The position numbers were made by a program, and so were the translations under genes. From contig CAVYEA010000012.1 of NCBI GenBank assembly GCA_963767385.1, forward strand, positions 7,450 through 71,449: a stretch of DNA of 64,000 bases, given 5' to 3'. This document shows, piece after piece, positions 1 to 64,000 of the stretch. The stretch is from an uncultured Actinomycetes bacterium. GTDB lineage: Bacteria > Actinomycetota > Actinomycetes > Streptosporangiales > Streptosporangiaceae. The stretch's first letter is position 1; each line of letters begins with the position of its first letter. Under the pieces are notes generated by a model, which searched no databases, was not told where the DNA came from, and was given only the letters and a program-made list of their open reading frames with translations.

Positions 1-2
1 AC

Positions 3-203
3 CTCGGCCTGGCCGTCCGGGCGCTCGCTGCGGCGGGGCCTTCCTGGCCAGCCCTGCACCATGCCGGCCCGGACCGGTTCGCCGAGGTGATGCGCGAGGC
101 GCTACGCCCGCTCCACAGAGAAGGCCTCGGGGTGCGGATCGTCTCAGAGTTCGGCTGGGTCATCGGCAAGGTGCCCGTGCCAGCCCAGCCCCCTGCCGGG
201 TAG
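3..203 (+). CDS. 3' end of an unidentified protein gene (5' part outside window)
   Basis: Open frame entering from window start with GC-rich third codon positions, TAG at 201-203; no motif recognised. Confidence 0.3.
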   Translation, partial: LGLAVRALAAAGPSWPALHHAGPDRFAEVMREALRPLHREGLGVRIVSEFGWVIGKVPVPAQPPAG

Positions 204-294
204 CCGGCAGCAACCCCCTGCCGCTTTCAGCACCCCAGATCCCAGTGAAGGCATCCTTGCGCAAGCCAATGATCTCCCCGCCTCAGTGCCCGCG

Positions 295-750
295 TCATTC
301 GCGTTCCACCACGCGAAGCCCCCTTTGGGGCGTCCACGACTCGATGACCAGCAACGTCGCCTCCGGGTTCAGCCGGGTGATGACGACCTCGGAAATGTCG
401 GCAAGAAACAGATCGCCAGCAGGCCCGTCGCCGATCGATCCGGCGAGAACCGCCCGCCCGGCGATCTTCGCCTCGCCCGGCCACTCGGCCTCCTTGCCCT
501 CCGCTGGGTGAAACGTCGGACCATGCAGGGCAAACCTCGGATCCCGCCGCAGATCCGCACCCTTGCGCGCCCCCGGCATCGACCCGAACCTGAGCTCACC
601 GTCAGCGAACTCGCACTCGACGCCCGAGATCCGCGGCGAGCCGCCGGCCCGCAACGTCGCGATCGTCTTGTGCCTGCCCGCGTCAAAGAGCCGGCGCACC
701 CGCGCCGCGAACTCGGGCTCCGCCTGCTCCACGTCCTTCCACGCTGCCAT
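295..750 (-). CDS. PPOX-class (pyridoxamine 5'-phosphate oxidase-like) split-barrel protein
   Basis: ORF 295..792; MAAWKDVEQAEPEF..ATLRAGGSPRISGVECEF..GSMPGARKGADLRRDPRFALH pattern typical of this family; start moved to ATG at 750. Confidence 0.75.
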   Translation of the reverse strand: MAAWKDVEQAEPEFAARVRRLFDAGRHKTIATLRAGGSPRISGVECEFADGELRFGSMPGARKGADLRRDPRFALHGPTFHPAEGKEAEWPGEAKIAGRAVLAGSIGDGPAGDLFLADISEVVITRLNPEATLLVIESWTPQRGLRVVERE

Positions 751-968
751 GGCCACAGTATCGGCCCGATCCCCTTCCGTAAGACAGGCCACCTGTCATC
801 ACTTTGGACATAGCCGCCGCGTGACCGCACTCCACCGACGTTCGCTGACCTGGCGGCGGGATTCGGGGGGCACGGGCTCCAGCATCCCGTATTCCGCAAT
901 GCCGGGCGTCAAGCCGAAGTCATGAGTGACGGCACGGGATCGCTCACCGGGCCGGCCGGTCCCGCAGT

Positions 969-1667
969 CTAGATCCGTTTGATGGTCACGAACCAGGCCG
1001 GTGCGCCGTCGTCGTGGTATCTCGTCTGAACCCGGTCCGGTTCGATGGCGGCGACATTCCATCCATTGCTGGGGCTGAACGCCGCTCTCAGCTCTTCCTG
1101 ACTGACGGGGTGCGGGCCAGTACCGGGACCATCGTCACTGAAGCACAACACGTACAGGGTTCCATCGCGCTCGGTCACCGACGCCAGGCTCGCCACGTAT
1201 CCTGGTCGCTCGCCGCCGTTGAAGGTGTGGAACAGTCCGCAGTCCAGCACCGTCTCGAACCTGCGCCCCAAACGCTCCAGCCGGAAAGCGTCAGCCGCAG
1301 CGAACTCAACCTCGATCCCGCGGTCGCCGGCCTTCGCCCGGGCGATCGCCAGTGCCGTCTCAGCCACGTCAACGCCCAGAACCGACAATCCCAGCGAGGC
1401 GACGTGTAGAGCGTTCTCGCCGGTCCCGCAGCCCGCATCGAGCACCGCTCCGGTGAAACCGCCTTCGGATGCGACACGCACTATTGCTGGCTGCGGCTGG
1501 CCAATATCCCAGGGCGCTGGGCCGTCGTGGTACGACGCATCCCAGGGCAGCCCCGTCAGCCGTTCGTGACTGGTCGGGTGCCGACCACGGAACGGATCGT
1601 CAGCGGGGGTTCCTGATCGCCCCGGCAACTTCGCCTCCTTGCCTGCAAACTGATCTTGCCACCTCAT
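969..1667 (-). CDS. class I SAM-dependent methyltransferase
   Basis: ORF 969..1685; motif I VLDAGCGTGENAL, PWDIGQPQPA N-terminal signature; start uncertain. Confidence 0.8.
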   Translation of the reverse strand: MRWQDQFAGKEAKLPGRSGTPADDPFRGRHPTSHERLTGLPWDASYHDGPAPWDIGQPQPAIVRVASEGGFTGAVLDAGCGTGENALHVASLGLSVLGVDVAETALAIARAKAGDRGIEVEFAAADAFRLERLGRRFETVLDCGLFHTFNGGERPGYVASLASVTERDGTLYVLCFSDDGPGTGPHPVSQEELRAAFSPSNGWNVAAIEPDRVQTRYHDDGAPAWFVTIKRI

Positions 1668-1701
1668 CGTGGCACGCCAAGCCACAGGTCTGGCTATTCT
1701 C

Positions 1702-2580
1702 CTAGCTGCCGAAGAAATCGCGCAGTACTGCCGCTACGCGATCGGGCTGGCGACTGTTGTCCGGGGCGGTGTGGCCTGCACCGCGTATCACCACTCGTCT
1801 TGCCCCAGGGAGAACGCTGCACAGGCCGTCGAGCGAGGCAGTGAGGTTGCGGGCGCTCCTGGAGCCGCCGAGCAAGAGAACCTCACAGGAGAGCACCCCG
1901 AATCGCTCCAGCGCTCCCGCCGCACCGTTGACCGTCTGAGCGTCGTAGCACAGGGTCGGGACCAGTTCGCGGGGGGACATGAGCCCGGCGGGTACGGGCC
2001 GGTTGGCCGTCCGCTTGATGGCGAAGTCCAGCACGGCAGCCAGGGGGTGCCGCGGGATCCAGCGAATCAAGGAGGTCCGGTCTGCGGTGGCCTTGAGCAC
2101 CGTGACGAGTGCGGCCCCGGGCTTGTCGGCATTGAGCTGTCGCTCGTAGCGGGGAGCCCAGTCACCGTGAACGACACCGTCGAAGCTAAGCGGAGGCTCG
2201 TAGAGCGCGAGCCTGGTGATATCCGGGCGGACTCGAGCCGCCTCAATCGCGATGACCGCTCCTGAGCTGAGCCCGAACAGACGGCTAGCGCCGGAAACGT
2301 CGAGAAGGGCGCTCAGGTCTTCGATCTCGGTGCCCAGCCCATGGAACTCACCATACGGTCCGCTCCTGCCACGACCACGCCGGTCGGGCACGTAGACCGT
2401 GAACGCCCCGGAAAGGGCACGGGCAAGTCGCGTCAGATTCCCCGACGACTGTCCCGCTCCATGCAGGAGGACGACCGCAGGACCGGTTCCGGCCCGCTGG
2501 TACCCGATGGTCGTGCCGTCAGCGGAGCGCACCTCATCAAGGGCGGGCCGCAGATCACTGGAGCCGAACTCCTCGTCCAT
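1702..2580 (-). CDS. alpha/beta-fold hydrolase
   Basis: 292-aa ORF; VVLLHGAG oxyanion region, GLSSG nucleophile elbow. Confidence 0.85.
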   Translation of the reverse strand: MDEEFGSSDLRPALDEVRSADGTTIGYQRAGTGPAVVLLHGAGQSSGNLTRLARALSGAFTVYVPDRRGRGRSGPYGEFHGLGTEIEDLSALLDVSGASRLFGLSSGAVIAIEAARVRPDITRLALYEPPLSFDGVVHGDWAPRYERQLNADKPGAALVTVLKATADRTSLIRWIPRHPLAAVLDFAIKRTANRPVPAGLMSPRELVPTLCYDAQTVNGAAGALERFGVLSCEVLLLGGSRSARNLTASLDGLCSVLPGARRVVIRGAGHTAPDNSRQPDRVAAVLRDFFGS

Positions 2581-2680
2581 GCGCCGACGCTACGCCAGGT
2601 CCGGCGAGCCAGATGCGGCAGAGGAATGAGCCTTTTCAGCTTTCTATGACTCCCCGCGTACTCTGAGCGGAGATCGACGG

Positions 2681-3343
2681 ATGGAAAAGGTTCGATGGAT
2701 GACCGTTCCGGACGGTGACGGGTCTGGCGCTGGTGATGATGTCCTGGAACTGGGCGGCCGGCGAAGGCCGTTCCTCAGGTGGTGGCCGCCGTCGGCCGCT
2801 CTCGTCCTCGGGGTCGCGGCGCTGCTGGGCGGCCTGGCCGTTGGCTACGCCGCCGGCGCCCGGCACGCCGGAGACCATGCCGCGCCGCCCTCCCCCTCGC
2901 CCTCGCCGTCCGGCGCCGCCGCGCCAGCCGCGCCGTTCTCGGCGGGCGGCTTCCCGCTGAGCCAGTCCGGTCCGCAGTGCTCCGTGCAGGTCGGCCGCGA
3001 GCTGCAAGTGGGCCTGCAGATCACGAACCTGTCGTCGGCAGCGGTCAGGCTCCGCCGGGTCGAGGTCGTGCTTCCGCTGGGCGGGCTCAGGGTGACCTCG
3101 CAAGCCTGGGGACCCTGCGGTGAGCTGCCGGCCACCGGTGAAGCGCCGGGCAGCCTTCTCCCCCCTACCCTCGGACGGGGGGCCAGCTCCTGGTTCACGG
3201 TCACCTTCCAGGTGCTGGTCAAGTGCCCGCAGCCGCTGCCGGTCCAGTTCACGCTCGACTATGACCAGCAGGGCCGGCCGGCGGCAATCCGGCTGCCGGG
3301 CTTCCCGGACCTGGGCCAGGTTCCCTACTCCGGATGCCCGTAA
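2681..3343 (+). CDS. hypothetical membrane-anchored protein
   Basis: 220-aa ORF, single N-terminal TM helix (ALVLGVAALLGGLAVGYAAG), Pro/Ser linker, normal composition; no family recognised. Confidence 0.5.
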   Translation: MEKVRWMTVPDGDGSGAGDDVLELGGRRRPFLRWWPPSAALVLGVAALLGGLAVGYAAGARHAGDHAAPPSPSPSPSGAAAPAAPFSAGGFPLSQSGPQCSVQVGRELQVGLQITNLSSAAVRLRRVEVVLPLGGLRVTSQAWGPCGELPATGEAPGSLLPPTLGRGASSWFTVTFQVLVKCPQPLPVQFTLDYDQQGRPAAIRLPGFPDLGQVPYSGCP

Positions 3344-3427
3344 GCGAGGCGGCACGCCATCGGCGATCAGGCCAAGTGCGGGCAACGCCAGTGCCAGGCC
3401 GGGCTTCGGGCCAACGGCCTGCACGCG

Positions 3428-4435
3428 CTAGCAGGTGATGGGGATCGAGAAGTTGTAGGCGTAGCGCTGCTGGCCGGCACCCCGGGTGCCGTAGATCCTG
3501 AGTGTGCCTGGTGCACCTGGGGAGCAGGGGTAGGGAGGGGTTTGTATCTGGGCGTAGCCCTGGGTGGCGCTGCCGGCGGTGAAGTCGATTGGGCGGGGCG
3601 GATTGCTGTCGAACTGGACGTAGTTCTTGATGAGGTTGGCGTCCATGTCGGTTTCGTTGATCACGAAGAAGATCGCGCCTGTGCCCTGGTTACCCTCACC
3701 CCAGGTCCATACGAGGGTGTTGTAGATATCGGTATGGGCGGTCTGGTTGCCAGCCTGGACGGCTAGCTCACGGTAGATGCCGGGTTCGCTGCTGGAGTTA
3801 TAGCTGAGCGTTACGTCACCATTCGCGCCTGTCGTGCCACTGGCAACAACCGTTCCGTCGTCGGTCAGGCTCGCTGCGTGATCCGGCGGGAAGCCTGTGC
3901 CGTTCACTGTGACGGTGTTATCCCCGAAAGACATGGTCGGGGAATGCCCGTAAGTAAGGGGGTTTTCCGCTGTCACGCTCGGCCCCGGCCAGGCCGGGCC
4001 GAAGTTCACGAAAACAGACTTCCCGGTAAGGGTGATGGCGATGTGGCAGACCGGGCCTGGTGCCGACTGGCATTTACTCCCGAGGAATGAATGCCAGGCC
4101 TGCCCGGCGGCGGGCTGGGCGGTTACCAGGATGCTCAGGTCGGTGGGGACTTGGATGACACAGGAGGTCATTCTGGCCGTGTGGTTCGCAGCCACCTGGC
4201 AGGTCCCCAGCATGTCGTTGTTCAGGTCGGTGACCGTGACGGCATTGCCCGTACCGGGACGCAGGCTCTGGACGACGACCCGCAGGGCCACCGTCGGGGC
4301 GGGCCCCGCGAGCGCCGTCCCCGAGCCATAAAGTGGCGTTCCTGTGAGCAGTGCCGCCAGGAGAAGCACCGGGAGCTTCCGATGCGATTTCGGTACTATA
4401 CCGCGAATGTCCCGGATGGCCGGTGTCCTGTGCAC
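3428..4435 (-). CDS. secreted hypothetical protein (Asn/Thr/Gly-rich, beta-rich)
   Basis: ORF 3428..4606; signal-peptide-like KLPVLLLAALLTGTPLYGSGTALAG; start set to in-frame GTG 4435; about 60% GC in stretches I hand-counted, lower than neighbours. Confidence 0.55.
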   Translation of the reverse strand: MHRTPAIRDIRGIVPKSHRKLPVLLLAALLTGTPLYGSGTALAGPAPTVALRVVVQSLRPGTGNAVTVTDLNNDMLGTCQVAANHTARMTSCVIQVPTDLSILVTAQPAAGQAWHSFLGSKCQSAPGPVCHIAITLTGKSVFVNFGPAWPGPSVTAENPLTYGHSPTMSFGDNTVTVNGTGFPPDHAASLTDDGTVVASGTTGANGDVTLSYNSSSEPGIYRELAVQAGNQTAHTDIYNTLVWTWGEGNQGTGAIFFVINETDMDANLIKNYVQFDSNPPRPIDFTAGSATQGYAQIQTPPYPCSPGAPGTLRIYGTRGAGQQRYAYNFSIPITC

Positions 4436-4714
4436 GGCGATTACGATACTGGTATTAGCGGCCGGGCGCCGCGGATTATTGCCGCCCGCCTCCGGGGGCA
4501 CGTGAAATATCCCCCGGTTATCCAGCACGAGAAAAAAGTTAGCTTCTGGATCATCTAGGTTGTGTCGTGCCGGTCGATAACAAGGCCAGGGGAGCCAATA
4601 CCTCAATCGTTCAGCGTTCCTGAGGTCCGGTTACTGATTGTGCTGGTGCCTGGTTTCTGGTGTGGTGTCTGTTTGGCGGTGACAGCGGTCGCGCGCTGGC
4701 GCCCGGTGTGCCCG

Positions 4715-6335
4715 GGTGCGCACCGGCTCCGACCGCGCCGGGCTGTGCCTCCTCTCGTGTCGCTAGGGTGATCCGTGCTGGTCAGGCAGGTGCGGGCAGG
4801 GCGCAGAGCCGCTGCCAGCAGGCGAGGAACGCCTCTTTCCATGGCCAGTCCGGGCTGATCTTCAGGACGCACTGACGGGCGTGATGGGCGAGCCGGGCGG
4901 GGATGTGCCAGATCCGGTAGCGGAGCGTGTCCGGGTCGGCTTCCCGCAAGTCCTCATCGTCGCAGTGGCCGAGGAGGCGAGTCCAGGCGGCGAGGTCGGC
5001 GGCGATGTTCGCCGCGATGACCCAGCCGCAATTGACCTGCCAGGTCTTTGACGGGAGGTTCCGCAGACCCATGGCCTTGGCGGTCCGGACGCCGCCGGTC
5101 TCGACGACGGCGTGCTCGCGGTGCACCACGTCGATGTACTGGGAGTGGTGGCTGCCCGGGACGCCCTTTATCCCGGTGTCGGGGATGTTCGTGCAGGTTA
5201 TGGAGTACTTCCAGCCGGTCCTCTTCTCATAGTCCGTCAGGTTCCTCAGGTGGCGGCGGGACGGCTTCACCCGCCGGGCGATCCACCGCAGGCCGCCGGG
5301 CCAGTTCCCGCGCAGCTCATCAGCTCCGTGATCTCCGCGACGTCCTTGTCGTCCTCGGCGCTGCCGTCCTGGCCGGTGCCGGGCTTCCACGCGTCCGCGG
5401 GGACCTGGCGGATGGCATCCTCCTCGGATGACGGTGATCATCCATCCGCAAGTGAACAGCACGATCCGCCGCGGGGAGGACAGGGACAGCAGGTGCTTTA
5501 CCAGTTCGTGGCTCGCCCCCGGCCCCGTCCACGCGGACCAGGACCCTGGCCCGGAACCGGGCCGGAACCTGGCGGATGGCCGCAGCCAGGACGTCCCGGT
5601 GATTGGTGAACGTGTTCGACCCGGCGTTGCCCGGGCGCAGCAGCATGGCCAGGCACTCGCGCGTGTTCGCGAGCCAGGCGCCCAGCGGGTGGAACAGGCC
5701 GTAGCCCTTCTTCCAGGTCGGAGCCGCGCCCTCCTTGTCCGAGCTGGCAGTGACCAAGGTGGCGTCCATGTCGATCACCAGCCAGCCCGTCAGGGTCTTC
5801 CCGGCGATGGCCAGCCACGGGAACCCGGCCGGAGTCCCCTCGATCAGCTGCCACACGTGCGCCCGGGCCTTCGCCCGGGCGCGGGCGATCCGCTCCAGCG
5901 AGGCCGCCATCCCGGCCAGGTCCAGGGCCCGCCGCACCGTCGGCCCGCTCGGCGCGTCCCCCAGCACCGGGGCCAGGTGCGCCAGCACCGCGATGTCGCT
6001 CATGCTGGTGGCCCCGAGCGCGATAGCCGCCGCCATCGAGACCAGCACGACGCCCCGGTCGAGAACGGGCGACTGCCCCGCCTTCCGCAACGCGCCGCTC
6101 AGCCAGGTAGTCAGTCCGGCCTGGTCAGCGGCCTTCCGCAGCAGGACCGCCCCAGCGTGGCCGACCAGGCCCGCCCCGTCTGCGGTGACCTTGAGGGCAT
6201 GGTCCCAGCCGTTATGCTGCATGGCGAAGAGCGCTCCAGTTCCTGGAATTACATGGTGTGGTAACCCGTAATCTCCCAGAACCAGGGCGCTCTTCGCCCT
6301 TAAACCCGAGTTGGGCCAAGTTAGTGCGCACCTGA
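4715..6335 (-). mobile_element. IS1380-family insertion sequence, decayed; ends only approximate
   Basis: Contains IS1380-type transposase remnants; only a 9-bp inverted match GGTGCGCAC (4715-4723 / 6324-6332, itself largely palindromic) marks possible ends. Confidence 0.35.
4782..6222 (-). pseudogene. IS1380-family transposase, interrupted by at least three frameshifts (about 5330-5470)
   Basis: ORF 5320..6390 carries the N-terminal part (MQHNGWDHALKVTADGAGLV..VIDMDATLV..), ORF 4782..5462 the C-terminal part (GNWPGGLRWIARRVKPSRRH..YRIWHIPARL); LFTCGWMIT and EDAIRQVPADAWKPGTGQDGSAEDDKDVAEITEL segments lie in two further frames. Confidence 0.8.
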
Positions 6336-6409
6336 ACGGCTGTGCATGCGGTCGAGGGCATCGCGCAGGTCGCCGGGTAGGGGCGGTCACGGCAGTGGCT
6401 TGTCCGGGA

Positions 6410-6868
6410 TTACGGCGCCACCAGCGACCAGAACACGTCTACATCGAAGTCGCCGGTCGACGGGTCGGGATCGCCGTAGATCTCCCAGCGAGGGCCGGCC
6501 AGCCGGTACCCGTTCGCTTTGCTCCACTCGCACACCGCCCGATGAGTGTCGCCGATCTTGGCGATCGGGCCGGTGTGGGTCGCGGTGGCGACGAGCCCGC
6601 CCGGAAGCGTTGACGCGACAACATGACCGACCGGCTCGAATGAGCCGCTTACCTGAACGCCGACTTCAACGTTGGGGACATCGTCCTTGTAGAGCATGAT
6701 GTTGTGGCCCTGCTTGTAGAGCCCCTCCGGAGCCTCGCCCCGAAGAAAGCTCCATACCTTGTCCAGCATCGGCCCCCACATCTTCGGGAACTCCGCCCAC
6801 GTCGTCGCCGCCGCTACCACCGCTGTCGGCGTCGGCTCGACGGTCTTCACGGTCACCTCAACAGTCAT
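6410..6868 (-). CDS. GyrI-like (AraC effector-binding domain) small-molecule-binding protein
   Basis: ORF 6410..6982, start moved to ATG 6868 (MTVEVTVKTVEPTPTAVV..); ..HTGPIAKIGDTHRAVCEWSKANGYRLAGPRWEIYGD typical of the family. Confidence 0.75.
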   Translation of the reverse strand: MTVEVTVKTVEPTPTAVVAAATTWAEFPKMWGPMLDKVWSFLRGEAPEGLYKQGHNIMLYKDDVPNVEVGVQVSGSFEPVGHVVASTLPGGLVATATHTGPIAKIGDTHRAVCEWSKANGYRLAGPRWEIYGDPDPSTGDFDVDVFWSLVAP

Positions 6869-7534
6869 GGCGCGGAGCATACGCCGCGGTCGTGACCAGC
6901 ACGTGGCCATCCGTCGGAGCTCTTTTGCGTCATCATCATGGGATGTGAAGACGCCTTGCCTGCCGACTGGATTAGTGCGCAACTTCGGCGAGCGCGAACA
7001 GCCAACCCGCAGGTCAGCGCGTTGAAGAACAGGTCAAGGCCAAATCGTGGCCTAAGTCAGGTTAAACCAGCAACGGACAGCCGCTCCGCACCCCAACCGC
7101 GATTCCCCTGCCTCCGCCGATCACCCCGCACCCAAAAGGTGCACGCGAACCCAGGCGCGACGCGACGCGAAACTCCAGCTCACAGACACATGAAAGCCGC
7201 CGAGCCACTCAGCTGACCATTAGCGCTGAATAGCGGAGGCCAATCGCCGCCCGCCCTGGTGATCGCTGCAGGACTGTGAGGAGACCATGCGGTTAAGCGC
7301 ATAAGCATGCGCCTGTGCGACGTCCCCTATCCGGCAAGGCCGGGCGTTCCCCCGGGCATCGGGAACCGGTGAGACGCCTGGCGGTCAGGTGCCGGGTGGC
7401 GGCGTGACGAGGACGATCTTGGTGCCCCGGCCGGGCCCGCGACCGTCGGCCGGGCCGCTGGGGCCCGGCCGGCGTCGTCCCGTGTTCAGGTGGGCGGCAC
7501 GCAGGTTGTGCGCACTGTCCTTCTTTGCCTGGGT

Positions 7535-8731
7535 TCAGCGAAGCGACCGGAACGCTGCCCGCATCTCGGCGGAGAAGAGGTCCGGCTGTTCCCAGGCGGC
7601 GAAGTGGCCGCCTCGGTCGAGCTTGTTGTAGTAGATGAGGTTGTGGGGATACGCGTGCTCCGCCCAGCTCCGGGGGGCTTGATAGAGCTCGTCGGGGAAG
7701 ACGCTGATGGCAAACGGGATCGTGATGTTCTTGGCGTCGAAGAAGTCCGCCTTGTTCTCCCAGTACAGGCGGCCCGAGGAAACCCCGGTGTTCGTCAGCC
7801 AGTACAGCGTGATGTTGTCGAGGAGGTCGTCTCGGGTCAGGTCGCCCGCCGGGTGTCCCTGCAGGGCCGGTTCGACGAGCCCGGGCTGGCCGGTACCGTC
7901 GCCGTGGTCCAGCATGAACGCGGCGAGATCGGCGGGGGAGTCCGCCAGTCCGTACAGCGTTTGCGGCCGCGTGGTCATGATCTGTGCGTAGGCCACGTGC
8001 TTGGCGTAGAAGGTGCTCAGTTGCTCGTACGCGCTTTTCTCCTCGGCGGACAGATCCGGTGGCGCCGGGTCGCCGCGCTGGACCGCCTTGTTGATGTCGG
8101 CTGGGGCGGTCCCCGGCATGTTGGAGTGAATGCCGAGCAACTCCGGAGCTGCCTGGATACCCATCGTCTGCGTGACGGCCGCACCCCAGTCGCCGCCCTG
8201 CGCCACGAACCGGGTGTATCCGAGGCGCTTCATCAGCACGACCCAGGCACGGGCGGTGCGGACGGGATCCCAGCCGGTGCTGGCTGGCTTGGCGGAGAAC
8301 CCGTAACCCGGCAGGGAGGGAATCACCAGATGGAACGCGTCCGCCGCGCTCGCGCCGTGCGCCGTGGGATTGGTGAGCGGTTCGATGATCTTCAGTTGCT
8401 CGATGATCGAGCCAGGCCACCCGTGGGTGACGATCAGCGGCAGCGCGTCCTGGTGCTGGGAGCGGACGTGGATGAAATGAATGTCCAGCCCGTCGATCTC
8501 GGTCATGAAGTTCGGCAGGGCGTTCAGCCTCGCCTCGCACTTGCGCCAGTCGTAGTCCGTCCCCCAGTAGCCCGCGAGCTCCTGCATCAGCGCGAGCCGC
8601 ACGCCCTGCGAATCGTCGGTAACCGTCTCGCGCTCGGGCCACCGCGTCGCCGCGATCCGCCGGCGCAGCTCGGCGACCTCCTCCTCCGGAACGTCGACGC
8701 GGAAGGGACGGATTTCAGTTTCGCTGGACAT
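7535..8731 (-). CDS. epoxide hydrolase (microsomal/EphA type, alpha/beta fold with EHN N-terminal domain)
   Basis: ORF 7535..8818, start ATG 8731 ([32 protein letters not shown]); HGWPGS motif; GGDWG nucleophile region. Confidence 0.9.
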
Positions 8732-9055
8732 GGGATCTGCTCCCTCTCCCCGGATGGGCTGACATGGCGGAAGAACGGCCTTCCTCCTGCGCCAGCGGCA
8801 CAGCTGGTATCGCCTCACGATCGCGCAGCGAACGGGCGCGTCGCGCCCGTGACATCCCTGGCCGTTACCCTGGCCGTTGCCGGGTTTCGATAGGGCGCAG
8901 CTGGAGCCCGCGCCGCGTCAGGTTCGTGGGGCGGCTGCGCTGGCAACCCTGAGCATGGTCGGGGTTGTCCCTGATGCCTTCGGGGATGCAGGTCAGGGTG
9001 CGAACCGGGGCTGATCCCGATCGACGGGGATCCTGGCCGGGGGCAGTCTTGAAAC

Positions 9056-9346
9056 ATGAACACAAGCACTGCAGGCACCGGGTCCGGCACCATTACTGAC
9101 CAGCCCGCCGCCCGCCAGTTGCGCCGGTCCGCCGAGGACAGGATGCTCGCCAGCGTGGCCGGCGGCATAGCCCGTTACCTGGGCGCCGACGTCACGCTGG
9201 TCCGCGTCATCATCGCCGCGCTAGCCCTGCTCACCGGTGCCGGCCTGGCCCTCTACCTCGCTGCCTGGCTGCTCATCCCCGAGGACGGCGAAGACCAGCC
9301 GCTCGCCGCGGCCTGGATCGCCGGCCGCCACAACCGATCCCTCTAG
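9056..9346 (+). CDS. PspC-domain membrane protein
   Basis: 96 aa; RSAEDRMLASVAGGIARYLGADVTLVRVIIAAL followed by TM helix. Confidence 0.75.
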   Translation: MNTSTAGTGSGTITDQPAARQLRRSAEDRMLASVAGGIARYLGADVTLVRVIIAALALLTGAGLALYLAAWLLIPEDGEDQPLAAAWIAGRHNRSL

Positions 9347-9389
9347 CCCTGCCTGCACCCTAGTTCCACCTGAATGGAGACCGATCACT

Positions 9390-9542
9390 ATGCCCGGGAT
9401 CATCGCCCTTGCCCTCATCGCCATCGTGGCGCTGACCGTCCTCAGCCTGGCCGTGCACATCCTGTTCTCCCCTTTGCTGCTGCTGGCGGTCATCGGCATC
9501 CTGGCCTGGATCAAGTTCCGCCCGCGCCGCTCCCACCAGTAG
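9390..9542 (+). CDS. small hydrophobic membrane protein (50 aa)
   Basis: ATG 9390, two predicted TM stretches (MPGIIALALIAIVALTVLSLAVHILFSPLLLLAVIGILAWI), 44 nt after PspC gene. Confidence 0.4.
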   Translation: MPGIIALALIAIVALTVLSLAVHILFSPLLLLAVIGILAWIKFRPRRSHQ

Positions 9543-9841
9543 CCGCGTTGCCCGGCCGCCCGCTGCCCGGCTGACCCTGAACAGGGCCGCCGGGCAGCGT
9601 CATGCCCGCCTCACACGGCCCGTCATTCGCAGGAAGTACCGCCTAGCCTGCTCGGCCGCGCATTGCGGCTGACCCTGGTGATCGGCGGCGCGGTAGCCGC
9701 AGCGACCGGAGCTGTGCGGCTGATGCCTGCGGTCACCGATCCGGACCGGCGGCACTACCCAGCCTCAGCAGCCCACCTGACTGCGAAGGGAGAGGCTGGA
9801 CAGCGACCAGCCGCGCCGGCACGATCGTGGTCGTTACGCCC

Positions 9842-10249
9842 TCAGTGCACCTGCACGGCCTGCGCCGTCTGGCCGCCGACCTGCGATCCGGGGCCTGGGA
9901 TGCCCGGCACGGTCACCTGCGCGAACTCGCGGAACTCGACTGCGGCCACCGCCTCGTGGTCGCCGGGCAGTAGTTCCGGGCGCCAGTCGGGCCCGCGGAA
10001 TCAGGCGGGAGCGTGCGCCCAGGCGAGTCGCGGGCGCCCATGGCGTACTGCGGGGCGGATTCAGTAGGGCGCGACGGCCGGCTCGTCCGTGGTGCTGGCG
10101 CCGATGCGGGCCGCCGCGGTGTTGGCCTTCCGGCCGCAGGCAGGTGCCTGCCAGCGGATGCGCAGCGGATGATTGAACCGCATGCCGATCAGGAAGACGA
10201 CGAAGTCACCATCGATGTCTGCCGTGAAACGGCCCTGATGGATCTCCAT
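9842..10249 (-). pseudogene. DUF4188-family protein remnant (N-terminal ~45 aa clear, rest scrambled over frames)
   Basis: [33 protein letters not shown] matches the family N-terminus; downstream similarity only in pieces in other frames, premature stop. Confidence 0.45.
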
Positions 10250-10462
10250 GGCTACCCCTCCTGCGCGGTTCATGTCCCGGCCAGCATGAACCTGCGGCAC
10301 CGGCTCGCACCAGCAGTGCAAGACGCCCCTCAACGCCAACGGGCGGGCCGGTCATGCCGCGCGCCGCGGCGCCGGATCCCAGGCAGCGCTACCGTGATGC
10401 TAGCCTGCGGGCCCGGTCATCCGGCATGGCCGGGGGGGCGCCCGCGGCGTGAGGAGGCCCGG

Positions 10463-11470
10463 ATGGCGCTGAGTGATTTCCCGCGTTATCCGCTGATGTT
10501 CGGCCCGAGCCCGGTGCATCCGCTGGGCCGGCTGTCGGAGCATCTGGGCGGAGCCAGGATCTGGGCGAAGCGGGAGGACTGCAACTCCGGGCTCGCCTTT
10601 GGCGGCAACAAGGTCCGCAAGCTGGAGTACCTGGTGCCAGACGCGCTGGCGCAGGGAGCGGACACGCTGGTGTCGATCGGCGGGGTGCAGTCCAACCACA
10701 CCCGGCAGGTGGCGGCGGTCGCGGCCCGGGTCGGCCTCAAGGCCGTGCTGGTACAGGAAAGCTGGGTCGACTGGCCGGACCCGCTCAACGACCGGGTCGG
10801 CAACATCCTGCTGTCGCGGATCATGGGCGCCGACGTCCGGCTGGTCGACGCGGAGTTCGGGATCGGCGTCAAATCCAGCTGGGAGCGGGCCCTGGATGAG
10901 GTCCGGGCGGCCGGCGGGATTCCGTACCCCATCCCGGCCGGGGCCTCGGACCACCGGCTGGGCGGCCTGGGCTTCGCGAACTGGGCGTACGAAGTCCAGC
11001 AGCAGGAAGGCGACCTGGGGATCTTCTTCGACACCATCATCGTGTGCAGCGTCACCGGGTCGACGCAGGCTGGGATGATCGCGGGGTTCGCCGGGCAGGA
11101 CCGCCCGCGACGGGTGATCGGCATCGACGCGTCCGCGAAGCTGGGCGAAACCCGTGCCCAGGTAGCGAAGATCGCGCGCGCCACCGCCGGGCTGATCGGC
11201 CTCGGCCGCGACCTGCGCGAGGACGAGATCACCGTGCTGCCCGGCTGGGCCGGGGACTACTACGGCATCCCGGTGCGGTCCACGCTCGATGCGATCCGGC
11301 TCAGCGGCCGCCTCGAGGGCATGATCATCGATCCCGTCTACGAGGGCAAGTCCATGGCCGGGCTGATCGACCTCGTCCGCGGCGGCCAGGTCAGCCCTGA
11401 CTCCAACGTCCTGTATGCCCACCTCGGCGGCCAGCCTGCCCTCAACGCCTACAGCGCCCTCTTCCGTTGA
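10463..11470 (+). CDS. acdS: 1-aminocyclopropane-1-carboxylate (ACC) deaminase
   Basis: 335 aa from ATG 10463 with GGAGG upstream; PLP-lysine region [45 protein letters not shown], and ACC-deaminase-type VYEGKSM and [11 protein letters not shown]. Confidence 0.9.
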
Positions 11471-11522
11471 GGTCTGGACGCATCACCGGCATCACCGCGC
11501 TGCGGCCGCCGGCGGGAACGGC

Positions 11523-12224
11523 CTACACGGCGATGAGCAGCATGCGGCTGGCCATCGCCGTGGTGGCGGCCAGGCTGTCGCACAGCAGCCCGCGGACGAC
11601 CGGATCGCTGCGGACTTCCCACAGCAGGAGACTGTTGTTCCAGGCCAGGTCCCGGGCCGAGTTGATCGACCACGAGGAGATGAGGTTGCAGACGGCCTGC
11701 AGGTGACGGTCGGCGGCGAGCTCGGGCGCCGATTCCAGGGATTGCCGGACGGACTGCTCCGCGGCATCCAGCAGCCGGTCCACCTTCTGGTAGTCGGCCA
11801 GATGCGTGCCCGCGGACGGCGAGGTGGCCAGCGCGGTGCAGGTGCCCGTGACCGCGAGAGGCAGATCATGATTGATGTGCGCGTTCATGCCAGCGAGGGC
11901 GAACTGAACCGGCTCGATGCCAGGCTGCGCGCGCTGCTCGATGAGCGGCCGCCAGGCCAGCGGCACCGCCGGCGGGGTATCCGCCGCATCCACCGCCTCG
12001 AAGTACAAGTTGGCGAAGGTGATGTCGAGCTTGGTCATGAAGGCGGGATCAGCGAAGAACCCGGCACTCAGGCCGCTGTTCACCTGCTTGGTGACCTCGA
12101 GGTACATCTGGTTGAAGCAGCCCAGCCCATCCCCGGCCGGAACAGAGGCAGCAATGGCCTCCATGCGGGCGATGGCGCCAGCGACCGACGTCACTGGCGC
12201 ATGCGCGGCCCCCCCGGCTGACAT
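11523..12224 (-). CDS. DUF5995-family protein
   Basis: 233-aa ORF; FNQMYLEVT..FAN.YF..GMNAHINHDLP pattern recalled for this family. Confidence 0.6.
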   Translation of the reverse strand: MSAGGAAHAPVTSVAGAIARMEAIAASVPAGDGLGCFNQMYLEVTKQVNSGLSAGFFADPAFMTKLDITFANLYFEAVDAADTPPAVPLAWRPLIEQRAQPGIEPVQFALAGMNAHINHDLPLAVTGTCTALATSPSAGTHLADYQKVDRLLDAAEQSVRQSLESAPELAADRHLQAVCNLISSWSINSARDLAWNNSLLLWEVRSDPVVRGLLCDSLAATTAMASRMLLIAV

Positions 12225-12322
12225 GGCGTCACTATACGGTCATCGCCACCTGCCAGGAAGGACTGGCGGCCGGTGAACGCCGGCCCCGCTTCGCGCGATC
12301 GGGTGCTCGCGGGGCGCTGCCG

Positions 12323-12712
12323 CTAGGGATGGGCTAGCTGCCCAATTTCGCACACGGTGTGCCCCGTCTTCGGGCAGGTCCACACGGCCAGGCCGTCCCG
12401 CTCGACCGCGGACAGTGGATGGGAGTGCGGGTGGTGCGGGCATTGCGGCCAGTTGGTTGGCTGGCCGATGCTGCACAGCTCTTCAACCGCCCATTCCTGG
12501 ACCTGGTCGGCTACCGAGGCGATCCGTACCGGGAGCGGCTCGCCGGTTATCGCGAAAACGCCCTGACCCCAGCCGCCCGGGCTGTACAGCATGGCCGTCA
12601 GCTCGCCACCGACGGTGGACCACTGCTCGTCCCGGACATCAGGGGTGACCGAGCCGGAGTTCTCCAGGTCGCGGAGCACGGGGGTGAGCGCTTCGGCCAG
12701 GGCGTTGTCCAC
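12323..12712 (-). CDS. hypothetical protein with Cys/His-rich C-terminus
   Basis: 129-aa ORF of normal composition; C-terminal WPQCPHHPHSHP..WTCPKTGHTVC. Confidence 0.5.
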   Translation of the reverse strand: MDNALAEALTPVLRDLENSGSVTPDVRDEQWSTVGGELTAMLYSPGGWGQGVFAITGEPLPVRIASVADQVQEWAVEELCSIGQPTNWPQCPHHPHSHPLSAVERDGLAVWTCPKTGHTVCEIGQLAHP

Positions 12713-12833
12713 GAGGACCTCCTCTAGCGAGGCGCAATGCTAAAGCCAGCCCGAGCACGGCGGCAAGAGAAATGCCCTGGCGCCGTCAGCACCAGTCACT
12801 GAATGAGAGCTCAGCGCTGGCGTGCGCGCCCGG

Positions 12834-13600
12834 CTAGTTCCCGTGCGGGTCGGACGCGTTGAGCGTCGCGACGACCTGGTCGTAGTCGCCGCGGGCCTCG
12901 CCGTAGCGGAGGAACTTCACCCGCTCGACCTGGATTTCCTTGGCGTCAGGCTGCGCCTCGAGCAGCGCGATGGCCTCGGCCATGAACTCGTCGAGCGGCA
13001 TCGCGACCTCGCTGCTCCTCCTGTCCGGGCAGCAGCGAGGTGCGGACGGACGGCGGCACGAGCTCGATGACCTGTACGGTGGTGTCGGCGAACTGCAGCC
13101 GGATCGACTCGCTGAGCATGTGGATCGCGGCCTTGGACGCGTTGTAGCTCGGCGTCACCGCCAGCGGCGTGAACGCCAGGCCCGAGGAGACGGTCACGAT
13201 GGTGGCGTCCGGCTGCGCCTGCAGGTGCTCGATGAACGCGGCGATGAGCCGGATCGGGCCGAGCACGTTGGTCGTGATGACCGACTCGGCCGAGGCGAGG
13301 AACGACTCGGGCTTGCGCCAGTCCTCGATCCGCATGATGCCGGCCATCGCCACCAGGACGTTGAGGTCCGGGTGCCTGGCCAGCACTTCCTTCGCGGCGG
13401 AGTCGATGCTGGCCGGGATCGCGGTGTCGATCTGCACGGTGTCGATGCCGGGGTGCGCGGCCGCGATCTGCTCGAGCAGGTCGGCGCGCCGGCCGCCGAC
13501 GATGACCGTGTTGCCCCCTGGCCTGCAGCTCCAGCGCCAGGGCGAGGCCGATGCCGCTGGTGGAGCCGGGGATGAAGACGGTGTTCCCTGAGATGTTCAT
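12834..13600 (-). pseudogene. short-chain dehydrogenase/reductase, two frameshifts
   Basis: MNISGNTVFIPGSTSGIGLALALELQARG (frame 1), then NTVIVGG..YNASKAAIH.. (ORF 12946..13437), then EVAMPLDEFMAEAIALLEAQ..DPHGN* (frame 3); first shift in the C5 run 13514-13518, second near 13010. Confidence 0.75.
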
Positions 13601-13708
13601 GCCTCCAGCCTTGCCGAGTCGGGCGCGGCGGGTGCAGAGAGCGGTTATCGGGGGATCGGCGATCCCTGGCTGGCGGCACGCCCGCGGCGCCGGCCGGATA
13701 ATGGGTGC

Positions 13709-14562
13709 ATGGACCGCGCAGCGCTGGCCGACTTCCTGCGCCGCCGCCGTGAGGCGCTGCAGCCGCAGGACGTCGGGCTGCCCGCGGGCGCGCGGCGCCG
13801 GACCCGCGGCCTGCGGCGTGAGGAGGTCGCGGCGCTCGCCGCGATGTCGGCCGACTACTACACGCGGCTCGAGCAGCAGCGCGGCCCGCAGCCGAGCGAG
13901 CAGATGCTCGCGTCGCTCGCCCGGGCGCTGCGGCTGACGGGCGACGAGCGCGACTACCTGTTCCAGGTCGCGGGGCACAACCCGCCGATGCCGGCAGCGG
14001 CCGCCGACGCACGTCGCCCCGGCGCTGCTGCGGGTGCTCGACCGCCTGAGCGACACCCCGGCGCTCATCTTGTCCAACCTCGGCGAGACGCTGGTGCAGA
14101 ACCGGATGGCGGCCGCGCTGTTCGGCGACAAGTCCGGCTACACGGGCCTGGCCCGCAGCGAGATCTACCGCTGGTTCACCGATCCGGCCGAGCGGCTGCG
14201 CTACCCCGAGGCACGACCGCGACCGGCAGAGCCGCGCCCAGGTCGCGAACCTGCGCGCCGCCTACGGGTCGATGGGCCCGCGGTCGCGGGCCGGCGAGCT
14301 CGTGCGGGCGCTGCAGAAGGCCAGCCCGGAGTTCGCCGCGCTGTGGGAACGGCACGAGGTCGGCAGGCGCTTCGAGGACCACAAGACGCTCATCCACCCC
14401 GAGCTCGGCCCGATCGAGCTGGACTGCCAGGTGCTGTTCACCGAGGACCAGTCCCAGGCGCTGCTGGTGCTCACCGCTCCCCCGCGCACCGAGGGCTACG
14501 AGAAGCTGCAACTGCTCGCCGTCCTCGGGCAGGAGCGCTTCGCCGGGACAGGGCGCAGCTAG
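13709..14562 (+). pseudogene. MmyB-like XRE-family transcriptional regulator, two frameshifts
   Basis: HTH part in ORF 13709.., middle (LLRVLDRLSDTPALILSNLGETLV..) in ORF 14034.., C-terminal (..HKTLIHPELGPIELDCQVLFTEDQSQALLVLTAPP..) in ORF 14272..14562; shifts near 14005-14012 and 14204-14212. Confidence 0.75.
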
Positions 14563-15101
14563 CCAGCGGTCCCCGCGCCGGGCCGGATATAGCTGAGGCC
14601 GAAGTCGTGTTTCCAGTCCCGCCCGTCCTCGGACATTTCCCAGGCGCCCGTGATCGTGGCGCCGTCGCCGGAGATCACCCCGGTGTAGCGCTGCCAGAAC
14701 CCGGCGGCCTCGCGCCACAGCTTCCAGGTCCTGCCGTCCAGGCTCATCCCGTACACCCGGGCGACTCCGCGTGAGTCGTAGTAGTGCTGCGAGAAGGTTC
14801 CCGGCTCCCCGCCCGCGCCGATGATCGCGATGCCGCTCGGGGCGGCGGGGTCGTCGGCGGCGAACCGCTGGATGAGGAAGAACCTGCCGTCCAGCCATTC
14901 GAAGGTAGTCCGGCCGCCGCGGCGGGTCATGGCGGGGCTCCCGGGGCCGAAGTAGCCGGCCTCGAAGGAAGCCTCCATCTCCCACTGGCCGGTCAGGAGA
15001 TCCAGGCGGCCGAGCGAAGCGGGGCGCCCGCCGGGGATGTCGCCGGGGCTGCCGGGGTGGCTGTCCGGGTTCTGATCTGGCGGGTCACCGGCGCTTGTCA
15101 T
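14559..15101 (-). CDS. hypothetical beta-barrel-type protein (DUF1579-like)
   Basis: ORF 14559..15185, start ATG 15101; last gene of the ArsR-SRPBCC operon (overlaps the upstream stop). Confidence 0.6.
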   Translation of the reverse strand: MTSAGDPPDQNPDSHPGSPGDIPGGRPASLGRLDLLTGQWEMEASFEAGYFGPGSPAMTRRGGRTTFEWLDGRFFLIQRFAADDPAAPSGIAIIGAGGEPGTFSQHYYDSRGVARVYGMSLDGRTWKLWREAAGFWQRYTGVISGDGATITGAWEMSEDGRDWKHDFGLSYIRPGAGTAG

Positions 15102-15603
15102 GGTCCCGGCCCTTCTGGTCATGGGCTCCCGCTCGCAGGCTGGCGAGCAGTTCTTCCAGGCGGTCGGCGGAGTCACGGACGCCATGCTCCATGCCGGAGG
15201 CGACCATGGCGTCGCGGTCCTGGACGGACTGGAAGCTGGAGACGGTGCGCATCACCGTCGTGCCGCCGCGCTGCTCGAAGGTGGTGGTGTCGAGCTTGAC
15301 GTGCCCGGGAGCGCCTTCGAACTCGAAGGTCGCCACGATGGCGTCGGGAGACGGGGTTCCGTGGAAGACGCCGTGGAAGCCGTACTCGTGGCCCTGCGCG
15401 TCCTGGTGGATGTACCGCCACGTGCCGCCGTTGCGCACGTCATAGCAGTCGATGGTCATCGTCAGGTCGCGCGGGCCCAGCCACTGCACCAGCAGGCGCG
15501 GGTCGGTGTGTGCCCGGAACACCAGGTCGCGCGGGGCGTCGAAGTCCCTGGTGATGATGACCTGCGGCACGCCGGGCTCGGCGGTGATCACTGTCTTACT
15601 CAT
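15085..15603 (-). CDS. SRPBCC-superfamily protein (AHSA1/Aha1-like)
   Basis: Start ATG 15603 (MSKTVITAEPGVPQVIITRDFDAPRDLVFRAHTDP); typical partner of ArsR regulators; 8-nt overlap with the ArsR gene. Confidence 0.85.
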   Translation of the reverse strand: MSKTVITAEPGVPQVIITRDFDAPRDLVFRAHTDPRLLVQWLGPRDLTMTIDCYDVRNGGTWRYIHQDAQGHEYGFHGVFHGTPSPDAIVATFEFEGAPGHVKLDTTTFEQRGGTTVMRTVSSFQSVQDRDAMVASGMEHGVRDSADRLEELLASLRAGAHDQKGRDHDKRR

Positions 15604-15979
15604 CGTCGTTTCCTTCCGCCGGGGCCGCCTCGTCGCGGCCGGGGCCGTCGTCATGGCCGGCTTGCAGGGCCGCGAGCAGGTCATCGAGCCGCTCGTGACT
15701 CTCGTCCCAGAACTGCTGGTAGCGGGCGAGCCAGGTGGTGACATCGCGGAGCGGGCCGGCCTGCAGGCGGCTGAGCCGGGCCGTCGCCCGCCGGGTGCGG
15801 GAGATCAGGCCGGCCTTCTCCAGCACCTTGAGGTGCCGGGAGATGGCCGGCTGGGACATGTCGAACGGCTCGGCGAGCTCGGCGACGGTCGCCTCGCCGT
15901 CGGCCAGCCGGGTCAGGATCGCCCGCCGGGTCGGATCGGCGAGCGCCCCGAAGACAAGGCCGAGCCGGTCAGTCGTCAT
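15596..15979 (-). CDS. ArsR/SmtB-family transcriptional regulator
   Basis: FGALADPTRRAILTRLADGEATVAELAEPFDMSQPAISRHLKVLEKAGLI. Confidence 0.9.
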   Translation of the reverse strand: MTTDRLGLVFGALADPTRRAILTRLADGEATVAELAEPFDMSQPAISRHLKVLEKAGLISRTRRATARLSRLQAGPLRDVTTWLARYQQFWDESHERLDDLLAALQAGHDDGPGRDEAAPAEGNDDE

Positions 15980-15981
15980 CC

Positions 15982-16013
15982 ATAACCAATCTCTTTTAAA
16001 ACTACTTGATTAT
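15982..16013 (-). promoter_or_regulatory. AT-rich promoter/operator candidate of the ArsR operon
   Basis: Only AT-rich patch locally; imperfect inverted repeat ATAACCAA-N16-TTGATTAT immediately upstream of the ArsR start. Confidence 0.35.
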
Positions 16014-16044
16014 AGAGTGGCTGCGCGGCTCGCGCCTGTCAAGT

Positions 16045-16113
16045 CCCCGCCGGACTCCGGCCCGCTCAGGACCCCGGCCCCCCGCCGGACTCCGGCCCGC
16101 TCAGGACCCGGCC
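16045..16113. repeat. 35-bp tandem direct repeat, 2 copies
   Basis: CCCCGCCGGACTCCGGCCCGCTCAGGACCC(C)GGCC at 16045 and 16080, one 1-nt indel between copies. Confidence 0.85.
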
Positions 16114-16143
16114 CCGCCGGGCCGCTGCTGAAATGCAGCCGGC

Positions 16144-18732
16144 CTACTTCCCCTCCGGCTGGCCTCCGCGGCGGCGGGACTCGATCTCCCGCCCGACCAT
16201 GGTGACCAGGTCCGGGTAGGCGGACAGGCCCCACAGGACCTCGGGCGGGATGCCCAGCTGACGGCCGGCCTGCGCCACCACCGGCTGGCTCATCCCGAGC
16301 GCGGCGGCCAGGCCCTCGTCCCGCTGGAAGGTCGGCGGCAGGTCATCGAGGGACAGCACGGACGGACGGTGGAACCGGCCGTCCGGCCCGGGCAGCCAGG
16401 CTTCCCGCGCGGCCGCCTCCCCGAACGCGGACCGGGCCGGCTGCTGGGTGGAATCGGCGAAACCGTCGCGCACCGACGACTCGATGATGCCCGCGACCAG
16501 GTGCCGGCGCGGAGCCAGCAGCACATTCCAGACGAACTCCGACCGGGCCGGCCCGGGATGGGCCAGCGCGAACTCCAGCCCGTCGACCTGCGCCTCCGGA
16601 TCGAACCCGGCCAGGCCGCGCTCGTGCCGGGCGAAGCCGTCGACCAGCAGGACGTGCCCGAGCGCGCCGGGCGGGCGGGCCGTGACCACGACCGTGTCCC
16701 GGACGCCCATGCCGCGCAACTGGGACAGCCACGGCCCGTACTCATCGGCGGCGAACCAGGCCCCGGGATTCCCGTCGAAGTACAGCTCCAGGTCCCTGGA
16801 CCGCTGGTACAGCCGCGGCGGCGGGAACAGGCGCCGCTCCCCCGTGGCCGCGTTCTCGCCGGCCAGGAACGCGGTCTCCCGCAGCCGCCGCAGCAGCTCA
16901 TCGCGCCGCCCGGCCGGGGCCTCGCCGACCGCGCGCATGATGACGTCGAGGTCCGCGTCGTGCTGGACCGGGTCGAGGGCGGCGACGTCCAGCCCCTCGT
17001 ACCGGGGCAGGATGCCGTCCAGGACCTGCGCGACCAGGTCGGGCTCGGTGAGGCCGAGGGCCTCCAGGAACCGCCGGGCCGCGGGCACATCCGCGACGGC
17101 CCGCCGGGCCACGGGCAGCCCGGCCACGCTCCCGCCCCCGGTCCCGCCGCCGCCGTCACGGCCCCGGCCCGCCGCGCTCGCACCTGCCCCGCTCCCCGGC
17201 ACGGCGCTCCCGGGCACGAGCGCCCCCGGCAGGTACGCCCCCGGCCACTGCGCGGAGTCACCCGGGACCACATGGCGGCCGTCCTCCAGCCGGAGGATCG
17301 GCTGCTGCCGCGCCGGGCCCGGCTGCTCCCCCGCCGGGCCGGCCTCCCGCCACAGGCTGGGGCGGGCGTCCAGGTAGGCGTACAACGCGGCGATCCACTC
17401 GTCCGGCTGGGCGGCCAGGAACTCCACACTGAGCCGCGCGGCCAGGTCCGCCCCGGTCACTTCCCCGATGCCCAGCTCGTCACGGAGGTACCGGTACAGC
17501 TGAGGTGTCTCGTTGGGCGTGATGGTCTCGGCGGTGAAATGGAGCGGTCCCGGGCGGGAGTACAGCGACCCGAGCTGAGCGGGGCGCAGCAGGCCGCGCA
17601 GGCCCGGGTCCCCGGCCAGCTTCAGGCTCGCCGCGGCGGCGTGGCCCCCGTCCGCGGCCGGGATCAGCTCCTCGGCGGCCAGCGCGGCGCGCACCGTGTC
17701 GAACAGCGGCCGCAGCAGCGAGCCGGGCGGGAAGCGCGCGGCCTCCAGCGGCATGGCCTGCAGCACCTCAGCGGTGAGCAGCCCGTCCGCGCGCAGTTCG
17801 CGCAGTACCCCGCCGAGCAGCGCGGCGGTCTCGCGGGCCAGCAGCATGTTGGCCGGGTCATGCTCGGGGACGTTGTCGCGGGCGGGCGTGGTCCGGTACG
17901 GGCCCTGCACGGCGAAGCCGAGGAAGGTCTCCTTCTCCGTCGGGAAGAACACCACGAGCGGGATGCCCTCGCAGCTGGCCAGGCGCTCGCCGCCCGCGGC
18001 GTCACTGGCCCGGAAGGCGACCTCCACGCGCTGTCCCGGATGCCCGGCGGCGTCCAGGTCCCGGTGCCAGGCCAGCCACGTTTCCTGGTCGCCCGCGGGC
18101 TGGCGGGACACGGTGACCTGACGGCGCGGGCCGGCCCCGGCGGCCACGGAGCGCTCGGCGAGCGCCCCCGCGACACCTGCGCCGCCCACCCTGATGCGCT
18201 GGATGCTGCGCAGGAAGAGCAGGGTGCGCGGCTCGAACTGGCTCAGGGCCGTGGCTATCTCCGCCGCCGCGGTCTCCGGCGGCACCTCGCCGTGGTCGAA
18301 CGGGAAGACGAAGACGGTTCCGGCGGCGGGCTCACCCGGGCCGAGGGGCGCCGGGCGGACGTAGTGGTCGATCCGGAAGCGCTCCCCGCCGCTGCAGATC
18401 CGCGGGCTCCGGGTGTACGCGTACACGGACTTGAACCCGATGCCGAACTGGCCGATCGCGGTGAGGTCGGCCGCCTTGGTGCTCGCGCCGACCCCGCAGA
18501 CGCCCCGGACGTCGGCCTCGGTGAACGGCCGGCCGTCGTGCCGCACCTCCAGCCGGTCCGCGAACAACTCGAACGCCATCTCGGTCGCCCCGGCGTCCTC
18601 CGCGTTCTGGATCAGCTCGAAGATGAAGTGGGTGCGCTCGCTGTACAGCCGGCCGAGCAGGTCCAGCACGGCCGTGTCCCAGCCGTAGCGGGCAATGTTC
18701 TCGTCGCGGATCTTCTGGTAATCAGCTGGCAC
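16144..18732 (-). CDS. sacsin/MORC-like GHKL (Bergerat-fold) ATPase with large uncharacterised C-terminal region
   Basis: 862 aa, GTG start; N-box FELIQNAEDAGA, HDGRPF, GQFGIGFKSVY; FFPTEKETFLGFAVQGPYRTTPARDNV segment typical of bacterial sacsin-like proteins; Gly-rich insert around 17130-17230. Confidence 0.85.
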   Translation of the reverse strand: MPADYQKIRDENIARYGWDTAVLDLLGRLYSERTHFIFELIQNAEDAGATEMAFELFADRLEVRHDGRPFTEADVRGVCGVGASTKAADLTAIGQFGIGFKSVYAYTRSPRICSGGERFRIDHYVRPAPLGPGEPAAGTVFVFPFDHGEVPPETAAAEIATALSQFEPRTLLFLRSIQRIRVGGAGVAGALAERSVAAGAGPRRQVTVSRQPAGDQETWLAWHRDLDAAGHPGQRVEVAFRASDAAGGERLASCEGIPLVVFFPTEKETFLGFAVQGPYRTTPARDNVPEHDPANMLLARETAALLGGVLRELRADGLLTAEVLQAMPLEAARFPPGSLLRPLFDTVRAALAAEELIPAADGGHAAAASLKLAGDPGLRGLLRPAQLGSLYSRPGPLHFTAETITPNETPQLYRYLRDELGIGEVTGADLAARLSVEFLAAQPDEWIAALYAYLDARPSLWREAGPAGEQPGPARQQPILRLEDGRHVVPGDSAQWPGAYLPGALVPGSAVPGSGAGASAAGRGRDGGGGTGGGSVAGLPVARRAVADVPAARRFLEALGLTEPDLVAQVLDGILPRYEGLDVAALDPVQHDADLDVIMRAVGEAPAGRRDELLRRLRETAFLAGENAATGERRLFPPPRLYQRSRDLELYFDGNPGAWFAADEYGPWLSQLRGMGVRDTVVVTARPPGALGHVLLVDGFARHERGLAGFDPEAQVDGLEFALAHPGPARSEFVWNVLLAPRRHLVAGIIESSVRDGFADSTQQPARSAFGEAAAREAWLPGPDGRFHRPSVLSLDDLPPTFQRDEGLAAALGMSQPVVAQAGRQLGIPPEVLWGLSAYPDLVTMVGREIESRRRGGQPEGK

Positions 18733-18846
18733 CGGTAACCTCCCGGTCCCACCGTAGGCCCCGGATCATGGATTACCGGCCGGCCTGCGCGCTGTTACTG
18801 GAAGGCAGCGGCAGCAGGGAGCAGCGGGAACCAAGGAGGGCATGTC

Positions 18847-19491
18847 ATGCAGGTGGAGATGTGGGGCGACCTGGTCTGCCCGTGGTGTTACCTGGGCCGT
18901 GCCCGGTTCCGCCGGGCCCTGGCCAGTTTCCCGCACCGCGACCAGGTCGAGGTGGTGTACCGGTCGTTCGAGCTCGACCCGGACTTCCCGCCCGGCCAGC
19001 AGGTCAAGACCCTTGACATGCTCAGCAGCAAGTACGGGATGAGCCCCGCGCAGGCCCAGGCGGCCGAGCAGCGGGTGGCCGGCCTGGCCGCCGCGGAGGG
19101 GCTCCCGTTCAGCGCGGACCGCGGGCACGGCAACACGCTCGACGCGCACCGGCTGTCCCACCTGGCCGCTGACCGCGACGCCCAGGATGCGGTGCTCGAC
19201 GCCCTGTACCGGGCGCATTTCAGCGGGGAGCAGTCCATCTTCGAGGCCGGCCCGCTGGCCGCCGTGACGGCCGCCGCCGGGCTCGACCCCGGCGAGGTGG
19301 ACACGGTGCTGTCCGGTGACGCCTACACCGACGCGGTCCGGGCCGACGAGCAGCGCGCCCGCCAGCTTGGCATCACCGGGGTCCCGTACGCGGTAGCGGC
19401 GGGCCTGCTCGCCGTGCCCGGCTGCCAGCCGGCCGAGCTGTACGCCGACCTGCTCAGCGCCGCCTGGGAGGAGGCGTCCCCCGCCGCCTGA
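18847..19491 (+). CDS. DsbA-family (FrnE-like) thiol-disulfide oxidoreductase
   Basis: 214 aa; active site CPWC (WGDLVCPWCYLG); GITGVPY near the C-terminus. Confidence 0.85.
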   Translation: MQVEMWGDLVCPWCYLGRARFRRALASFPHRDQVEVVYRSFELDPDFPPGQQVKTLDMLSSKYGMSPAQAQAAEQRVAGLAAAEGLPFSADRGHGNTLDAHRLSHLAADRDAQDAVLDALYRAHFSGEQSIFEAGPLAAVTAAAGLDPGEVDTVLSGDAYTDAVRADEQRARQLGITGVPYAVAAGLLAVPGCQPAELYADLLSAAWEEASPAA

Positions 19492-19537
19492 GCGGCGCGG
19501 CCTTGCGGGACGGGCGCGGCCACCAGGGGCAGGACGG

Positions 19538-20336
19538 TCAGGACCGGGGCCGGGCGGGGGCCCGGGCCACGCCGTTCTGGCCGGCCGGATGGCGGCGGCC
19601 CGGATCGGGGCGGCCAGCCGGCTGAGGAGGTCCCCACGCGACGGCGACCACGGCGAGCAGCGCGGCCATCGGGGCGACCAGCGCGATGAAGCCCGACGCG
19701 CTGAGGCTGCCCAGCGCGACCAGGGCGCCGGCGAACCCCACGGCCAGCACGCCCACGACGATCAGCCCCCAGCCGTGCAGGAACAGCCGCAGGGTGAACG
19801 GCGGCGGCACGTCGGTCACGTCCTCGACCGCGGTCACCGACTTGGTGCCGCGGCGCTCCATCAGGCCGTCCCTGACCCGCGCGGTGAGGGCCAGGGTGCC
19901 CGGCTGGTCCGCGATGAGCAGCAGCTCATCGGGGTGCGCGGGGTCGGGGTACTGCGCCACCGCGCCGCCTCCGGCCGCCCATGACACCACCTTCCGGCTG
20001 CCGGACGGCCGGACCCGGTACCGGGCCTGCTCCCCGGCCAGCACCGTGTCCGGCCCTTCGATGATCACCGGCGGGGCCGGGCCGGCCCGGGGCCTCCTCG
20101 TCCTCCGGCCCGGCCGCTTCCAGCGTGCCGTGGCCGTTCTGCGCGGCCTGGGCGGTCACGTGGTCCTCACCGGTCACGATGAACTGGCGGCGGGCCAGCT
20201 GCTCGGCCAGCCGGATCTGCGCCGCGTGCACGCTCCAGGCCATCGCGACCACGCCAGCCGCCAGACCGGCGGAACCGACCCCGAGGAGGGCGGCCACCGC
20301 CGGGTGACCGGCCCCGGCTACGACCGTTGCGAGCAT
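19538..20336 (-). pseudogene. membrane protein, apparently split by one frameshift (or two overlapping genes)
   Basis: ORF 19926..20336 has a plausible TM N-terminus then an Arg/Gly-rich out-of-frame-looking tail; ORF 19538..20068 continues sensibly (PPVIIEGPDTVLAGEQARYRV.. plus C-terminal TM helices); junction near 20070-20085. Confidence 0.45.
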
Positions 20337-20500
20337 GTCATTCCCCTGGTCCGGGCCCCGGGGAGCGTTCTTCGGACACCGCCGCCCAGGGCCACCTGCG
20401 CTGCCTCACGACGCTATTAGAACACATAATCGAATAACCCGGAAGCCGGGGCGGGCAACCGGGGCGGGACCAGCCGGCCGGCCGGCCGGCGGCCCGGAAC

Positions 20501-20542
20501 GGCCGGACCAGGACGGCCGGACCAGGACGGCCGGACCAGGAC
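20501..20542. repeat. 14-bp perfect tandem repeat x3 (GGCCGGACCAGGAC)
   Basis: Read directly; lies in the 430-bp divergent intergenic region 20337-20767. Confidence 0.9.
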
Positions 20543-20767
20543 GCCCTGCGGGGGCGAACCCGCCGCCCGCCCCCGGGCCAGGCCATCCCGCCCCGCCATC
20601 TACCTAAACACCAGCCATTAACCGCCCTTACCCGCCTATTAACACGGCCCCCGTAACGAGCGCCGGGCAGAAAAATGACACCGCTCTTACCAGCGGCGAA
20701 TTGGTCGGCTACGTTGACCCCTCAGCAGGTCTTTTCCTGCTGTTCATAAACTTCACAGGGGGCGCAT

Positions 20768-21937
20768 ATGAAGATGGCGCGAGCTATTTCAGTCCTATCG
20801 GGCGGAACCGTCGCGCTCGCGATGATGACGGCCGCGCCGGCCATGGCCAGCCAGGCGCAGGCCGGCCATGCGCGGGGCCTGGGCGCCGGCACCATCACGT
20901 CCATCCTCCGGACCGGGAACATCGTGACCGGCGTCCGCGGCGCGGGCCACGGCACCGTGGTGCTGACCGGGTCGGTGGTCACCGGCGGCACAGCCGAGGC
21001 CTCCCTCTGGCATGGGCTGCTGGCCCGGGCACCCGGGGCGGCGGTGTCCGTGCTGCACCCGGCCTTCCGCGGGGTGACCTCCGCCACCTTCTACGGCCCG
21101 GACACGCACCTGTTCAATCCCCGGGCCATCCGGGCCGGGCAGGTCCGGGCGGTCGGGAGTTACGTGTCGTCGGCGGGGCCGCGCGGCGTGCACGACCAGG
21201 GGATGATCTACCTGGGGCCGCTCAGCGGCCGGGGCGGATCGTGGACGTCCATCGACGTGCCCGCCAACGGCGCGCACGTGACCGGGCACATCCGGGCCTG
21301 CCCGCGGTGGCAGCGCCGGTGCCGGGTGATGGACACCATCCCGCACAGCACCATGGGCAACCTGGTGGTCGGCAACTACGACCTCAACCCCACGGTGCGC
21401 GGCGGCGTGGCCTCCGGGAACGCGTTCATCTACAACATCACCCGGCACCGGTGGACCCTGCTCCGGCTGCACGGCAGCCTGTCCACGCAGAGCACGTTCT
21501 ACGGCATCTGGCAGGACGGGGGCCCGGGGAGCCCGCGTTACACCCTGGCCGGCGGCTCCGCGGCCGGCCGGGGCAAGCAGGGATTCCTGATCAACTACGA
21601 CGAGCGGACCGGCGCCTTCGGCCGGCCCGACTTCCTCAGCTTCGGCAATCGCCCGGCGAAGGACACCCACTTCGAGGGGATCACCGGGGTCCCGGGCGGG
21701 TTCCATCTCGTGGCGCTGAGCACGGGCCAGGGCCCGTCGATGGCCTTCGTCCCGGTGCTCAGGCACGGCCGGTTCGGCCGGGCGCAGTGGTACCCGGTCA
21801 ACGTCGGCGCGAGCGGACTGTGCCCGTGCAGCGTGACCACCGGGAACACGGTGTGGCGGAACCGGGTGATGGGGCTGTACATCCCCACCAGTTCCCCGGC
21901 CCCGCACACCTATCTCGCCACCGTCCCGGCCCGGTAG
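20768..21937 (+). CDS. secreted hypothetical protein
   Basis: 389 aa; signal peptide MKMARAISVLSGGTVALAMMTAAPAMA; no family recognised. Confidence 0.6.
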   Translation: MKMARAISVLSGGTVALAMMTAAPAMASQAQAGHARGLGAGTITSILRTGNIVTGVRGAGHGTVVLTGSVVTGGTAEASLWHGLLARAPGAAVSVLHPAFRGVTSATFYGPDTHLFNPRAIRAGQVRAVGSYVSSAGPRGVHDQGMIYLGPLSGRGGSWTSIDVPANGAHVTGHIRACPRWQRRCRVMDTIPHSTMGNLVVGNYDLNPTVRGGVASGNAFIYNITRHRWTLLRLHGSLSTQSTFYGIWQDGGPGSPRYTLAGGSAAGRGKQGFLINYDERTGAFGRPDFLSFGNRPAKDTHFEGITGVPGGFHLVALSTGQGPSMAFVPVLRHGRFGRAQWYPVNVGASGLCPCSVTTGNTVWRNRVMGLYIPTSSPAPHTYLATVPAR

Positions 21938-22030
21938 CCGGCCGCTGGCCGGCTCCGGGAACACGCCGCCCCGGGGCCGGCCAGCCATCGCGGGGCGCGC
22001 GCGGGCCCGGCGGCCTGTTAGCGTCACGGC

Positions 22031-22840
22031 ATGGCGGTGGTCCTGGTCACGGGGGGCAGCAGCGGTATCGGCCTGGCTACGGTGCGGCGGCTGGCGGCCG
22101 CGGGTGACCAGGTGTTCTGCGGGTCACGTGACCCGTACCGGGTCCCGCTTCCCCCGGGGGTGACGCCGCTGGCCATGGATGTCGCCGACCCGGAGGCCGC
22201 CCGCGCCGCGGTGGGTTCCGTGGCCGCGGCGGCCGGCCTGCTGGATGTCCTGGTCAGCAACGCGGGCACCGGCAGCCTCGCCCCGCTCGAGGAGGCGGAC
22301 GACGCCGAGGCGCACCGGATCTTCGAGGTCAACGTGTTCGGCCCGATGCGGCTGGCCCGCGCGGCGCTGCCGGTCATGCGGGCCCAGGGCGGCGGCCGGA
22401 TCATCAACGTGACGTCGGAGAATGACACCGCCCCGGCGCCGTTCGGCGGCTGGTACTCGGCATCCAAGGCCGCGCTGGCCAGCCTGAGCACGGTGCTCGA
22501 CGCCGAGGTGCGCGGGGCCGGGGTCGCGGTGACGGTGGTGGCGCCCGGCCTTTACCGCACCGCGATGTCGCAGGCGCTCCCCTCGTTCGGGGTCGCCGCG
22601 GACTCCCCCTACGCCGCGGAGTTCGCGGCCCTGCGGGACCGGACCCTCGCCGCGCTGCAGCGGGCGGGTGACCCGGACGAGGTGGCCGAGGCCATCGAGG
22701 ACTGCATCCGGGCGGCCGAGCCGCCGGCCCGGATCGTGGTCGGCGCGGACGCCCTCGCGATGGACAAGACCATCCGGCAGGCGGGCGCCGAGGACGTGGC
22801 CCGGCTGCTGCGGGAGTTCGTCGCGGGCCTCACGCCGTAA
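22031..22840 (+). CDS. short-chain dehydrogenase/reductase
   Basis: TGGSSGIG cofactor motif, NAG, catalytic YSASKAAL. Confidence 0.9.
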   Translation: MAVVLVTGGSSGIGLATVRRLAAAGDQVFCGSRDPYRVPLPPGVTPLAMDVADPEAARAAVGSVAAAAGLLDVLVSNAGTGSLAPLEEADDAEAHRIFEVNVFGPMRLARAALPVMRAQGGGRIINVTSENDTAPAPFGGWYSASKAALASLSTVLDAEVRGAGVAVTVVAPGLYRTAMSQALPSFGVAADSPYAAEFAALRDRTLAALQRAGDPDEVAEAIEDCIRAAEPPARIVVGADALAMDKTIRQAGAEDVARLLREFVAGLTP

Positions 22841-23193
22841 CCGCGGGCCTGGCCGCGGCCCCGTGCGGGACCGGCCGCCAGCGCGCCAGGCCCGTCTTAC
22901 GGCACTCCTCCCCGCCTTTCCTGAACGCCCTTTTTCCGGCCCCGGAATTTACCATCGGCGGCTGCGGCAGGCACGACGGGCGGCCCCCAGATGGTTAAGC
23001 TCGGCCTCAGGAATATGGCCCTATTTATTTGACCGGCTACTGCGGGTTTCCCATTTTTTTCACGGCAAAGACCGGCCGCATGGGCGCCGCCCGCCGGGAG
23101 CAGCGAGCAGAAAGGCCCCGTCCCGTGACCTTCATTCCCAACGCCCCCCACGAGGCCGGGGCCGCCACCACCCGGCCCGGCCGCCCGGGGGCG

Positions 23194-24090
23194 ATGTCCC
23201 GGCGCCAGCGGTTCCGCCGCGGCGCCGTCGCGTCCGGGGCGCTGGCCGCCGCGGTCATGCTGGCGCTGCCCGGGCCGGCCGGTGCCAGCACCAGGGGCGC
23301 GGCCGACCTGAGCGCCGCCGGCCACGTGAGCACCGCCGGCCGGCTGGGCACGGGCACTGCCGCCGCCCGGCGGGGCGGTTACTCTCTCCAGGTACTCAAG
23401 CTGCGGCCGATGCCGGCCGGGCTGGTCAGCTTCGGCCGGCGGCACGGCCGCCTCACCGTCCGCGCGGTGCTGTTCGGCCTGACCCCGGGCTCCTCACACG
23501 GGGTCAGCCTGCTGCTGCCCGGGCGGTTCCGGGTCGTCCCGTTCGGCCCGCTCACCGCGAACAGCGTGGGCCAGGCCGCCGCGACCCTGCGCAGCAGCTA
23601 CTCCGGCCGCCTGCTGGCCGGGAGCCGGCTGGTGATCCGGATGGGCACGGGGCGCCATGGTGTGGCCGCCGAGCCGATCGCGGTGACCAGGCGGCTGGCC
23701 GGCCCGGGCCGCCGCCCGCACCCTCTCATCGCCGTCGAAGCCGGCGGCCAGGGCCCGCTGCGGGGCCGGACCAGCATCGCCTACAGCCCCTCCCACCACA
23801 CGCTGACGGTCACGGTCACGGCGGCCGGGCTGACGCCGGGGTCGCACGCCGCCCACATCCACCTGGGCAGCTGCATGAGCCAGGGCCCGGTCAAGTACAT
23901 GCTGGGTGACCTGGTCGCGAACCGCCACGGCCGGATCACCCGCGCCGTCGCTTTGATCCGCAACGTGACCTCGCCGGTCCCGGCGAGCGGCTGGTACGTC
24001 AACATCCACCAGGGCAGCAGCGCGACGATCCTGAACAACGGCCAGCCCACCATCTTCTTCCGCCCGCTGTTGTGCACGGACGTCCACTAG
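23194..24090 (+). CDS. secreted protein, CHRD-domain-like
   Basis: ORF 23029.., start ATG 23194 (MSRRQRFRRGAVASGALAAAVMLALPGPAGA); GSHAAHIHLGSC and WYVNIHQG resemble CHRD repeats. Confidence 0.55.
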   Translation: MSRRQRFRRGAVASGALAAAVMLALPGPAGASTRGAADLSAAGHVSTAGRLGTGTAAARRGGYSLQVLKLRPMPAGLVSFGRRHGRLTVRAVLFGLTPGSSHGVSLLLPGRFRVVPFGPLTANSVGQAAATLRSSYSGRLLAGSRLVIRMGTGRHGVAAEPIAVTRRLAGPGRRPHPLIAVEAGGQGPLRGRTSIAYSPSHHTLTVTVTAAGLTPGSHAAHIHLGSCMSQGPVKYMLGDLVANRHGRITRAVALIRNVTSPVPASGWYVNIHQGSSATILNNGQPTIFFRPLLCTDVH

Positions 24091-24111
24091 CCGGCTGACC
24101 ACGGATGTCCG

Positions 24112-25455
24112 CTACCCGGCGGACTCCGGACGGCCCGCGCCGCCCAGTTCGCGGCGCAGGGCCGCGGTCAGCACGTCCACGTCGGGCATCCGGCCGGGGT
24201 CGGACAGGACGGTGATCCGCAGCACCCCGGTGTACGAGAGCGCGCCGAAGGTGACGGTCACGTTGCCGGTGGTGCTGGGGACGGGGATCACCGCCCGCAC
24301 CGGGGCACCGCCGAACGTGAGCGGCTGCGCCGGGCCGCGGAGGTTCGTGGCGAAGGTGTGAATCAGCCGCTGGCGGTTGAAGAACGCCCGCAGCAGGCCG
24401 GTGCGGGCCAGCAGCCGGAACGGGGGCCCGAGCAGCACGGACGATGTCCCGCGGGCGGCCGTCTTCCGCCCGCGGGTGATCCCGGCCACCTGGCTGACCC
24501 GGCCGGCCAGGTGGCCGCCGGCCGGGACCGTCACCGGCATCACCCCGACCTGGTTGCCGAGCTGGCCGGCCGTGGCCTCCCGGCGGGCGGACACCGGGAC
24601 CGAGACGCTGACCAGGCCCAGCTCCTCGCCCCGGCTGGCCAGCAGGGCGCGCAGCGCGCCGGCGATGGCGGCCAGCACGACGTCGTTGACCGTCCCGCCG
24701 CAGGCATGGCCCAGGTCGCGGACCGCGGCGAGATCGGCGGTGACGACATCGAGGCGCCGCGCGGGCCCGGTGGGCCGGTTCAGCGAGGTAGCCGGGAACC
24801 GGCGGGGCGGCCGGGCACCGCCCAGTTCGGCGAGGCCCTGCCCGGCCGTGCGCGCGCCGCCCGCCAGGTGGGCCAGGCCGCGTAGCCGGCCCGCCCAGGC
24901 ATCCGCGGCCAGCGTGCGCGGGCCGGGGGCGGGAGCCGGGAAGGCGGCCGGGCGCGGCGGTGCGGGCGGCGGTCCGGGGGGCCCGTCCACCAGCCCGGCC
25001 AGGACGGCCAGCCCGCCGATGCCATCGGCCAGCACGTGGTGCATGACGACGACCAGCCCCGTGCCGCCGTCCGCCAGGCCGGTGACGAACGTGGCCGACC
25101 ACAGCGGCCGGGACCAGGGCAGCGGCGCGCGGACCAGGGCGGCGGCCACGTCGAGCAGGGCCCGTTCGTCGCCGGGCGGCGGGCAGGGCCGCGACCCGAT
25201 GTGCTGCCCGAGGTCGAACGCGGGATCGTCGGCCCAGAACGGCCGCCCGCAGCCGGGCGGCGCCCGGCGCAGCCGCTGCCGCAGCCGGGGCACGGCGCGG
25301 ATCCGCCCGGCCAGCAGCCGCTGGGCCTCCGTGACGCTGAACCCGGCACTGGCCCCCAGCACCAGCACCGCACCCACGTGCATGGGGACGGGGCCCACGT
25401 CGGTGGCCAGCTGCATCAGGTCGGCCGGGGTGGCCCGGTCCACTGGCGGCCGCAC
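24112..25455 (-). CDS. wax ester synthase / diacylglycerol acyltransferase (WS/DGAT) family
   Basis: ORF 24112..25593; acyltransferase motif HHVLADGIGG; PLWSATFV; start set to GTG 25455 just after the upstream stop, uncertain. Confidence 0.85.
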   Translation of the reverse strand: MRPPVDRATPADLMQLATDVGPVPMHVGAVLVLGASAGFSVTEAQRLLAGRIRAVPRLRQRLRRAPPGCGRPFWADDPAFDLGQHIGSRPCPPPGDERALLDVAAALVRAPLPWSRPLWSATFVTGLADGGTGLVVVMHHVLADGIGGLAVLAGLVDGPPGPPPAPPRPAAFPAPAPGPRTLAADAWAGRLRGLAHLAGGARTAGQGLAELGGARPPRRFPATSLNRPTGPARRLDVVTADLAAVRDLGHACGGTVNDVVLAAIAGALRALLASRGEELGLVSVSVPVSARREATAGQLGNQVGVMPVTVPAGGHLAGRVSQVAGITRGRKTAARGTSSVLLGPPFRLLARTGLLRAFFNRQRLIHTFATNLRGPAQPLTFGGAPVRAVIPVPSTTGNVTVTFGALSYTGVLRITVLSDPGRMPDVDVLTAALRRELGGAGRPESAG

Positions 25456-25472
25456 GGCCCGGGCCCGGTGAC

Positions 25473-25892
25473 TCAGCCGGGCAGGCGGCCGGGGGCGCGC
25501 CGCACGGCCAGCGCGCCGGCCGCGCCGGCCAGGGCCGCGCCGCCCGCGGACGCGGCGACCAGCCACCGGCCGGGGCTGGGCAGCGCGCGCCACGAGGCCA
25601 GGCTGGCGGCCACGTCGAGGGCGTCGGACAGGGCCCCGGCGGCGAGCCAGGCGGCGGCCGCCCCGGGCTCGGCGGCCGGGCGGAGTGCCTGCAGCGCGCC
25701 CAGCCCCAGGGCCAGGTCACGGGCACCCAGGGCGCGCCCGAAGACCTGGGCGGCCAGGTCATCGGCGGACGCGCCGACCCAGGGGCGGGCCGGTACCGAG
25801 GGGCAGGCCAGGGCGGTGAGGCCGAGGGCGACGCGCCCGGCCGCCACGGCCTGGGCCCCCCGCCGCAGCAGTGCCGCCGATGTCGGTGTCAC
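25473..25892 (-). CDS. hypothetical Ala/Gly/Leu-rich membrane protein
   Basis: 139-aa ORF directly upstream of and co-oriented with the WS/DGAT gene; composition compatible with TM helices; weak. Confidence 0.4.
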   Translation of the reverse strand: MTPTSAALLRRGAQAVAAGRVALGLTALACPSVPARPWVGASADDLAAQVFGRALGARDLALGLGALQALRPAAEPGAAAAWLAAGALSDALDVAASLASWRALPSPGRWLVAASAGGAALAGAAGALAVRRAPGRLPG

Positions 25893-26091
25893 CTGCGCCT
25901 TCCCTCCGGCACGCCCGCGCGCCGGTCCCGGCGGTGGCTGCGCACCTGATGATCATAACTGGGCGGCCGCCCGCTCCCCCGCCGCCGCGGGCCGCAGCGG
26001 CCGGGCGTGACCGGTCCCGCGGTTCAGCGGCTCCGCCGCGAGGGGGCGGGCCGGACCACGACGCGTCTCGTTAAGGAGCGGAGTGCCCTGG

Positions 26092-26937
26092 TCAGGGCTT
26101 CAGCGCCGCGGCCAGCTCACGGTAGCCCGGCACCGGGTCGGCGTCCGGCTCGGTGAGCAGCTGGACGACCACGTGGTCCGCGCCGGCCTCCAGGTGCCTG
26201 CTGAGCTGCGCCGCGACCTGCTCCGCGGAACCGTGCGCGACCAGCGCGTCGATCAGCGCGTCGCTCCCGCTCCCGCTCAGGTCCGCGTCGGACCAGCCGA
26301 GCCGGCGCAGGTTGCTGGTGTAGTTGACCAGGCCGAGGTAGGGGTTCTGGACCCGGGTGCGGCCGAGGGCCCGGGCACGCTCCGTGTCGGTGTCCAGGAC
26401 CACCTTGTGCTCGGGGGCGAGCACCGGGCCCGGCCCCAGGATGTCCCGGGCCAGGCGGGTGTGCTCGGGAGGCACGAGGTAGGGGATCGCCCCCGCGGCG
26501 CGGTCGCGGGCCAGCCGGAGCACCTTCGGGCCGAGCGCGGCCAGCACGAGCGCGTCCCGCGGGACGCCGTCGCCGAGCAGGGTGTCCACGTACGCCGCGA
26601 GGGTGTCATACGGGCGCTCGTACTGCTGGGTCGCCTCACGGTGGCCCGCGCCGACACCGAGCACGAACCGGCCCGGGTAGCGTTCCTGCACCCGGGCGAA
26701 GGAGCGGGCCACCTCGTGCGCGCCGTCCTTCCACATGTTCACGATGCTGGTGCCGACCGTGAGGGCCTGGGTCGCGGCGAGGAGTTCTTCTACCTGGGCC
26801 AGATCACCGCCGGGTGACCCGCCCAGCCACAGCGCGCCGAAGCCGGCCCGTTCCACCTCGGCGGCCAGTTGCGGCGTGACCTGGTAAGCGCCTCGCCAGA
26901 CTCCCCAGCGTCCTAGCTGATCGCGGAGCTGCGCCAT
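26092..26937 (-). CDS. LLM-class (luciferase-like) F420-dependent oxidoreductase
   Basis: Start ATG 26937 (MAQLRDQLGRWGVW..); GFGALWLGGS, VLGVGAGH, ..GADHVVVQ typical of the family. Confidence 0.85.
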   Translation of the reverse strand: MAQLRDQLGRWGVWRGAYQVTPQLAAEVERAGFGALWLGGSPGGDLAQVEELLAATQALTVGTSIVNMWKDGAHEVARSFARVQERYPGRFVLGVGAGHREATQQYERPYDTLAAYVDTLLGDGVPRDALVLAALGPKVLRLARDRAAGAIPYLVPPEHTRLARDILGPGPVLAPEHKVVLDTDTERARALGRTRVQNPYLGLVNYTSNLRRLGWSDADLSGSGSDALIDALVAHGSAEQVAAQLSRHLEAGADHVVVQLLTEPDADPVPGYRELAAALKP

Positions 26938-26954
26938 CGCCTGCTTCCCTTCTG

Positions 26955-27014
26955 CCGGATGCCCGGCGGCCCGGCCGGATGCCCGGCGGCCCGGCCGGAT
27001 GCCCGGCGGCCCGG
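26955..27014. repeat. 20-bp perfect tandem repeat x3 (CCGGATGCCCGGCGGCCCGG)
   Basis: Read directly; begins 18 nt upstream of the LLM oxidoreductase start, between it and the divergent LacI gene. Confidence 0.95.
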
Positions 27015-27232
27015 ATGAATGTCCCGGACTGCCCGAACCTCGCCGGGGGCGGCTGTGTTCCCGGGTACCCCTCCGCACCGTTCCCGCCTCATCCCCGCGC
27101 AACCGGCCCGGGGGGGCCCGGGCCTGGCACCCCGCCGGGCCGGATGCCCGGGTACGCGGCCCCCGCAGTTCTCGCCGGGACCCGGCGGCCATGGTCTTCA
27201 TCCGCGCGCTCTGTATCGGTAAAGTAGTGGGC

Positions 27233-28312
27233 GTGGGAAGTAGCGATGTCCGGGCGCGGGTGACGCTGGCTGAGGTGGCGGCCAGCTGCGGGGTGAGCCG
27301 GATGACCGTGTCCAACGCGTACAACCGCCCGGATCAGCTGTCCGCGGAGCTGCGCCAGCGCGTGCTGGCCGCGGCGGAGCAGCTCGGCTACGGGGGCCCG
27401 AGCGCGGCCGGGCGGGCGCTGAAGCGGGGCCGCAATGACGTCCTCGGGGTGCTGCTCACCGAGGCCCTGCCGTACGCATTCGGGGATCCGGGCACGGTCT
27501 CGTTCCTGCACGGGGTGACCGCCGCGACGGCCGCGGCCGGCCTGGCGCTGCAGCTCATCCCCGCGGCCGCGGAGACGGCAGAGCGGCTGGTCCGCGACGC
27601 CGCGGTGGACGGGCTGATCGCCCATTCGCCGGCCGACGATGACCCGGCACTGGCGGTGGCCCTGCGCCGCAGGCTGCCCACAGTGGTGTCCGGCGGGCCC
27701 GCCGGGGCGGGGGCGGACTGCGTCACCATCGGCAACGAGACGGCCGCCGGGAGCGCCGCCCGCCACCTCATCGAACTCGGCCACCGCCGGCTCGGCATCG
27801 TGACCTGGCGGCTGCACCCCGACGGGTATGCCGGGTGGGTCAGCCCGGGCAGGCGGGACAGCGCCCGCTACGAGGTGTTCCGCCTGCGGCTGCGGGGCTA
27901 CCAGCGCGCCGCGGCCGCGGCCGGATTGCCCGCCGGGGCCGTGCGAGTGTGGGAACAGCCGGGCCACAGCGTGGCCGACGGCCGCGCCGCGGGACACGCA
28001 CTGCTCGGCCTGCCCGGCGGTGAACGTCCCACCGCGGTACTGGCCAGCACGGACGTGCTGGCGCTGGGCGTGCTGCAGGCCGCCCGCGAACGGGACCTGG
28101 ACGTCCCCCGCGACCTGTCGGTGACCGGCTTCGATGACATCGAGGAGGCCGGGCGGGCGCTCCCCCCGCTGACCACCGTGCACCAGCCCCTGTACCAGCA
28201 GGGACAGGACTGCGCCCGCCGGCTGATCGCCCCCGGCACGGCGACCAGGCTGCTGCACCCGACCCGGCTGGTCGTCCGGGCCAGCACCGCTCCCCCGCCG
28301 GAGCGGCCGTGA
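27233..28312 (+). CDS. LacI-family transcriptional regulator
   Basis: VTLAEVAASCGVSRMTVSNAYN HTH, periplasmic-binding-fold core, ..SVTGFDDI..; start GTG 27233 (ATG 27191 is the alternative). Confidence 0.85.
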   Translation: MGSSDVRARVTLAEVAASCGVSRMTVSNAYNRPDQLSAELRQRVLAAAEQLGYGGPSAAGRALKRGRNDVLGVLLTEALPYAFGDPGTVSFLHGVTAATAAAGLALQLIPAAAETAERLVRDAAVDGLIAHSPADDDPALAVALRRRLPTVVSGGPAGAGADCVTIGNETAAGSAARHLIELGHRRLGIVTWRLHPDGYAGWVSPGRRDSARYEVFRLRLRGYQRAAAAAGLPAGAVRVWEQPGHSVADGRAAGHALLGLPGGERPTAVLASTDVLALGVLQAARERDLDVPRDLSVTGFDDIEEAGRALPPLTTVHQPLYQQGQDCARRLIAPGTATRLLHPTRLVVRASTAPPPERP

Positions 28313-28581
28313 TCATCACCCTGGGGCTGCTGTCCGGCCTGCTCACGACCGGCGCCTGGCTGCCGCAGCTGCTGCGGACCTGGCGCCGCGGCCGCGCCGA
28401 CGACATCTCCTACTCCTACCTGACCGTCTTCGCGGCGGGGGTGCTGGGCTGGCTGGCCTATGGGCTGCTGGCCGGGCAGCTCGCGGTGGTCGCCGCCAAC
28501 CTGGTCACCTTCACCCTGATCGCCGCCCTCACCCTGCTCAAGACGCACCCCCGTCAGCCCACCGACCGGGAGCCCAGGTAG
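28309..28581 (+). CDS. SemiSWEET / PQ-loop small membrane transporter
   Basis: 90 aa, three TM helices, PQ motif (AWLPQLLRTWRRG); GTGA overlap with the LacI stop. Confidence 0.7.
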   Translation: MIITLGLLSGLLTTGAWLPQLLRTWRRGRADDISYSYLTVFAAGVLGWLAYGLLAGQLAVVAANLVTFTLIAALTLLKTHPRQPTDREPR

Positions 28582-28586
28582 GGGGC

Positions 28587-30437
28587 TTAGGCGGCCAGGC
28601 CGGCGTAGCGGCCGCGGCCGGCCAGGAGGGTGGTGTGCGTGCCGGATTCGATGATGTGGCCGTGGCCGAGGACGGCGATCTGGTCGGCGTTGCGCACGGT
28701 TGACAGCCGGTGCGCGATGGTGATGGTGGTCCGGCCCGCGGCCAGGTGGTCGAACGCGTGCTGGACGGCACGCTCGGTCTCGGTGTCCAGGGCGCTGGTG
28801 GCCTCGTCCAGCACGAGCACGCGGGGATCGCGCAGCAGGGTCCGGGCGATGGCGATGCGCTGCTTCTCGCCGCCGGAGAAACGGTGCCCGCGGGAGCCGA
28901 CCATGGTGTCGTACCCCTCGGGCAGCCCGGCGATCAGGTCGTGGATCTGCGCGGCCCGGGCGGCGTCCTCGATCTCGGCATCGGTGGCGCCGGGCTTGGC
29001 GTAGCGCAGGTTCTCCCGCACCGTGGTGTGCAGGAGGTAGGTCTCCTGGCTCACCACGCCGACGATGGCGGCGAGGTCGGTGAGCCTCATGTCGCGGATG
29101 TCGATGCCGTCGATGCTCACGGTGCCGCGGCCGGGGTCATACAGCCGGGCGATCAGCGCGGCCAGGGTGCTCTTGCCCGAGCCGGTCTCGCCGACCAGGG
29201 CCAGCGTGGTGCCGGCCGGAACGTCCAGGTTGACGCCGGCCAGGGCGGGCCGGTCCGCGCCAGGGTAGGTGAAGCCGACATCCTCGAGCCGGACGTGCCC
29301 TGCCATCCGGGCCGGGTCGATCTCGACCGGGCGGGCGGGGTCGTCCACCTCGACGGGCAGGTCGAGGTATTCGAAGATCCGCGCGAACAGGGCCAGCGAG
29401 CTGATCACGGAGACGCCGGTGTTGAGCAGGCCGGTCAGCGGCCGGAACAGGCTGTTCTGCAGGGTGGTGAAGGCGACCAGGGTGCCGATGGTCATCGCGC
29501 CCGCGGTGACCGGCAGGCCGGCGGCGAGGTAGATGACCGCCGGGATCGCGGCGAAGATGATGCTCATCGAGGCCATCCGCCAGCGCCCGGCCAGCTGGGA
29601 GCGCAGCTCCAGGTCGATCAGCCGGGCCGAGGAGGCCGTGAACCGCCCGACCAGGGACGGCCCGGTGCCCATCGTCTTGGCCAGCTGGACGCCGTTGATC
29701 GACAGGCCTTCCTCGATGGTGACGTTGAGGTCGGCCAGTTCACGCTGCTGCTGGGTGGTGATGGCCCGGCGCATCCGGGCGACCTTGCGGCTCAGGTAGA
29801 CCGCGGGCGGCATGACGACCAGCGAGATCAGGGAGAGCTTCCAGGACAGGGCGACCATGGCCACCGCGGTGGCGACCGCGGTCGTGAGGTTGGCCGCGAT
29901 GGAGGTCGCAGTCGAGGTCACCACCGATTCCATGCCGCCGATGTCGTTGGTGATGCGGGACTGCACCTCGCCGGTGCGGGTCCGGGTGAAGAAGGCGACC
30001 GACTGCCGCTGCAGATGGCCGAAGACGCTGGTGCGCAGCCCGTGCATGACCTGCTGGCCGACCTTGGTGCTGATCCAGGTCTGGATCACCCCGAAGGCGG
30101 CGGTGACGGCCGCGATGCCGATCATCCCGGCGACCAGCAGGATCAGCAGCCGCAGGTTCCGGTCCGGGAGGGCGGTGTCGATCACGGCGCGGAGCAGGAA
30201 CGGCGAGGCCACTCCGACGATGGAGGAGGCGACGATGATGGCGGTGACGATCACCATCTGCCAGGTGTAAGGGGCGAACAGCCGCCCGATGCGGCGCAGC
30301 GACACCTCACGTGCCTGCGCTTTCTCCGCGGCCGTGGCCGTTCTCGTGCCGCGGGGCCGGCCCGTGTGACCGATCTGCGGATTCGTGTCCGTCTGCCGGT
30401 TCGTATCTGCCTGTCGGTTCGTGTCTGGTGCCGCCAA
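28587..30437 (-). CDS. ABC exporter, fused permease/ATPase (MsbA/multidrug type)
   Basis: 616 aa; six-TM N-terminal half; Walker A GETGSGKST, signature FSGGEKQRIAIAR, Walker B LVLDEATSALD; exact start uncertain. Confidence 0.9.
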   Translation of the reverse strand: MAAPDTNRQADTNRQTDTNPQIGHTGRPRGTRTATAAEKAQAREVSLRRIGRLFAPYTWQMVIVTAIIVASSIVGVASPFLLRAVIDTALPDRNLRLLILLVAGMIGIAAVTAAFGVIQTWISTKVGQQVMHGLRTSVFGHLQRQSVAFFTRTRTGEVQSRITNDIGGMESVVTSTATSIAANLTTAVATAVAMVALSWKLSLISLVVMPPAVYLSRKVARMRRAITTQQQRELADLNVTIEEGLSINGVQLAKTMGTGPSLVGRFTASSARLIDLELRSQLAGRWRMASMSIIFAAIPAVIYLAAGLPVTAGAMTIGTLVAFTTLQNSLFRPLTGLLNTGVSVISSLALFARIFEYLDLPVEVDDPARPVEIDPARMAGHVRLEDVGFTYPGADRPALAGVNLDVPAGTTLALVGETGSGKSTLAALIARLYDPGRGTVSIDGIDIRDMRLTDLAAIVGVVSQETYLLHTTVRENLRYAKPGATDAEIEDAARAAQIHDLIAGLPEGYDTMVGSRGHRFSGGEKQRIAIARTLLRDPRVLVLDEATSALDTETERAVQHAFDHLAAGRTTITIAHRLSTVRNADQIAVLGHGHIIESGTHTTLLAGRGRYAGLAA

Positions 30438-30497
30438 GTGCTTGCTCGATTCTGCCGGGGGAGGCTCACGCGCCAGGCGGAGCCCGGGACTGGATGG

Positions 30498-30538
30498 TTA
30501 CTGAGGCACGGACTTACTGAGGTTACCTCAATATGAGG
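30498..30538. promoter_or_regulatory. MarR operator/promoter candidate
   Basis: AT-rich divergent intergenic region; direct repeats TTACTGAGG (30498-30506, 30514-30522) and palindrome CCTCA-ATA-TGAGG (30526-30538). Confidence 0.4.
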
Positions 30539-30569
30539 CTACAACAGTAATCGCTGATACGCTATTCCG

Positions 30570-31016
30570 GTGACCAGGGGAAGCGAGACGGCTGGCCGTG
30601 CCGAGGCCGGCGGTGACGAGACGCTGGCGGACGCCTTCCGGTCCGTCGCACGCCGGCTGCGCGAGACATCCCAGGAGACCCTGGCCCCCTGGGACATCAC
30701 CCCGTCCCACTTCCGGGCGCTGCGGGTGCTGCACCATCACGAGGCCATGCGCCTGTCTGACCTGTCAGAGCGCCTGCATATCGCGCCACGCTCGGCCACC
30801 GAGGTCGTCGACGCCCTCGAATCCCGGGGCCTGGTCGAGCGCCGCACCGATCCCGCCGACCGGCGGGCCACCCTGGTCGGGCTGACCCGGCACGGCCATG
30901 ACATCCTCGACGCGATCGGCGCGGCGCGCGGAACCGAGGCGGAGCGGTTCTTCGGCCGGCTCAGCCAGGCCGACCGCGCCCACCTGGCCCGCATTCTCCG
31001 CAAGCTCCAGAACTGA
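30570..31016 (+). CDS. MarR-family transcriptional regulator
   Basis: 148 aa, GTG start; ..ITPSHFRALRVLHHHEAMRLSDLSERLHIAPRSATEVVDALESRGLVERRTDPADRR. Confidence 0.9.
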   Translation: MTRGSETAGRAEAGGDETLADAFRSVARRLRETSQETLAPWDITPSHFRALRVLHHHEAMRLSDLSERLHIAPRSATEVVDALESRGLVERRTDPADRRATLVGLTRHGHDILDAIGAARGTEAERFFGRLSQADRAHLARILRKLQN

Positions 31017-31067
31017 CCGATGTGGCCGGGCCCGGCCGGAGATCGGCATGGCATGGCACCCGGCCGG

Positions 31068-31439
31068 TCAGCGCGTGGGCGCTGCGCGGACCAGCTGGAC
31101 TTCGATTACCTCCGTCTGCGCGATCACCCTCTCCCGCTCGCCGCCGAGCGCCAGCCGGCGCTCATCGGTCATGTAGGCATCCAGCGCCTGCGCCGAGGGG
31201 AACTCCAGAAGCTGGATCTCCAGTGGCTGCCCGCCCGCGCCGGCGCCCCTGGCCCGCTGCAGGACCTGGCCACCGTGGCCGGGAACGAAGCCCAGGACCT
31301 CATCCTCGTAAGCGATCAGGTCATCCTCGGCCCCGGGCCGTGCCCACAGCAGGACGCACAACGTCAGGCTCACCGCGCTGACGTCCGTGACAGTGATTTC
31401 CGCATTCCAGCAGAATGCCCGAACGGGAGGCTCAGGCAC
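31068..31439 (-). CDS. hypothetical small protein (possibly dimeric alpha/beta-barrel type)
   Basis: 123-aa ORF with normal composition; family not recognised with confidence; start uncertain. Confidence 0.4.
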   Translation of the reverse strand: MPEPPVRAFCWNAEITVTDVSAVSLTLCVLLWARPGAEDDLIAYEDEVLGFVPGHGGQVLQRARGAGAGGQPLEIQLLEFPSAQALDAYMTDERRLALGGERERVIAQTEVIEVQLVRAAPTR

Positions 31440-31709
31440 TGGTCATCGAGGGGGTGATGGTGAACTGGAGTGGTCCGCCAGGAACCGGCGGCGAGGTCGG
31501 GTAGCCGTAGGAGGACGTCAGCCCGCCCGCGTCGGTGAGCTGGAACGCAATCGTGTACGTGCCGGGCGGCAGTCCGCCTGGACCTCGTTCGCGGGCACGA
31601 CAGAGATCCTGGCGCCCGCTGAAGTCACCGCCATGGCACCATCGTCGCAGCAGCAGCCCCGCCCCGAAGATCTCCGGGCTGAACCCGGCAAGCTCCGTAT
31701 GGTAGCGGC

Positions 31710-32093
31710 ATGGCGCACTACACCCGGCTGTCCAAGATCGTGATTGACGTCCCGCCCGCCGATCATGACCGTGAGCTAGCGTTCTGGAGCGCGGCCACCG
31801 GGCAGCCGCTGGCCCAGTTCGAGCGCCACCCCGAGTATCACGGAGCCCAGTTGCACGGCCAGGAGTTCTGGCTGCTTGTCCAGCGGCTGGAAGCGGGGCA
31901 CGGCCGGGTGCATATCGACATTCACACCGACGACCTGGCGGCCGAGGTGGCCCGGCTGGAGGGGCTCGGTGCCCGGCGGGTACAGCAGGCACACTCCTGG
32001 CAGGTGATGCGTGACCCGGCCGGGCTGCTGTTCTGCGTCATCCCCGAGCCGCGTGGCTCGCTCAACGACAGCAACGCGCAACGCTGGGACTGA
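31710..32093 (+). CDS. VOC (glyoxalase/bleomycin-resistance fold) family protein
   Basis: 127 aa; LSKIVIDVP..ELAFWSAATG..HIDIHTDDLAAEVARLEGLGA..MRDPAGLLFCVI. Confidence 0.75.
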   Translation: MAHYTRLSKIVIDVPPADHDRELAFWSAATGQPLAQFERHPEYHGAQLHGQEFWLLVQRLEAGHGRVHIDIHTDDLAAEVARLEGLGARRVQQAHSWQVMRDPAGLLFCVIPEPRGSLNDSNAQRWD

Positions 32094-32260
32094 CGCGGGC
32101 CTGGCCCCTGCCTCGCCTACGACAGGACCCGGCCGTTACCGGCATCGAACCTGGTCAGCATGCCGGCAGTGGAACGCCGGAGCCCAGGCCAAGGGCGGGC
32201 CGGCGCACCGGGCAGGAGGGCGGTTCCTGCGCGGGCGCGGTGGTGCGGCAGGCTTGCCTC

Positions 32261-32770
32261 ATGAGTGTGCCGTTCCCTGCGCCGACAACTCCGGTGTCAA
32301 CGCGCGCCGAGGTCTTCCTCGGGTACCTCGACTACTTCCGCTCCCGGCTGGTGAGCAAGCTGGAAGCCCTGCCGGGCGGTGAGTCGCGCCGCAGCCGGCT
32401 GCCGTCAGGCTGGACGCCGGCCGAGTTGCTCAAGCACCTGACGTTCGTGGAAATGCGCTGGCTGGAGTGGGGGTTCGAAGGCCGCACTGTCGCCGACCCC
32501 TGGGGCGACCGCCAGGATGGCCGCTGGCACGTCGCGGCGGACGAGACGCCCGGTGAGCTGGTCGCGGCGCTGCACGTGCAGGCCGCACGAACCAGGGCCA
32601 TCGTCGAGTCGCATGACCTGGCCGACCTCGGCCAGCCCGGCGAGCGGTGGGACGGAGCCGATCCGCCACCGCTCGAGCGGATCTTGTTCCACCTGCTCCA
32701 GGAATACGCCCGGCACGTCGGCCATCTCGACATCGTCAGCGAGCTCGCCGGCGGCGAGACCGGAGAGTAG
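32261..32770 (+). CDS. DinB-family (DUF664/mycothiol-transferase-like) protein
   Basis: ORF 32240.., start ATG 32261; GWTPAELLKHLTFVEMRWLEWGF and HLLQEYARHVGHLDIV signatures. Confidence 0.8.
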   Translation: MSVPFPAPTTPVSTRAEVFLGYLDYFRSRLVSKLEALPGGESRRSRLPSGWTPAELLKHLTFVEMRWLEWGFEGRTVADPWGDRQDGRWHVAADETPGELVAALHVQAARTRAIVESHDLADLGQPGERWDGADPPPLERILFHLLQEYARHVGHLDIVSELAGGETGE

Positions 32771-32821
32771 CGGAAGGCGTGCCGCCCCCGGCTGCGGAGG
32801 CGCAGCCGCCACGATCAGCCC

Positions 32822-33376
32822 TTACCGGAGTCCGCGGATCGCCAGGTCCAGCACCCGCCGCGCTCGCTGGTCGCCAGCCTCGCCCGGCCCGGCCCTCCAC
32901 AGGAAGCCCATCAGGAGCAGGACATCGGCGGGCTCAAGCCCGGGGCGGACGTCACCGGTTCTCTCGCAGGCCCGGAGCAGGACGCCGATGGCCGCGGTGA
33001 CCGGCGCGTAGGTCTCGCTGATCACGTCTTGCGCCGCGGCCGTCTGGAGCGCCTCGCCAAGGCCGTGCTTGACCCGCACCAAGTCAGCCAGCCGCAGGAA
33101 CCATGCGCGGAGCGCTTCCAGCGGCGGGTACTCGTCCAGGTTGCCGCGGACTGCTTCCACCAGTGACTGGACTTCCTGCCGGTACACGGCCAGGAGGAGG
33201 TCCTCCCGCGTCGGGAAATGGCGGTAGAGCGTGCCCGCGCCCACGCTGGCGCGCTTGGCGATCACGTTGAGCGAGACCGCCGGGTCATCGGCGAACGCCG
33301 CGTAAGCGACCGACAGGATCCGCTCGCGGTTGCGCAGCGCGTCGGCGCGCATGGCAACGGCCTGGTGCTCGGCCAC
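32822..33376 (-). CDS. TetR-family transcriptional regulator
   Basis: 184 aa; ..ILSVAYAAFADDPAVSLNVIAKRASVGAGTLYRHFPTREDLL. Confidence 0.9.
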   Translation of the reverse strand: MAEHQAVAMRADALRNRERILSVAYAAFADDPAVSLNVIAKRASVGAGTLYRHFPTREDLLLAVYRQEVQSLVEAVRGNLDEYPPLEALRAWFLRLADLVRVKHGLGEALQTAAAQDVISETYAPVTAAIGVLLRACERTGDVRPGLEPADVLLLMGFLWRAGPGEAGDQRARRVLDLAIRGLR

Positions 33377-33397
33377 GGCCCTCCTCGCGAATCACAT

Positions 33398-33448
33398 CCG
33401 TCAGCGGGCTTGCCCGCTGACGGCCCTCGCACCGGAGAACTCTCCGGT
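33398..33448. promoter_or_regulatory. two perfect palindromes; TetR operator candidates
   Basis: CCGTCAGCGGGC-TT-GCCCGCTGACGG (33398-33423) and ACCGGAGA-AC-TCTCCGGT (33431-33448) between the divergent TetR and membrane-protein genes. Confidence 0.5.
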
Positions 33449-33564
33449 ACGGCCCCCAGCGTAGGAGACTTCATGGACTGCCGCCAGCCGCAGGGCCGCG
33501 GCCGGAGTTATCGTCGTCAGCGGCAGGCGACGCCGGGTTGCCTTTCGCGCGGGGATGTACGGCC

Positions 33565-34140
33565 ATGAGTGTTAGTGACGACACGTTGCGCCAGATGACG
33601 CGGGAAGAGCGGGCCGCCCTGTGCCGTCGCCTGGCCGCGATCGACAGCGATCTCCCGTCGCTGAGCGCGGGAGCCGAGCGGCGCAGGCGATTCGTGGTCG
33701 TGCTGACTGTCGCCTCGGTCGGCCTGGTTCCGTGGATCGTGCTGCTGGCGTTCACCCTGCCGCACCGCTATGTCGCGGGCCATTGGACGCTGACCTGGGT
33801 CGGCTTCGACATCGTGCTGCTGAGCGGCCTTTCCCTGACGGCGTGGCTGGCGTGGCGCCGCCGGCAGGCGGTCATCATCGCGGCTATCACGACCGGGACG
33901 CTACTGACCTGCGATGCGTGGTTTGACATCACGACCGCGTCAGGGCGCGCCGACACCATCACCGCGATCGCGTCGGCCCTGGTTCTTGAGCTGCCCCTGG
34001 CTGGGCTGCTTTTCGCCGTGGCATACCATCTCCTGCGCGCCACCGTGCGCCGGGCGCAGTCCGCGGACGGCGTCCTTGATGCGCCATCCGGGCTGCTCAA
34101 GGTGCCGCTGTTCGGGATGCCTCATAAGGCGGCGAGGTGA
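33565..34140 (+). CDS. hypothetical integral membrane protein
   Basis: ORF 33538.., ATG 33565; four hydrophobic helices; divergent from TetR. Confidence 0.55.
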   Translation: MSVSDDTLRQMTREERAALCRRLAAIDSDLPSLSAGAERRRRFVVVLTVASVGLVPWIVLLAFTLPHRYVAGHWTLTWVGFDIVLLSGLSLTAWLAWRRRQAVIIAAITTGTLLTCDAWFDITTASGRADTITAIASALVLELPLAGLLFAVAYHLLRATVRRAQSADGVLDAPSGLLKVPLFGMPHKAAR

Positions 34141-34169
34141 GGCCGCTGACCCGGGATCAGCGCGCGACG

Positions 34170-35543
34170 CTAAGGCGCCAGCACTGCGGCGAAGATCTCC
34201 GAGTCCGGGTTCTTCCCCTTGCCGACCGCGCTTCCCCAGCTCAGCATGACCCGCTGGCCGCCGCCAGTCCCTCCGCCCAGGCGCGCGCCCGGGTCGGGGG
34301 GGAAGGTTGAGATGCCGAACGTGTCCCCGGGCCAGACCTTCCGGTTCCCGAACCGGGCCGAGACCCGGACCGGCGCAGACAGCCAGCCCCGCCTGATCGA
34401 GAACGCCCGGAAGTACTGCGCGTAGCCCCGGGCTGAATTGTCGGCCAGCCAGCCGACGTAGGCCATGCCGGGCTGGCCGCCGGCTACCTGCACGATGTGC
34501 GTGGCATTGCCGGCGTCGGGAGTCACCCGGCGCAGGCCGGACCAGGTCCGGCCGTGGTCGGTGGAATAGGACAGCCAGCCGATGTCCCGCCCGGGTCCCT
34601 GCGTGTCCCAGGTGGCGTAGAGGTTGCCCGCCGCGTCCATCCCGATAGCGCCGTCGATCCACCACTCCGCCAGCGACATCGTCAGCCTGGCCGGCCCGAG
34701 CCGCACCGGCGTGGACCAGGTCTTCCCGCCATCCGGTGAGGACGTGAAATAGCTGTGCGCCGGGGTCATCGTGTACTTCGTCTTGCTGGTGATGTGGTAG
34801 CCCTGGTAAAGCACGTCAATCCGGCCGCTGGGCTCGACCACGAGCGGCGCGCTGTCACCCCCGCTGGCCGGGAAGCCGGGGCTGACATGAACGATCGGCC
34901 ACCAGGTCTTCCCGCCGTCGGACGACTTCTGGATCACGACGTTGAGGTCCCCGGTGGCGAACGCGCAGCTGCCGCCCTTAGTGCAGATATAGGTGACGGC
35001 CTTGGCGCTCGGCCCGTAGTCCCAGGTGAGGTAGACAGACCCGTCCGGGCCGACCGCGATGAAGTCGCGGTCCCCCCAGTTATTCTTCTTCCGGGGTACG
35101 AGGGAAGTCACCTGGGGGAAGGTCTGCCCGTCATCGAAGGAGGCCTCCACCACCGGGAACGCGTGGTCCTTGGTGGAATTCATGAAGGCGGCATACACGG
35201 TGCCGTCCGGCGCGACGGTGACGGCCGGATCCCAGGCACCTGCTGACCGCGCGAGCACGACCGGCTTGCTGAACCGCAATCCCCCGTCCGTGGACCGGGC
35301 GAACCCAATGCTGTTGTGGCAGCCCATCCACTCCTCGTACACGTACCCGTTCGCGGGATCGATGGCCTGCTCGACCTCAGCGTTCTGGCCCGCGCATCCC
35401 CGGCTCACCTGAGTGATCGGGCTGATGGCAGGCCCCGGCGCGGGCCGGGTGGCCGCGGCCGCCGCGGAGACCAGCCCGATCAGGAGCCCTGCCGCCGCCA
35501 GCCCGGCCGCCGGAATGCCCCCTGCCAGCAACGTGCGCCTCAT
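34170..35543 (-). CDS. secreted BNR/Asp-box repeat protein (sialidase-like beta-propeller)
   Basis: 457 aa; signal peptide; Asp-boxes SSDGGKTW, SPDGGKTW, STDHGRTW, STDGGLRF. Confidence 0.85.
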   Translation of the reverse strand: MRRTLLAGGIPAAGLAAAGLLIGLVSAAAAATRPAPGPAISPITQVSRGCAGQNAEVEQAIDPANGYVYEEWMGCHNSIGFARSTDGGLRFSKPVVLARSAGAWDPAVTVAPDGTVYAAFMNSTKDHAFPVVEASFDDGQTFPQVTSLVPRKKNNWGDRDFIAVGPDGSVYLTWDYGPSAKAVTYICTKGGSCAFATGDLNVVIQKSSDGGKTWWPIVHVSPGFPASGGDSAPLVVEPSGRIDVLYQGYHITSKTKYTMTPAHSYFTSSPDGGKTWSTPVRLGPARLTMSLAEWWIDGAIGMDAAGNLYATWDTQGPGRDIGWLSYSTDHGRTWSGLRRVTPDAGNATHIVQVAGGQPGMAYVGWLADNSARGYAQYFRAFSIRRGWLSAPVRVSARFGNRKVWPGDTFGISTFPPDPGARLGGGTGGGQRVMLSWGSAVGKGKNPDSEIFAAVLAP

Positions 35544-35796
35544 GCCAGTGCCTCCCTGACGCCCTGGGGACCGGCCCGTCGATTCCCGGACCGCGGCCGC
35601 CAGCTCCAGCGGGGACGCTACGCCATCGCCCGGGCAGGCGCCAGGGTGCTTGCCCGGGACCGGGCCCGCTCCGGAGCCGGCCGCACACCGGTGCCCTGGG
35701 CGGCCCGGCGCCCCCGGCCGCCCCAGCTCACGAGCGCCCGGGTCAGCGTGCGGCTTCCCAGTTGACGGAGTTCACACAGCCCGACGCCGCCGGCCA

Positions 35797-35956
35797 GCGG
35801 CTCCCCGCTGGCGCTGCCGGGATCCGGCTCGCCGGTCCTGATGACGAGGTAGGCGGCGGAGTAGTCCGGGCTGGGATTCATCGCGTCGGACCCGTCCAGC
35901 CGCATCGATGTCGGGAAGCGGACGTCGTAGGTGTCGAAGCGGACGACCCGGCTCAT
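35797..35956 (-). pseudogene. L-fuconate dehydratase (enolase superfamily), N-terminal remnant only
   Basis: [41 protein letters not shown] matches the conserved FucD N-terminus; similarity stops after about 50 aa and the frame ends upstream of the BNR gene. Confidence 0.6.
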
Positions 35957-35999
35957 ACAGCCCTCTCCTTAGGAGGCGTCGCGATGCCCGGGTGGCTCT

Positions 36000-37298
36000 T
36001 CACCGTTCCGGCTCCAGGAACAGCTCGATGACGGGAACGGCGACATCGGGCTGGCGCACCGGCAGGGTGAGGGTGAGCACGTCGGTGCCCAGCCCGCTCA
36101 TCGTGGTGTTCTGCGCCTGCCGGTCCGGATCGACGACCTCGGCGGGGATTTCGGATCCGTCATGGAGGAACTGCGCGAACCGGACTCGTCCCGCCAGGCC
36201 GGGCAGGTGGACGTGCCGGAAGGGCCAGGCGAACAGGTGCAGGTACAAGCGGTCGCCGCGCTGGGTGTAGCGGGCGTCGGGGGGCGGGGCATACCGGGCC
36301 GGCCCCGCTCCGTAAACCGACCGGGCGTGCCGGCCCATCCAGGCGCCGATGGCCTGCAGCGCGCCCACCGCCCGCGGCCCGAATTCCCCGCGCCCGGTCG
36401 GGCCCACGTTGAGCAGCAGGTTGCCGTCCTTCGACACCCCGTCCACCAGCATCCGGATCAGCTGGTCCGGGGTCTTCCAGTCGAGGTTGTCGCGGTCATA
36501 GCCCCAGCTGCCGTTGAGGGTCTGGCAGGCTTCCCACAGCCGCCCGTCACCAGACAGCGCGCTGGCCGGCTGGTACTGCTCGGGGGTCAGCACGTCACCC
36601 TCGAGCTCAAGGTCGAGGCGGTCATTCACCACCACATCCGGCTGCAGGGACCGGACCAGGGCCAGCAGTTCCGCCGAACGCCAGTCATCCCGGCCTTTCC
36701 CGCCCCAGGTCCGGCCGGGATAGGAGAAGTCGAAGAACAGGTAGTCCACCGGCCCGTAGCCGGTCAGCAACTCGCGCACCTGGCCGTGCAGGTAATCCGC
36801 ATAGCGGCTAATGTCACGGTCCTTGGCAGCCGCCTTGGCCTGCTCATCGTCACGCTGCGGGTGCAGGCCGTCGATCGGGAAATCAGGGTGGTGCCAGTCC
36901 AGCAATGAGTAGTAGAAACCGATCTTCATGCCCTCGGCCCGGAACGCCTCGACCCACGGCCGTACCAGATCCCGCCCGGCCGGGGTGTTGGCCGCCTGGT
37001 AATCGGTCAGCGCCGATTCCCAGAGGCAGAAGCCTTCGTGATGCTTGGTGGTCAGGACCGCGTAGCGCATGCCCGCCTGCCTGGCCAGCCGGGCCCAACG
37101 GCGCGGATCGTACAGGTCGGGATCGAAGTGCTCGAAGTAACGCTGATAGGCAGCGTCCGGCAAACACTCGCGCTGCTTCACCCACTCGTGACGGGCTGCG
37201 ACGGAATATAGCCCCCAGTGAACGAACAAGCCGAAACGAGCCTCGCGCATCCACTGCAGGCGTTCGTTGCGGCCGTTGTGCTCCTGGTGCTGGGACAC
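36000..37298 (-). CDS. alpha-L-fucosidase (GH29)
   Basis: 432 aa; ARFGLFVHWGLYS, TTKHHEGFCLW, YYSLLDWHHPD. Confidence 0.9.
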   Translation of the reverse strand: MSQHQEHNGRNERLQWMREARFGLFVHWGLYSVAARHEWVKQRECLPDAAYQRYFEHFDPDLYDPRRWARLARQAGMRYAVLTTKHHEGFCLWESALTDYQAANTPAGRDLVRPWVEAFRAEGMKIGFYYSLLDWHHPDFPIDGLHPQRDDEQAKAAAKDRDISRYADYLHGQVRELLTGYGPVDYLFFDFSYPGRTWGGKGRDDWRSAELLALVRSLQPDVVVNDRLDLELEGDVLTPEQYQPASALSGDGRLWEACQTLNGSWGYDRDNLDWKTPDQLIRMLVDGVSKDGNLLLNVGPTGRGEFGPRAVGALQAIGAWMGRHARSVYGAGPARYAPPPDARYTQRGDRLYLHLFAWPFRHVHLPGLAGRVRFAQFLHDGSEIPAEVVDPDRQAQNTTMSGLGTDVLTLTLPVRQPDVAVPVIELFLEPER

Positions 37299-37351
37299 GA
37301 CACACTCCCAAAGTCATCCGATGTAACTCGCCAAGACATCGGATGCCATGA

Positions 37352-37579
37352 ACGATAACGACGGATGGATACCTGTGCTCACTGCTGGAGACGCTGTCCG
37401 GGCCGACGACTCGCGCCCGGATCTGGCGTGGCCTGACCCAGGCGGGGACCAAGGAACGGACCCTGGCCGAGCACCGGGCGATCCTGGATGCCCTGGCCTC
37501 GCACGACCCTGAGGTGGCCCGTTCCTGGGCCACCGTGCATATCGCCGGCGTCGAGCAGTGGCTCGCGTCCGTGCCGTGA
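37352..37579 (+). pseudogene. GntR/FadR-type regulator, C-terminal (FCD domain) remnant only
   Basis: ..LLETLSGPTTRARIWRGLTQAGTKERTLAEHRAILDALASHDPEVARSWATVHIAGVEQWL..*; no HTH part, frame opens right after a TGA at 37349-37351. Confidence 0.55.
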
Positions 37580-37621
37580 CCGGCTGGGCGGCGCCGGCCA
37601 GCACCCGCCCAGCGCCGGGGC

Positions 37622-38593
37622 TCACCGCACGCTCGCAGCCGGTATCAGCCCGTCTCCGGCCAGCTCGGGAAACAGCCCATCCGGCACCGCCGCCGTCAGC
37701 CACCGCGCGTCCTCGGTGATCTCGGTGGCGCTGCGTGCCCCGGCGACAACGGCGGTCACGGCGGGGTGCCGCAGCACGAAGTGCAGGGCGGCGGCGCCGA
37801 TCGGCACGCCATGTCGGGCGCACACGGCGCGGATCCGCTGCGCCCGCTCCACCATGCTGCCCGGCGCGGGCGCATAGTCGTAGGTCGCGCCGGGGCGGGG
37901 GTCGGCGAGAATGCCGCTGTTGAAGATGCCGGCGGCGAGGACCGCGACACCCCGCTGCTGGCAGGCGGGCAGCAGCCCGGCCGCGGCGGAGGTGTCCAGC
38001 AGTGAGTACCGGCCCGCCACCAGCACGCAGTCCAGGTCGGCCCGCTCGACGAACCACTGCAGCAGCCCGGCCTGGTTCATGCCGACGCCGACCGCCCGGA
38101 TCACTCCCTCCGTGGGGAGCTGGTCGAGCGCGGCGTAGGCGCCGTCCAGGGCCTGTTCCGCGTGGTCGTCAGGGTCGTGGATCAGCACGATGTCGATGCG
38201 ATCGGTGCGAAGCCGGCGCAGGCTGTCCTCCAGCGCGGCGAGCACGCCGTCCCGGCTGTAGTCGCGGACCCGGGTCAGCTGCGGCGTGCCGTAGAAGCCG
38301 TCTGCGCCCTGGACGTCACCCGGCGCCGCCACCAGCCGCCTGCCGACCTTGGTGGACAGCACGAACTCCGCGCGCGGGCGCCCGGCCAGGAAGGCGCCGA
38401 TGCGCTGCTCGGACAGGCCTACGCCGTAATGCGGCGCGGTATCGAAGGCCCGGATGCCCGCCGCCCACGCCGCCTCCAGCGTGCCCGCCGCCGCCTCCCC
38501 GCTGACCGGCGCGTACAGGCCGCCGATTGGCGCCCCGCCAAAGACCATCTGCGACACGCGCAGGCCCGTTCTTCCCAACGGCACCTCGCGCAT
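37622..38593 (-). CDS. aldo-keto reductase (D-threo-aldose / L-fucose 1-dehydrogenase type)
   Basis: 323 aa; LGRTGLRVSQMVFGGAPIGGLY, FDTAPHYGVGLSE, STKVGR, IDIVLIHDPD. Confidence 0.9.
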   Translation of the reverse strand: MREVPLGRTGLRVSQMVFGGAPIGGLYAPVSGEAAAGTLEAAWAAGIRAFDTAPHYGVGLSEQRIGAFLAGRPRAEFVLSTKVGRRLVAAPGDVQGADGFYGTPQLTRVRDYSRDGVLAALEDSLRRLRTDRIDIVLIHDPDDHAEQALDGAYAALDQLPTEGVIRAVGVGMNQAGLLQWFVERADLDCVLVAGRYSLLDTSAAAGLLPACQQRGVAVLAAGIFNSGILADPRPGATYDYAPAPGSMVERAQRIRAVCARHGVPIGAAALHFVLRHPAVTAVVAGARSATEITEDARWLTAAVPDGLFPELAGDGLIPAASVR

Positions 38594-38766
38594 GTCAGGC
38601 CAGCCCCCCGGTACTCAGCCAGGCCGCGCCGGCCGGGAAGGACGGGGCGGCCAGGCACTGCGGCACCATCCGGCCCGGGTCGCCCGCCGGAACGCCGAGA
38701 CCGCTCCGACTCCCCACCGCACCTCCCCGCCCGCGCGCTGCACGCCTGTCACCCGGTCGCACCGCG

Positions 38767-39055
38767 TCACGCAGGTCTGATGTAGCCGGCCGTCAGCAGC
38801 ACGTCCGCGTAGAGGCGGTCGTCGCCGGTCGCCACGCACACGGCGAGGTCAGCCTCCCGGCAGGTGGCATAGAAGTCCAGCCGGCGCAGTGGCTGCAGCG
38901 GCAGCCGGCCGGACGTTGAGATGGATCAGGGCCGCCCCGGGATACACCTTGGTGCTGTGCGAGTAGTTGGCGTCGGCGATCAGCACCCGCGCGCCGTGCC
39001 CGGCCGCGCCCAGCGCGGCGAGCAGTGGCGGATGAATAAGCGGCGAACGCAGCAC
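38767..39055 (-). pseudogene. RbsD/FucU-family mutarotase, one frameshift
   Basis: VLRSPLIHPPLLAALGAAGHGARVLIADANYSHSTKVYPGAALIHLNVRP, then in another frame GRLPLQPLRRLDFYATCREADLAVCVATGDDRLYADVLLTAGYIRPA*; shift near 38903-38913. Confidence 0.7.
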
Positions 39056-39240
39056 ATATCTCCCGATGCCGGCCCTGACCTGTGCCCAGGCCTGGCGGGC
39101 CAGTGGGCCAAGGGACAGGCTAGGCCGGCAGCTGGCACCGGAACAAGCCTTTGGCATCTAATCGTCCGATGTTTGGGTGGCACTGGGGACGGCGCCAGCT
39201 TCCGGCAGCGGCCGCGTGGACAGCGGTCCTGCGCTGGCTG

Positions 39241-39840
39241 CTACCCGGCCAGCAGTGCCTGAGCGCCGGTGTAGGCCGCCATTACGAAGCCCTCGTGCGC
39301 GGGCAGGTGCACCTCACCGAACTTGCCCACCGCCAGCAGGGCATCGGATATCAGGAAGAGCGCACCGCCGAGGGCCGTCTTCGGCGATCGGGAGTCCAGC
39401 GCGGCCAGGGACATCGCGAGCAGCGCGGTGCTGTAGACGATGACTGGGACGCGGTCCTTTCCGGTGCGCTGCCAGAGGTAGGCGTTCAACGCGGCGTACG
39501 CCGCCAGGTAGGGTGCCGCCAGGGCCGGCCCGGCGCGCAGGCGCCCGCGGCCGGGGCGCTGGCCCAGGGCGATGATCCAGGCAATGTGGCCGGCGAGGAA
39601 ACTCACCAGCCCCGCCGTGAATGCGGCGTCACTGCTGCCGAGCAAGGCCACGTCGCCTGCACCGCCGAGAGCGAGGGCCCGTTGCGTCTGGCGGTCGCGG
39701 CCGGCCATCAGCGCAGGCATCAGCAGGGGCTTGGTCAGCCAGCGCTGCCGGTCATGCCCCGTCGCAGCGAGAAGCACGTCAGCAGCCGCGATAGCCGCGA
39801 AAACGACGGTTGCACGACGGGCCACAGGCACCTTCCCCAC
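39241..39840 (-). CDS. YhhN-family (lysoplasmalogenase-like) membrane protein
   Basis: 199 aa, GTG start; multi-TM; KPLLMPALM, LGGAGDVALL, FLISDALLA motifs. Confidence 0.75.
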   Translation of the reverse strand: MGKVPVARRATVVFAAIAAADVLLAATGHDRQRWLTKPLLMPALMAGRDRQTQRALALGGAGDVALLGSSDAAFTAGLVSFLAGHIAWIIALGQRPGRGRLRAGPALAAPYLAAYAALNAYLWQRTGKDRVPVIVYSTALLAMSLAALDSRSPKTALGGALFLISDALLAVGKFGEVHLPAHEGFVMAAYTGAQALLAG

Positions 39841-40013
39841 TGCCCCACAAGCTTACGCGCCCGCACACCGCCCTCCCTGGCGCGAACTCATTGGCCGCTT
39901 CCGGAGCATTCGCACCTGCTATCGCTCTGGTGCCGGGCGGCCCGGCGCTCTATGCCGATCGCCGGGCCGTTGGTCCCTGTCGCCGCAGGCCGGGGCGCCC
40001 GTACGGTGCGTTC

Positions 40014-40817
40014 ATGGTGGTGAGTGGCCGCAGGGACCTGGCGGACGGGCGGGCCGTCTGGCTGCGCGAGGCCGGGCCAGCAGACGTCCCCGCCATCGCG
40101 CGGCTGTTCACCGAGCTGTCGGGGGACGCCTTCCGCAGCCGGTTCCTGGCCGGCCAGCCTGCACCCGGCCTGGTGTCCAGGCTGGCCCGCATTGACGTGC
40201 CGGGGACGGTGTGCATCATCGCCGCCACGGCCGCCGGGCCAGCGGCCGGGCCGGGGCGGCTGGCCGCGGAAGCCCGGTACGTGCCCATCGGGGACGGGGC
40301 GGCTGAGCTGGCGCTGACCGTCCTGGACAGCTACCAGGGCGCTGGGCTGGGCCGCCTCCTGCTGAGCGCACTCGCGGAACGCGCGGCCGCGTCCGGGATC
40401 GGGCGGCTGCGCGCGGTCCTCAACCTCAGCAACTCCCGGATGCTGCACCTGCTGGCACCCTACGGGTGGGCGCTGACCGAGCCCGTGGAGGGCTACTCCG
40501 TGGCCTGCCTGGAGATCTCCACGGCGGGCGGGATGCCCGGCTGGCCGGCGGCCGCCACGGGCCGGCGGGTCCTGGTGGAACAGCAGGGATGGTTCGACAC
40601 CGCACCGCTGGCCGGCCTGCGGACCGCCGGGAACGACATCCGCCACTGCCAGGGCCCGGCACGGCGCACGGGACGCACCTGCCCGCTGCTCACCTCCGGC
40701 CATTGCCGCCTCGCGGAAGAAGCAGACCTCATCCTCTCCATGCTCCCCCGCGACGACGAGGACTGCGCCGCCATCCTGCACGCCCACCAGCGGCGCTGGC
40801 CCGGACGGCTGGCGTAA
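40014..40817 (+). CDS. GNAT-family N-acetyltransferase with ~90-aa Cys/His-containing C-terminal extension
   Basis: ORF 39810.., ATG 40014; acetyl-CoA motif YQGAGLGRLLLSALAERAAASG; extension HCQGP..TCPLLTSGHC..DC. Confidence 0.75.
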   Translation: MVVSGRRDLADGRAVWLREAGPADVPAIARLFTELSGDAFRSRFLAGQPAPGLVSRLARIDVPGTVCIIAATAAGPAAGPGRLAAEARYVPIGDGAAELALTVLDSYQGAGLGRLLLSALAERAAASGIGRLRAVLNLSNSRMLHLLAPYGWALTEPVEGYSVACLEISTAGGMPGWPAAATGRRVLVEQQGWFDTAPLAGLRTAGNDIRHCQGPARRTGRTCPLLTSGHCRLAEEADLILSMLPRDDEDCAAILHAHQRRWPGRLA

Positions 40818-41018
40818 GGCGAATCCCGGTCCGCAGCCGCTCTCCGGGCCACGAAACCCGCCGCAAGGTGCGCGCCTATGGCCATGGCGGCCGGGTCGTC
40901 GCTGCCCGCGGGCAGGGATGGAGTCCGCTGCCTGCTGGCCCGGGACCCCGGGCTGGCCCGGCTGGGCTCGTGGTGGGCCAGGTGGACAGGAGCCAACCTC
41001 AGGCCTGAGGATCACCGC

Positions 41019-41615
41019 ATGTGGCGAGAGGCCATCACCGGGAACCTGGCCGGCTTCCCGCGCGTCGCGGCCAGCCCGGCCGGGCTCAAGCCGGCCGCGG
41101 TGGCCGTGTGCGTCGTGGTCCAGCACGGCGCACCCGCCCTGCTGATCACGCGGCGCGCCGCCACCCTGCGCAGCCACGCCGGGCAGTGGGCCCTGCCGGG
41201 CGGGCGGCGGGATCCGGGCGAGTCGCCCGAAGACGCGGCGCGCCGGGAACTGCGCGAGGAGACAGGGGTGGCGGCCGGGGCCGGGGACGTCCTCGGGCTG
41301 CTCGATGACTACGTCACACGGTCGGGCTACCTGATCACTCCCGTGGTGGTGTGGGGCGGCCCGGCCGAGCCCGGGATGCGCGGCCCGCAATCGGAGGTGG
41401 CCGGGATCCATGTGATCCCGGTGGCCGACTTCGACGTCCCGCCCCGGCTGGTGCGCATCCCGGAGTCCACCGCGCCGGTCATCCAGCTGCCGCTGCTCGG
41501 CGGGTACCTGCACGCGCCCACAGCAGCGATCATCTACCAGTTCTGCCAGGCCGCCCTGCACGCCACCACGACCAGGGTGGCCCACTTCGAGCAGCCGGTA
41601 TTCGCCTGGAAATAA
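41019..41615 (+). CDS. NUDIX hydrolase (CoA pyrophosphatase-like)
   Basis: ORF 40878.., ATG 41019; Nudix box GGRRDPGESPEDAARRELREETG. Confidence 0.8.
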   Translation: MWREAITGNLAGFPRVAASPAGLKPAAVAVCVVVQHGAPALLITRRAATLRSHAGQWALPGGRRDPGESPEDAARRELREETGVAAGAGDVLGLLDDYVTRSGYLITPVVVWGGPAEPGMRGPQSEVAGIHVIPVADFDVPPRLVRIPESTAPVIQLPLLGGYLHAPTAAIIYQFCQAALHATTTRVAHFEQPVFAWK

Positions 41616-41771
41616 CCGGCAAGCCCGCCCCGGCCGACCACTGGCCGATCCCCGGGACAGGCGGCACGGCCCGCGACGATCTCCCGGGCACCCGCCAGGG
41701 ATCAGCTCACACAACACTCCCCGCGGCCCCTTGACCCTGACACGGTGTGAGGGCACACCCTGGGACTTGTC

Positions 41772-42356
41772 ATGTTCAGCATCGGAGACTTCGCAAAGCT
41801 CGGCCGGGTGTCACCCCGGATGCTCCGGCACTACGACGCGATCGGGCTGCTCCGGCCTGTCGCTGTCGACCCAGCCACTGGCTACCGGTTCTACCGCGCT
41901 GATCAGCTCAGCCGGGCTCAACGGGATCCTCGTCCTGAAAGACCTCGGCATCACCCTGGAGCAGCTGCGGACGATCCTCGATGACCAGGTGAACATGGCT
42001 CAGCTAGAGGGGATGCTGCGGCTGCGGCAGGCACAGCTGCGAGCCCAGATCGAAGCGGACACGGACCGCCTGGCCAGCGTCGGGGCGAAGCTTCGGATGA
42101 TCGGCGGGGACTGGCCAATGGTTACGACTTCGCGATCGCCGACCTGCCCCCCGTGGGGTGCGCCGCGGCCATCGTGCACCGCGGCCCGATGGACGACGTG
42201 ACCCCCAGCCTGGGGACCATGGCAAGCTGGATCGAAGACCATGAGTACCGCCTCACCGGCTACCACCGGGAGATCTACCTCGACTACCACCCCGCCGAAG
42301 CCGATCAGGGCGTCACCGAGCTCCAGCTCCCCATCGCCACGGGCAGTGCCGGATAA
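41772..42356 (+). pseudogene. MerR-family regulator with GyrI-like effector domain; two frameshifts and an internal deletion
   Basis: MFSIGDFAKLGRVSPRMLRHYDAIGLLRPVAVDPATGYRFYRADQLSR | LNGILVLKDLGITLEQLRTILDD..RLASVGAKLRMI | ..DFAIADLPPVGCAAAIVHRGPMDDV..YHREIYLDY..VTELQLPI in three frames; first half of the GyrI-like domain missing. Confidence 0.75.
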
Positions 42357-42490
42357 GACGCAAGGCTCACCAAGCACGCGGGACAATCTGTCGGGCGTTT
42401 GGCATTGGGGCCAGGTTCCCGGGAGAGATCCGGGCCGGGGAGGTCAGGCGGCGTGGATCGGGAACCAGGCGGAGCCGAGGTCGCGGTCGC

Positions 42491-43163
42491 TCACGTCGGC
42501 AGTTCGTCGCCAGCCTGCTCGCGCACCATGTACTCGGCGTACCAGTCGGGCCAGTTCGGGTCTGCCTCGCCCGTGCGCTTCTCGTGCTCGCCGTGGGCGG
42601 CCGACGCACGGCGGAGCGCGGCCGCCAGATCGCTCGCCGACGCGAAGGACGTCGTCAGCCGGGTCGATACGGCCGGGCAGCCGCGTCGTGACCTCCTGCA
42701 CCAGCCAGCCGTTGCCGTCCGGATCGCTGAATGAGGCGAACGAGCCGTAGCTGCTGCGATCGGGCGAGGGCCCGGCTACCCGGCCGGCGTCGTGGAATCG
42801 AGCGCCTCGCGTCCCCTCATGGAACACCTCGCTCACTTTCACGCCGCGCGCCACCAGCTTGTCCCGCGCAGCCTCGATGTCGGAGACGACCAGGTACAGG
42901 CCCTGGGCCGAACCGGGCGCGGCCGACGTGAGGTTCGTGCCAAATTGGACCGAGCACCCGGAGCCCGGCGGGGTGAACTGGATCAGGCGGAAGTCGTCAC
43001 CGGCGGCGACGTCGGCGTCGAGCCTCCAGCCGAGGCTTCCGTAGAACTCCTTCGCGCGGTCGACATCCGAGACGGGGATGACGAGCACCTCCAGCTTCAT
43101 GTCGACGTTCCCGGCGCTCGCGAACTCGCCGGTTACGTTGCCGTGGACTTCCGTCGTGCTCAT
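42491..43163 (-). pseudogene. VOC/glyoxalase-family protein, one frameshift near the 3' end
   Basis: ORF 42444..43163 is good up to ..TTRLPGRIDPA; the frame giving FASASDLAAALRRASAAHGEHEKRTGEADPNWPDWYAEYMVREQAGDELPT* (stop 42491-42493) is the plausible C-terminus; shift near 42645-42660. Confidence 0.75.
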
Positions 43164-43690
43164 TGCGGCCTCCCTGCGTGGCGTTACAGGAGTGAGCCTC
43201 GCACGTCAACCGCTGATTCGCACCAGGGGATCCACCGGCCGATCCACTGACCAGCCACCTCGATGCGCGGAGACAGATCAACCTGTTCGGCCCGGTTCCG
43301 GCGGCCCCGGCAGAGCGGACTTGCGCGCCCCAGCGGATTTGATGGTCATCGAGGCGCCTGGCCCTGAGGCGCTGAAAACCAGCCGCTTACCGGCGGTCTG
43401 GATCGGCTCCCCCCCGGCACACCAGGACTGTCCCGCCATGCTCCCCCGGGTGGCCAGAATCAGCCAGCCGCATGCCCGCCAGCCGGGCGTGGATCCGGGC
43501 CAGGCCATCGTGACCGATCACGACCGACTCAGCCGCAGCATGCAGAGAGCAGCGGATGAACTCGCCGAGCTCACGGTCTCGCTGCGTCACGGCCTCCGCC
43601 TCGGACCTCGCTCCGGTGCCTTGATGGCCAGTGCCTTCCCGCGTTTGAACCCACCACACCGCAACGGGGGTTAAGACCCGGTTAGACGCA

Positions 43691-43700
43691 CCTCAAGAGC
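43691..43700. repeat. left target-site duplication of the IS4-family element (CCTCAAGAGC)
   Basis: Identical 10-mer directly abuts both inverted repeats. Confidence 0.85.
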
Positions 43701-45235
43701 CAATGCCGCTAAGTTAACGATCTTGTGCAGGTCAGGCTGGGGTGCCGGGGCCGATGGGCGGGGGGCCGGTATGTTGCGGCCGTGGCTGGAGCGCAGGAGC
43801 CGCTGGGCGGCCGTCTGACTGATCACATCGCGCTGGGCGTGCTGTCGGCGGCGTTTCCCCGGGATCTGATCGAGGAGGTCCTCGACGTGACTGGGAAGCG
43901 GGAGAAACGGTCCCGGCTGCTGCCCGCTCACGTGATGGTCCGGTATGTGACCGGCCTGGGGCTGTTCTTCGGGCAGGCGTATGAGGAGGTCATGCGGCAG
44001 TTGACCGGCACGCTGCAGAGCCTGGGCTCCTGGGATCAGGACTGGAAGGTGCCGTCCACCTCGGCGATTACCCAGGCCCGGCAGCGGCTGGGAGCGGGTC
44101 CGCTCAGGGAGCTGTTCCACCGGGCGGCGGTGCCGGTCGCGGGCCTGGGCACCACGGGCGCGTGGCTGCGCGGGCGGAGGCTGATGGCTATCGACGGGAC
44201 CAGCTTTGACGTGCCCGACACCAGCGCGAACATGGCCGCGTTCGGCAAGCTGGGCAGCGGCCCCAAACAGTCAGCATTCCCGAAACTGCAGGTCGTGTCC
44301 CTGTCGGAGTGCGGCACGCATGCCCAGGTCGCCGCCGCGATGGGATCGTGCCGCGCCGGTGAGCGCGAGCTGGCCGCCCGGCTTGCCGGCCCGGTGGATG
44401 CGGACATGCTGATCACCGCGGACTCAGGGTTTTACTCCTGGCAGCTATGGGACCTTTACGCCGCGACCGGGGCGGCGCTGTGCTGGCGGGTGGGCGCGGC
44501 CGTGGCATTGCCGCTGGTCCGCCGCCTGGCGGACGGCTCCTACCTTGCGCTGATCTTCGCGCCGGGCGTCACCGCCACGCGCAAGGCCGCCCTGCTGGCC
44601 GCCGCGCGCGCCGGGGAGCAGATCGATGAGGACCGGGCCCGCATCGTGCGGGCGGCGGAATACACCGTCCCGGATCGCGGCGGCGAGGATGGCGAGCTGA
44701 TCTGCGTGATCACTACCGTCCTGGACCCGGCCGGGCTGACGGCGGCCGAGATGGCGTTCGCTTACCACCAGCGGTGGGAGCACGAGTCCGGGCTGGACGA
44801 GATCAAGACCCACCTGCGCGCGGCCGGCGGAATCCTCCGCTCCCAGTCCCCTGACCTGGTCGAGCAGGAGATGTGGGGGATCTTGCTGGCTCATTACGCG
44901 ATCCGGGAACTGATGTGCCGGGCCGCCGATGAGGCCGGGCACGACCCCGACCGGGTCAGCTTCATCCGCGCTGTCCGCATCGTCCGCCGCCAGATCGACG
45001 ATCCGGCGGCCTTTCCCCCCTGACCACCTGCCCGCCATCACCGCAGCGGCCTTCGCCGAAATGCTGGAGCGGCTCAACCCGCAGCGCCGGATGCGCACCT
45101 GCCCCCGCGTCACCAAACGCGCACGCCACAACTCCTACCGGGTCAAACGCCCCGGCGACGTGAGCGTCACCCACACCAGCCCGCCAACGATCAAACTCGA
45201 AGGCCTCCCGGCAGCGGCTTAACTTAGCGGCATTG
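43701..45235 (+). mobile_element. IS4-family insertion sequence (1535 bp)
   Basis: Perfect 17-bp terminal inverted repeats CAATGCCGCTAAGTTAA (43701-43717) / TTAACTTAGCGGCATTG (45219-45235), 10-bp direct target duplication, single transposase gene. Confidence 0.9.
43725..45222 (+). pseudogene. IS4-family DDE transposase, one frameshift in a C6 run (45015-45020)
   Basis: ORF 43725..45023 (LTDHIALGVL.., MAIDGTSFDVPDT, ITADSGFYS, YHQRWEHESGLDEIKTHL); C-terminus (DHLPAITAAAFAEMLERLNPQRRMRTCPRVTKRARHNSYRVKR..) continues in ORF ..45222. Confidence 0.85.
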
Positions 45236-45245
45236 CCTCAAGAGC
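45236..45245. repeat. right target-site duplication of the IS4-family element (CCTCAAGAGC)
   Basis: See left copy. Confidence 0.85.
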
Positions 45246-45290
45246 CTCCTGTGCCGGAGTGCGGATCACCTGGCGCCTACAATCGCGCGC

Positions 45291-45596
45291 ATGGTCCGCT
45301 TCCTCGTGCTCTACGACAGCCCTCGCGACCCCGAAGCCTTCGAGCGCCACTACCGTGATGTCCATATCCCGCTGGCCAAGAAGCTCCCGGGTCTTCGCCG
45401 CTACACGATCAGCCGCAACGTGGTCCCGGTCCGGGGCGGCGAGGCGTACTACCTCGTTGCGGAGCTGGACTGGGATGACATGGCCGCTATGCGGCAGGCG
45501 TTTCAGTCACCCGAGGGCCAGGCCACCGCAGAGGATGTGCCGAAGCTGGCCGGTGACGGAGTGCACAGCATGGTTTTCGAGCTGGAAGACGTCTAG
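45291..45596 (+). CDS. EthD-family protein
   Basis: 101 aa; MVRFLVLYDSPRDPEAFERHYRDVHIPLAKKLPGLRRYT. Confidence 0.85.
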   Translation: MVRFLVLYDSPRDPEAFERHYRDVHIPLAKKLPGLRRYTISRNVVPVRGGEAYYLVAELDWDDMAAMRQAFQSPEGQATAEDVPKLAGDGVHSMVFELEDV

Positions 45597-45676
45597 GCAC
45601 TCACGCGGCGGCGGAAACACGCCGGTCCGCGCCGGCTGCCGGGCTACTGCTTCCGGTGACCAGGCAGACTGGGGAT

Positions 45677-46168
45677 ATGGAGACTCTGGAAACACTTGAC
45701 CTGGGCTCATCGCCTGTCATTCTCCGCAGGGCCCAGGCCAGTGATCTTCCCGCGGTCGTTGACCTGATCGCCGCCGACCAGCTTGGCGCCACCCGAGACG
45801 GTGTGCAGACAGCCGGGGACCTGGCCGCCTACCAGGCCGCCTTTGCGGCCATCGACCGCGATCCGGCGCACCTGCTGATAGTCGCGCAATCGGGCCCTGA
45901 CCTCGTGGGCACGATGCAGCTCTCCTTCCTCCCCGGCCTGGCGCGCCGTGGCGCCCTGCGAGCCCAGATCGAGGCCGTGCGGGTCCAGGAGGCTTACCGC
46001 AACCGTGGCCTCGGCGCCGCCATGATCACCTGGGCGATCAGCGAATCCCGGCGACGGCAGTGCGCCCTGGTGCAGCTGACTACCGACAAGTCCCGCACCA
46101 CCGCGCACCGCTTTTACGAACGACTGGGGTTTGCCGCCTCACACGAAGGGATGAAACTCGCACTCTGA
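45677..46168 (+). CDS. GNAT-family N-acetyltransferase
   Basis: ORF 45656.., ATG 45677; RNRGLGAAMITWAI, AHRFYERLGF. Confidence 0.85.
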   Translation: METLETLDLGSSPVILRRAQASDLPAVVDLIAADQLGATRDGVQTAGDLAAYQAAFAAIDRDPAHLLIVAQSGPDLVGTMQLSFLPGLARRGALRAQIEAVRVQEAYRNRGLGAAMITWAISESRRRQCALVQLTTDKSRTTAHRFYERLGFAASHEGMKLAL

Positions 46169-46210
46169 GTTACCGGTGCTTATGTGGGCGAAGCCCGGCG
46201 ACTGCCGGAC

Positions 46211-46768
46211 CTACCGGGAACCAGCCTCCCATTCCCGTCGGGTAATTCTGTACATGACCCACTCGCGGCCGAAGTCGGCCACGGACCCGGCCGGCATCCA
46301 GCCGACTCGCTCGAAGACCGATCGCATCGCCGCGTTGACTGGATCGGTGGCGGCCTCGACAGCCTCAGCCGATGCCTGCTCGAACAGCCAGTCCGTGAGC
46401 AGCGCGAGCGCTTCGCGCCCGTAGCCCTTGCCCCGGGCGTTTTCCTGCAGGCTGATCCCGACCTCAAATGTTCCTGGCGGCAGCGGGCGCCCAGGCGGCA
46501 CGTATGTCTGGATGCGCCCGACCGGGACGCCGCCTGAATCGATGGCCAGGTCGAGCCGGCCTGCGTCCAGATGCCCCGACCGCTCCAGCCGGGCCCTGAA
46601 GCGAGCCTCGTCGGGAAGCTCGGGGGTGGCCATGGGATCGGCGGTCACCCTGATCCGCCATTCCTCATCGATCTCATCCGGCCGGAAAGCCCGGAGCAGG
46701 AGCCGCGGTCCGCAGATCCGGACTTCCCCATCATCGGCCGCCGCGTCCCGCTCGCCCTGGGTTTTCAC
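46211..46768 (-). CDS. GNAT-family N-acetyltransferase (RimJ/RimL-like)
   Basis: 185 aa; RLLLRAFRPDE.., ARGKGYGREALALLTDWLF, NAAMRSVFERVGW. Confidence 0.85.
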   Translation of the reverse strand: MKTQGERDAAADDGEVRICGPRLLLRAFRPDEIDEEWRIRVTADPMATPELPDEARFRARLERSGHLDAGRLDLAIDSGGVPVGRIQTYVPPGRPLPPGTFEVGISLQENARGKGYGREALALLTDWLFEQASAEAVEAATDPVNAAMRSVFERVGWMPAGSVADFGREWVMYRITRREWEAGSR

Positions 46769-47011
46769 CCGCCAAAGGTAACCCGGCCCGGATCCATATA
46801 CACCAGGCCTGCCAGCGAACTCGCCAGCGGGGCCGCACCGCGTCTGCCGCGATGTGAGCCGGCGCCGCCCCCGGGGAACGTGGGCCCCGGAGGCGGGCGG
46901 CAGGCGGTCCCGGACTGCGCGTGCGCGCTCGATGGCACGTGCGGACCGGACCGCCGGCCAGCCAGGCCAGTGGTGATGAGGGACGTCAGCCCGCTGCGCT
47001 GAAAGGAGAAA

Positions 47012-47275
47012 CTATTCCTCGACGAGGATTACCAGGGTTTCGGGCAGCACGCCGTCGTACGCCATCGCCTCGGCCATCTTCTCCGTCTGCATCGCCGCCA
47101 TGACGGCATCCATATCGGCCACGTCCATGAGCACCGCAACCTGGGACGGATTCTGCGGGTCGACGAACGTGCGGATGTTGGTCACCCCGAGTGGCCCGAA
47201 TACCTCTTCGCGCTTCGGCGAGGAAAGCCAGTGATTCTTGTCCTTCACATTGTGATGAGCGATTACGGTAGGCAT
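47012..47275 (-). CDS. small hypothetical protein (87 aa)
   Basis: ATG start, balanced composition (MPTVIAHHNVKDKNHWLSSPKREEVFGPLGVTNIRTFVDP..); family not recognised. Confidence 0.55.
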   Translation of the reverse strand: MPTVIAHHNVKDKNHWLSSPKREEVFGPLGVTNIRTFVDPQNPSQVAVLMDVADMDAVMAAMQTEKMAEAMAYDGVLPETLVILVEE

Positions 47276-47569
47276 GGTCCCCCCTGGTTTCGTGTGGCCA
47301 GCAGTTGTAGCCTGGCGCCGCTGACCCTACACCCGCGTGCTTCTGTTTTATACCGGCCAGGCCCCTCCGGCAGGCGGTAAGGTCCGCACAATCCGCGCCA
47401 GCATGGGTGATTCGGGCGCATATCGGAAAATTCTTAGCTCATATTTAGTACTGCACCGGGCGCTTTGGGATTAGCCCGCGCGGATCAGCGGTCATACCGC
47501 AGCCAGGGGCACGCTCATCCTCCCCTGGCGCGCTCCGGCGCGCTCCGGCGCGCCCGGGCGGAACCCGTC

Positions 47570-47716
47570 CCCCGCACCCCGCACCCCGCACCCCGCACCC
47601 CGCACCCCGCACCCCGCACCCCGCACCCCGCACCCCGCACCCCGCACCCCGCACCCCGCACCCCGCACCCCGCACCCCGCACCCCGCACCCCGCACCCCG
47701 CACCCCGCACCCCGCA
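47570..47716. repeat. perfect heptanucleotide tandem array (CCCCGCA)x21; (TGCGGGG)x21 on the minus strand
   Basis: Read directly: G at 47574, 47581 ... 47714, period 7, no mismatch. Confidence 0.97.
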
Positions 47717-47734
47717 CCGACAAGATAAGCATGC

Positions 47735-47763
47735 TTGACAAATTAAATTGTCGGTGAAACAGT
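47735..47763 (+). promoter_or_regulatory. candidate promoter of the ArsR-like gene (leaderless transcript predicted)
   Basis: TTGACA (47735-47740), 17-nt spacer, AACAGT (47758-47763), ATG at 47770; bracketed by the 9-bp inverted repeat CACCGACAA (47715-47723) / TTGTCGGTG (47748-47756). Confidence 0.45.
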
Positions 47764-47769
47764 ACAGCC

Positions 47770-48358
47770 ATGCACGACGTGACCGTGATCGACGACCCCG
47801 CCGCCGCCGAGGCCTCGCTGGATCCCATCCGCGCCCGCCTGCTCGCAGAGCTGGCGGAGCCGGGGTCGGCCAGCACCCTCGCGACGCGCGTCGGGCTCAC
47901 CCGCCAGAAGGCCAACTACCACCTGCGTGCGCTTGAGCGTCATGGCCTGGTGGAGCTGGTCGAGGAGCGGCGCAAGGGCAACTGCACCGAGCGCGTGCTC
48001 CAGGCCACGGCCGCGTCCTACGTGATCTCGCCCGCCGCTCTGTCCGCGGTCGCGCCGGATCCGTCCCGGGGGCCAGACCAGCGGTCAGCGCGCTGGCTGC
48101 TCGCGGTGGCCGGCCGGCTGGTCCGGGAGGTCGGCGAGCTGATCACCCGGTCGAGCGCCGCCGGCCAGCCGGTGGCGACCCTCGGTATCGACAGCGAGGT
48201 GCGCTTCGCGTCCGCCCAGGACCGCGCGGCGTTCGCCGCTCGAGCTGGCCGAGGCCGTGAACGGGCTGGTCGCCCGGTACCACGACGAGAACGCACCCGG
48301 CGGCCGCGAGCACCGGTTCGTCGTCGCACTCCATCCCAAGATCACTAAGGAGCCCTAG
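47770..48358 (+). pseudogene. ArsR-like winged-helix regulator, one frameshift
   Basis: ..DPIRARLLAELAEPGSASTLATRVGLTRQKANYHLRALERHGLVE..; after about 48240 the sensible C-terminus (ELAEAVNGLVARYHDENAPGGREHRFVVALHPKITKEP*) is in another frame, stop 48356-48358. Confidence 0.7.
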
Positions 48359-48360
48359 TC

Positions 48361-49092
48361 ATGACACGCCAATTCGAGATCAGCCGCGAGATCGACCTGC
48401 CCGCTGCCCCCGAAGACGTCTGGACGGCGATCACCGCCGACACCGCCGCCTGGCAGTTCCCGACCGGGATGGAGATCCCCGCCGGGGCCACGCCGCCCGA
48501 GGGGGCGCCCGTCCAGACATGGGACCCGCCGCACCGGCTCGTGATCCGCATGGAGTCCCCCGACGGGACCTTCAACGCGCTGGATTACGCGATCGAGGCC
48601 CGCGGCGGCGGGACCGCGCACCTGCGCTACGTGCACAGCGGCATCCTCGCCGACGGGTGGGAGGACCAGTACGACGCCATCGGCGGCCACACGGACTTCT
48701 ACCTGCACACGCTCGGCCAGTACCTGGGGCACTTCAACGGCCGCCGGGTCACCTACGTCGGCCAGCCGTCGGCGGGGATCGAGGGCCCGAAGGCGGCGGC
48801 AGCGCCGGACGCCATGGCCACGCTGCGCGCGGCGCTCGGCATCGGTGACGACGCCGCAGTCGGCGACGCCGTCCACGCCAGCCTCGGCGACGCGGGCCCG
48901 CTCGACGGCGTCATCGACTACGTGACGCCGGAGTTCATCGGTGTGCGCACGCAGGACAGCCTCTACCGCTTCTTCGGCCGCAACCACTTTGGCAGCGTGG
49001 TCGGGATGAGCGCGCACGTGTTCCGCGACGACGTGGATGCGGCGGCCGCCGAGGCGGCGCTCAAGAGCTGGCTGGACTCCGTCTACGAGTAG
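48361..49092 (+). CDS. SRPBCC-superfamily protein
   Basis: 243 aa; MTRQFEISREIDLPAAPEDVWTAIT.. N-terminal signature; starts 3 nt after the regulator stop. Confidence 0.8.
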   Translation: MTRQFEISREIDLPAAPEDVWTAITADTAAWQFPTGMEIPAGATPPEGAPVQTWDPPHRLVIRMESPDGTFNALDYAIEARGGGTAHLRYVHSGILADGWEDQYDAIGGHTDFYLHTLGQYLGHFNGRRVTYVGQPSAGIEGPKAAAAPDAMATLRAALGIGDDAAVGDAVHASLGDAGPLDGVIDYVTPEFIGVRTQDSLYRFFGRNHFGSVVGMSAHVFRDDVDAAAAEAALKSWLDSVYE

Positions 49093-49117
49093 GGGTGCCA
49101 CGGCCGGACGCCCAAGG

Positions 49118-49157
49118 CCGCCTCTGCCGGGTCATGACCGGCAGAGGCGGTCGTTTC
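49118..49157. terminator. bidirectional intrinsic terminator candidate
   Basis: Perfect 13-bp stem CCGCCTCTGCCGG / CCGGCAGAGGCGG with 7-nt loop, followed by TCGTTTCTC; sits between convergent genes. Confidence 0.6.
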
Positions 49158-50086
49158 TCAGTTGGCGGCCGCGAGTCTTGCTAGCAGCGCCCTGGTCTCG
49201 TGCCTGCTCTGGCCGGGATCATCCCCGACCGGGAAGACGATGGGCCAGAACTCAGTGACGCCCAGGCCGGCCAGCCGCTCCAGCTGTTTCTCGATCTGGG
49301 CTCCGGTCCCGGTGATGGCCAGGGCACCCGGTGATGCCACCCTCTCGCGCTGAAGCAGCCGCTGGTAGTTCTCCAGCCCGGCGTACCGGGCGAACACCTC
49401 GTCGGCGGCGCGAAGGGCGGCGCCGGGCTCGTCGCAGACCGCCACCGGCAGCGCGGCCACGACCCGTGGCGCTGGCCGGCTGCGGCCGCCGCCCGCAACT
49501 GCGGGACGATGTGCTCACCCAGGGTGCGCGGGCCCGCCAGCCAGGTCACCACGCCGTCGGCGAGTTCCCCGGCGACCCGCACCATCAACGGCGAGAGCGC
49601 CCCGACCAGCACGGGCACGGGGCTGGTTCCCGGCACGGTAAAGCCCCCGTCTACCCGGTAGAAATCGCCGCGGTGACGGACGTGGCCCTCGCGCAGCAAC
49701 GGTACGAGCACCGAGAGGTACTCGCGCATGTGCGCGGCGGGCCGCTCATAGCGGATCCCGTGCAGATCCTCGATGACCGGGCGGTGCGACACGCCCACCC
49801 CGAGCGTCAGCCGGCCGCCGCAGAACGCCTGGGTGGTCGCCGCTTGCTGGGCGAGCGCCAGCGGGTGCCGCGGATACGTCGGCACGATCCCCACGCCCAG
49901 GTCGACCCGGCCGGTCCGGGTGCCCGCCACGGCCAGGACGTCAAGCGCATCCACTCCGCGCGAGAAATGCACGGACCAGGCTGAACGGAACCCGTCCGTC
50001 TCAGCGGCCACCACGTCACGCACGATGTCGTGCGGGGCCATCGGCGTCCCGACCACCTCACCGCCGACTCCCATCGCGATCCGCAT
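49158..50086 (-). pseudogene. LLM-class F420-dependent oxidoreductase, one frameshift
   Basis: ORF 49181..50137 (MRIAMGVGGEV..GVGVSH..) loses sense after ..LRAAAAAGQ; ORF 49158..49460 (..VVAALPVAVCDEPGAALRAADEVFARYAGLENYQRLL..) supplies the C-terminus; shift near 49465-49475. Confidence 0.75.
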
Positions 50087-50221
50087 GCGATCAGCATTCT
50101 GTGGCGGCCGTCCGCCAGCATCGTCACGCCGAGGCAAAACACGCCGCCCGGCTCACCCGCGGGTGGCGAGCCAGTCAGCCGGCCCCGGCGGGGCCGGGAT
50201 GGCGGCCCCGGCCGGGCCCGC

Positions 50222-51199
50222 TCACGTCGGCGTGCCGCTTTCCCGGAGTCGCTGGCTGCCGAGTTCCGCGTGCATGACGTGCATGTCGCAGTACGCGCGG
50301 GGGGTGACGCCAAACCGGCCCCGGAACTCGCTGATGAAGTGCGAGACGCTGGCGTAGCCCACTTCCTTGGAGACCCGGGCCACGGCCAGGTTCCCGTCCA
50401 CGAGCAGCTCGCGGGCCCGGTCCAGGCGCATCTCCTTCAGGAACTGATACGGCGCACGGCCGGTGACGTCGCGGAACAGGTGCGCGAACGCTGACGGGCT
50501 CAGGCTGACCTGCTCGGCCATGTCGGCGACGGTCAGCGGCTCAGACAGGTGAGCCCGCACGTAGTCAAGGACCGCGGACACCGGGTTGGTGGCCGCCTCC
50601 GCCGCGGCGATCGCCAGCAGCCGGGCGAACTGCTCACGCTGCAGCACCCGGTACACGGTCTCCTGCAGGTACAGCGGGGCCAGCACCCGCCGGTCGGTGT
50701 CCGTGCCCACCGCGCGCAGGAAGCGCAGCACCGCACCGAGCAGCTCCTGATCAAGCGCCGATACCAGGGCCGGCTGGTCCGGCGCGTTCGCCTCGCCGTT
50801 CCGGGACCGGAACGCGGTGGTACGCCGCTCCAGCATGTCGCTGGACACCCGGCGGACCAGGGCCGGCTCGATCTGCAGCACGAGGGACAGGAAGGGACGG
50901 CTCGGCGACGCTTCCAGGATCTCGGCCTGGAAGTGCAGGTGGCTGCTCAGCACCAGGTAATGAAACGGGTCGTACAGGTAGGTCTCGCCGTTGACGGTGA
51001 CCGCCTTGCGCCCCTGGGCCACGATGCACAGCGACAGCGACTGGATTTCCTCCCAGCTGGGCCCGGCCGGCGCGGTGAACCGGTAGATCGTCAGGCCGGG
51101 CCACGCCCCGGCGTTGGGCCCCGCCTCCGGGGCCCGCGCGGCGAGCTCGGCGATCAGGTCGCCCGAAGTGACCGGCCGTTCAAGCTGCCCAGAACTCAT
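50222..51199 (-). CDS. AraC-family transcriptional regulator (AraC_N cupin-like sensor plus HTH)
   Basis: Start ATG 51199; C-terminal ..LTVADMAEQVSLSPSAFAHLFRDVTGRAPYQFLKEMRLDRARELL..VGYASVSHFISEFRGRFGVTP. Confidence 0.9.
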   Translation of the reverse strand: MSSGQLERPVTSGDLIAELAARAPEAGPNAGAWPGLTIYRFTAPAGPSWEEIQSLSLCIVAQGRKAVTVNGETYLYDPFHYLVLSSHLHFQAEILEASPSRPFLSLVLQIEPALVRRVSSDMLERRTTAFRSRNGEANAPDQPALVSALDQELLGAVLRFLRAVGTDTDRRVLAPLYLQETVYRVLQREQFARLLAIAAAEAATNPVSAVLDYVRAHLSEPLTVADMAEQVSLSPSAFAHLFRDVTGRAPYQFLKEMRLDRARELLVDGNLAVARVSKEVGYASVSHFISEFRGRFGVTPRAYCDMHVMHAELGSQRLRESGTPT

Positions 51200-51282
51200 C
51201 GCGATGCCTCCTTGCCCGCTTGACACCAGCATGCTCTACGGGGGGCTGCCTGGCGGAATGGGCAAGAGATCAGCAGAAAATC

Positions 51283-51300
51283 GCTATGCCAGGGCATAGC
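51283..51300. promoter_or_regulatory. perfect palindrome GCTATGCC-AG-GGCATAGC; operator candidate
   Basis: In the 193-bp divergent region between the AraC regulator and the first gene of the monooxygenase operon. Confidence 0.4.
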
Positions 51301-51392
51301 TGTCTCGGCGCAGCGATGGCAGAGTCACCAGAACGTGACCTAAGCCACACCGACACTCGCCCAGGACAGCGCCCTCGCCGTGGAGGAAGCCG

Positions 51393-52423
51393 ATGACCCG
51401 GATTGCGTACCTCGTGACCAGTGCACGGGAGATCACTCTCGCGGACGGGACACCGCACCCGACGGGCTACTTCGCCGAGGAAGCCTGAAGCCGTACCAGC
51501 GGCTCAGCGCCGCCGGCTTCGACGTCACGGTGATCACGCCGGACGGCGAGACGCCCTACGCCGACCCGTACGGCCTGTCCTGGTTCTTCCACTATCCGGA
51601 GGAGGACAAGGACTACCTGGCCTCCGTGGTCCGTACCTTCGCTCACGACGTCGATGACATCCGCATCACCCTGCACCAGAACACCGAGCTCGGCCTGGCC
51701 GCCGCCCGTCGCATCGCCGCGCGGCTGCAAGCCGGCGGCCGCTCCGCCGCGGAGGCGCACCGCATCGTCGCCGCGGCCGCGAAGCAGGCCTGGCGGCAGG
51801 ACCGGCAGCTCGCGGACGTGCTCGCCGAGGACAGCTCGCTCGGGCTCACCCGCGGGCAGATCCAGGAGGAGATCGACGCCCAGCGAGCCGACAGCGAGCA
51901 CCTGGCCGCCGGGCGGCTGGCGGCGCTGGAGGCGATCCCGGGCTTCCAGCACCCGGTCGCGCTGTCCGGGCTGAGCGAGGCGGACCTGGCCGAGTTCGAC
52001 GCGGTCTTCACGCCAGGCGGGCACGGCCCGATGGTTGACCTGTCCGACAACCCGGATGTCGCCCGGCTGCTGACCGTGCTGCACGGCAAGGGCGCGCCGA
52101 TCGCCGCGCTGTGCCACGGGCCGGCCCTGCTGCTCTCCGCACCGGAGCGCCCCGATGGGCAGTGGCTGTTCGACGGATACCGGCTGACCTGCTTCACCGA
52201 CGAGGAGGAACTCCAGACCGAGGCGGGCCGGCTGGGCATGGGCTGGTTCCTGGACACCGCGCTGAAGAACGCCGGTGCCGTCTTCGACGACGGCCCCTCG
52301 GCCTGGGTCTCGCACGTTGTGGTGGACCGCAACCTGATCACCGGGCAGAACCCGGGATCCACGGAGGCGACCGCCGACGCGGTCATCAAGATCCTCCGCG
52401 CCCCGGCCCGGGCCGCGGCCTGA
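51393..52423 (+). pseudogene. DJ-1/PfpI (type 1 glutamine amidotransferase-like) protein, one frameshift near codon 31
   Basis: ATG 51393 with GGAGGAAG upstream gives MTRIAYLVTSAREITLADGTPHPTGYFAEEA* (stop 51486-51488); continuation LKPYQRLSAAGFDVTVITPDG..FTPGGHGPM..IAALCHGPA.. is in ORF 51380..52423. Confidence 0.75.
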
Positions 52424-52463
52424 GCCGCCGGGCTTCGCCCACGATGGCAAGGAGTGCCCGCTG

Positions 52464-52913
52464 ATGACCAGCACGATCCCAGGCACCAGGACCGCGACGG
52501 AAACGGTGCAGGCCTTCCTGGATGCCTTCGCCCGCCGCGACGTCGCGGCGGCCCTCGACGTCGTTGACCCGCGGGTGTCGGTCACCGTCCACCCGCTCGG
52601 CATCCACGCCGCCGGGAGCGATGCGCTGCGCGGGGTGCTCGCCGACCTGGTCCGGGCGTTCCCCGACCTGCTGGTGACCACCGGCCGCGTGATCACCACC
52701 GGGGACGTGGTGACCGCGCTGATCAAGGTGGAGGGCACCCAGGCCGCCGACTACGCGGGCGCGATCAACCAGGAAAAGCACCTGGACATCGATCAGGCGT
52801 GGCGGTTCACCGTCCGCGGCGGCACGGTCACCGGGGTGACCGCCTACTGGTGCCAGCAGCAGCTGTACCGGCGGCTCGCGGTCAAGCGCTTCGACGCGAT
52901 CGCGATCGCCTGA
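52464..52913 (+). CDS. NTF2/SnoaL-like fold protein
   Basis: 149 aa; ..TVQAFLDAFARRDVAAALDVVDPRV.. typical SnoaL-like N-terminus. Confidence 0.8.
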   Translation: MTSTIPGTRTATETVQAFLDAFARRDVAAALDVVDPRVSVTVHPLGIHAAGSDALRGVLADLVRAFPDLLVTTGRVITTGDVVTALIKVEGTQAADYAGAINQEKHLDIDQAWRFTVRGGTVTGVTAYWCQQQLYRRLAVKRFDAIAIA

Positions 52914-52926
52914 GGAGGGGGACCCG

Positions 52927-53402
52927 ATGACAACAGTGCAGGCGCCGGCCCGCACCGCCGAGTCGGCGGCCGCGGTCGTCACAGAGTTCTTCGGCCGGTA
53001 CCGGGCCCACGATGTCAACGGCATGGCCGAGCTGTGCGGCATCAACGCCGACTTCTCCTATGTGCCGATCGAGATGTGGGGCAAGCAGCGGGTGCTGCGC
53101 GGCGATGGCAAGGTCGGCACGATCGGCAAGCCGCTGTGGACCGGGCTGATCAACGCCTTCCCGAACCTGTCCAACACGGTGCGCACCGTGGTCGCCAACG
53201 ACGACGGCGACGTGGTCGCCGAGGTTGACATCGGCGGCACCCAGCAGCTGGCCTGGGGCCTGATCCGGCCGCCGGCCAGCACTACAGCGAGCCGCACCTG
53301 TTCATCTTCCACGTCGGCGAGGACCTGCTCATCGACAGCATCACGGCGTACTGGAACGACGCCGGCATCAGCCAGCAGCTCGGTCACGAGGAAGTTGACT
53401 GA
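52927..53402 (+). pseudogene. NTF2/SnoaL-like fold protein, one frameshift
   Basis: ORF 52927.. is good up to ..GGTQQLAWGL; C-terminus DPAAGQHYSEPHLFIFHVGEDLLIDSITAYWNDAGISQQLGHEEVD* is in another frame (stop 53400-53402); shift near 53255-53265. Confidence 0.7.
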
Positions 53403-53419
53403 CGAAGGGGCCCGCAGAG

Positions 53420-54940
53420 ATGGCACTGCTCAAGCGCGAAGAGTGGCAGGGCTTCGTCCGCGACGTGGACTGGACGTACAGCTACGTAGACGATGAAGCC
53501 GTCTTCCCCGAGTGGCACAGCGGCACCGGCAAGGTGCCCCGTGCGGCCTGGTCGGCGTGGGAAGAGGATTACAAGGTCAGCTACCCCGAGTACGTGGCGA
53601 TGCAGCGGGACAAGGAGGCCTCGGCCTACGCGGTCAAGGCGGCGCTGCAGCGCTCGTTCACCTTCGAGCACCTGGACGAGGGCTGGAAGTCGGCGACGAA
53701 GATGCACTTCGGCGGGGTTGCCCTGGTGGAGTACGCCGCGGTGCTGGCCGAGCTGAAGATGGCGCGGTTCGGGCTCAACGGGGCCTGGCGGAACATGGCC
53801 ACCTTCGGCCAGCTCGACGAGCTGCGGCACGCGGCCATCACCACGTTCTTCGGCCACGAGTTCGTCGGCAGGGACCCGCAGTACGACTGGACGCAGAAGG
53901 CGTTCCACACCAACGACTGGGTGCTGATCTCCCTGCGCAACCTGTTCGACAACATGATGATCGCCTCGAACGTGGTGGACATGGCCATCGAGCTGCCGTT
54001 CACCTTCGAGACCGGGTTCACCAACCTGCAATTCGTGGCCCTGGCCGCGGACGCGCTGGAATCCGGGGACGTCAACTTCGCCAACATGATCTCGTCCATC
54101 CAGACGGATGAGGCGCGGCACTCCCAGCAGGGCGGCCCGACGCTGGAGATCCTGGTCGAGCACGACCCGGTGCGGGCGCAGTGGGTGGTGGACAAGAGCT
54201 TCTGGGGCTCGGCGCGCGCCTTCGCCGCCCTCACCGGGCCGGCCATGGACTACTACACCCCGCTGGAGCACCGCAAGCAGTCCTACCGGGAGTTCATGGA
54301 GGAGTGGGTCATCGACCAGTTCGTCCGCACCATCGAGGACTACGGGCTGAAGAAGCCGTGGTTCTGGGACGAGTTCATGCGCGGCCTGGACACCTGGCAC
54401 CACGGGCTGCAGATGGGCCTGTGGTACTGGCGGCCCACGCTGTGGTGGCGGCCCAAGGCCGGGGTCAGCAAGGACGAGCGCGCCTGGCTGGCGGAGAAGT
54501 ACCCGAACTGGGAAAAGGTCTACGGCGACAAGTGGGACGTGCTGATCGACAACGTCAACGCCAACAACCTGGAAGCGACGCTGCCGGAGACGCTGCCCTG
54601 GCTGTGCATCACCTGCCACCTGCCCTGCTGCAACGCCACCCAGTCACGGGACGGCACCTGGCGGGTGCGCGACTGGTCGCTGCGCTACGACGGGAAGACC
54701 TATCACTTCTGCACGAACGCCTGCCGGCAGATCTTCTGGAAGGACCGCGACAACGTCAACCACGAGACGCTGGTTGACCGGTTCCTGGCCGGGCAGATCC
54801 AGCCGATGGACGTCGGCGGGATCCTCGGCTACATGGGCATGACGCCGGACGCGATGGGCGATGACCCCGACTACGAGGCGTGGACCAGGGACTATGTCGG
54901 GCGCCCGGCCGAGGGCATCGCGCTGGGAGCCCAGTCATGA
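53420..54940 (+). CDS. soluble di-iron monooxygenase, hydroxylase alpha subunit (TmoA/TouA-like)
   Basis: 506 aa; di-iron ligand motifs FGQLDELRH and SIQTDEARH, ETGFTN; C-terminal CxxC...CxxxC cluster. Confidence 0.95.
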   Translation: MALLKREEWQGFVRDVDWTYSYVDDEAVFPEWHSGTGKVPRAAWSAWEEDYKVSYPEYVAMQRDKEASAYAVKAALQRSFTFEHLDEGWKSATKMHFGGVALVEYAAVLAELKMARFGLNGAWRNMATFGQLDELRHAAITTFFGHEFVGRDPQYDWTQKAFHTNDWVLISLRNLFDNMMIASNVVDMAIELPFTFETGFTNLQFVALAADALESGDVNFANMISSIQTDEARHSQQGGPTLEILVEHDPVRAQWVVDKSFWGSARAFAALTGPAMDYYTPLEHRKQSYREFMEEWVIDQFVRTIEDYGLKKPWFWDEFMRGLDTWHHGLQMGLWYWRPTLWWRPKAGVSKDERAWLAEKYPNWEKVYGDKWDVLIDNVNANNLEATLPETLPWLCITCHLPCCNATQSRDGTWRVRDWSLRYDGKTYHFCTNACRQIFWKDRDNVNHETLVDRFLAGQIQPMDVGGILGYMGMTPDAMGDDPDYEAWTRDYVGRPAEGIALGAQS

Positions 54941-55230
54941 CTGCCGAACTCGGCGTCGAGGACCAGCCCCCGCAGCTGGTCCCGCTGAACGCCATCTTCG
55001 CGACCGACTTCGTGCAGATCCTGGTCCCGGTGACCACGGCCAACACCATGCGCGAGGTGGCCGCGGCGGTGGCCCACCACGTCGAGGGCCGCCGGGTGCG
55101 CGCGCTGCCCTACGAGAAGGTCGTGATCCACAACGGCAGGCGGCTGCCGCCCGACATCACCGTGGCCGCCGCGGGCATCCAGCCGCTCGACCACGTCGCG
55201 GTCGAGTACGACATCCCGGAGGGGTCATGA
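54937..55230 (+). CDS. monooxygenase gamma subunit (TmoB-like)
   Basis: 97 aa; ..FATDFVQILVPVTTANTMREVAAAVAHHVEGRRV.. resembles TmoB; ATGA overlap with the alpha stop. Confidence 0.85.
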   Translation: MTAELGVEDQPPQLVPLNAIFATDFVQILVPVTTANTMREVAAAVAHHVEGRRVRALPYEKVVIHNGRRLPPDITVAAAGIQPLDHVAVEYDIPEGS

Positions 55231-55538
55231 GGAACCCGGTCGGCCCCATCCTGCGGATGGGCGACGAGGTCGAGCAGGTCATCGCCGCCATCGAGGACGA
55301 CAACCCCGGCACCGACATCGAGGTCATCGACCGTGGCGCCTACGTCCGGGTGCAGGGCGAGAACCGGATCACGGTGACCGAGCAGACGCTGCGCCGATAT
55401 CTGGGCGCCGACTTCGAGATCGCATCCTTCGGCTCGATGATGTCCGCCTTCAGCGGCCGGGCGATCACCACGAGCGACGCCATCACCTGGGAGAGCTTTG
55501 GAGCGCGCCGGAGCGAGAAGAAGGAGGTGCCGGCATGA
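55227..55538 (+). CDS. monooxygenase effector/coupling protein (MmoB/DmpM/TmoD family)
   Basis: 103 aa; VGPILRMGDEVEQVIAAIEDDNPGTDIEVIDRGAYVRV; ATGA overlap. Confidence 0.9.
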   Translation: MRNPVGPILRMGDEVEQVIAAIEDDNPGTDIEVIDRGAYVRVQGENRITVTEQTLRRYLGADFEIASFGSMMSAFSGRAITTSDAITWESFGARRSEKKEVPA

Positions 55539-56586
55539 CCGAGACCCCCGCGCGCAAGCCCCGGCCGCGCCGCACGTTCAGCGCGTTCGGCGACGTGCGC
55601 AAGATGCCCAGCGAGTACGAGATCGTCACGCACAAGCAGAACTGGACGCTGCGCCAGAACCGGGCCGCGGCGTTCGAGCAGAACCCGTCCTCCGCGCCGA
55701 ACCTGTGGTTCCTGACCTACCGGGACAATTCGCCGCTGCAGGCCAAGGACTGGGATGGCTTCCGCGACCCCGACGCGCTGACCTACCGGGCCTACGTCGG
55801 GCTGCAGGCCGACGCCGAGGCCAAGGTGCACGGCGTGCTGGAAGCGCATGCCGGGGCCGGCTCGGACGCCGCGCTGGCCGAGGGATCGGTGGCCCTGCTG
55901 GGCCACCTGCTCACCCCGTCGCGCTACCTGTGCCACGGCTTCCAGCAGGTTGAGGCGTACGTCGGCTACATGGCGCCCAGTTCCTACATAACGAACGCTG
56001 CGGGGTTCGCGGCCGCTGATTTCCTGCGCCGGGTCACCACGATCGCGTACCGCACCAGGGAGCTGCAGCTGGCCCGGCCCGAATCTGGCATCGGCTCCGC
56101 GGAGCGCTCACTGTGGGAGGGGCACGCCAGCTGGCAGCCCGCGCGCAAGGCCGTGGAGTACGCGCTGGTCAGCTACGACTGGGGGAAGCCTTCACCGCGC
56201 TGAACCTGGTGCTCGGCCCGACGCTGGACGATGTCCTGCTCACCCAGCTGGGCCAGGTGGCCAAGGCGAACGGGGACGACCTCACCTGGCTGCTCGGCTC
56301 CTTCCTGGCCGCCGACTCACAGCGGCGCGGCCGGTGGGGCCGCGGGCTGGCCGAGTATGCCGTGGCCCAGCGGGCGGAAAACCGTGCCGTGCTGGCCAAG
56401 TGGGCCGGGCGCTGGGCTGCGCTGGCCGATGACGCGGCGTACGGGCTCGGCCAGTTCCTGGAAACGCTGCCCGGCAGCGGAGTGCCGGCTGACCAGGTCG
56501 CGGCGCACGCCCGGGCCGCCCGCGAGGAATTCCTCGCGCCGGTGCTGGAGCCTGCCGGAGACGCCGCGACGGCGGAACCGGGCTGA
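55535..56586 (+). pseudogene. monooxygenase hydroxylase beta subunit (TmoE-like), one frameshift in a G5 run (56181-56185)
   Basis: ORF 55535..56203 stops after ..VSYDWGKPSPR*; ORF 56113..56586 continues ..GEAFTALNLVLGPTLDDVLLTQLG..; one more G restores YDWGEAFTAL. Confidence 0.85.
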
Positions 56587-56588
56587 GC

Positions 56589-56966
56589 GTGGAGGGAGCC
56601 AGGATCGCCGCCTCCCAGGCCGCGCAGCATGACCCGGCACCAGCGGCGGCGGGGCGCTGGCGGGACACGGGGGTCACCCTGGATGACCTCTGGGAGGGTG
56701 ACATGACCTCGGTGACGATCGAGGGTGACGACGTGCTGCTGATCAATGTGGCGGGCCAGGTCCGCGCGTACACCAACCTGTGCCCGCACCAGGATGGCCC
56801 GCTCGCTGACGGTGACTTCGACGGGCAGACGCTGACCTGCCTGCGCCACCTGTGGGAGTTCGACGCCGGCACCGGCTGCGGCATCAACCCGGCCAACGCG
56901 CAGCTCAAGGCATTCGGCTGCAAGGTCAACGACGACGGTGCGATCTGGGTGGACATCGGGCGATGA
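56589..56966 (+). CDS. Rieske-type [2Fe-2S] ferredoxin (TmoC-like)
   Basis: 125 aa, GTG start; CPHQDGPL ... CLRHLWEF (CxH / CxxH). Confidence 0.9.
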   Translation: MEGARIAASQAAQHDPAPAAAGRWRDTGVTLDDLWEGDMTSVTIEGDDVLLINVAGQVRAYTNLCPHQDGPLADGDFDGQTLTCLRHLWEFDAGTGCGINPANAQLKAFGCKVNDDGAIWVDIGR

Positions 56967-58198
56967 GCGTGCGGCGGATAGTCGTCGCCGGGGGTGGCGT
57001 GGGCGCCGCGGCCGCCGCGGCCGGGCTGCGCCGGGCCGGTTTCGACGGCGCTATCACGATGGCCTGCGCGGAACGCGCGATGCCCTACGAGCGGCCGCCC
57101 CTGTCCAAGGAATTCCTGCTGACCGGCGAGGCCGGGGACGGCGGCGCCGTGCCGGATCCGGCCTGGTACGCCGACCACGCGGTCGAGCTGCTGCTCGGCG
57201 TCCGGGTCACCCGGCTGGACCCGGCCAGCCAGACGGTCACCCTGTCCGACGGCGGAACGGCCCGCTACGACCGGCTGCTCCTGGCGACCGGGGTCCGGCC
57301 GCGCATCCTGCCCGGCATCGCCGGGGATGGCGTCTGCTACCTGCGGACCCGCGATGAGGCCAGCGAACTGCGTGAGCGGATTCTCGCCGCCGGGCACGTG
57401 GCTGTGCTCGGCGGCGGTTTCATCGGCTGCGAGGTCGCGGCCGCGGCCATCCGCCTGGGCAAGCGGGTCACCATCCTCGAAGCGCTGCCCACCCTGCTGC
57501 ACCGTGCCCTGGACCCCGCCCTCGGCGGGCTGATCGCAGACATCCACCGGGGGGAGGGCGTCAACGTGCGCACCGGCCAGCAGGTCACCGGGGTGCGCTG
57601 CCATCCCCGCGGGGTGACGGTGCGCACCGGCGACGGCACCGTCGAGTGCGACGTACTCGTCGTCGGCGCCGGCACGGTGCCGAACGCCGAGCTCGCCCTG
57701 GACGCTGGCCTGCCGGCCCGCAACGGGATCGAGGCCGACGAGCACTGCGCCACGGCCGCGCCGGGCGTGTATGCCGTCGGCGACGTCATCAACCAGTACC
57801 TGCCCTCCCATGGCGGCCGGGTCCGCGTCGAGCACCACGACACCGCGATCCGGCAGGGCGCCGCCGCCGCCCGCAACATGCTCGGCGCGGACCAGGCCTT
57901 CACCGACGTGCACTGGTTCTGGTCCGACCAGTACGAGCACAGCCTGCAGAGCGCGGGCATCCCCGGCGGCCCCGGGCCGCTGGTCATCCGGGGCTCCCTG
58001 GCCGGGCGCAGCTTCTCCGCCTTCCGCCTCGACGGCGGCCGCATCCGGTCGGTGATCTCACTGAACCGGCCCCGGGACGTGCTGGACACGCGCCGCCTGC
58101 TAGCCCGGGAGCACAGCGTCACCGCCGCACAGCTGCGCGATGAGTCGTTCCCGCTCAAGCGCCTCACCCAGCCCGCCCGGGCAGGCACCGCACAGTAA
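56963..58198 (+). CDS. FAD-dependent ferredoxin--NAD(P)+ reductase (pyridine-nucleotide-disulfide oxidoreductase fold, BphA4/putidaredoxin-reductase type)
   Basis: 411 aa; IVVAGGGVGAAAAA and VAVLGGGFIGCEVAAA dinucleotide folds, AVGDV; ATGA overlap with the ferredoxin stop. Confidence 0.9.
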   Translation: MSVRRIVVAGGGVGAAAAAAGLRRAGFDGAITMACAERAMPYERPPLSKEFLLTGEAGDGGAVPDPAWYADHAVELLLGVRVTRLDPASQTVTLSDGGTARYDRLLLATGVRPRILPGIAGDGVCYLRTRDEASELRERILAAGHVAVLGGGFIGCEVAAAAIRLGKRVTILEALPTLLHRALDPALGGLIADIHRGEGVNVRTGQQVTGVRCHPRGVTVRTGDGTVECDVLVVGAGTVPNAELALDAGLPARNGIEADEHCATAAPGVYAVGDVINQYLPSHGGRVRVEHHDTAIRQGAAAARNMLGADQAFTDVHWFWSDQYEHSLQSAGIPGGPGPLVIRGSLAGRSFSAFRLDGGRIRSVISLNRPRDVLDTRRLLAREHSVTAAQLRDESFPLKRLTQPARAGTAQ

Positions 58199-58208
58199 AG
58201 GACACCAG

Positions 58209-58808
58209 ATGGTCGCGACGACTGCCGCCGAGCTGAGGATCGATGAGCCGCAGGTACGGCTGGCCGACACCGATGGCCGTGCGGCATTGCAGGTCGTCCT
58301 GGGCCAGGATGCGGTGCGCGCCCGGGCCCGGCTGCGGTTCGGCCCGGGGCGCACCTGCGAGCCGCTGGCCCGGCTTCTCGACCAGGTCATCGTGCAGGCG
58401 GAGAACGCGGGCCTGCGCCCCGAGCGGCTGATCCTGGCGTCCGGCAGCATCCAGGCCGCGGAGGACATCGTCCGGGTCCGGCGCAAGGCACACGGCAAGG
58501 CGGACTGGATCGCCAGCCCCACGTCCCGGGTGCTGATCACCCTGCAGCCGGCTGGGCTGTATGCCGCCGCGCAGACCAGCCCGGCAGCTCCCGCCGCAGC
58601 GGGCGGCGACGGCCCCGCCCCGCCGCGCGGCACCGAAGCCCTCGCACCGGAGCCGGCCGCGCGCCGCGACGCCGCGCCACCTGACACCGCGCCACCTGAC
58701 ACCGCGCCACCTGACGCTGGGCCAGGCGGATGCCGGGCCAGTGGGTGCCGCAGCCGCCGCCGTCCGCGCGGCGCTGCTCGAAGTGATCGACCCCGATCTG
58801 GGCGTTAA
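58209..58808 (+). CDS. hypothetical protein: ~125-aa unknown domain plus Pro/Ala-rich repeat tail (3' end doubtful)
   Basis: ATG 58209, 10 nt after the reductase stop, AAGGA upstream; tail after the APPDT repeats turns Arg-rich (looks out of frame) and overlaps the DUF59 frame. Confidence 0.45.
   Translation: MVATTAAELRIDEPQVRLADTDGRAALQVVLGQDAVRARARLRFGPGRTCEPLARLLDQVIVQAENAGLRPERLILASGSIQAAEDIVRVRRKAHGKADWIASPTSRVLITLQPAGLYAAAQTSPAAPAAAGGDGPAPPRGTEALAPEPAARRDAAPPDTAPPDTAPPDAGPGGCRASGCRSRRRPRGAARSDRPRSGR
58673..58717 (+). repeat. 15-bp tandem repeat x3 (CGCGCCACCTGACAC; third copy has 1 mismatch) encoding (A)PPDT repeats
   Basis: Read directly. Confidence 0.9.
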
Positions 58809-59055
58809 TATCGTGGATCTCGGTTTTGTCCGCCGGGTTGACGTGCAGGGTCGCGCCGCCGTTATCACGATGACCCTCACCTCGGCGGCCTGCCCGCTCA
58901 CCAGCATCATGGAAGACCAGATCCGGACCGGGCTGGCGGAGCTGCCCGGGATCGACGGCTTCCGGGTGGACTGGGAATGGCTGCCGCCCTGGCGGCCGGC
59001 TGACATCAGCGGCAGCGGCCGCGAGCAGCTGCGCGCGATCGGATTCAGCTTCTAG
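58741..59055 (+). CDS. DUF59 / MIP18-family (PaaD/SufT-like) metal-cluster assembly domain protein
   Basis: From in-frame GTG 58741: ..VRAALLEVIDPDLGVNIVDLGFV..VITMTLTSAACPLTSIMEDQI..; could instead be the C-terminal domain of the 58209 gene. Confidence 0.75.
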   Translation: MGAAAAAVRAALLEVIDPDLGVNIVDLGFVRRVDVQGRAAVITMTLTSAACPLTSIMEDQIRTGLAELPGIDGFRVDWEWLPPWRPADISGSGREQLRAIGFSF

Positions 59056-59185
59056 CAGCGCGATCGGGATCAGCGCCAGGCCGACGGGGAGGCTGATGCA
59101 AAGATCCAGTGCCATCTGGTCGCCGGCACCACGGCGCCCCCGGCGAACGGCCTGCTAGCTGATCATCTGATGGCACAATCAGCCC

Positions 59186-59476
59186 ATGACGAAGCAGCCC
59201 TCCGGGCAGGCACAGGCGGTAGCGGGAGTAGTCAAGTGGTTCGACGTTGACGAAGGCTGGGGCGTGATCGACGCCGCGGAGGTGCCAGGCGGCTGTTTCG
59301 TCCACTTCGCCAACATCGAAATGGCTGGCTTCCGGCAGCTTCAGGAGGCTCAGCGCGTGCGTTTCACTTTTGAGCGGCCGGGCTTCCTGCAGGACGGCTG
59401 CCCGTACCGTGCCCTGGAAGTCTGGCCGGAGGACTCCACGGGCAGGCCACCGGCAGGTCCCACGGACTTGGCCTGA
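59186..59476 (+). CDS. cold-shock-domain protein (atypical, extended)
   Basis: 96 aa; GVVKWFDVDEGWGVIDAAEVPGGCFVHFANIEMAGFRQLQEAQRVRF. Confidence 0.75.
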   Translation: MTKQPSGQAQAVAGVVKWFDVDEGWGVIDAAEVPGGCFVHFANIEMAGFRQLQEAQRVRFTFERPGFLQDGCPYRALEVWPEDSTGRPPAGPTDLA

Positions 59477-59507
59477 GGGCGATCATGGACCTGTGCCAGC
59501 GGCGGCG

Positions 59508-59933
59508 ATGTGGGAGTGTCCCAGGTGCGGGCGGACCTTTGCGAACCGGAACCAGACTCATACCTGCGCTCCGCTCGGCGATCTGGACCGGCACTTCGCT
59601 CATGCGGATCCGGTGGTACGGGCCGTCTTTGACTGCGTTCTCGCGGCGGTGGCGTCGTCCGGCCCGGTTGACGTGCTGTGCGAGAAGACCCGCATTGCCC
59701 TGCATGTCCGGATGAGCTTCGCGGCCTTCATGCCGCGCCGCCACTGGCCCAACGGGCACCTTGTCCTTGCCCGGCGCATCGACAGTCCCCGTTTCCTCCG
59801 GGTCCAGGCCCTGTCGGAACGGAACGTGGTGCACGCCTTCCGGCTCACCTCGCCCGCCGACGTAGACCCGGAGTTCGTGGCATGGCTAGCCGACGCCTAC
59901 CGCGTAGGCACCCAAGAGCACCTCCGGCGCTAG
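59508..59933 (+). CDS. DUF5655-like protein
   Basis: ORF 59370.., ATG 59508; MWECPRCGRTFANRNQTHTC..KTRIALHVRMSFAAFMPRR. Confidence 0.6.
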   Translation: MWECPRCGRTFANRNQTHTCAPLGDLDRHFAHADPVVRAVFDCVLAAVASSGPVDVLCEKTRIALHVRMSFAAFMPRRHWPNGHLVLARRIDSPRFLRVQALSERNVVHAFRLTSPADVDPEFVAWLADAYRVGTQEHLRR

Positions 59934-60140
59934 AAGGCCACCAGGAACGGGCCCTCAGCGGAGCGTGATGACGTTGGCTGTGTTCAGGGCGGCGGCCTTG
60001 GCGGCGCCGTAGGAGACCTCCTCGGGGAAGCCCATCTCCCCGCCGGAGGTGAGCCCGATGATCCGGCCCCAGCCCGCCTCACGGCGATATGCCGCCGCGC
60101 GAACTCTGCGATCAGCAGGGGCGGCTTACACTCGGTTCCC

Positions 60141-60539
60141 GTGATGACCGGCGACGGCGGGGAGCCTGGCCCGCAAGTATTTAACATCCTGCGCGGGGAG
60201 GCCAGCCAGGTCCGGTCCACGCCTTTCGGGGACGTCGGGATCGTGTTCTCCGGGCCGGGCCTGGAAATGGTCTGGGTGAGCAAGCTGGCCGAGCCCATCG
60301 ATGAGAGCTGGTTCTCCTCCGCGGAAGTTGACCTCATCCTTGTCGTTCAGGGGCAGCTGAAATTCGAGTTCGAGTCGTCTGGACAGCCGGACCGTGTGCT
60401 GAGTGTGGGAGAGGTGCTTGTCCTGCCCGCTGGTGTGCGCTGCCGTGCCTACCGGTGGCCACGCGACTCACGCGAGGCGGCCATCTTCGTCGCCGCTTAC
60501 CCTGCGGGCGGGAGTCGGCCGGCCACTGGGCACGGGTAG
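60141..60539 (+). CDS. cupin-domain protein
   Basis: 132 aa; ..DLILVVQGQLKFEFE..VLVLPAGVRCRAY beta-barrel pattern. Confidence 0.65.
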   Translation: MMTGDGGEPGPQVFNILRGEASQVRSTPFGDVGIVFSGPGLEMVWVSKLAEPIDESWFSSAEVDLILVVQGQLKFEFESSGQPDRVLSVGEVLVLPAGVRCRAYRWPRDSREAAIFVAAYPAGGSRPATGHG

Positions 60540-60678
60540 CACGAGGCGGCGGCAGACCCGAGGCCGGTATCTGCTTCCCGGTCGCCGTCCGTCAAGGGGG
60601 ATCCAGACTGGGCCTGACACATCCAGGCGATGCCTCACTCTTGACGTATCCGCCCGGATGGATTGACGCACCGCCTGG

Positions 60679-61314
60679 TCATCGCCGGACGCCGCGGTGA
60701 CGTAGTCCGTTCATGAGGAGGGCGAGCAGGCGGCCGGCTTGAGCTGAGCTGTCCGGCGTGCCCTGCGCGGCCCAGGCGATAGCGCCGACCATCCTCAGCA
60801 CATCCGCGTCGTCCGCATCGGCGACGACCGCGCCTGATTGCCGCGCCCGCGCCAGCAGCGCAGCCCCCACCTCGAACAGTTCCGCATGCCAGGTCGATAC
60901 CAGGCCATTCTCGCGGTCGAGCGCCGAGTTCATCACCGCGGCCGACAGACCTCGATAGGTCAGGGCATGCGTGAGCGCAGCACGCAGCCAGGTGGACAAA
61001 GCGTCGAATTCGTCCTCGGCCGTCAGCAGCCCGCGGCCAAGGCCGACCAACTCGCTTATCTGCCCGGCGAGCACTGCCTCTATGAGATCCAGCCGAGTGG
61101 GGAAATGCCGGTACAGCGTCCCGCTGGCCACCCCTGCCCGCCGGGCGATCTCGTCCAAGGAGGCGTCCACGCCGAACTCGGCGAACGCCATGCGCGCCTG
61201 CTCGACCAGCCGCCCGTAGTTGCGTCGGGCGTCTGCACGCCTCGGGCGCCCGGCTGGCGACCGCGCACCGTGACCTGCCAGGACAATCACCACACCCTTG
61301 CTAACCGGGGACAC
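60679..61314 (-). CDS. TetR-family transcriptional regulator
   Basis: ..RLVEQARMAFAEFGVDASLDEIARRAGVASGTLYRHFPTRLDLIEAV; start uncertain. Confidence 0.85.
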   Translation of the reverse strand: MSPVSKGVVIVLAGHGARSPAGRPRRADARRNYGRLVEQARMAFAEFGVDASLDEIARRAGVASGTLYRHFPTRLDLIEAVLAGQISELVGLGRGLLTAEDEFDALSTWLRAALTHALTYRGLSAAVMNSALDRENGLVSTWHAELFEVGAALLARARQSGAVVADADDADVLRMVGAIAWAAQGTPDSSAQAGRLLALLMNGLRHRGVRR

Positions 61315-61347
61315 AGTCCGCTACCGTGTCCACCTAACCGGACTGTG
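61312..61347. promoter_or_regulatory. inverted repeat CACAGTCCG-N18-CGGACTGTG; TetR operator candidate
   Basis: Read directly; lies between the divergent TetR and NTF2 genes and overlaps the annotated TetR start. Confidence 0.35.
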
Positions 61348-61394
61348 CCTCACTTTACTGGCATGACTCACCCAGGGCATGGAGGGCCGCCCCA

Positions 61395-62204
61395 ATGGCG
61401 CTGTCGGAACAAGACCGGATCGACATCAACGACCTGATCAATCTCCACGGCCACCTCACGGACGCCGGCGAGCTGGACCAAGCGGGTGAGCTATTCACCC
61501 CAGATGCCATCTATGACCTGGACGACTTCGGCCTCGGCTCGTTGCACGGGACCGCGGTCATGCGTGAGGCCGCGCTCGCATTGGGCGAAGCCAACCCGGT
61601 CGGTCATCACGTCACCAACATCGTGATCACTCGGATCGACGATCGCTCGGCGCGGGTCCAATCCAAGGGAATCGGCATCAAGGCCGACGGAACGGCCGGC
61701 AGCGTCGCCTACGACGACATCGTCACGCGCCAACCCGGCGGCTGGAAGATCAGCTACCGCAAGGTGACGGCCAGGCGAGCGGCACTCGGCGGGCAAGAAG
61801 GTGGTCCGCGTGAGGTTCTGGAGCGTCTTCGCCAAGCCGCCATCAGCCAGTCCGCTGATGACATGAGCCGTGTGTACGCAGTCAACGCGGTCCATGAGTT
61901 CCCGTTCACGCGCCCGGGCGTGCCGTCCCGGCTTGACGGCCGGGACGAAATCGTGAACTGGATAGCCGCCGGGTGGAAGGCCTGCCCGCTGAGGTATGAG
62001 CGTTACCGCACTCTTGCCATCTACGACACCAACGATCCGGAAACGATCATCGTCGAGCAGGAAGCCCTCGGGACCAGCGCATCCACCGGCGAGTTCGCGC
62101 TTCCCAACATCGTTGTGCTCACCGTGCGCAACGGGCAGATCGCCCGCCTGCGCGACTACGCCAACATCCTGGCCGCCGCAGCCGCCATGGGACGCGATAT
62201 GTAA
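61395..62204 (+). CDS. tandem NTF2/SnoaL-like domain protein
   Basis: 269 aa; two halves each with SnoaL-like pattern (..DINDLINLHGHLTDAGELD.. and ..RLRQAAISQSADDMSRVYA..). Confidence 0.7.
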   Translation: MALSEQDRIDINDLINLHGHLTDAGELDQAGELFTPDAIYDLDDFGLGSLHGTAVMREAALALGEANPVGHHVTNIVITRIDDRSARVQSKGIGIKADGTAGSVAYDDIVTRQPGGWKISYRKVTARRAALGGQEGGPREVLERLRQAAISQSADDMSRVYAVNAVHEFPFTRPGVPSRLDGRDEIVNWIAAGWKACPLRYERYRTLAIYDTNDPETIIVEQEALGTSASTGEFALPNIVVLTVRNGQIARLRDYANILAAAAAMGRDM

Positions 62205-62299
62205 ACGCGCCACCGCGCCACCTCACCATCGTCGTGCTATCCACAGCGTCGGGCGGACCTGCTGGATACGGCTCAGCACTGGTCTGGCGGGAGGCCGGT

Positions 62300-63595
62300 T
62301 CACGAATCGGGCCAGAGATCCTCCGGCTCACGCCCGCGGGTCTCGGGGAGCAGCCAGAACGCCGCCATGACCAATGCCGCAGGCGAGAAGGTGACCAGCG
62401 CGGCCACTCCGAACTGGTGGTCGGCTTCGGCCACCGCCCCGAAGGCGACCAGGCCGGACACCGCCCCCAGCACGCCTGCCGCGACCGACCAGCCCGCCAC
62501 TGAGGCCCGGACCGAGGTGGGAAACAGCTCGTTGAGCAATGCCCCGGCCGCCGGGGCGAAGACCGAGGCGGCGAACACGCCGAGGATGTAGCCGGCCAGC
62601 AGCGCCGGGGCGGAACCGGTATAGGTCAGGGTGGCGAACAGGGCCACCGCCACCATGGCCAGTGCGCCGGTCAGGCGGCGGCCTACCCGGTCCGCCAGCC
62701 ACCGTCCGGCCAGGAGCCCGGCCAGCCCGGCGATACCGGCCCCTGCCACCATGCCCGCCGTCACGATGCCCCGCTGGTGGAGGAAGTTCTGCGCGAACAG
62801 GAAGACGAAACTGTTGGCCGGCCCGGTAATGACTGAGACGGCAAAAGCCAGCAGCGCGATCACCGCCAGGCGGCGGCGGAACGGCCGGGCCACGGCATCG
62901 AGCACCGGGACCGGATGCGCGGATCCGGCCGCGGCCACCGTGAACCGGTCAGGCTCCTCGATCCAGCGCCAGAGAAGAGGCAGCAGGGCCAAGGGGACCA
63001 GCGCCACAAGGAACACGCCACGGAACCCGAGACTGCGCGACGCCAGACTGTGCACGATGGCGATGACGCCGGCGCCGGTGCCGTACCCGGCGGCGATGAG
63101 TGCCACTGCCTTGGCCCGGTCAGCCGAGGCGGTCTGCTCCGCTGCGGTGACCTGCGCCAGCCCGTTCGTGGCGCTGAGCAGAGGGCGCCCGCAGGCGAAG
63201 ATGGCCACGAACCACCAGTAGCTGGGGCTGGCCGCGGCCAGCACGGTCATGAACAGCCCCGCCCCGACCGTGACGAGCAGCATCCTCCGGCGGCCGAAGT
63301 CGTCGGCCAGGCCCGTGATGGGAAGCGCGCCCAGCGACGCCAGGCGCATAATGGCCAGCCCGACCCCCAGGTCGGTGCCCGACAACCCCGCCTGGTCGGC
63401 GAAGGTCGCGCCGTGGTTCACCTGGCCGAAGCCCCGGGCCACGTCACCGAGGGCGGCCACGACGCCGAACTGCCCGAACCCCGAGGCGAAGGCGGCGACG
63501 GCCACACCGACCACGGCCCGGTCGTTCCAGCGATGCAGCCGCAGCCCCGCCGGCTGAGGTACGGGGGCCGTGCCCGGATGAGTGCTCACCCTCAC
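62300..63595 (-). CDS. MFS transporter
   Basis: ORF 62300..63898; about 12 hydrophobic helices, GLADDFGRRRML loop motif; start set to GTG 63595, uncertain. Confidence 0.85.
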   Translation of the reverse strand: MRVSTHPGTAPVPQPAGLRLHRWNDRAVVGVAVAAFASGFGQFGVVAALGDVARGFGQVNHGATFADQAGLSGTDLGVGLAIMRLASLGALPITGLADDFGRRRMLLVTVGAGLFMTVLAAASPSYWWFVAIFACGRPLLSATNGLAQVTAAEQTASADRAKAVALIAAGYGTGAGVIAIVHSLASRSLGFRGVFLVALVPLALLPLLWRWIEEPDRFTVAAAGSAHPVPVLDAVARPFRRRLAVIALLAFAVSVITGPANSFVFLFAQNFLHQRGIVTAGMVAGAGIAGLAGLLAGRWLADRVGRRLTGALAMVAVALFATLTYTGSAPALLAGYILGVFAASVFAPAAGALLNELFPTSVRASVAGWSVAAGVLGAVSGLVAFGAVAEADHQFGVAALVTFSPAALVMAAFWLLPETRGREPEDLWPDS

Positions 63596-63721
63596 CTGCC
63601 TTTGCCTATGACGTGTCCCTGCGGCCCCAGGACGGTCCGTCCCAACACCTTCTACCTGAAGCGGGAGCCCGCCCGCGGTCTGGCCAGCTTCGGGGCCGGC
63701 CTGCCAACGCCGGGAACGCTG

Positions 63722-64000
63722 GTGTCCGATACTGCTCGCGTGGGTGATGCCAGCGGTGGCGGGACGGAGCAGCCGGTGTGGCTGGCTGGCAATGTCGGTG
63801 GCGCGTGGCGGATCGGTGACACGGTGCACCGGACGGCGGGTCCGTGGACGCCAGCGGTTCATGCCCTGCTCGATTTCCTTGCCCCGCGTGCCGGGCACAC
63901 CCCGCGGGTGCTGGGGTTCGACGAGCAGGGCCGCGAGGTGCTCACCTTCCTGCCCGGGCGGGTCATCGATATTGACACCGAGCTGCTGACGCCAGGCCAG
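63722..64000 (+). CDS. phosphotransferase (APH/choline-kinase-like) family protein, 3'-truncated by window end
   Basis: Frame not in the ORF track as a long ORF: ..LAGNVGGAWRIGDTVHRTAGPWTPAVHALLDFLAPRVPGTPRVLGFDEQGREVLTFLPG..; start (GTG 63722/63740 or ATG 63608) unresolved. Confidence 0.55.
   Translation, partial: MSDTARVGDASGGGTEQPVWLAGNVGGAWRIGDTVHRTAGPWTPAVHALLDFLAPRAGHTPRVLGFDEQGREVLTFLPGRVIDIDTELLTPGQ

Follow-up and report, generated by a model that had tools for sequence, protein, structure and literature searches.

A perfect heptamer array abuts the conserved putative promoter block of an ArsR-like regulator gene in an uncultured actinomycete: a candidate contingency-like locus

Two divergent genes flank a 494-bp intergenic region (47276-47769) of the window, by which we mean the whole 64-kb stretch of DNA analyzed here, from an uncultured Actinomycetes bacterium. 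A gene for an 87-aa protein lies on one side; on the other, an ArsR-type regulator gene is followed by a gene for a 243-aa protein. Between the divergent genes lie the conserved leader region of the 87-aa gene, a mini-repeat, a tandem array of the heptamer CCCCGCA, and a conserved block that runs up to the start codon of the regulator gene (Table 1). The preliminary description of this DNA had placed the array in a divergent intergenic region of about 500 bp, together with a mini-repeat and an AT-rich patch, 18 nt upstream of a TTGACA hexamer and 53 nt upstream of an ATG. All of this was borne out: the AT-rich patch lies at approximately 47420-47452, TTGACA at 47735-47740, and the ATG at 47770.

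Table 1. Features of the locus in the window, and repeats at the orthologous site in related loci
Feature	Position	Strand	Basis
Divergent gene, 87 aa, highly conserved	47012..47275	-	homologue searches
Conserved upstream/leader region of the 87-aa gene	47276..47500	-	alignment with L003, L210, L207, and L208
GGCGCGCTCC mini-repeat, 3.2 copies	47527..47557	.	TRF; sits in unconstrained spacer
(CCCCGCA)21 tandem array	47570..47716	.	direct sequence reading and TRF
CCGACAA, distal half-site and 5' edge of block	47717..47723	+	information content, exact motif search
TTGACAA, contains -35-like TTGACA	47735..47741	+	invariant, 2.0 bits
TTGTCGG, right arm of putative operator	47748..47754	+	conservation, motif search
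AACAGT, -10-like hexamer (nAnnnT)	47758..47763	+	orthologue conservation
ArsR-type (HTH_20) regulator gene	47770..48364	+	Pfam, NCBIfam, PDB, tblastn vs P0021
Gene for 243-aa protein, probably SRPBCC/AHSA1-like	48361..49092	+ (co-oriented with regulator)	database names, Foldseek, weak Pfam
L003: (CCGACA)7.3, multiplied half-sites	3' end at -48 from ATG		
L013: (CCGCGCCGCACCGC)22, 14-mer	3' end at -55 from ATG		
L046 (distant locus, other neighbour): (TCCCCT)6.5, abuts half-site	3' end at -52 from ATG		
L004: 17-mer, 13.1 copies, and 13-mer, 7.7 copies	upstream of block		
L008: 22-mer, 4.1 copies	upstream of block		
L009 / L205: 19-mer, 2.9 vs 3.9 copies	upstream of block		
L010: 32-mer, 2.3 copies	upstream of block		
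L005 / L206: degenerate repeats, ~115 nt	upstream of block		

Direct reading of the sequence gives 21 head-to-tail CCCCGCA copies with no mismatch, as had been claimed. TRF called the array at 47570-47718 with a period of 7, 21.3 copies, 100% matches, and no indels; its end lies at 47718 rather than 47716 because the array is followed by CC, which fits the start of another CCCCGCA unit. The TRF score of 298 is the highest in the window. A two-unit 14-mer probe, allowing at most one mismatch, matched 20 times in the window and every match fell within the array; the mean was 0.36 matches in dinucleotide-preserving shuffles (n = 100), none of which reached 20. The 21 perfect 7-bp units thus form a homogeneous tract capable of slippage, as is seen in simple-sequence-repeat contingency loci. 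The bottom strand reads (TGCGGGG)21. A search for known RNAs with Rfam at gathering thresholds, covering the whole window, gave zero matches. Folding with ViennaRNA in the absence of a G-quadruplex (G4) term yielded -7.0 kcal/mol for the bottom strand and -3.0 kcal/mol for the top strand; a hairpin or cruciform was rejected on these very weak folds.

The regulator matches Pfam PF12840 (E = 1.7e-13; 50.7 bits against a cut-off of 27), as expected of a winged-helix protein. Metal sensing is not implied, as the protein falls short of the cut-offs of the NCBIfam metalloregulator models. Its gene in the window shows a frameshift near 48240 relative to the intact orthologues of 195-199 aa; the listed ORF stops at 48348, and in the next frame homology extends to approximately 48364. 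A luciferase-like gene at 49158-50137 is likewise split over two frames. For the 243-aa protein, Pfam matches are below threshold, and the source databases name SRPBCC or AHSA1/START. Foldseek, run with an AlphaFold model of low confidence (pLDDT 64), gave START/AHSA1 structures for the most part, with the two-domain proteins DynU16 and BexL at the top. The protein is probably SRPBCC/AHSA1-like with two domains. The previously proposed ArsR-like/SRPBCC gene pair therefore stands firmly in its ArsR-like part, albeit with a frameshifted ORF, and less firmly in its SRPBCC part. Exact-protein look-ups with the two window proteins returned zero records.

Conservation across the orthologues ends with the SRPBCC gene, at its stop codon, no conserved terminal motif was found at the 3' end of the cassette, and the genes flanking the cassette vary from locus to locus. 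Recent horizontal transfer was considered as the cause of this variable context and rejected. Identity at third codon positions among the cassette orthologues is 62-88%; therefore, the pattern points to old divergence under strong purifying selection rather than recent spread.

The region upstream of the regulator gene was compared among 80 orthologous loci from genome assemblies and additional metagenome loci. Most of the loci belong to long-read MAGs of Microflora Danica, assigned to Thermoleophilia, Solirubrobacterales, and 'uncultured Actinomycetes'. Across 84 orthologous loci, conservation covers a 53-bp block, CCGACAA-N11-TTGACAA-N6-TTGTCGG-N15-ATG, and in nearly all loci the DNA leading into the start codon follows the consensus CCGACaa.a.AA....gCTTGACAAAaAtA.TTGTCGGTGagA.ggTgc..ccATG. 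In the 84 loci, information content rises from approximately 0.1 bit upstream to 1.3-1.6 bits at 47717 and amounts to 1.3-2.0 bits in the three heptamers of the block. This conservation edge is the base right after the last repeat unit. The position of the array against the exact 5' edge of a deeply conserved block is a point absent from the preliminary description.

Within the block, the distal half-site CCGACAA (47717) is the exact reverse complement of TTGTCGG (47748). TTGACAA lies 35-36 nt from the start codon in 80 of the 84 loci and is the left arm of an imperfect palindrome, TTGACAA-N6-TTGTCGG, which includes the consensus -35 hexamer. The -10-like hexamer follows TTGACA by 17 nt and ends 6 nt before the ATG, and its A at -11 and T at -7 are conserved among orthologues. 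A simple consensus promoter/terminator scan of 47200-47850 called nothing, AACAGT included; hence, the promoter assignment rests on conservation. We infer that transcription would begin on or close to the ATG and yield a leaderless mRNA, and that the block is a putative operator/promoter autoregulated by the ArsR-like regulator. Half-sites of the form YYGACAA/TTGTCRR occur only at 47717, 47735, and 47748; even with one mismatch allowed, the array and the DNA upstream of it contain none. Nor was a conserved partner element found on the far side of the array across the family. The suggestion that copy number tunes promoter geometry is plausible, if not in its classical form: the array abuts the distal half-site upstream of the -35 element and outside the -35/-10 spacer, and no far-side element is conserved.

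The 87-aa protein has thousands of homologues at 88% identity or more and zero matches in Pfam, NCBIfam, and PDB. The 100-250 nt upstream of its gene are conserved, also where the neighbouring gene differs. This leader region includes the AT-rich patch and forms the far boundary of a variable spacer. Since the regulatory regions on both flanks are conserved, the array and the mini-repeat fill an unconstrained gap (approximately 47520-47716).

An independent ENA metagenome contig (ERZ25039517 contig_115039, hereafter L001) encodes an identical 87-aa protein. It carries the same array with identical junctions, at a provisional count of 35 perfect units vs 21 in the window. Upstream of the array, L001 and the window are 99.1-99.3% identical, with one substitution 8 nt before the array, and the mini-repeat is found in L001 too. 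An IS4-family element present in the window (approximately 43702-45235; 11-bp target duplication, 16-17-bp terminal inverted repeats) is missing from L001; therefore, the two are distinct strains and not one assembly seen twice. This element was rejected as the source of the array, being 2.3 kb distant, absent from L001, and unrelated to the array. In a JGI contig (L210; second copy, L211), the gene order is that of the window and no array lies between the two conserved flanks. The locus accordingly displays length polymorphism with near-identical flanks, as contingency loci do (21 vs 35 units at approximately 99% identity, with L210 empty). The comparison of copy number among relatives that had been proposed, run here in silico, agrees with the slippage-type promoter-adjacent repeat suggested earlier, since length differs between very close relatives. 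The recent or ongoing expansion that had been put forward is consistent with units that are all identical and with the lack of an array in syntenic L210.

Open reading frames span the array in all six frames, such as 47465-47728 encoding (PRTPHPA)n. A protein-coding repeat was rejected because the 98 nt that separate arrays of 21 and 35 units are no multiple of 3. The ORF at 47465-47728 is without homology support and stops just beyond the array.

Tandem repeats recur at the orthologous site in relatives (Table 1), a point that was also absent from the preliminary description. Strong arrays, defined as those with at least 4 copies and a score of at least 80, were surveyed in 814 kb from 85 loci. 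Eleven were found, seven of which fall within the 356-nt zone upstream of the block (3.7% of the DNA), a 46-fold enrichment with a binomial p of 2.7e-8 that treats loci as independent although they are not. With a crude coding mask, seven noncoding arrays lie in the zone vs two in approximately 209 kb of other unmasked DNA. Two of the four strong arrays outside the zone are inside long high-GC3 ORFs. Arrays end exactly at the half-site in the window, L013, L003, and L046. The window, L001, L003, and L013 have the common junction CCGCACCGACAA, and their arrays may derive from one ancestral array. The C-rich units probably grew from sequence adjacent to the half-site, because the window, L003, and L013 share this junction. 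In an unbootstrapped neighbour-joining tree of the regulator gene, the array-free loci L210, L006, L007, L212, and L214 are placed among array-bearing loci. Array-free and array-bearing loci are thus close relatives, which argues for several independent births. If approximately four independent strong births are counted, the binomial p becomes roughly 2e-4 to 5e-3, the exact value varying with the amount of DNA regarded as noncoding. Most of the distant orthologues (approximately 65 loci) have no array, in many cases owing to an upstream gene that ends near the block. The cassette of the cultured strain Paraconexibacter sp. AEG42_29 (L072) is array-free as well.

With modest confidence, we favour the view that the array is a slippage-driven VNTR in an unconstrained spacer and serves as a contingency-like tuning element of an autoregulated ArsR-like/SRPBCC operon. 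The VNTR would expand and contract by slipped-strand mispairing and would occupy the sole unconstrained stretch between the two conserved regulatory regions. The adjoining 53-bp block would drive the operon, which is probably autoregulated and probably leaderless, and the DNA just 5' of it appears to gain unrelated tandem arrays repeatedly in a clade of uncultured soil Actinomycetota. Array length would then probably translate into heritable, stepwise variation of operon output, as at contingency loci. With every 7-bp unit gained or lost, the promoter block would change its distance and helical phase relative to the upstream AT-rich/divergent-promoter DNA; three units (21 bp) correspond to two helical turns, 21 units to 14.0, and 35 units to 23.3. 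The same step would also resize a GC-rich segment, stiff and G4-prone, in the region where RNA polymerase meets upstream DNA. Length changes upstream of a -35 element are usually mild in effect.

The main rival, and a serious alternative even though we consider it rather unlikely, is a neutral mutational hotspot, in which functionless by-products of slippage or tandem duplication are tolerated between two constrained regions. The absence of any conservation upstream of the CCGACAA half-site is what such a hotspot predicts, as are the unrelated units of different lineages, and the mini-repeat shares the same spacer; most orthologues and syntenic L210 do well array-free. Neutrality fits less easily with other noncoding DNA of these loci, which is equally unconstrained and nearly array-free, or with the several arrays that stop exactly at the half-site, and, at 150-310 bp, the arrays would be sizeable insertions to maintain for free. 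Function by way of DNA structure is an improbable account. It holds that a G4 or i-motif element upstream of the promoter controls transcription or replication. The canonical G4 motif that had been claimed for the complementary strand is indeed present, with 21 runs of four G separated by 3-nt loops, a G4Hunter score of 2.29, and five non-overlapping motifs. ViennaRNA with the G4 term predicts five consecutive four-tetrad G4s on the bottom strand at -153.9 kcal/mol, compared with -7.0 kcal/mol when the term is omitted. The tract lies between divergent promoters, where the twin-domain model leads one to expect negative supercoiling, and the independent L046 array, (AAGGGG)n, is G4-capable on the same strand as the window array. 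These points are countered by the (CCGACA)n, 14-mer, 17-mer, 13-mer, and 22-mer arrays, which are without a canonical motif, and by the weakness of the i-motifs that C4 tracts form at neutral pH. Of the 86 orthologous upstream zones, just three contain a canonical motif, those of the window, L001, and L046, in each case on the bottom strand, so the G4 is not a shared feature of the site. As the main explanation, the G-quadruplex is therefore unsupported. Judged from the sequences compared, G4 potential cannot explain why repeats gather at this site; it belongs to the CCCCGCA unit itself and may add to the instability of the array.

Binding of the ArsR-like regulator to the repeats themselves, which would then buffer or sharpen autoregulation as auxiliary or decoy operators, appears very improbable. 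The L003 unit is the half-site CCGACA itself, in approximately 8 copies, and the window unit can be read as CCGACA minus one base plus context, with the junction CCGCACCGACAA. CCCCGCA, however, agrees with YYGACAA at 3 of 7 positions in ungapped comparison, the window array lacks half-sites as described above, and the other arrays are unlike the half-site. Least credible of all is an artefact, that is, a tract produced or resized by consensus errors of long-read assembly or base-calling. Microflora Danica assemblies are Nanopore-only and were built with Flye and one Medaka round (PMC12313526). Of the loci compared, L001 and L003 stem from ERZ25039517 and L004 from ERZ25039537; by their contig names, these ERZ250395xx contigs appear to be part of Microflora Danica and hence Nanopore-only. 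The Nanopore reads are public (BioProject PRJEB58634). Nanopore base-calling can miscall short tandem repeats (PMC9414165). Genes are frameshifted in both heptamer-bearing assemblies, the window and L001, which fits residual indel errors. Because of the apparently Nanopore-only assemblies, the frameshifts, and repeat miscalling, the copy numbers of 21 and 35 are provisional. The presence of the array is secure: unit and junctions are identical in two independent contigs, the 98-bp length difference is well above the usual size of indel errors, short-read assemblies (L205 and L009) contain arrays at the orthologous site as well, and miscalled repeats are usually noisy whereas this array is perfect.

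Beyond the preferred reading of a tuning VNTR, we tentatively raise the possibility that the 53-bp block is a locus-specific 'repeat-acceptor' site, at which unrelated and subsequently copy-variable arrays would have been born at least five times in one clade. One cause might be second-order selection for an evolvable tuning knob on a stress- or xenobiotic-response operon of free-living bacteria, in which few contingency loci are known. Another cause might be mutational and linked to the bound repressor or divergent transcription, for example through fork stalling or supercoiling-driven slippage. The site combines length polymorphism between near-identical strains, an empty-site relative, and repeated unrelated arrays at one operator edge. 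Should expression depend on copy number, uncultured soil Actinomycetota would join the bacteria with stochastic heritable tuning, and the arrays would form a natural allele series for the length and structure of upstream DNA at an actinobacterial promoter. Even neutral arrays would leave the site a defined, sequence-context-specific hotspot of tandem-repeat birth.

Promoter-linked simple-sequence repeats are classic hypermutable switches of host-adapted pathogens. To our knowledge, free-living high-GC soil bacteria offer hardly any documented examples, and none at regulator-headed operons. Like mycobacterial MIRU-VNTRs, the window array is an actinobacterial intergenic tandem repeat whose copy number varies between strains. 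MIRU units, however, measure approximately 40-100 bp and are dispersed copies of one family, often inside operons, whereas the window unit has 7 bp and is private to the locus; the array is therefore no MIRU. The known bacterial promoter G4s, such as that upstream of Neisseria pilE, share with the window a G-rich strand with runs of at least three G near a promoter. They are single and conserved, with folding and function demonstrated, whereas the window motif is a long repeat that is not conserved at the orthologous site. The vlhA genes of Mycoplasma gallisepticum form a multigene surface-antigen family in which a trinucleotide repeat acts as an on/off switch at an exact copy number, in contrast to a heptamer at a regulator operon. 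This variable (GAA)n repeat lies approximately 40 nt upstream of the promoter (PMC6258824), and to that extent it resembles the window array as a variable simple repeat upstream of a promoter.

The (ATCTTTC)n tracts of hmw1A and hmw2A in Haemophilus influenzae have 13-24 units, and more repeats give less transcript and protein (PMC8262952). They too are perfect 7-bp repeats in a promoter region, of similar length and variable between isolates. The hmw1A tract, however, lies between P2 and P1, overlapping -10/-35 boxes, in the 5' UTR of P2, whereas the window array is wholly upstream of the promoter. Its unit is AT-rich and serves an adhesin gene of a host-adapted pathogen, whereas the window unit is GC-rich and precedes a regulator operon of a soil actinomycete. 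At nadA of Neisseria meningitidis, the copy number of a TAAA tract alters the spacing of distal elements and expression (PMC2791445). Both repeats lie upstream of the -35 element at a promoter under a winged-helix repressor, although in the window control by the regulator is putative. NadR operators lie on both sides of the nadA tract with IHF between them, whereas the window has half-sites on the promoter side and no conserved upstream partner. A nadA-type model does not apply here because no half-site lies on the far side of the array. The locus goes beyond these known promoter-proximal hypervariable repeats in two respects: its array adjoins the edge of a conserved putative operator, and unrelated arrays recur at the orthologous site.

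The cyanobacterial STRR and Beggiatoaceae TAACTGA repeats are likewise tandem heptamers of intergenic DNA (PMC4679880). They are interspersed genome-wide at many loci with few copies each, whereas CCCCGCA forms a tandem set at one site in the 64 kb of the window. A metagenome scan for (CCCCGCA)3 found more than 120 sites, of which 80 were examined. Their flanks are unrelated, with GC contents of 38-76%, and none of the 80 shows the ArsR junction. On this ground and on the single site in the window, a dispersed or mobile repeat family appears unlikely. Copy numbers at the 80 sites were 3 (53 sites), 4 (20 sites), 5 (4 sites), and 6, 7, and 9 (one site each), with the proviso that short-read assemblies would under-report long arrays. 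The search for the unit elsewhere, suggested together with the statement that such an array is unusual, was thereby carried out on the window and on metagenomes, and the statement holds within the sampled data: four strong arrays occur elsewhere in 814 kb, and the unit reaches at most nine copies at the 80 sites.

The two-gene ArsR-like/SRPBCC cassette (window 47770-49092), together with its 53-bp promoter block, was conserved in the window and in 84 orthologous loci, under strong constraint. Amino-acid identity within the cassette was 80-93% across metagenome-assembled genomes (MAGs) labelled as different Actinomycetota classes, namely Thermoleophilia and Actinomycetes. The neighbouring genes were different at almost every locus, and some MAGs carried two cassette copies, as exemplified by the orthologous loci L011 and L051, both from MFD03066.bin.2.5. 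Several genes in the window and the independent, near-identical contig L001 were split by frameshifts; these are probably residual indel errors from Nanopore-only assembly rather than pseudogenes, and they call for caution with any exact length read from the window contig. The features are listed in the table.

Features located in the window and at related loci (positions are in window numbering unless a locus is named; negative positions are counted from the ATG of the ArsR-like gene)
Feature	Location	Details
35-mer repeat	16045-16115	x2.1
14-mer repeat	20463-20543	x6.1, 81% matches
20-mer repeat	26954-27014	x3.0, perfect
IS4-family insertion sequence	43702-45235	
IS4-family transposase	43725-45023	Pfam Nterm_IS4 + DDE_Tnp_1
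87-aa gene and conserved upstream region	47012-47500	minus strand; compared with loci L003, L210, L207, L208
ArsR-like gene	~48240 (frameshift)	frameshift-split
Luciferase-like monooxygenase gene	49158-50137	frameshift-split
15-mer repeat	58668-58715	x3.2
SRPBCC gene of L001	L001 55-829	frameshift-split
~400-nt conserved stretch	L004 ~2040-2300; L206 ~2000-2340; L006, L007, L008, L212-L214 about -200 to -600	

The IS4-family element was bounded by terminal inverted repeats of 16-17 bp, (C)AATGCCGCTAAGTTAA, and flanked by an 11-bp target-site duplication, CCTCAAGAGCC. On sequence comparison, this insertion is recent because L001 keeps the empty site intact.

The divergently oriented 87-aa protein had no match to any family, domain or structure; its homologues numbered in the thousands at 88% identity or above. 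Approximately 100-250 nt 5' of its gene were also conserved, including at loci with a different neighbouring gene, and this stretch may represent a structured leader or regulatory region. An Rfam search of this region returned no match. One subclade had a further conserved stretch of ~400 nt located 5' of the cassette, with the AT-rich core GCAAGTGCGT.wAGCAAATAAAAT. This stretch, seen in L004, L206, L006, L007, L008 and L212-L214, contained no convincing gene and may represent either a small gene missed by annotation or an RNA.

Most of the other short tandem repeats of the window fell within the very GC-rich 16-28 kb region. Besides the heptamer array, two repeats differed in copy number between near-identical contigs. 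The 19-mer CGTTCCCCGAGCGGGACGG at -137..-64 was present in 2.9 copies in L009 versus 3.9 in L205, and the 18-mer GCTCGTCTCAACCACGGG at about -2200 in 2.4 copies in L212 versus 4.4 in L213, the 4.4-copy array being located at a contig end.
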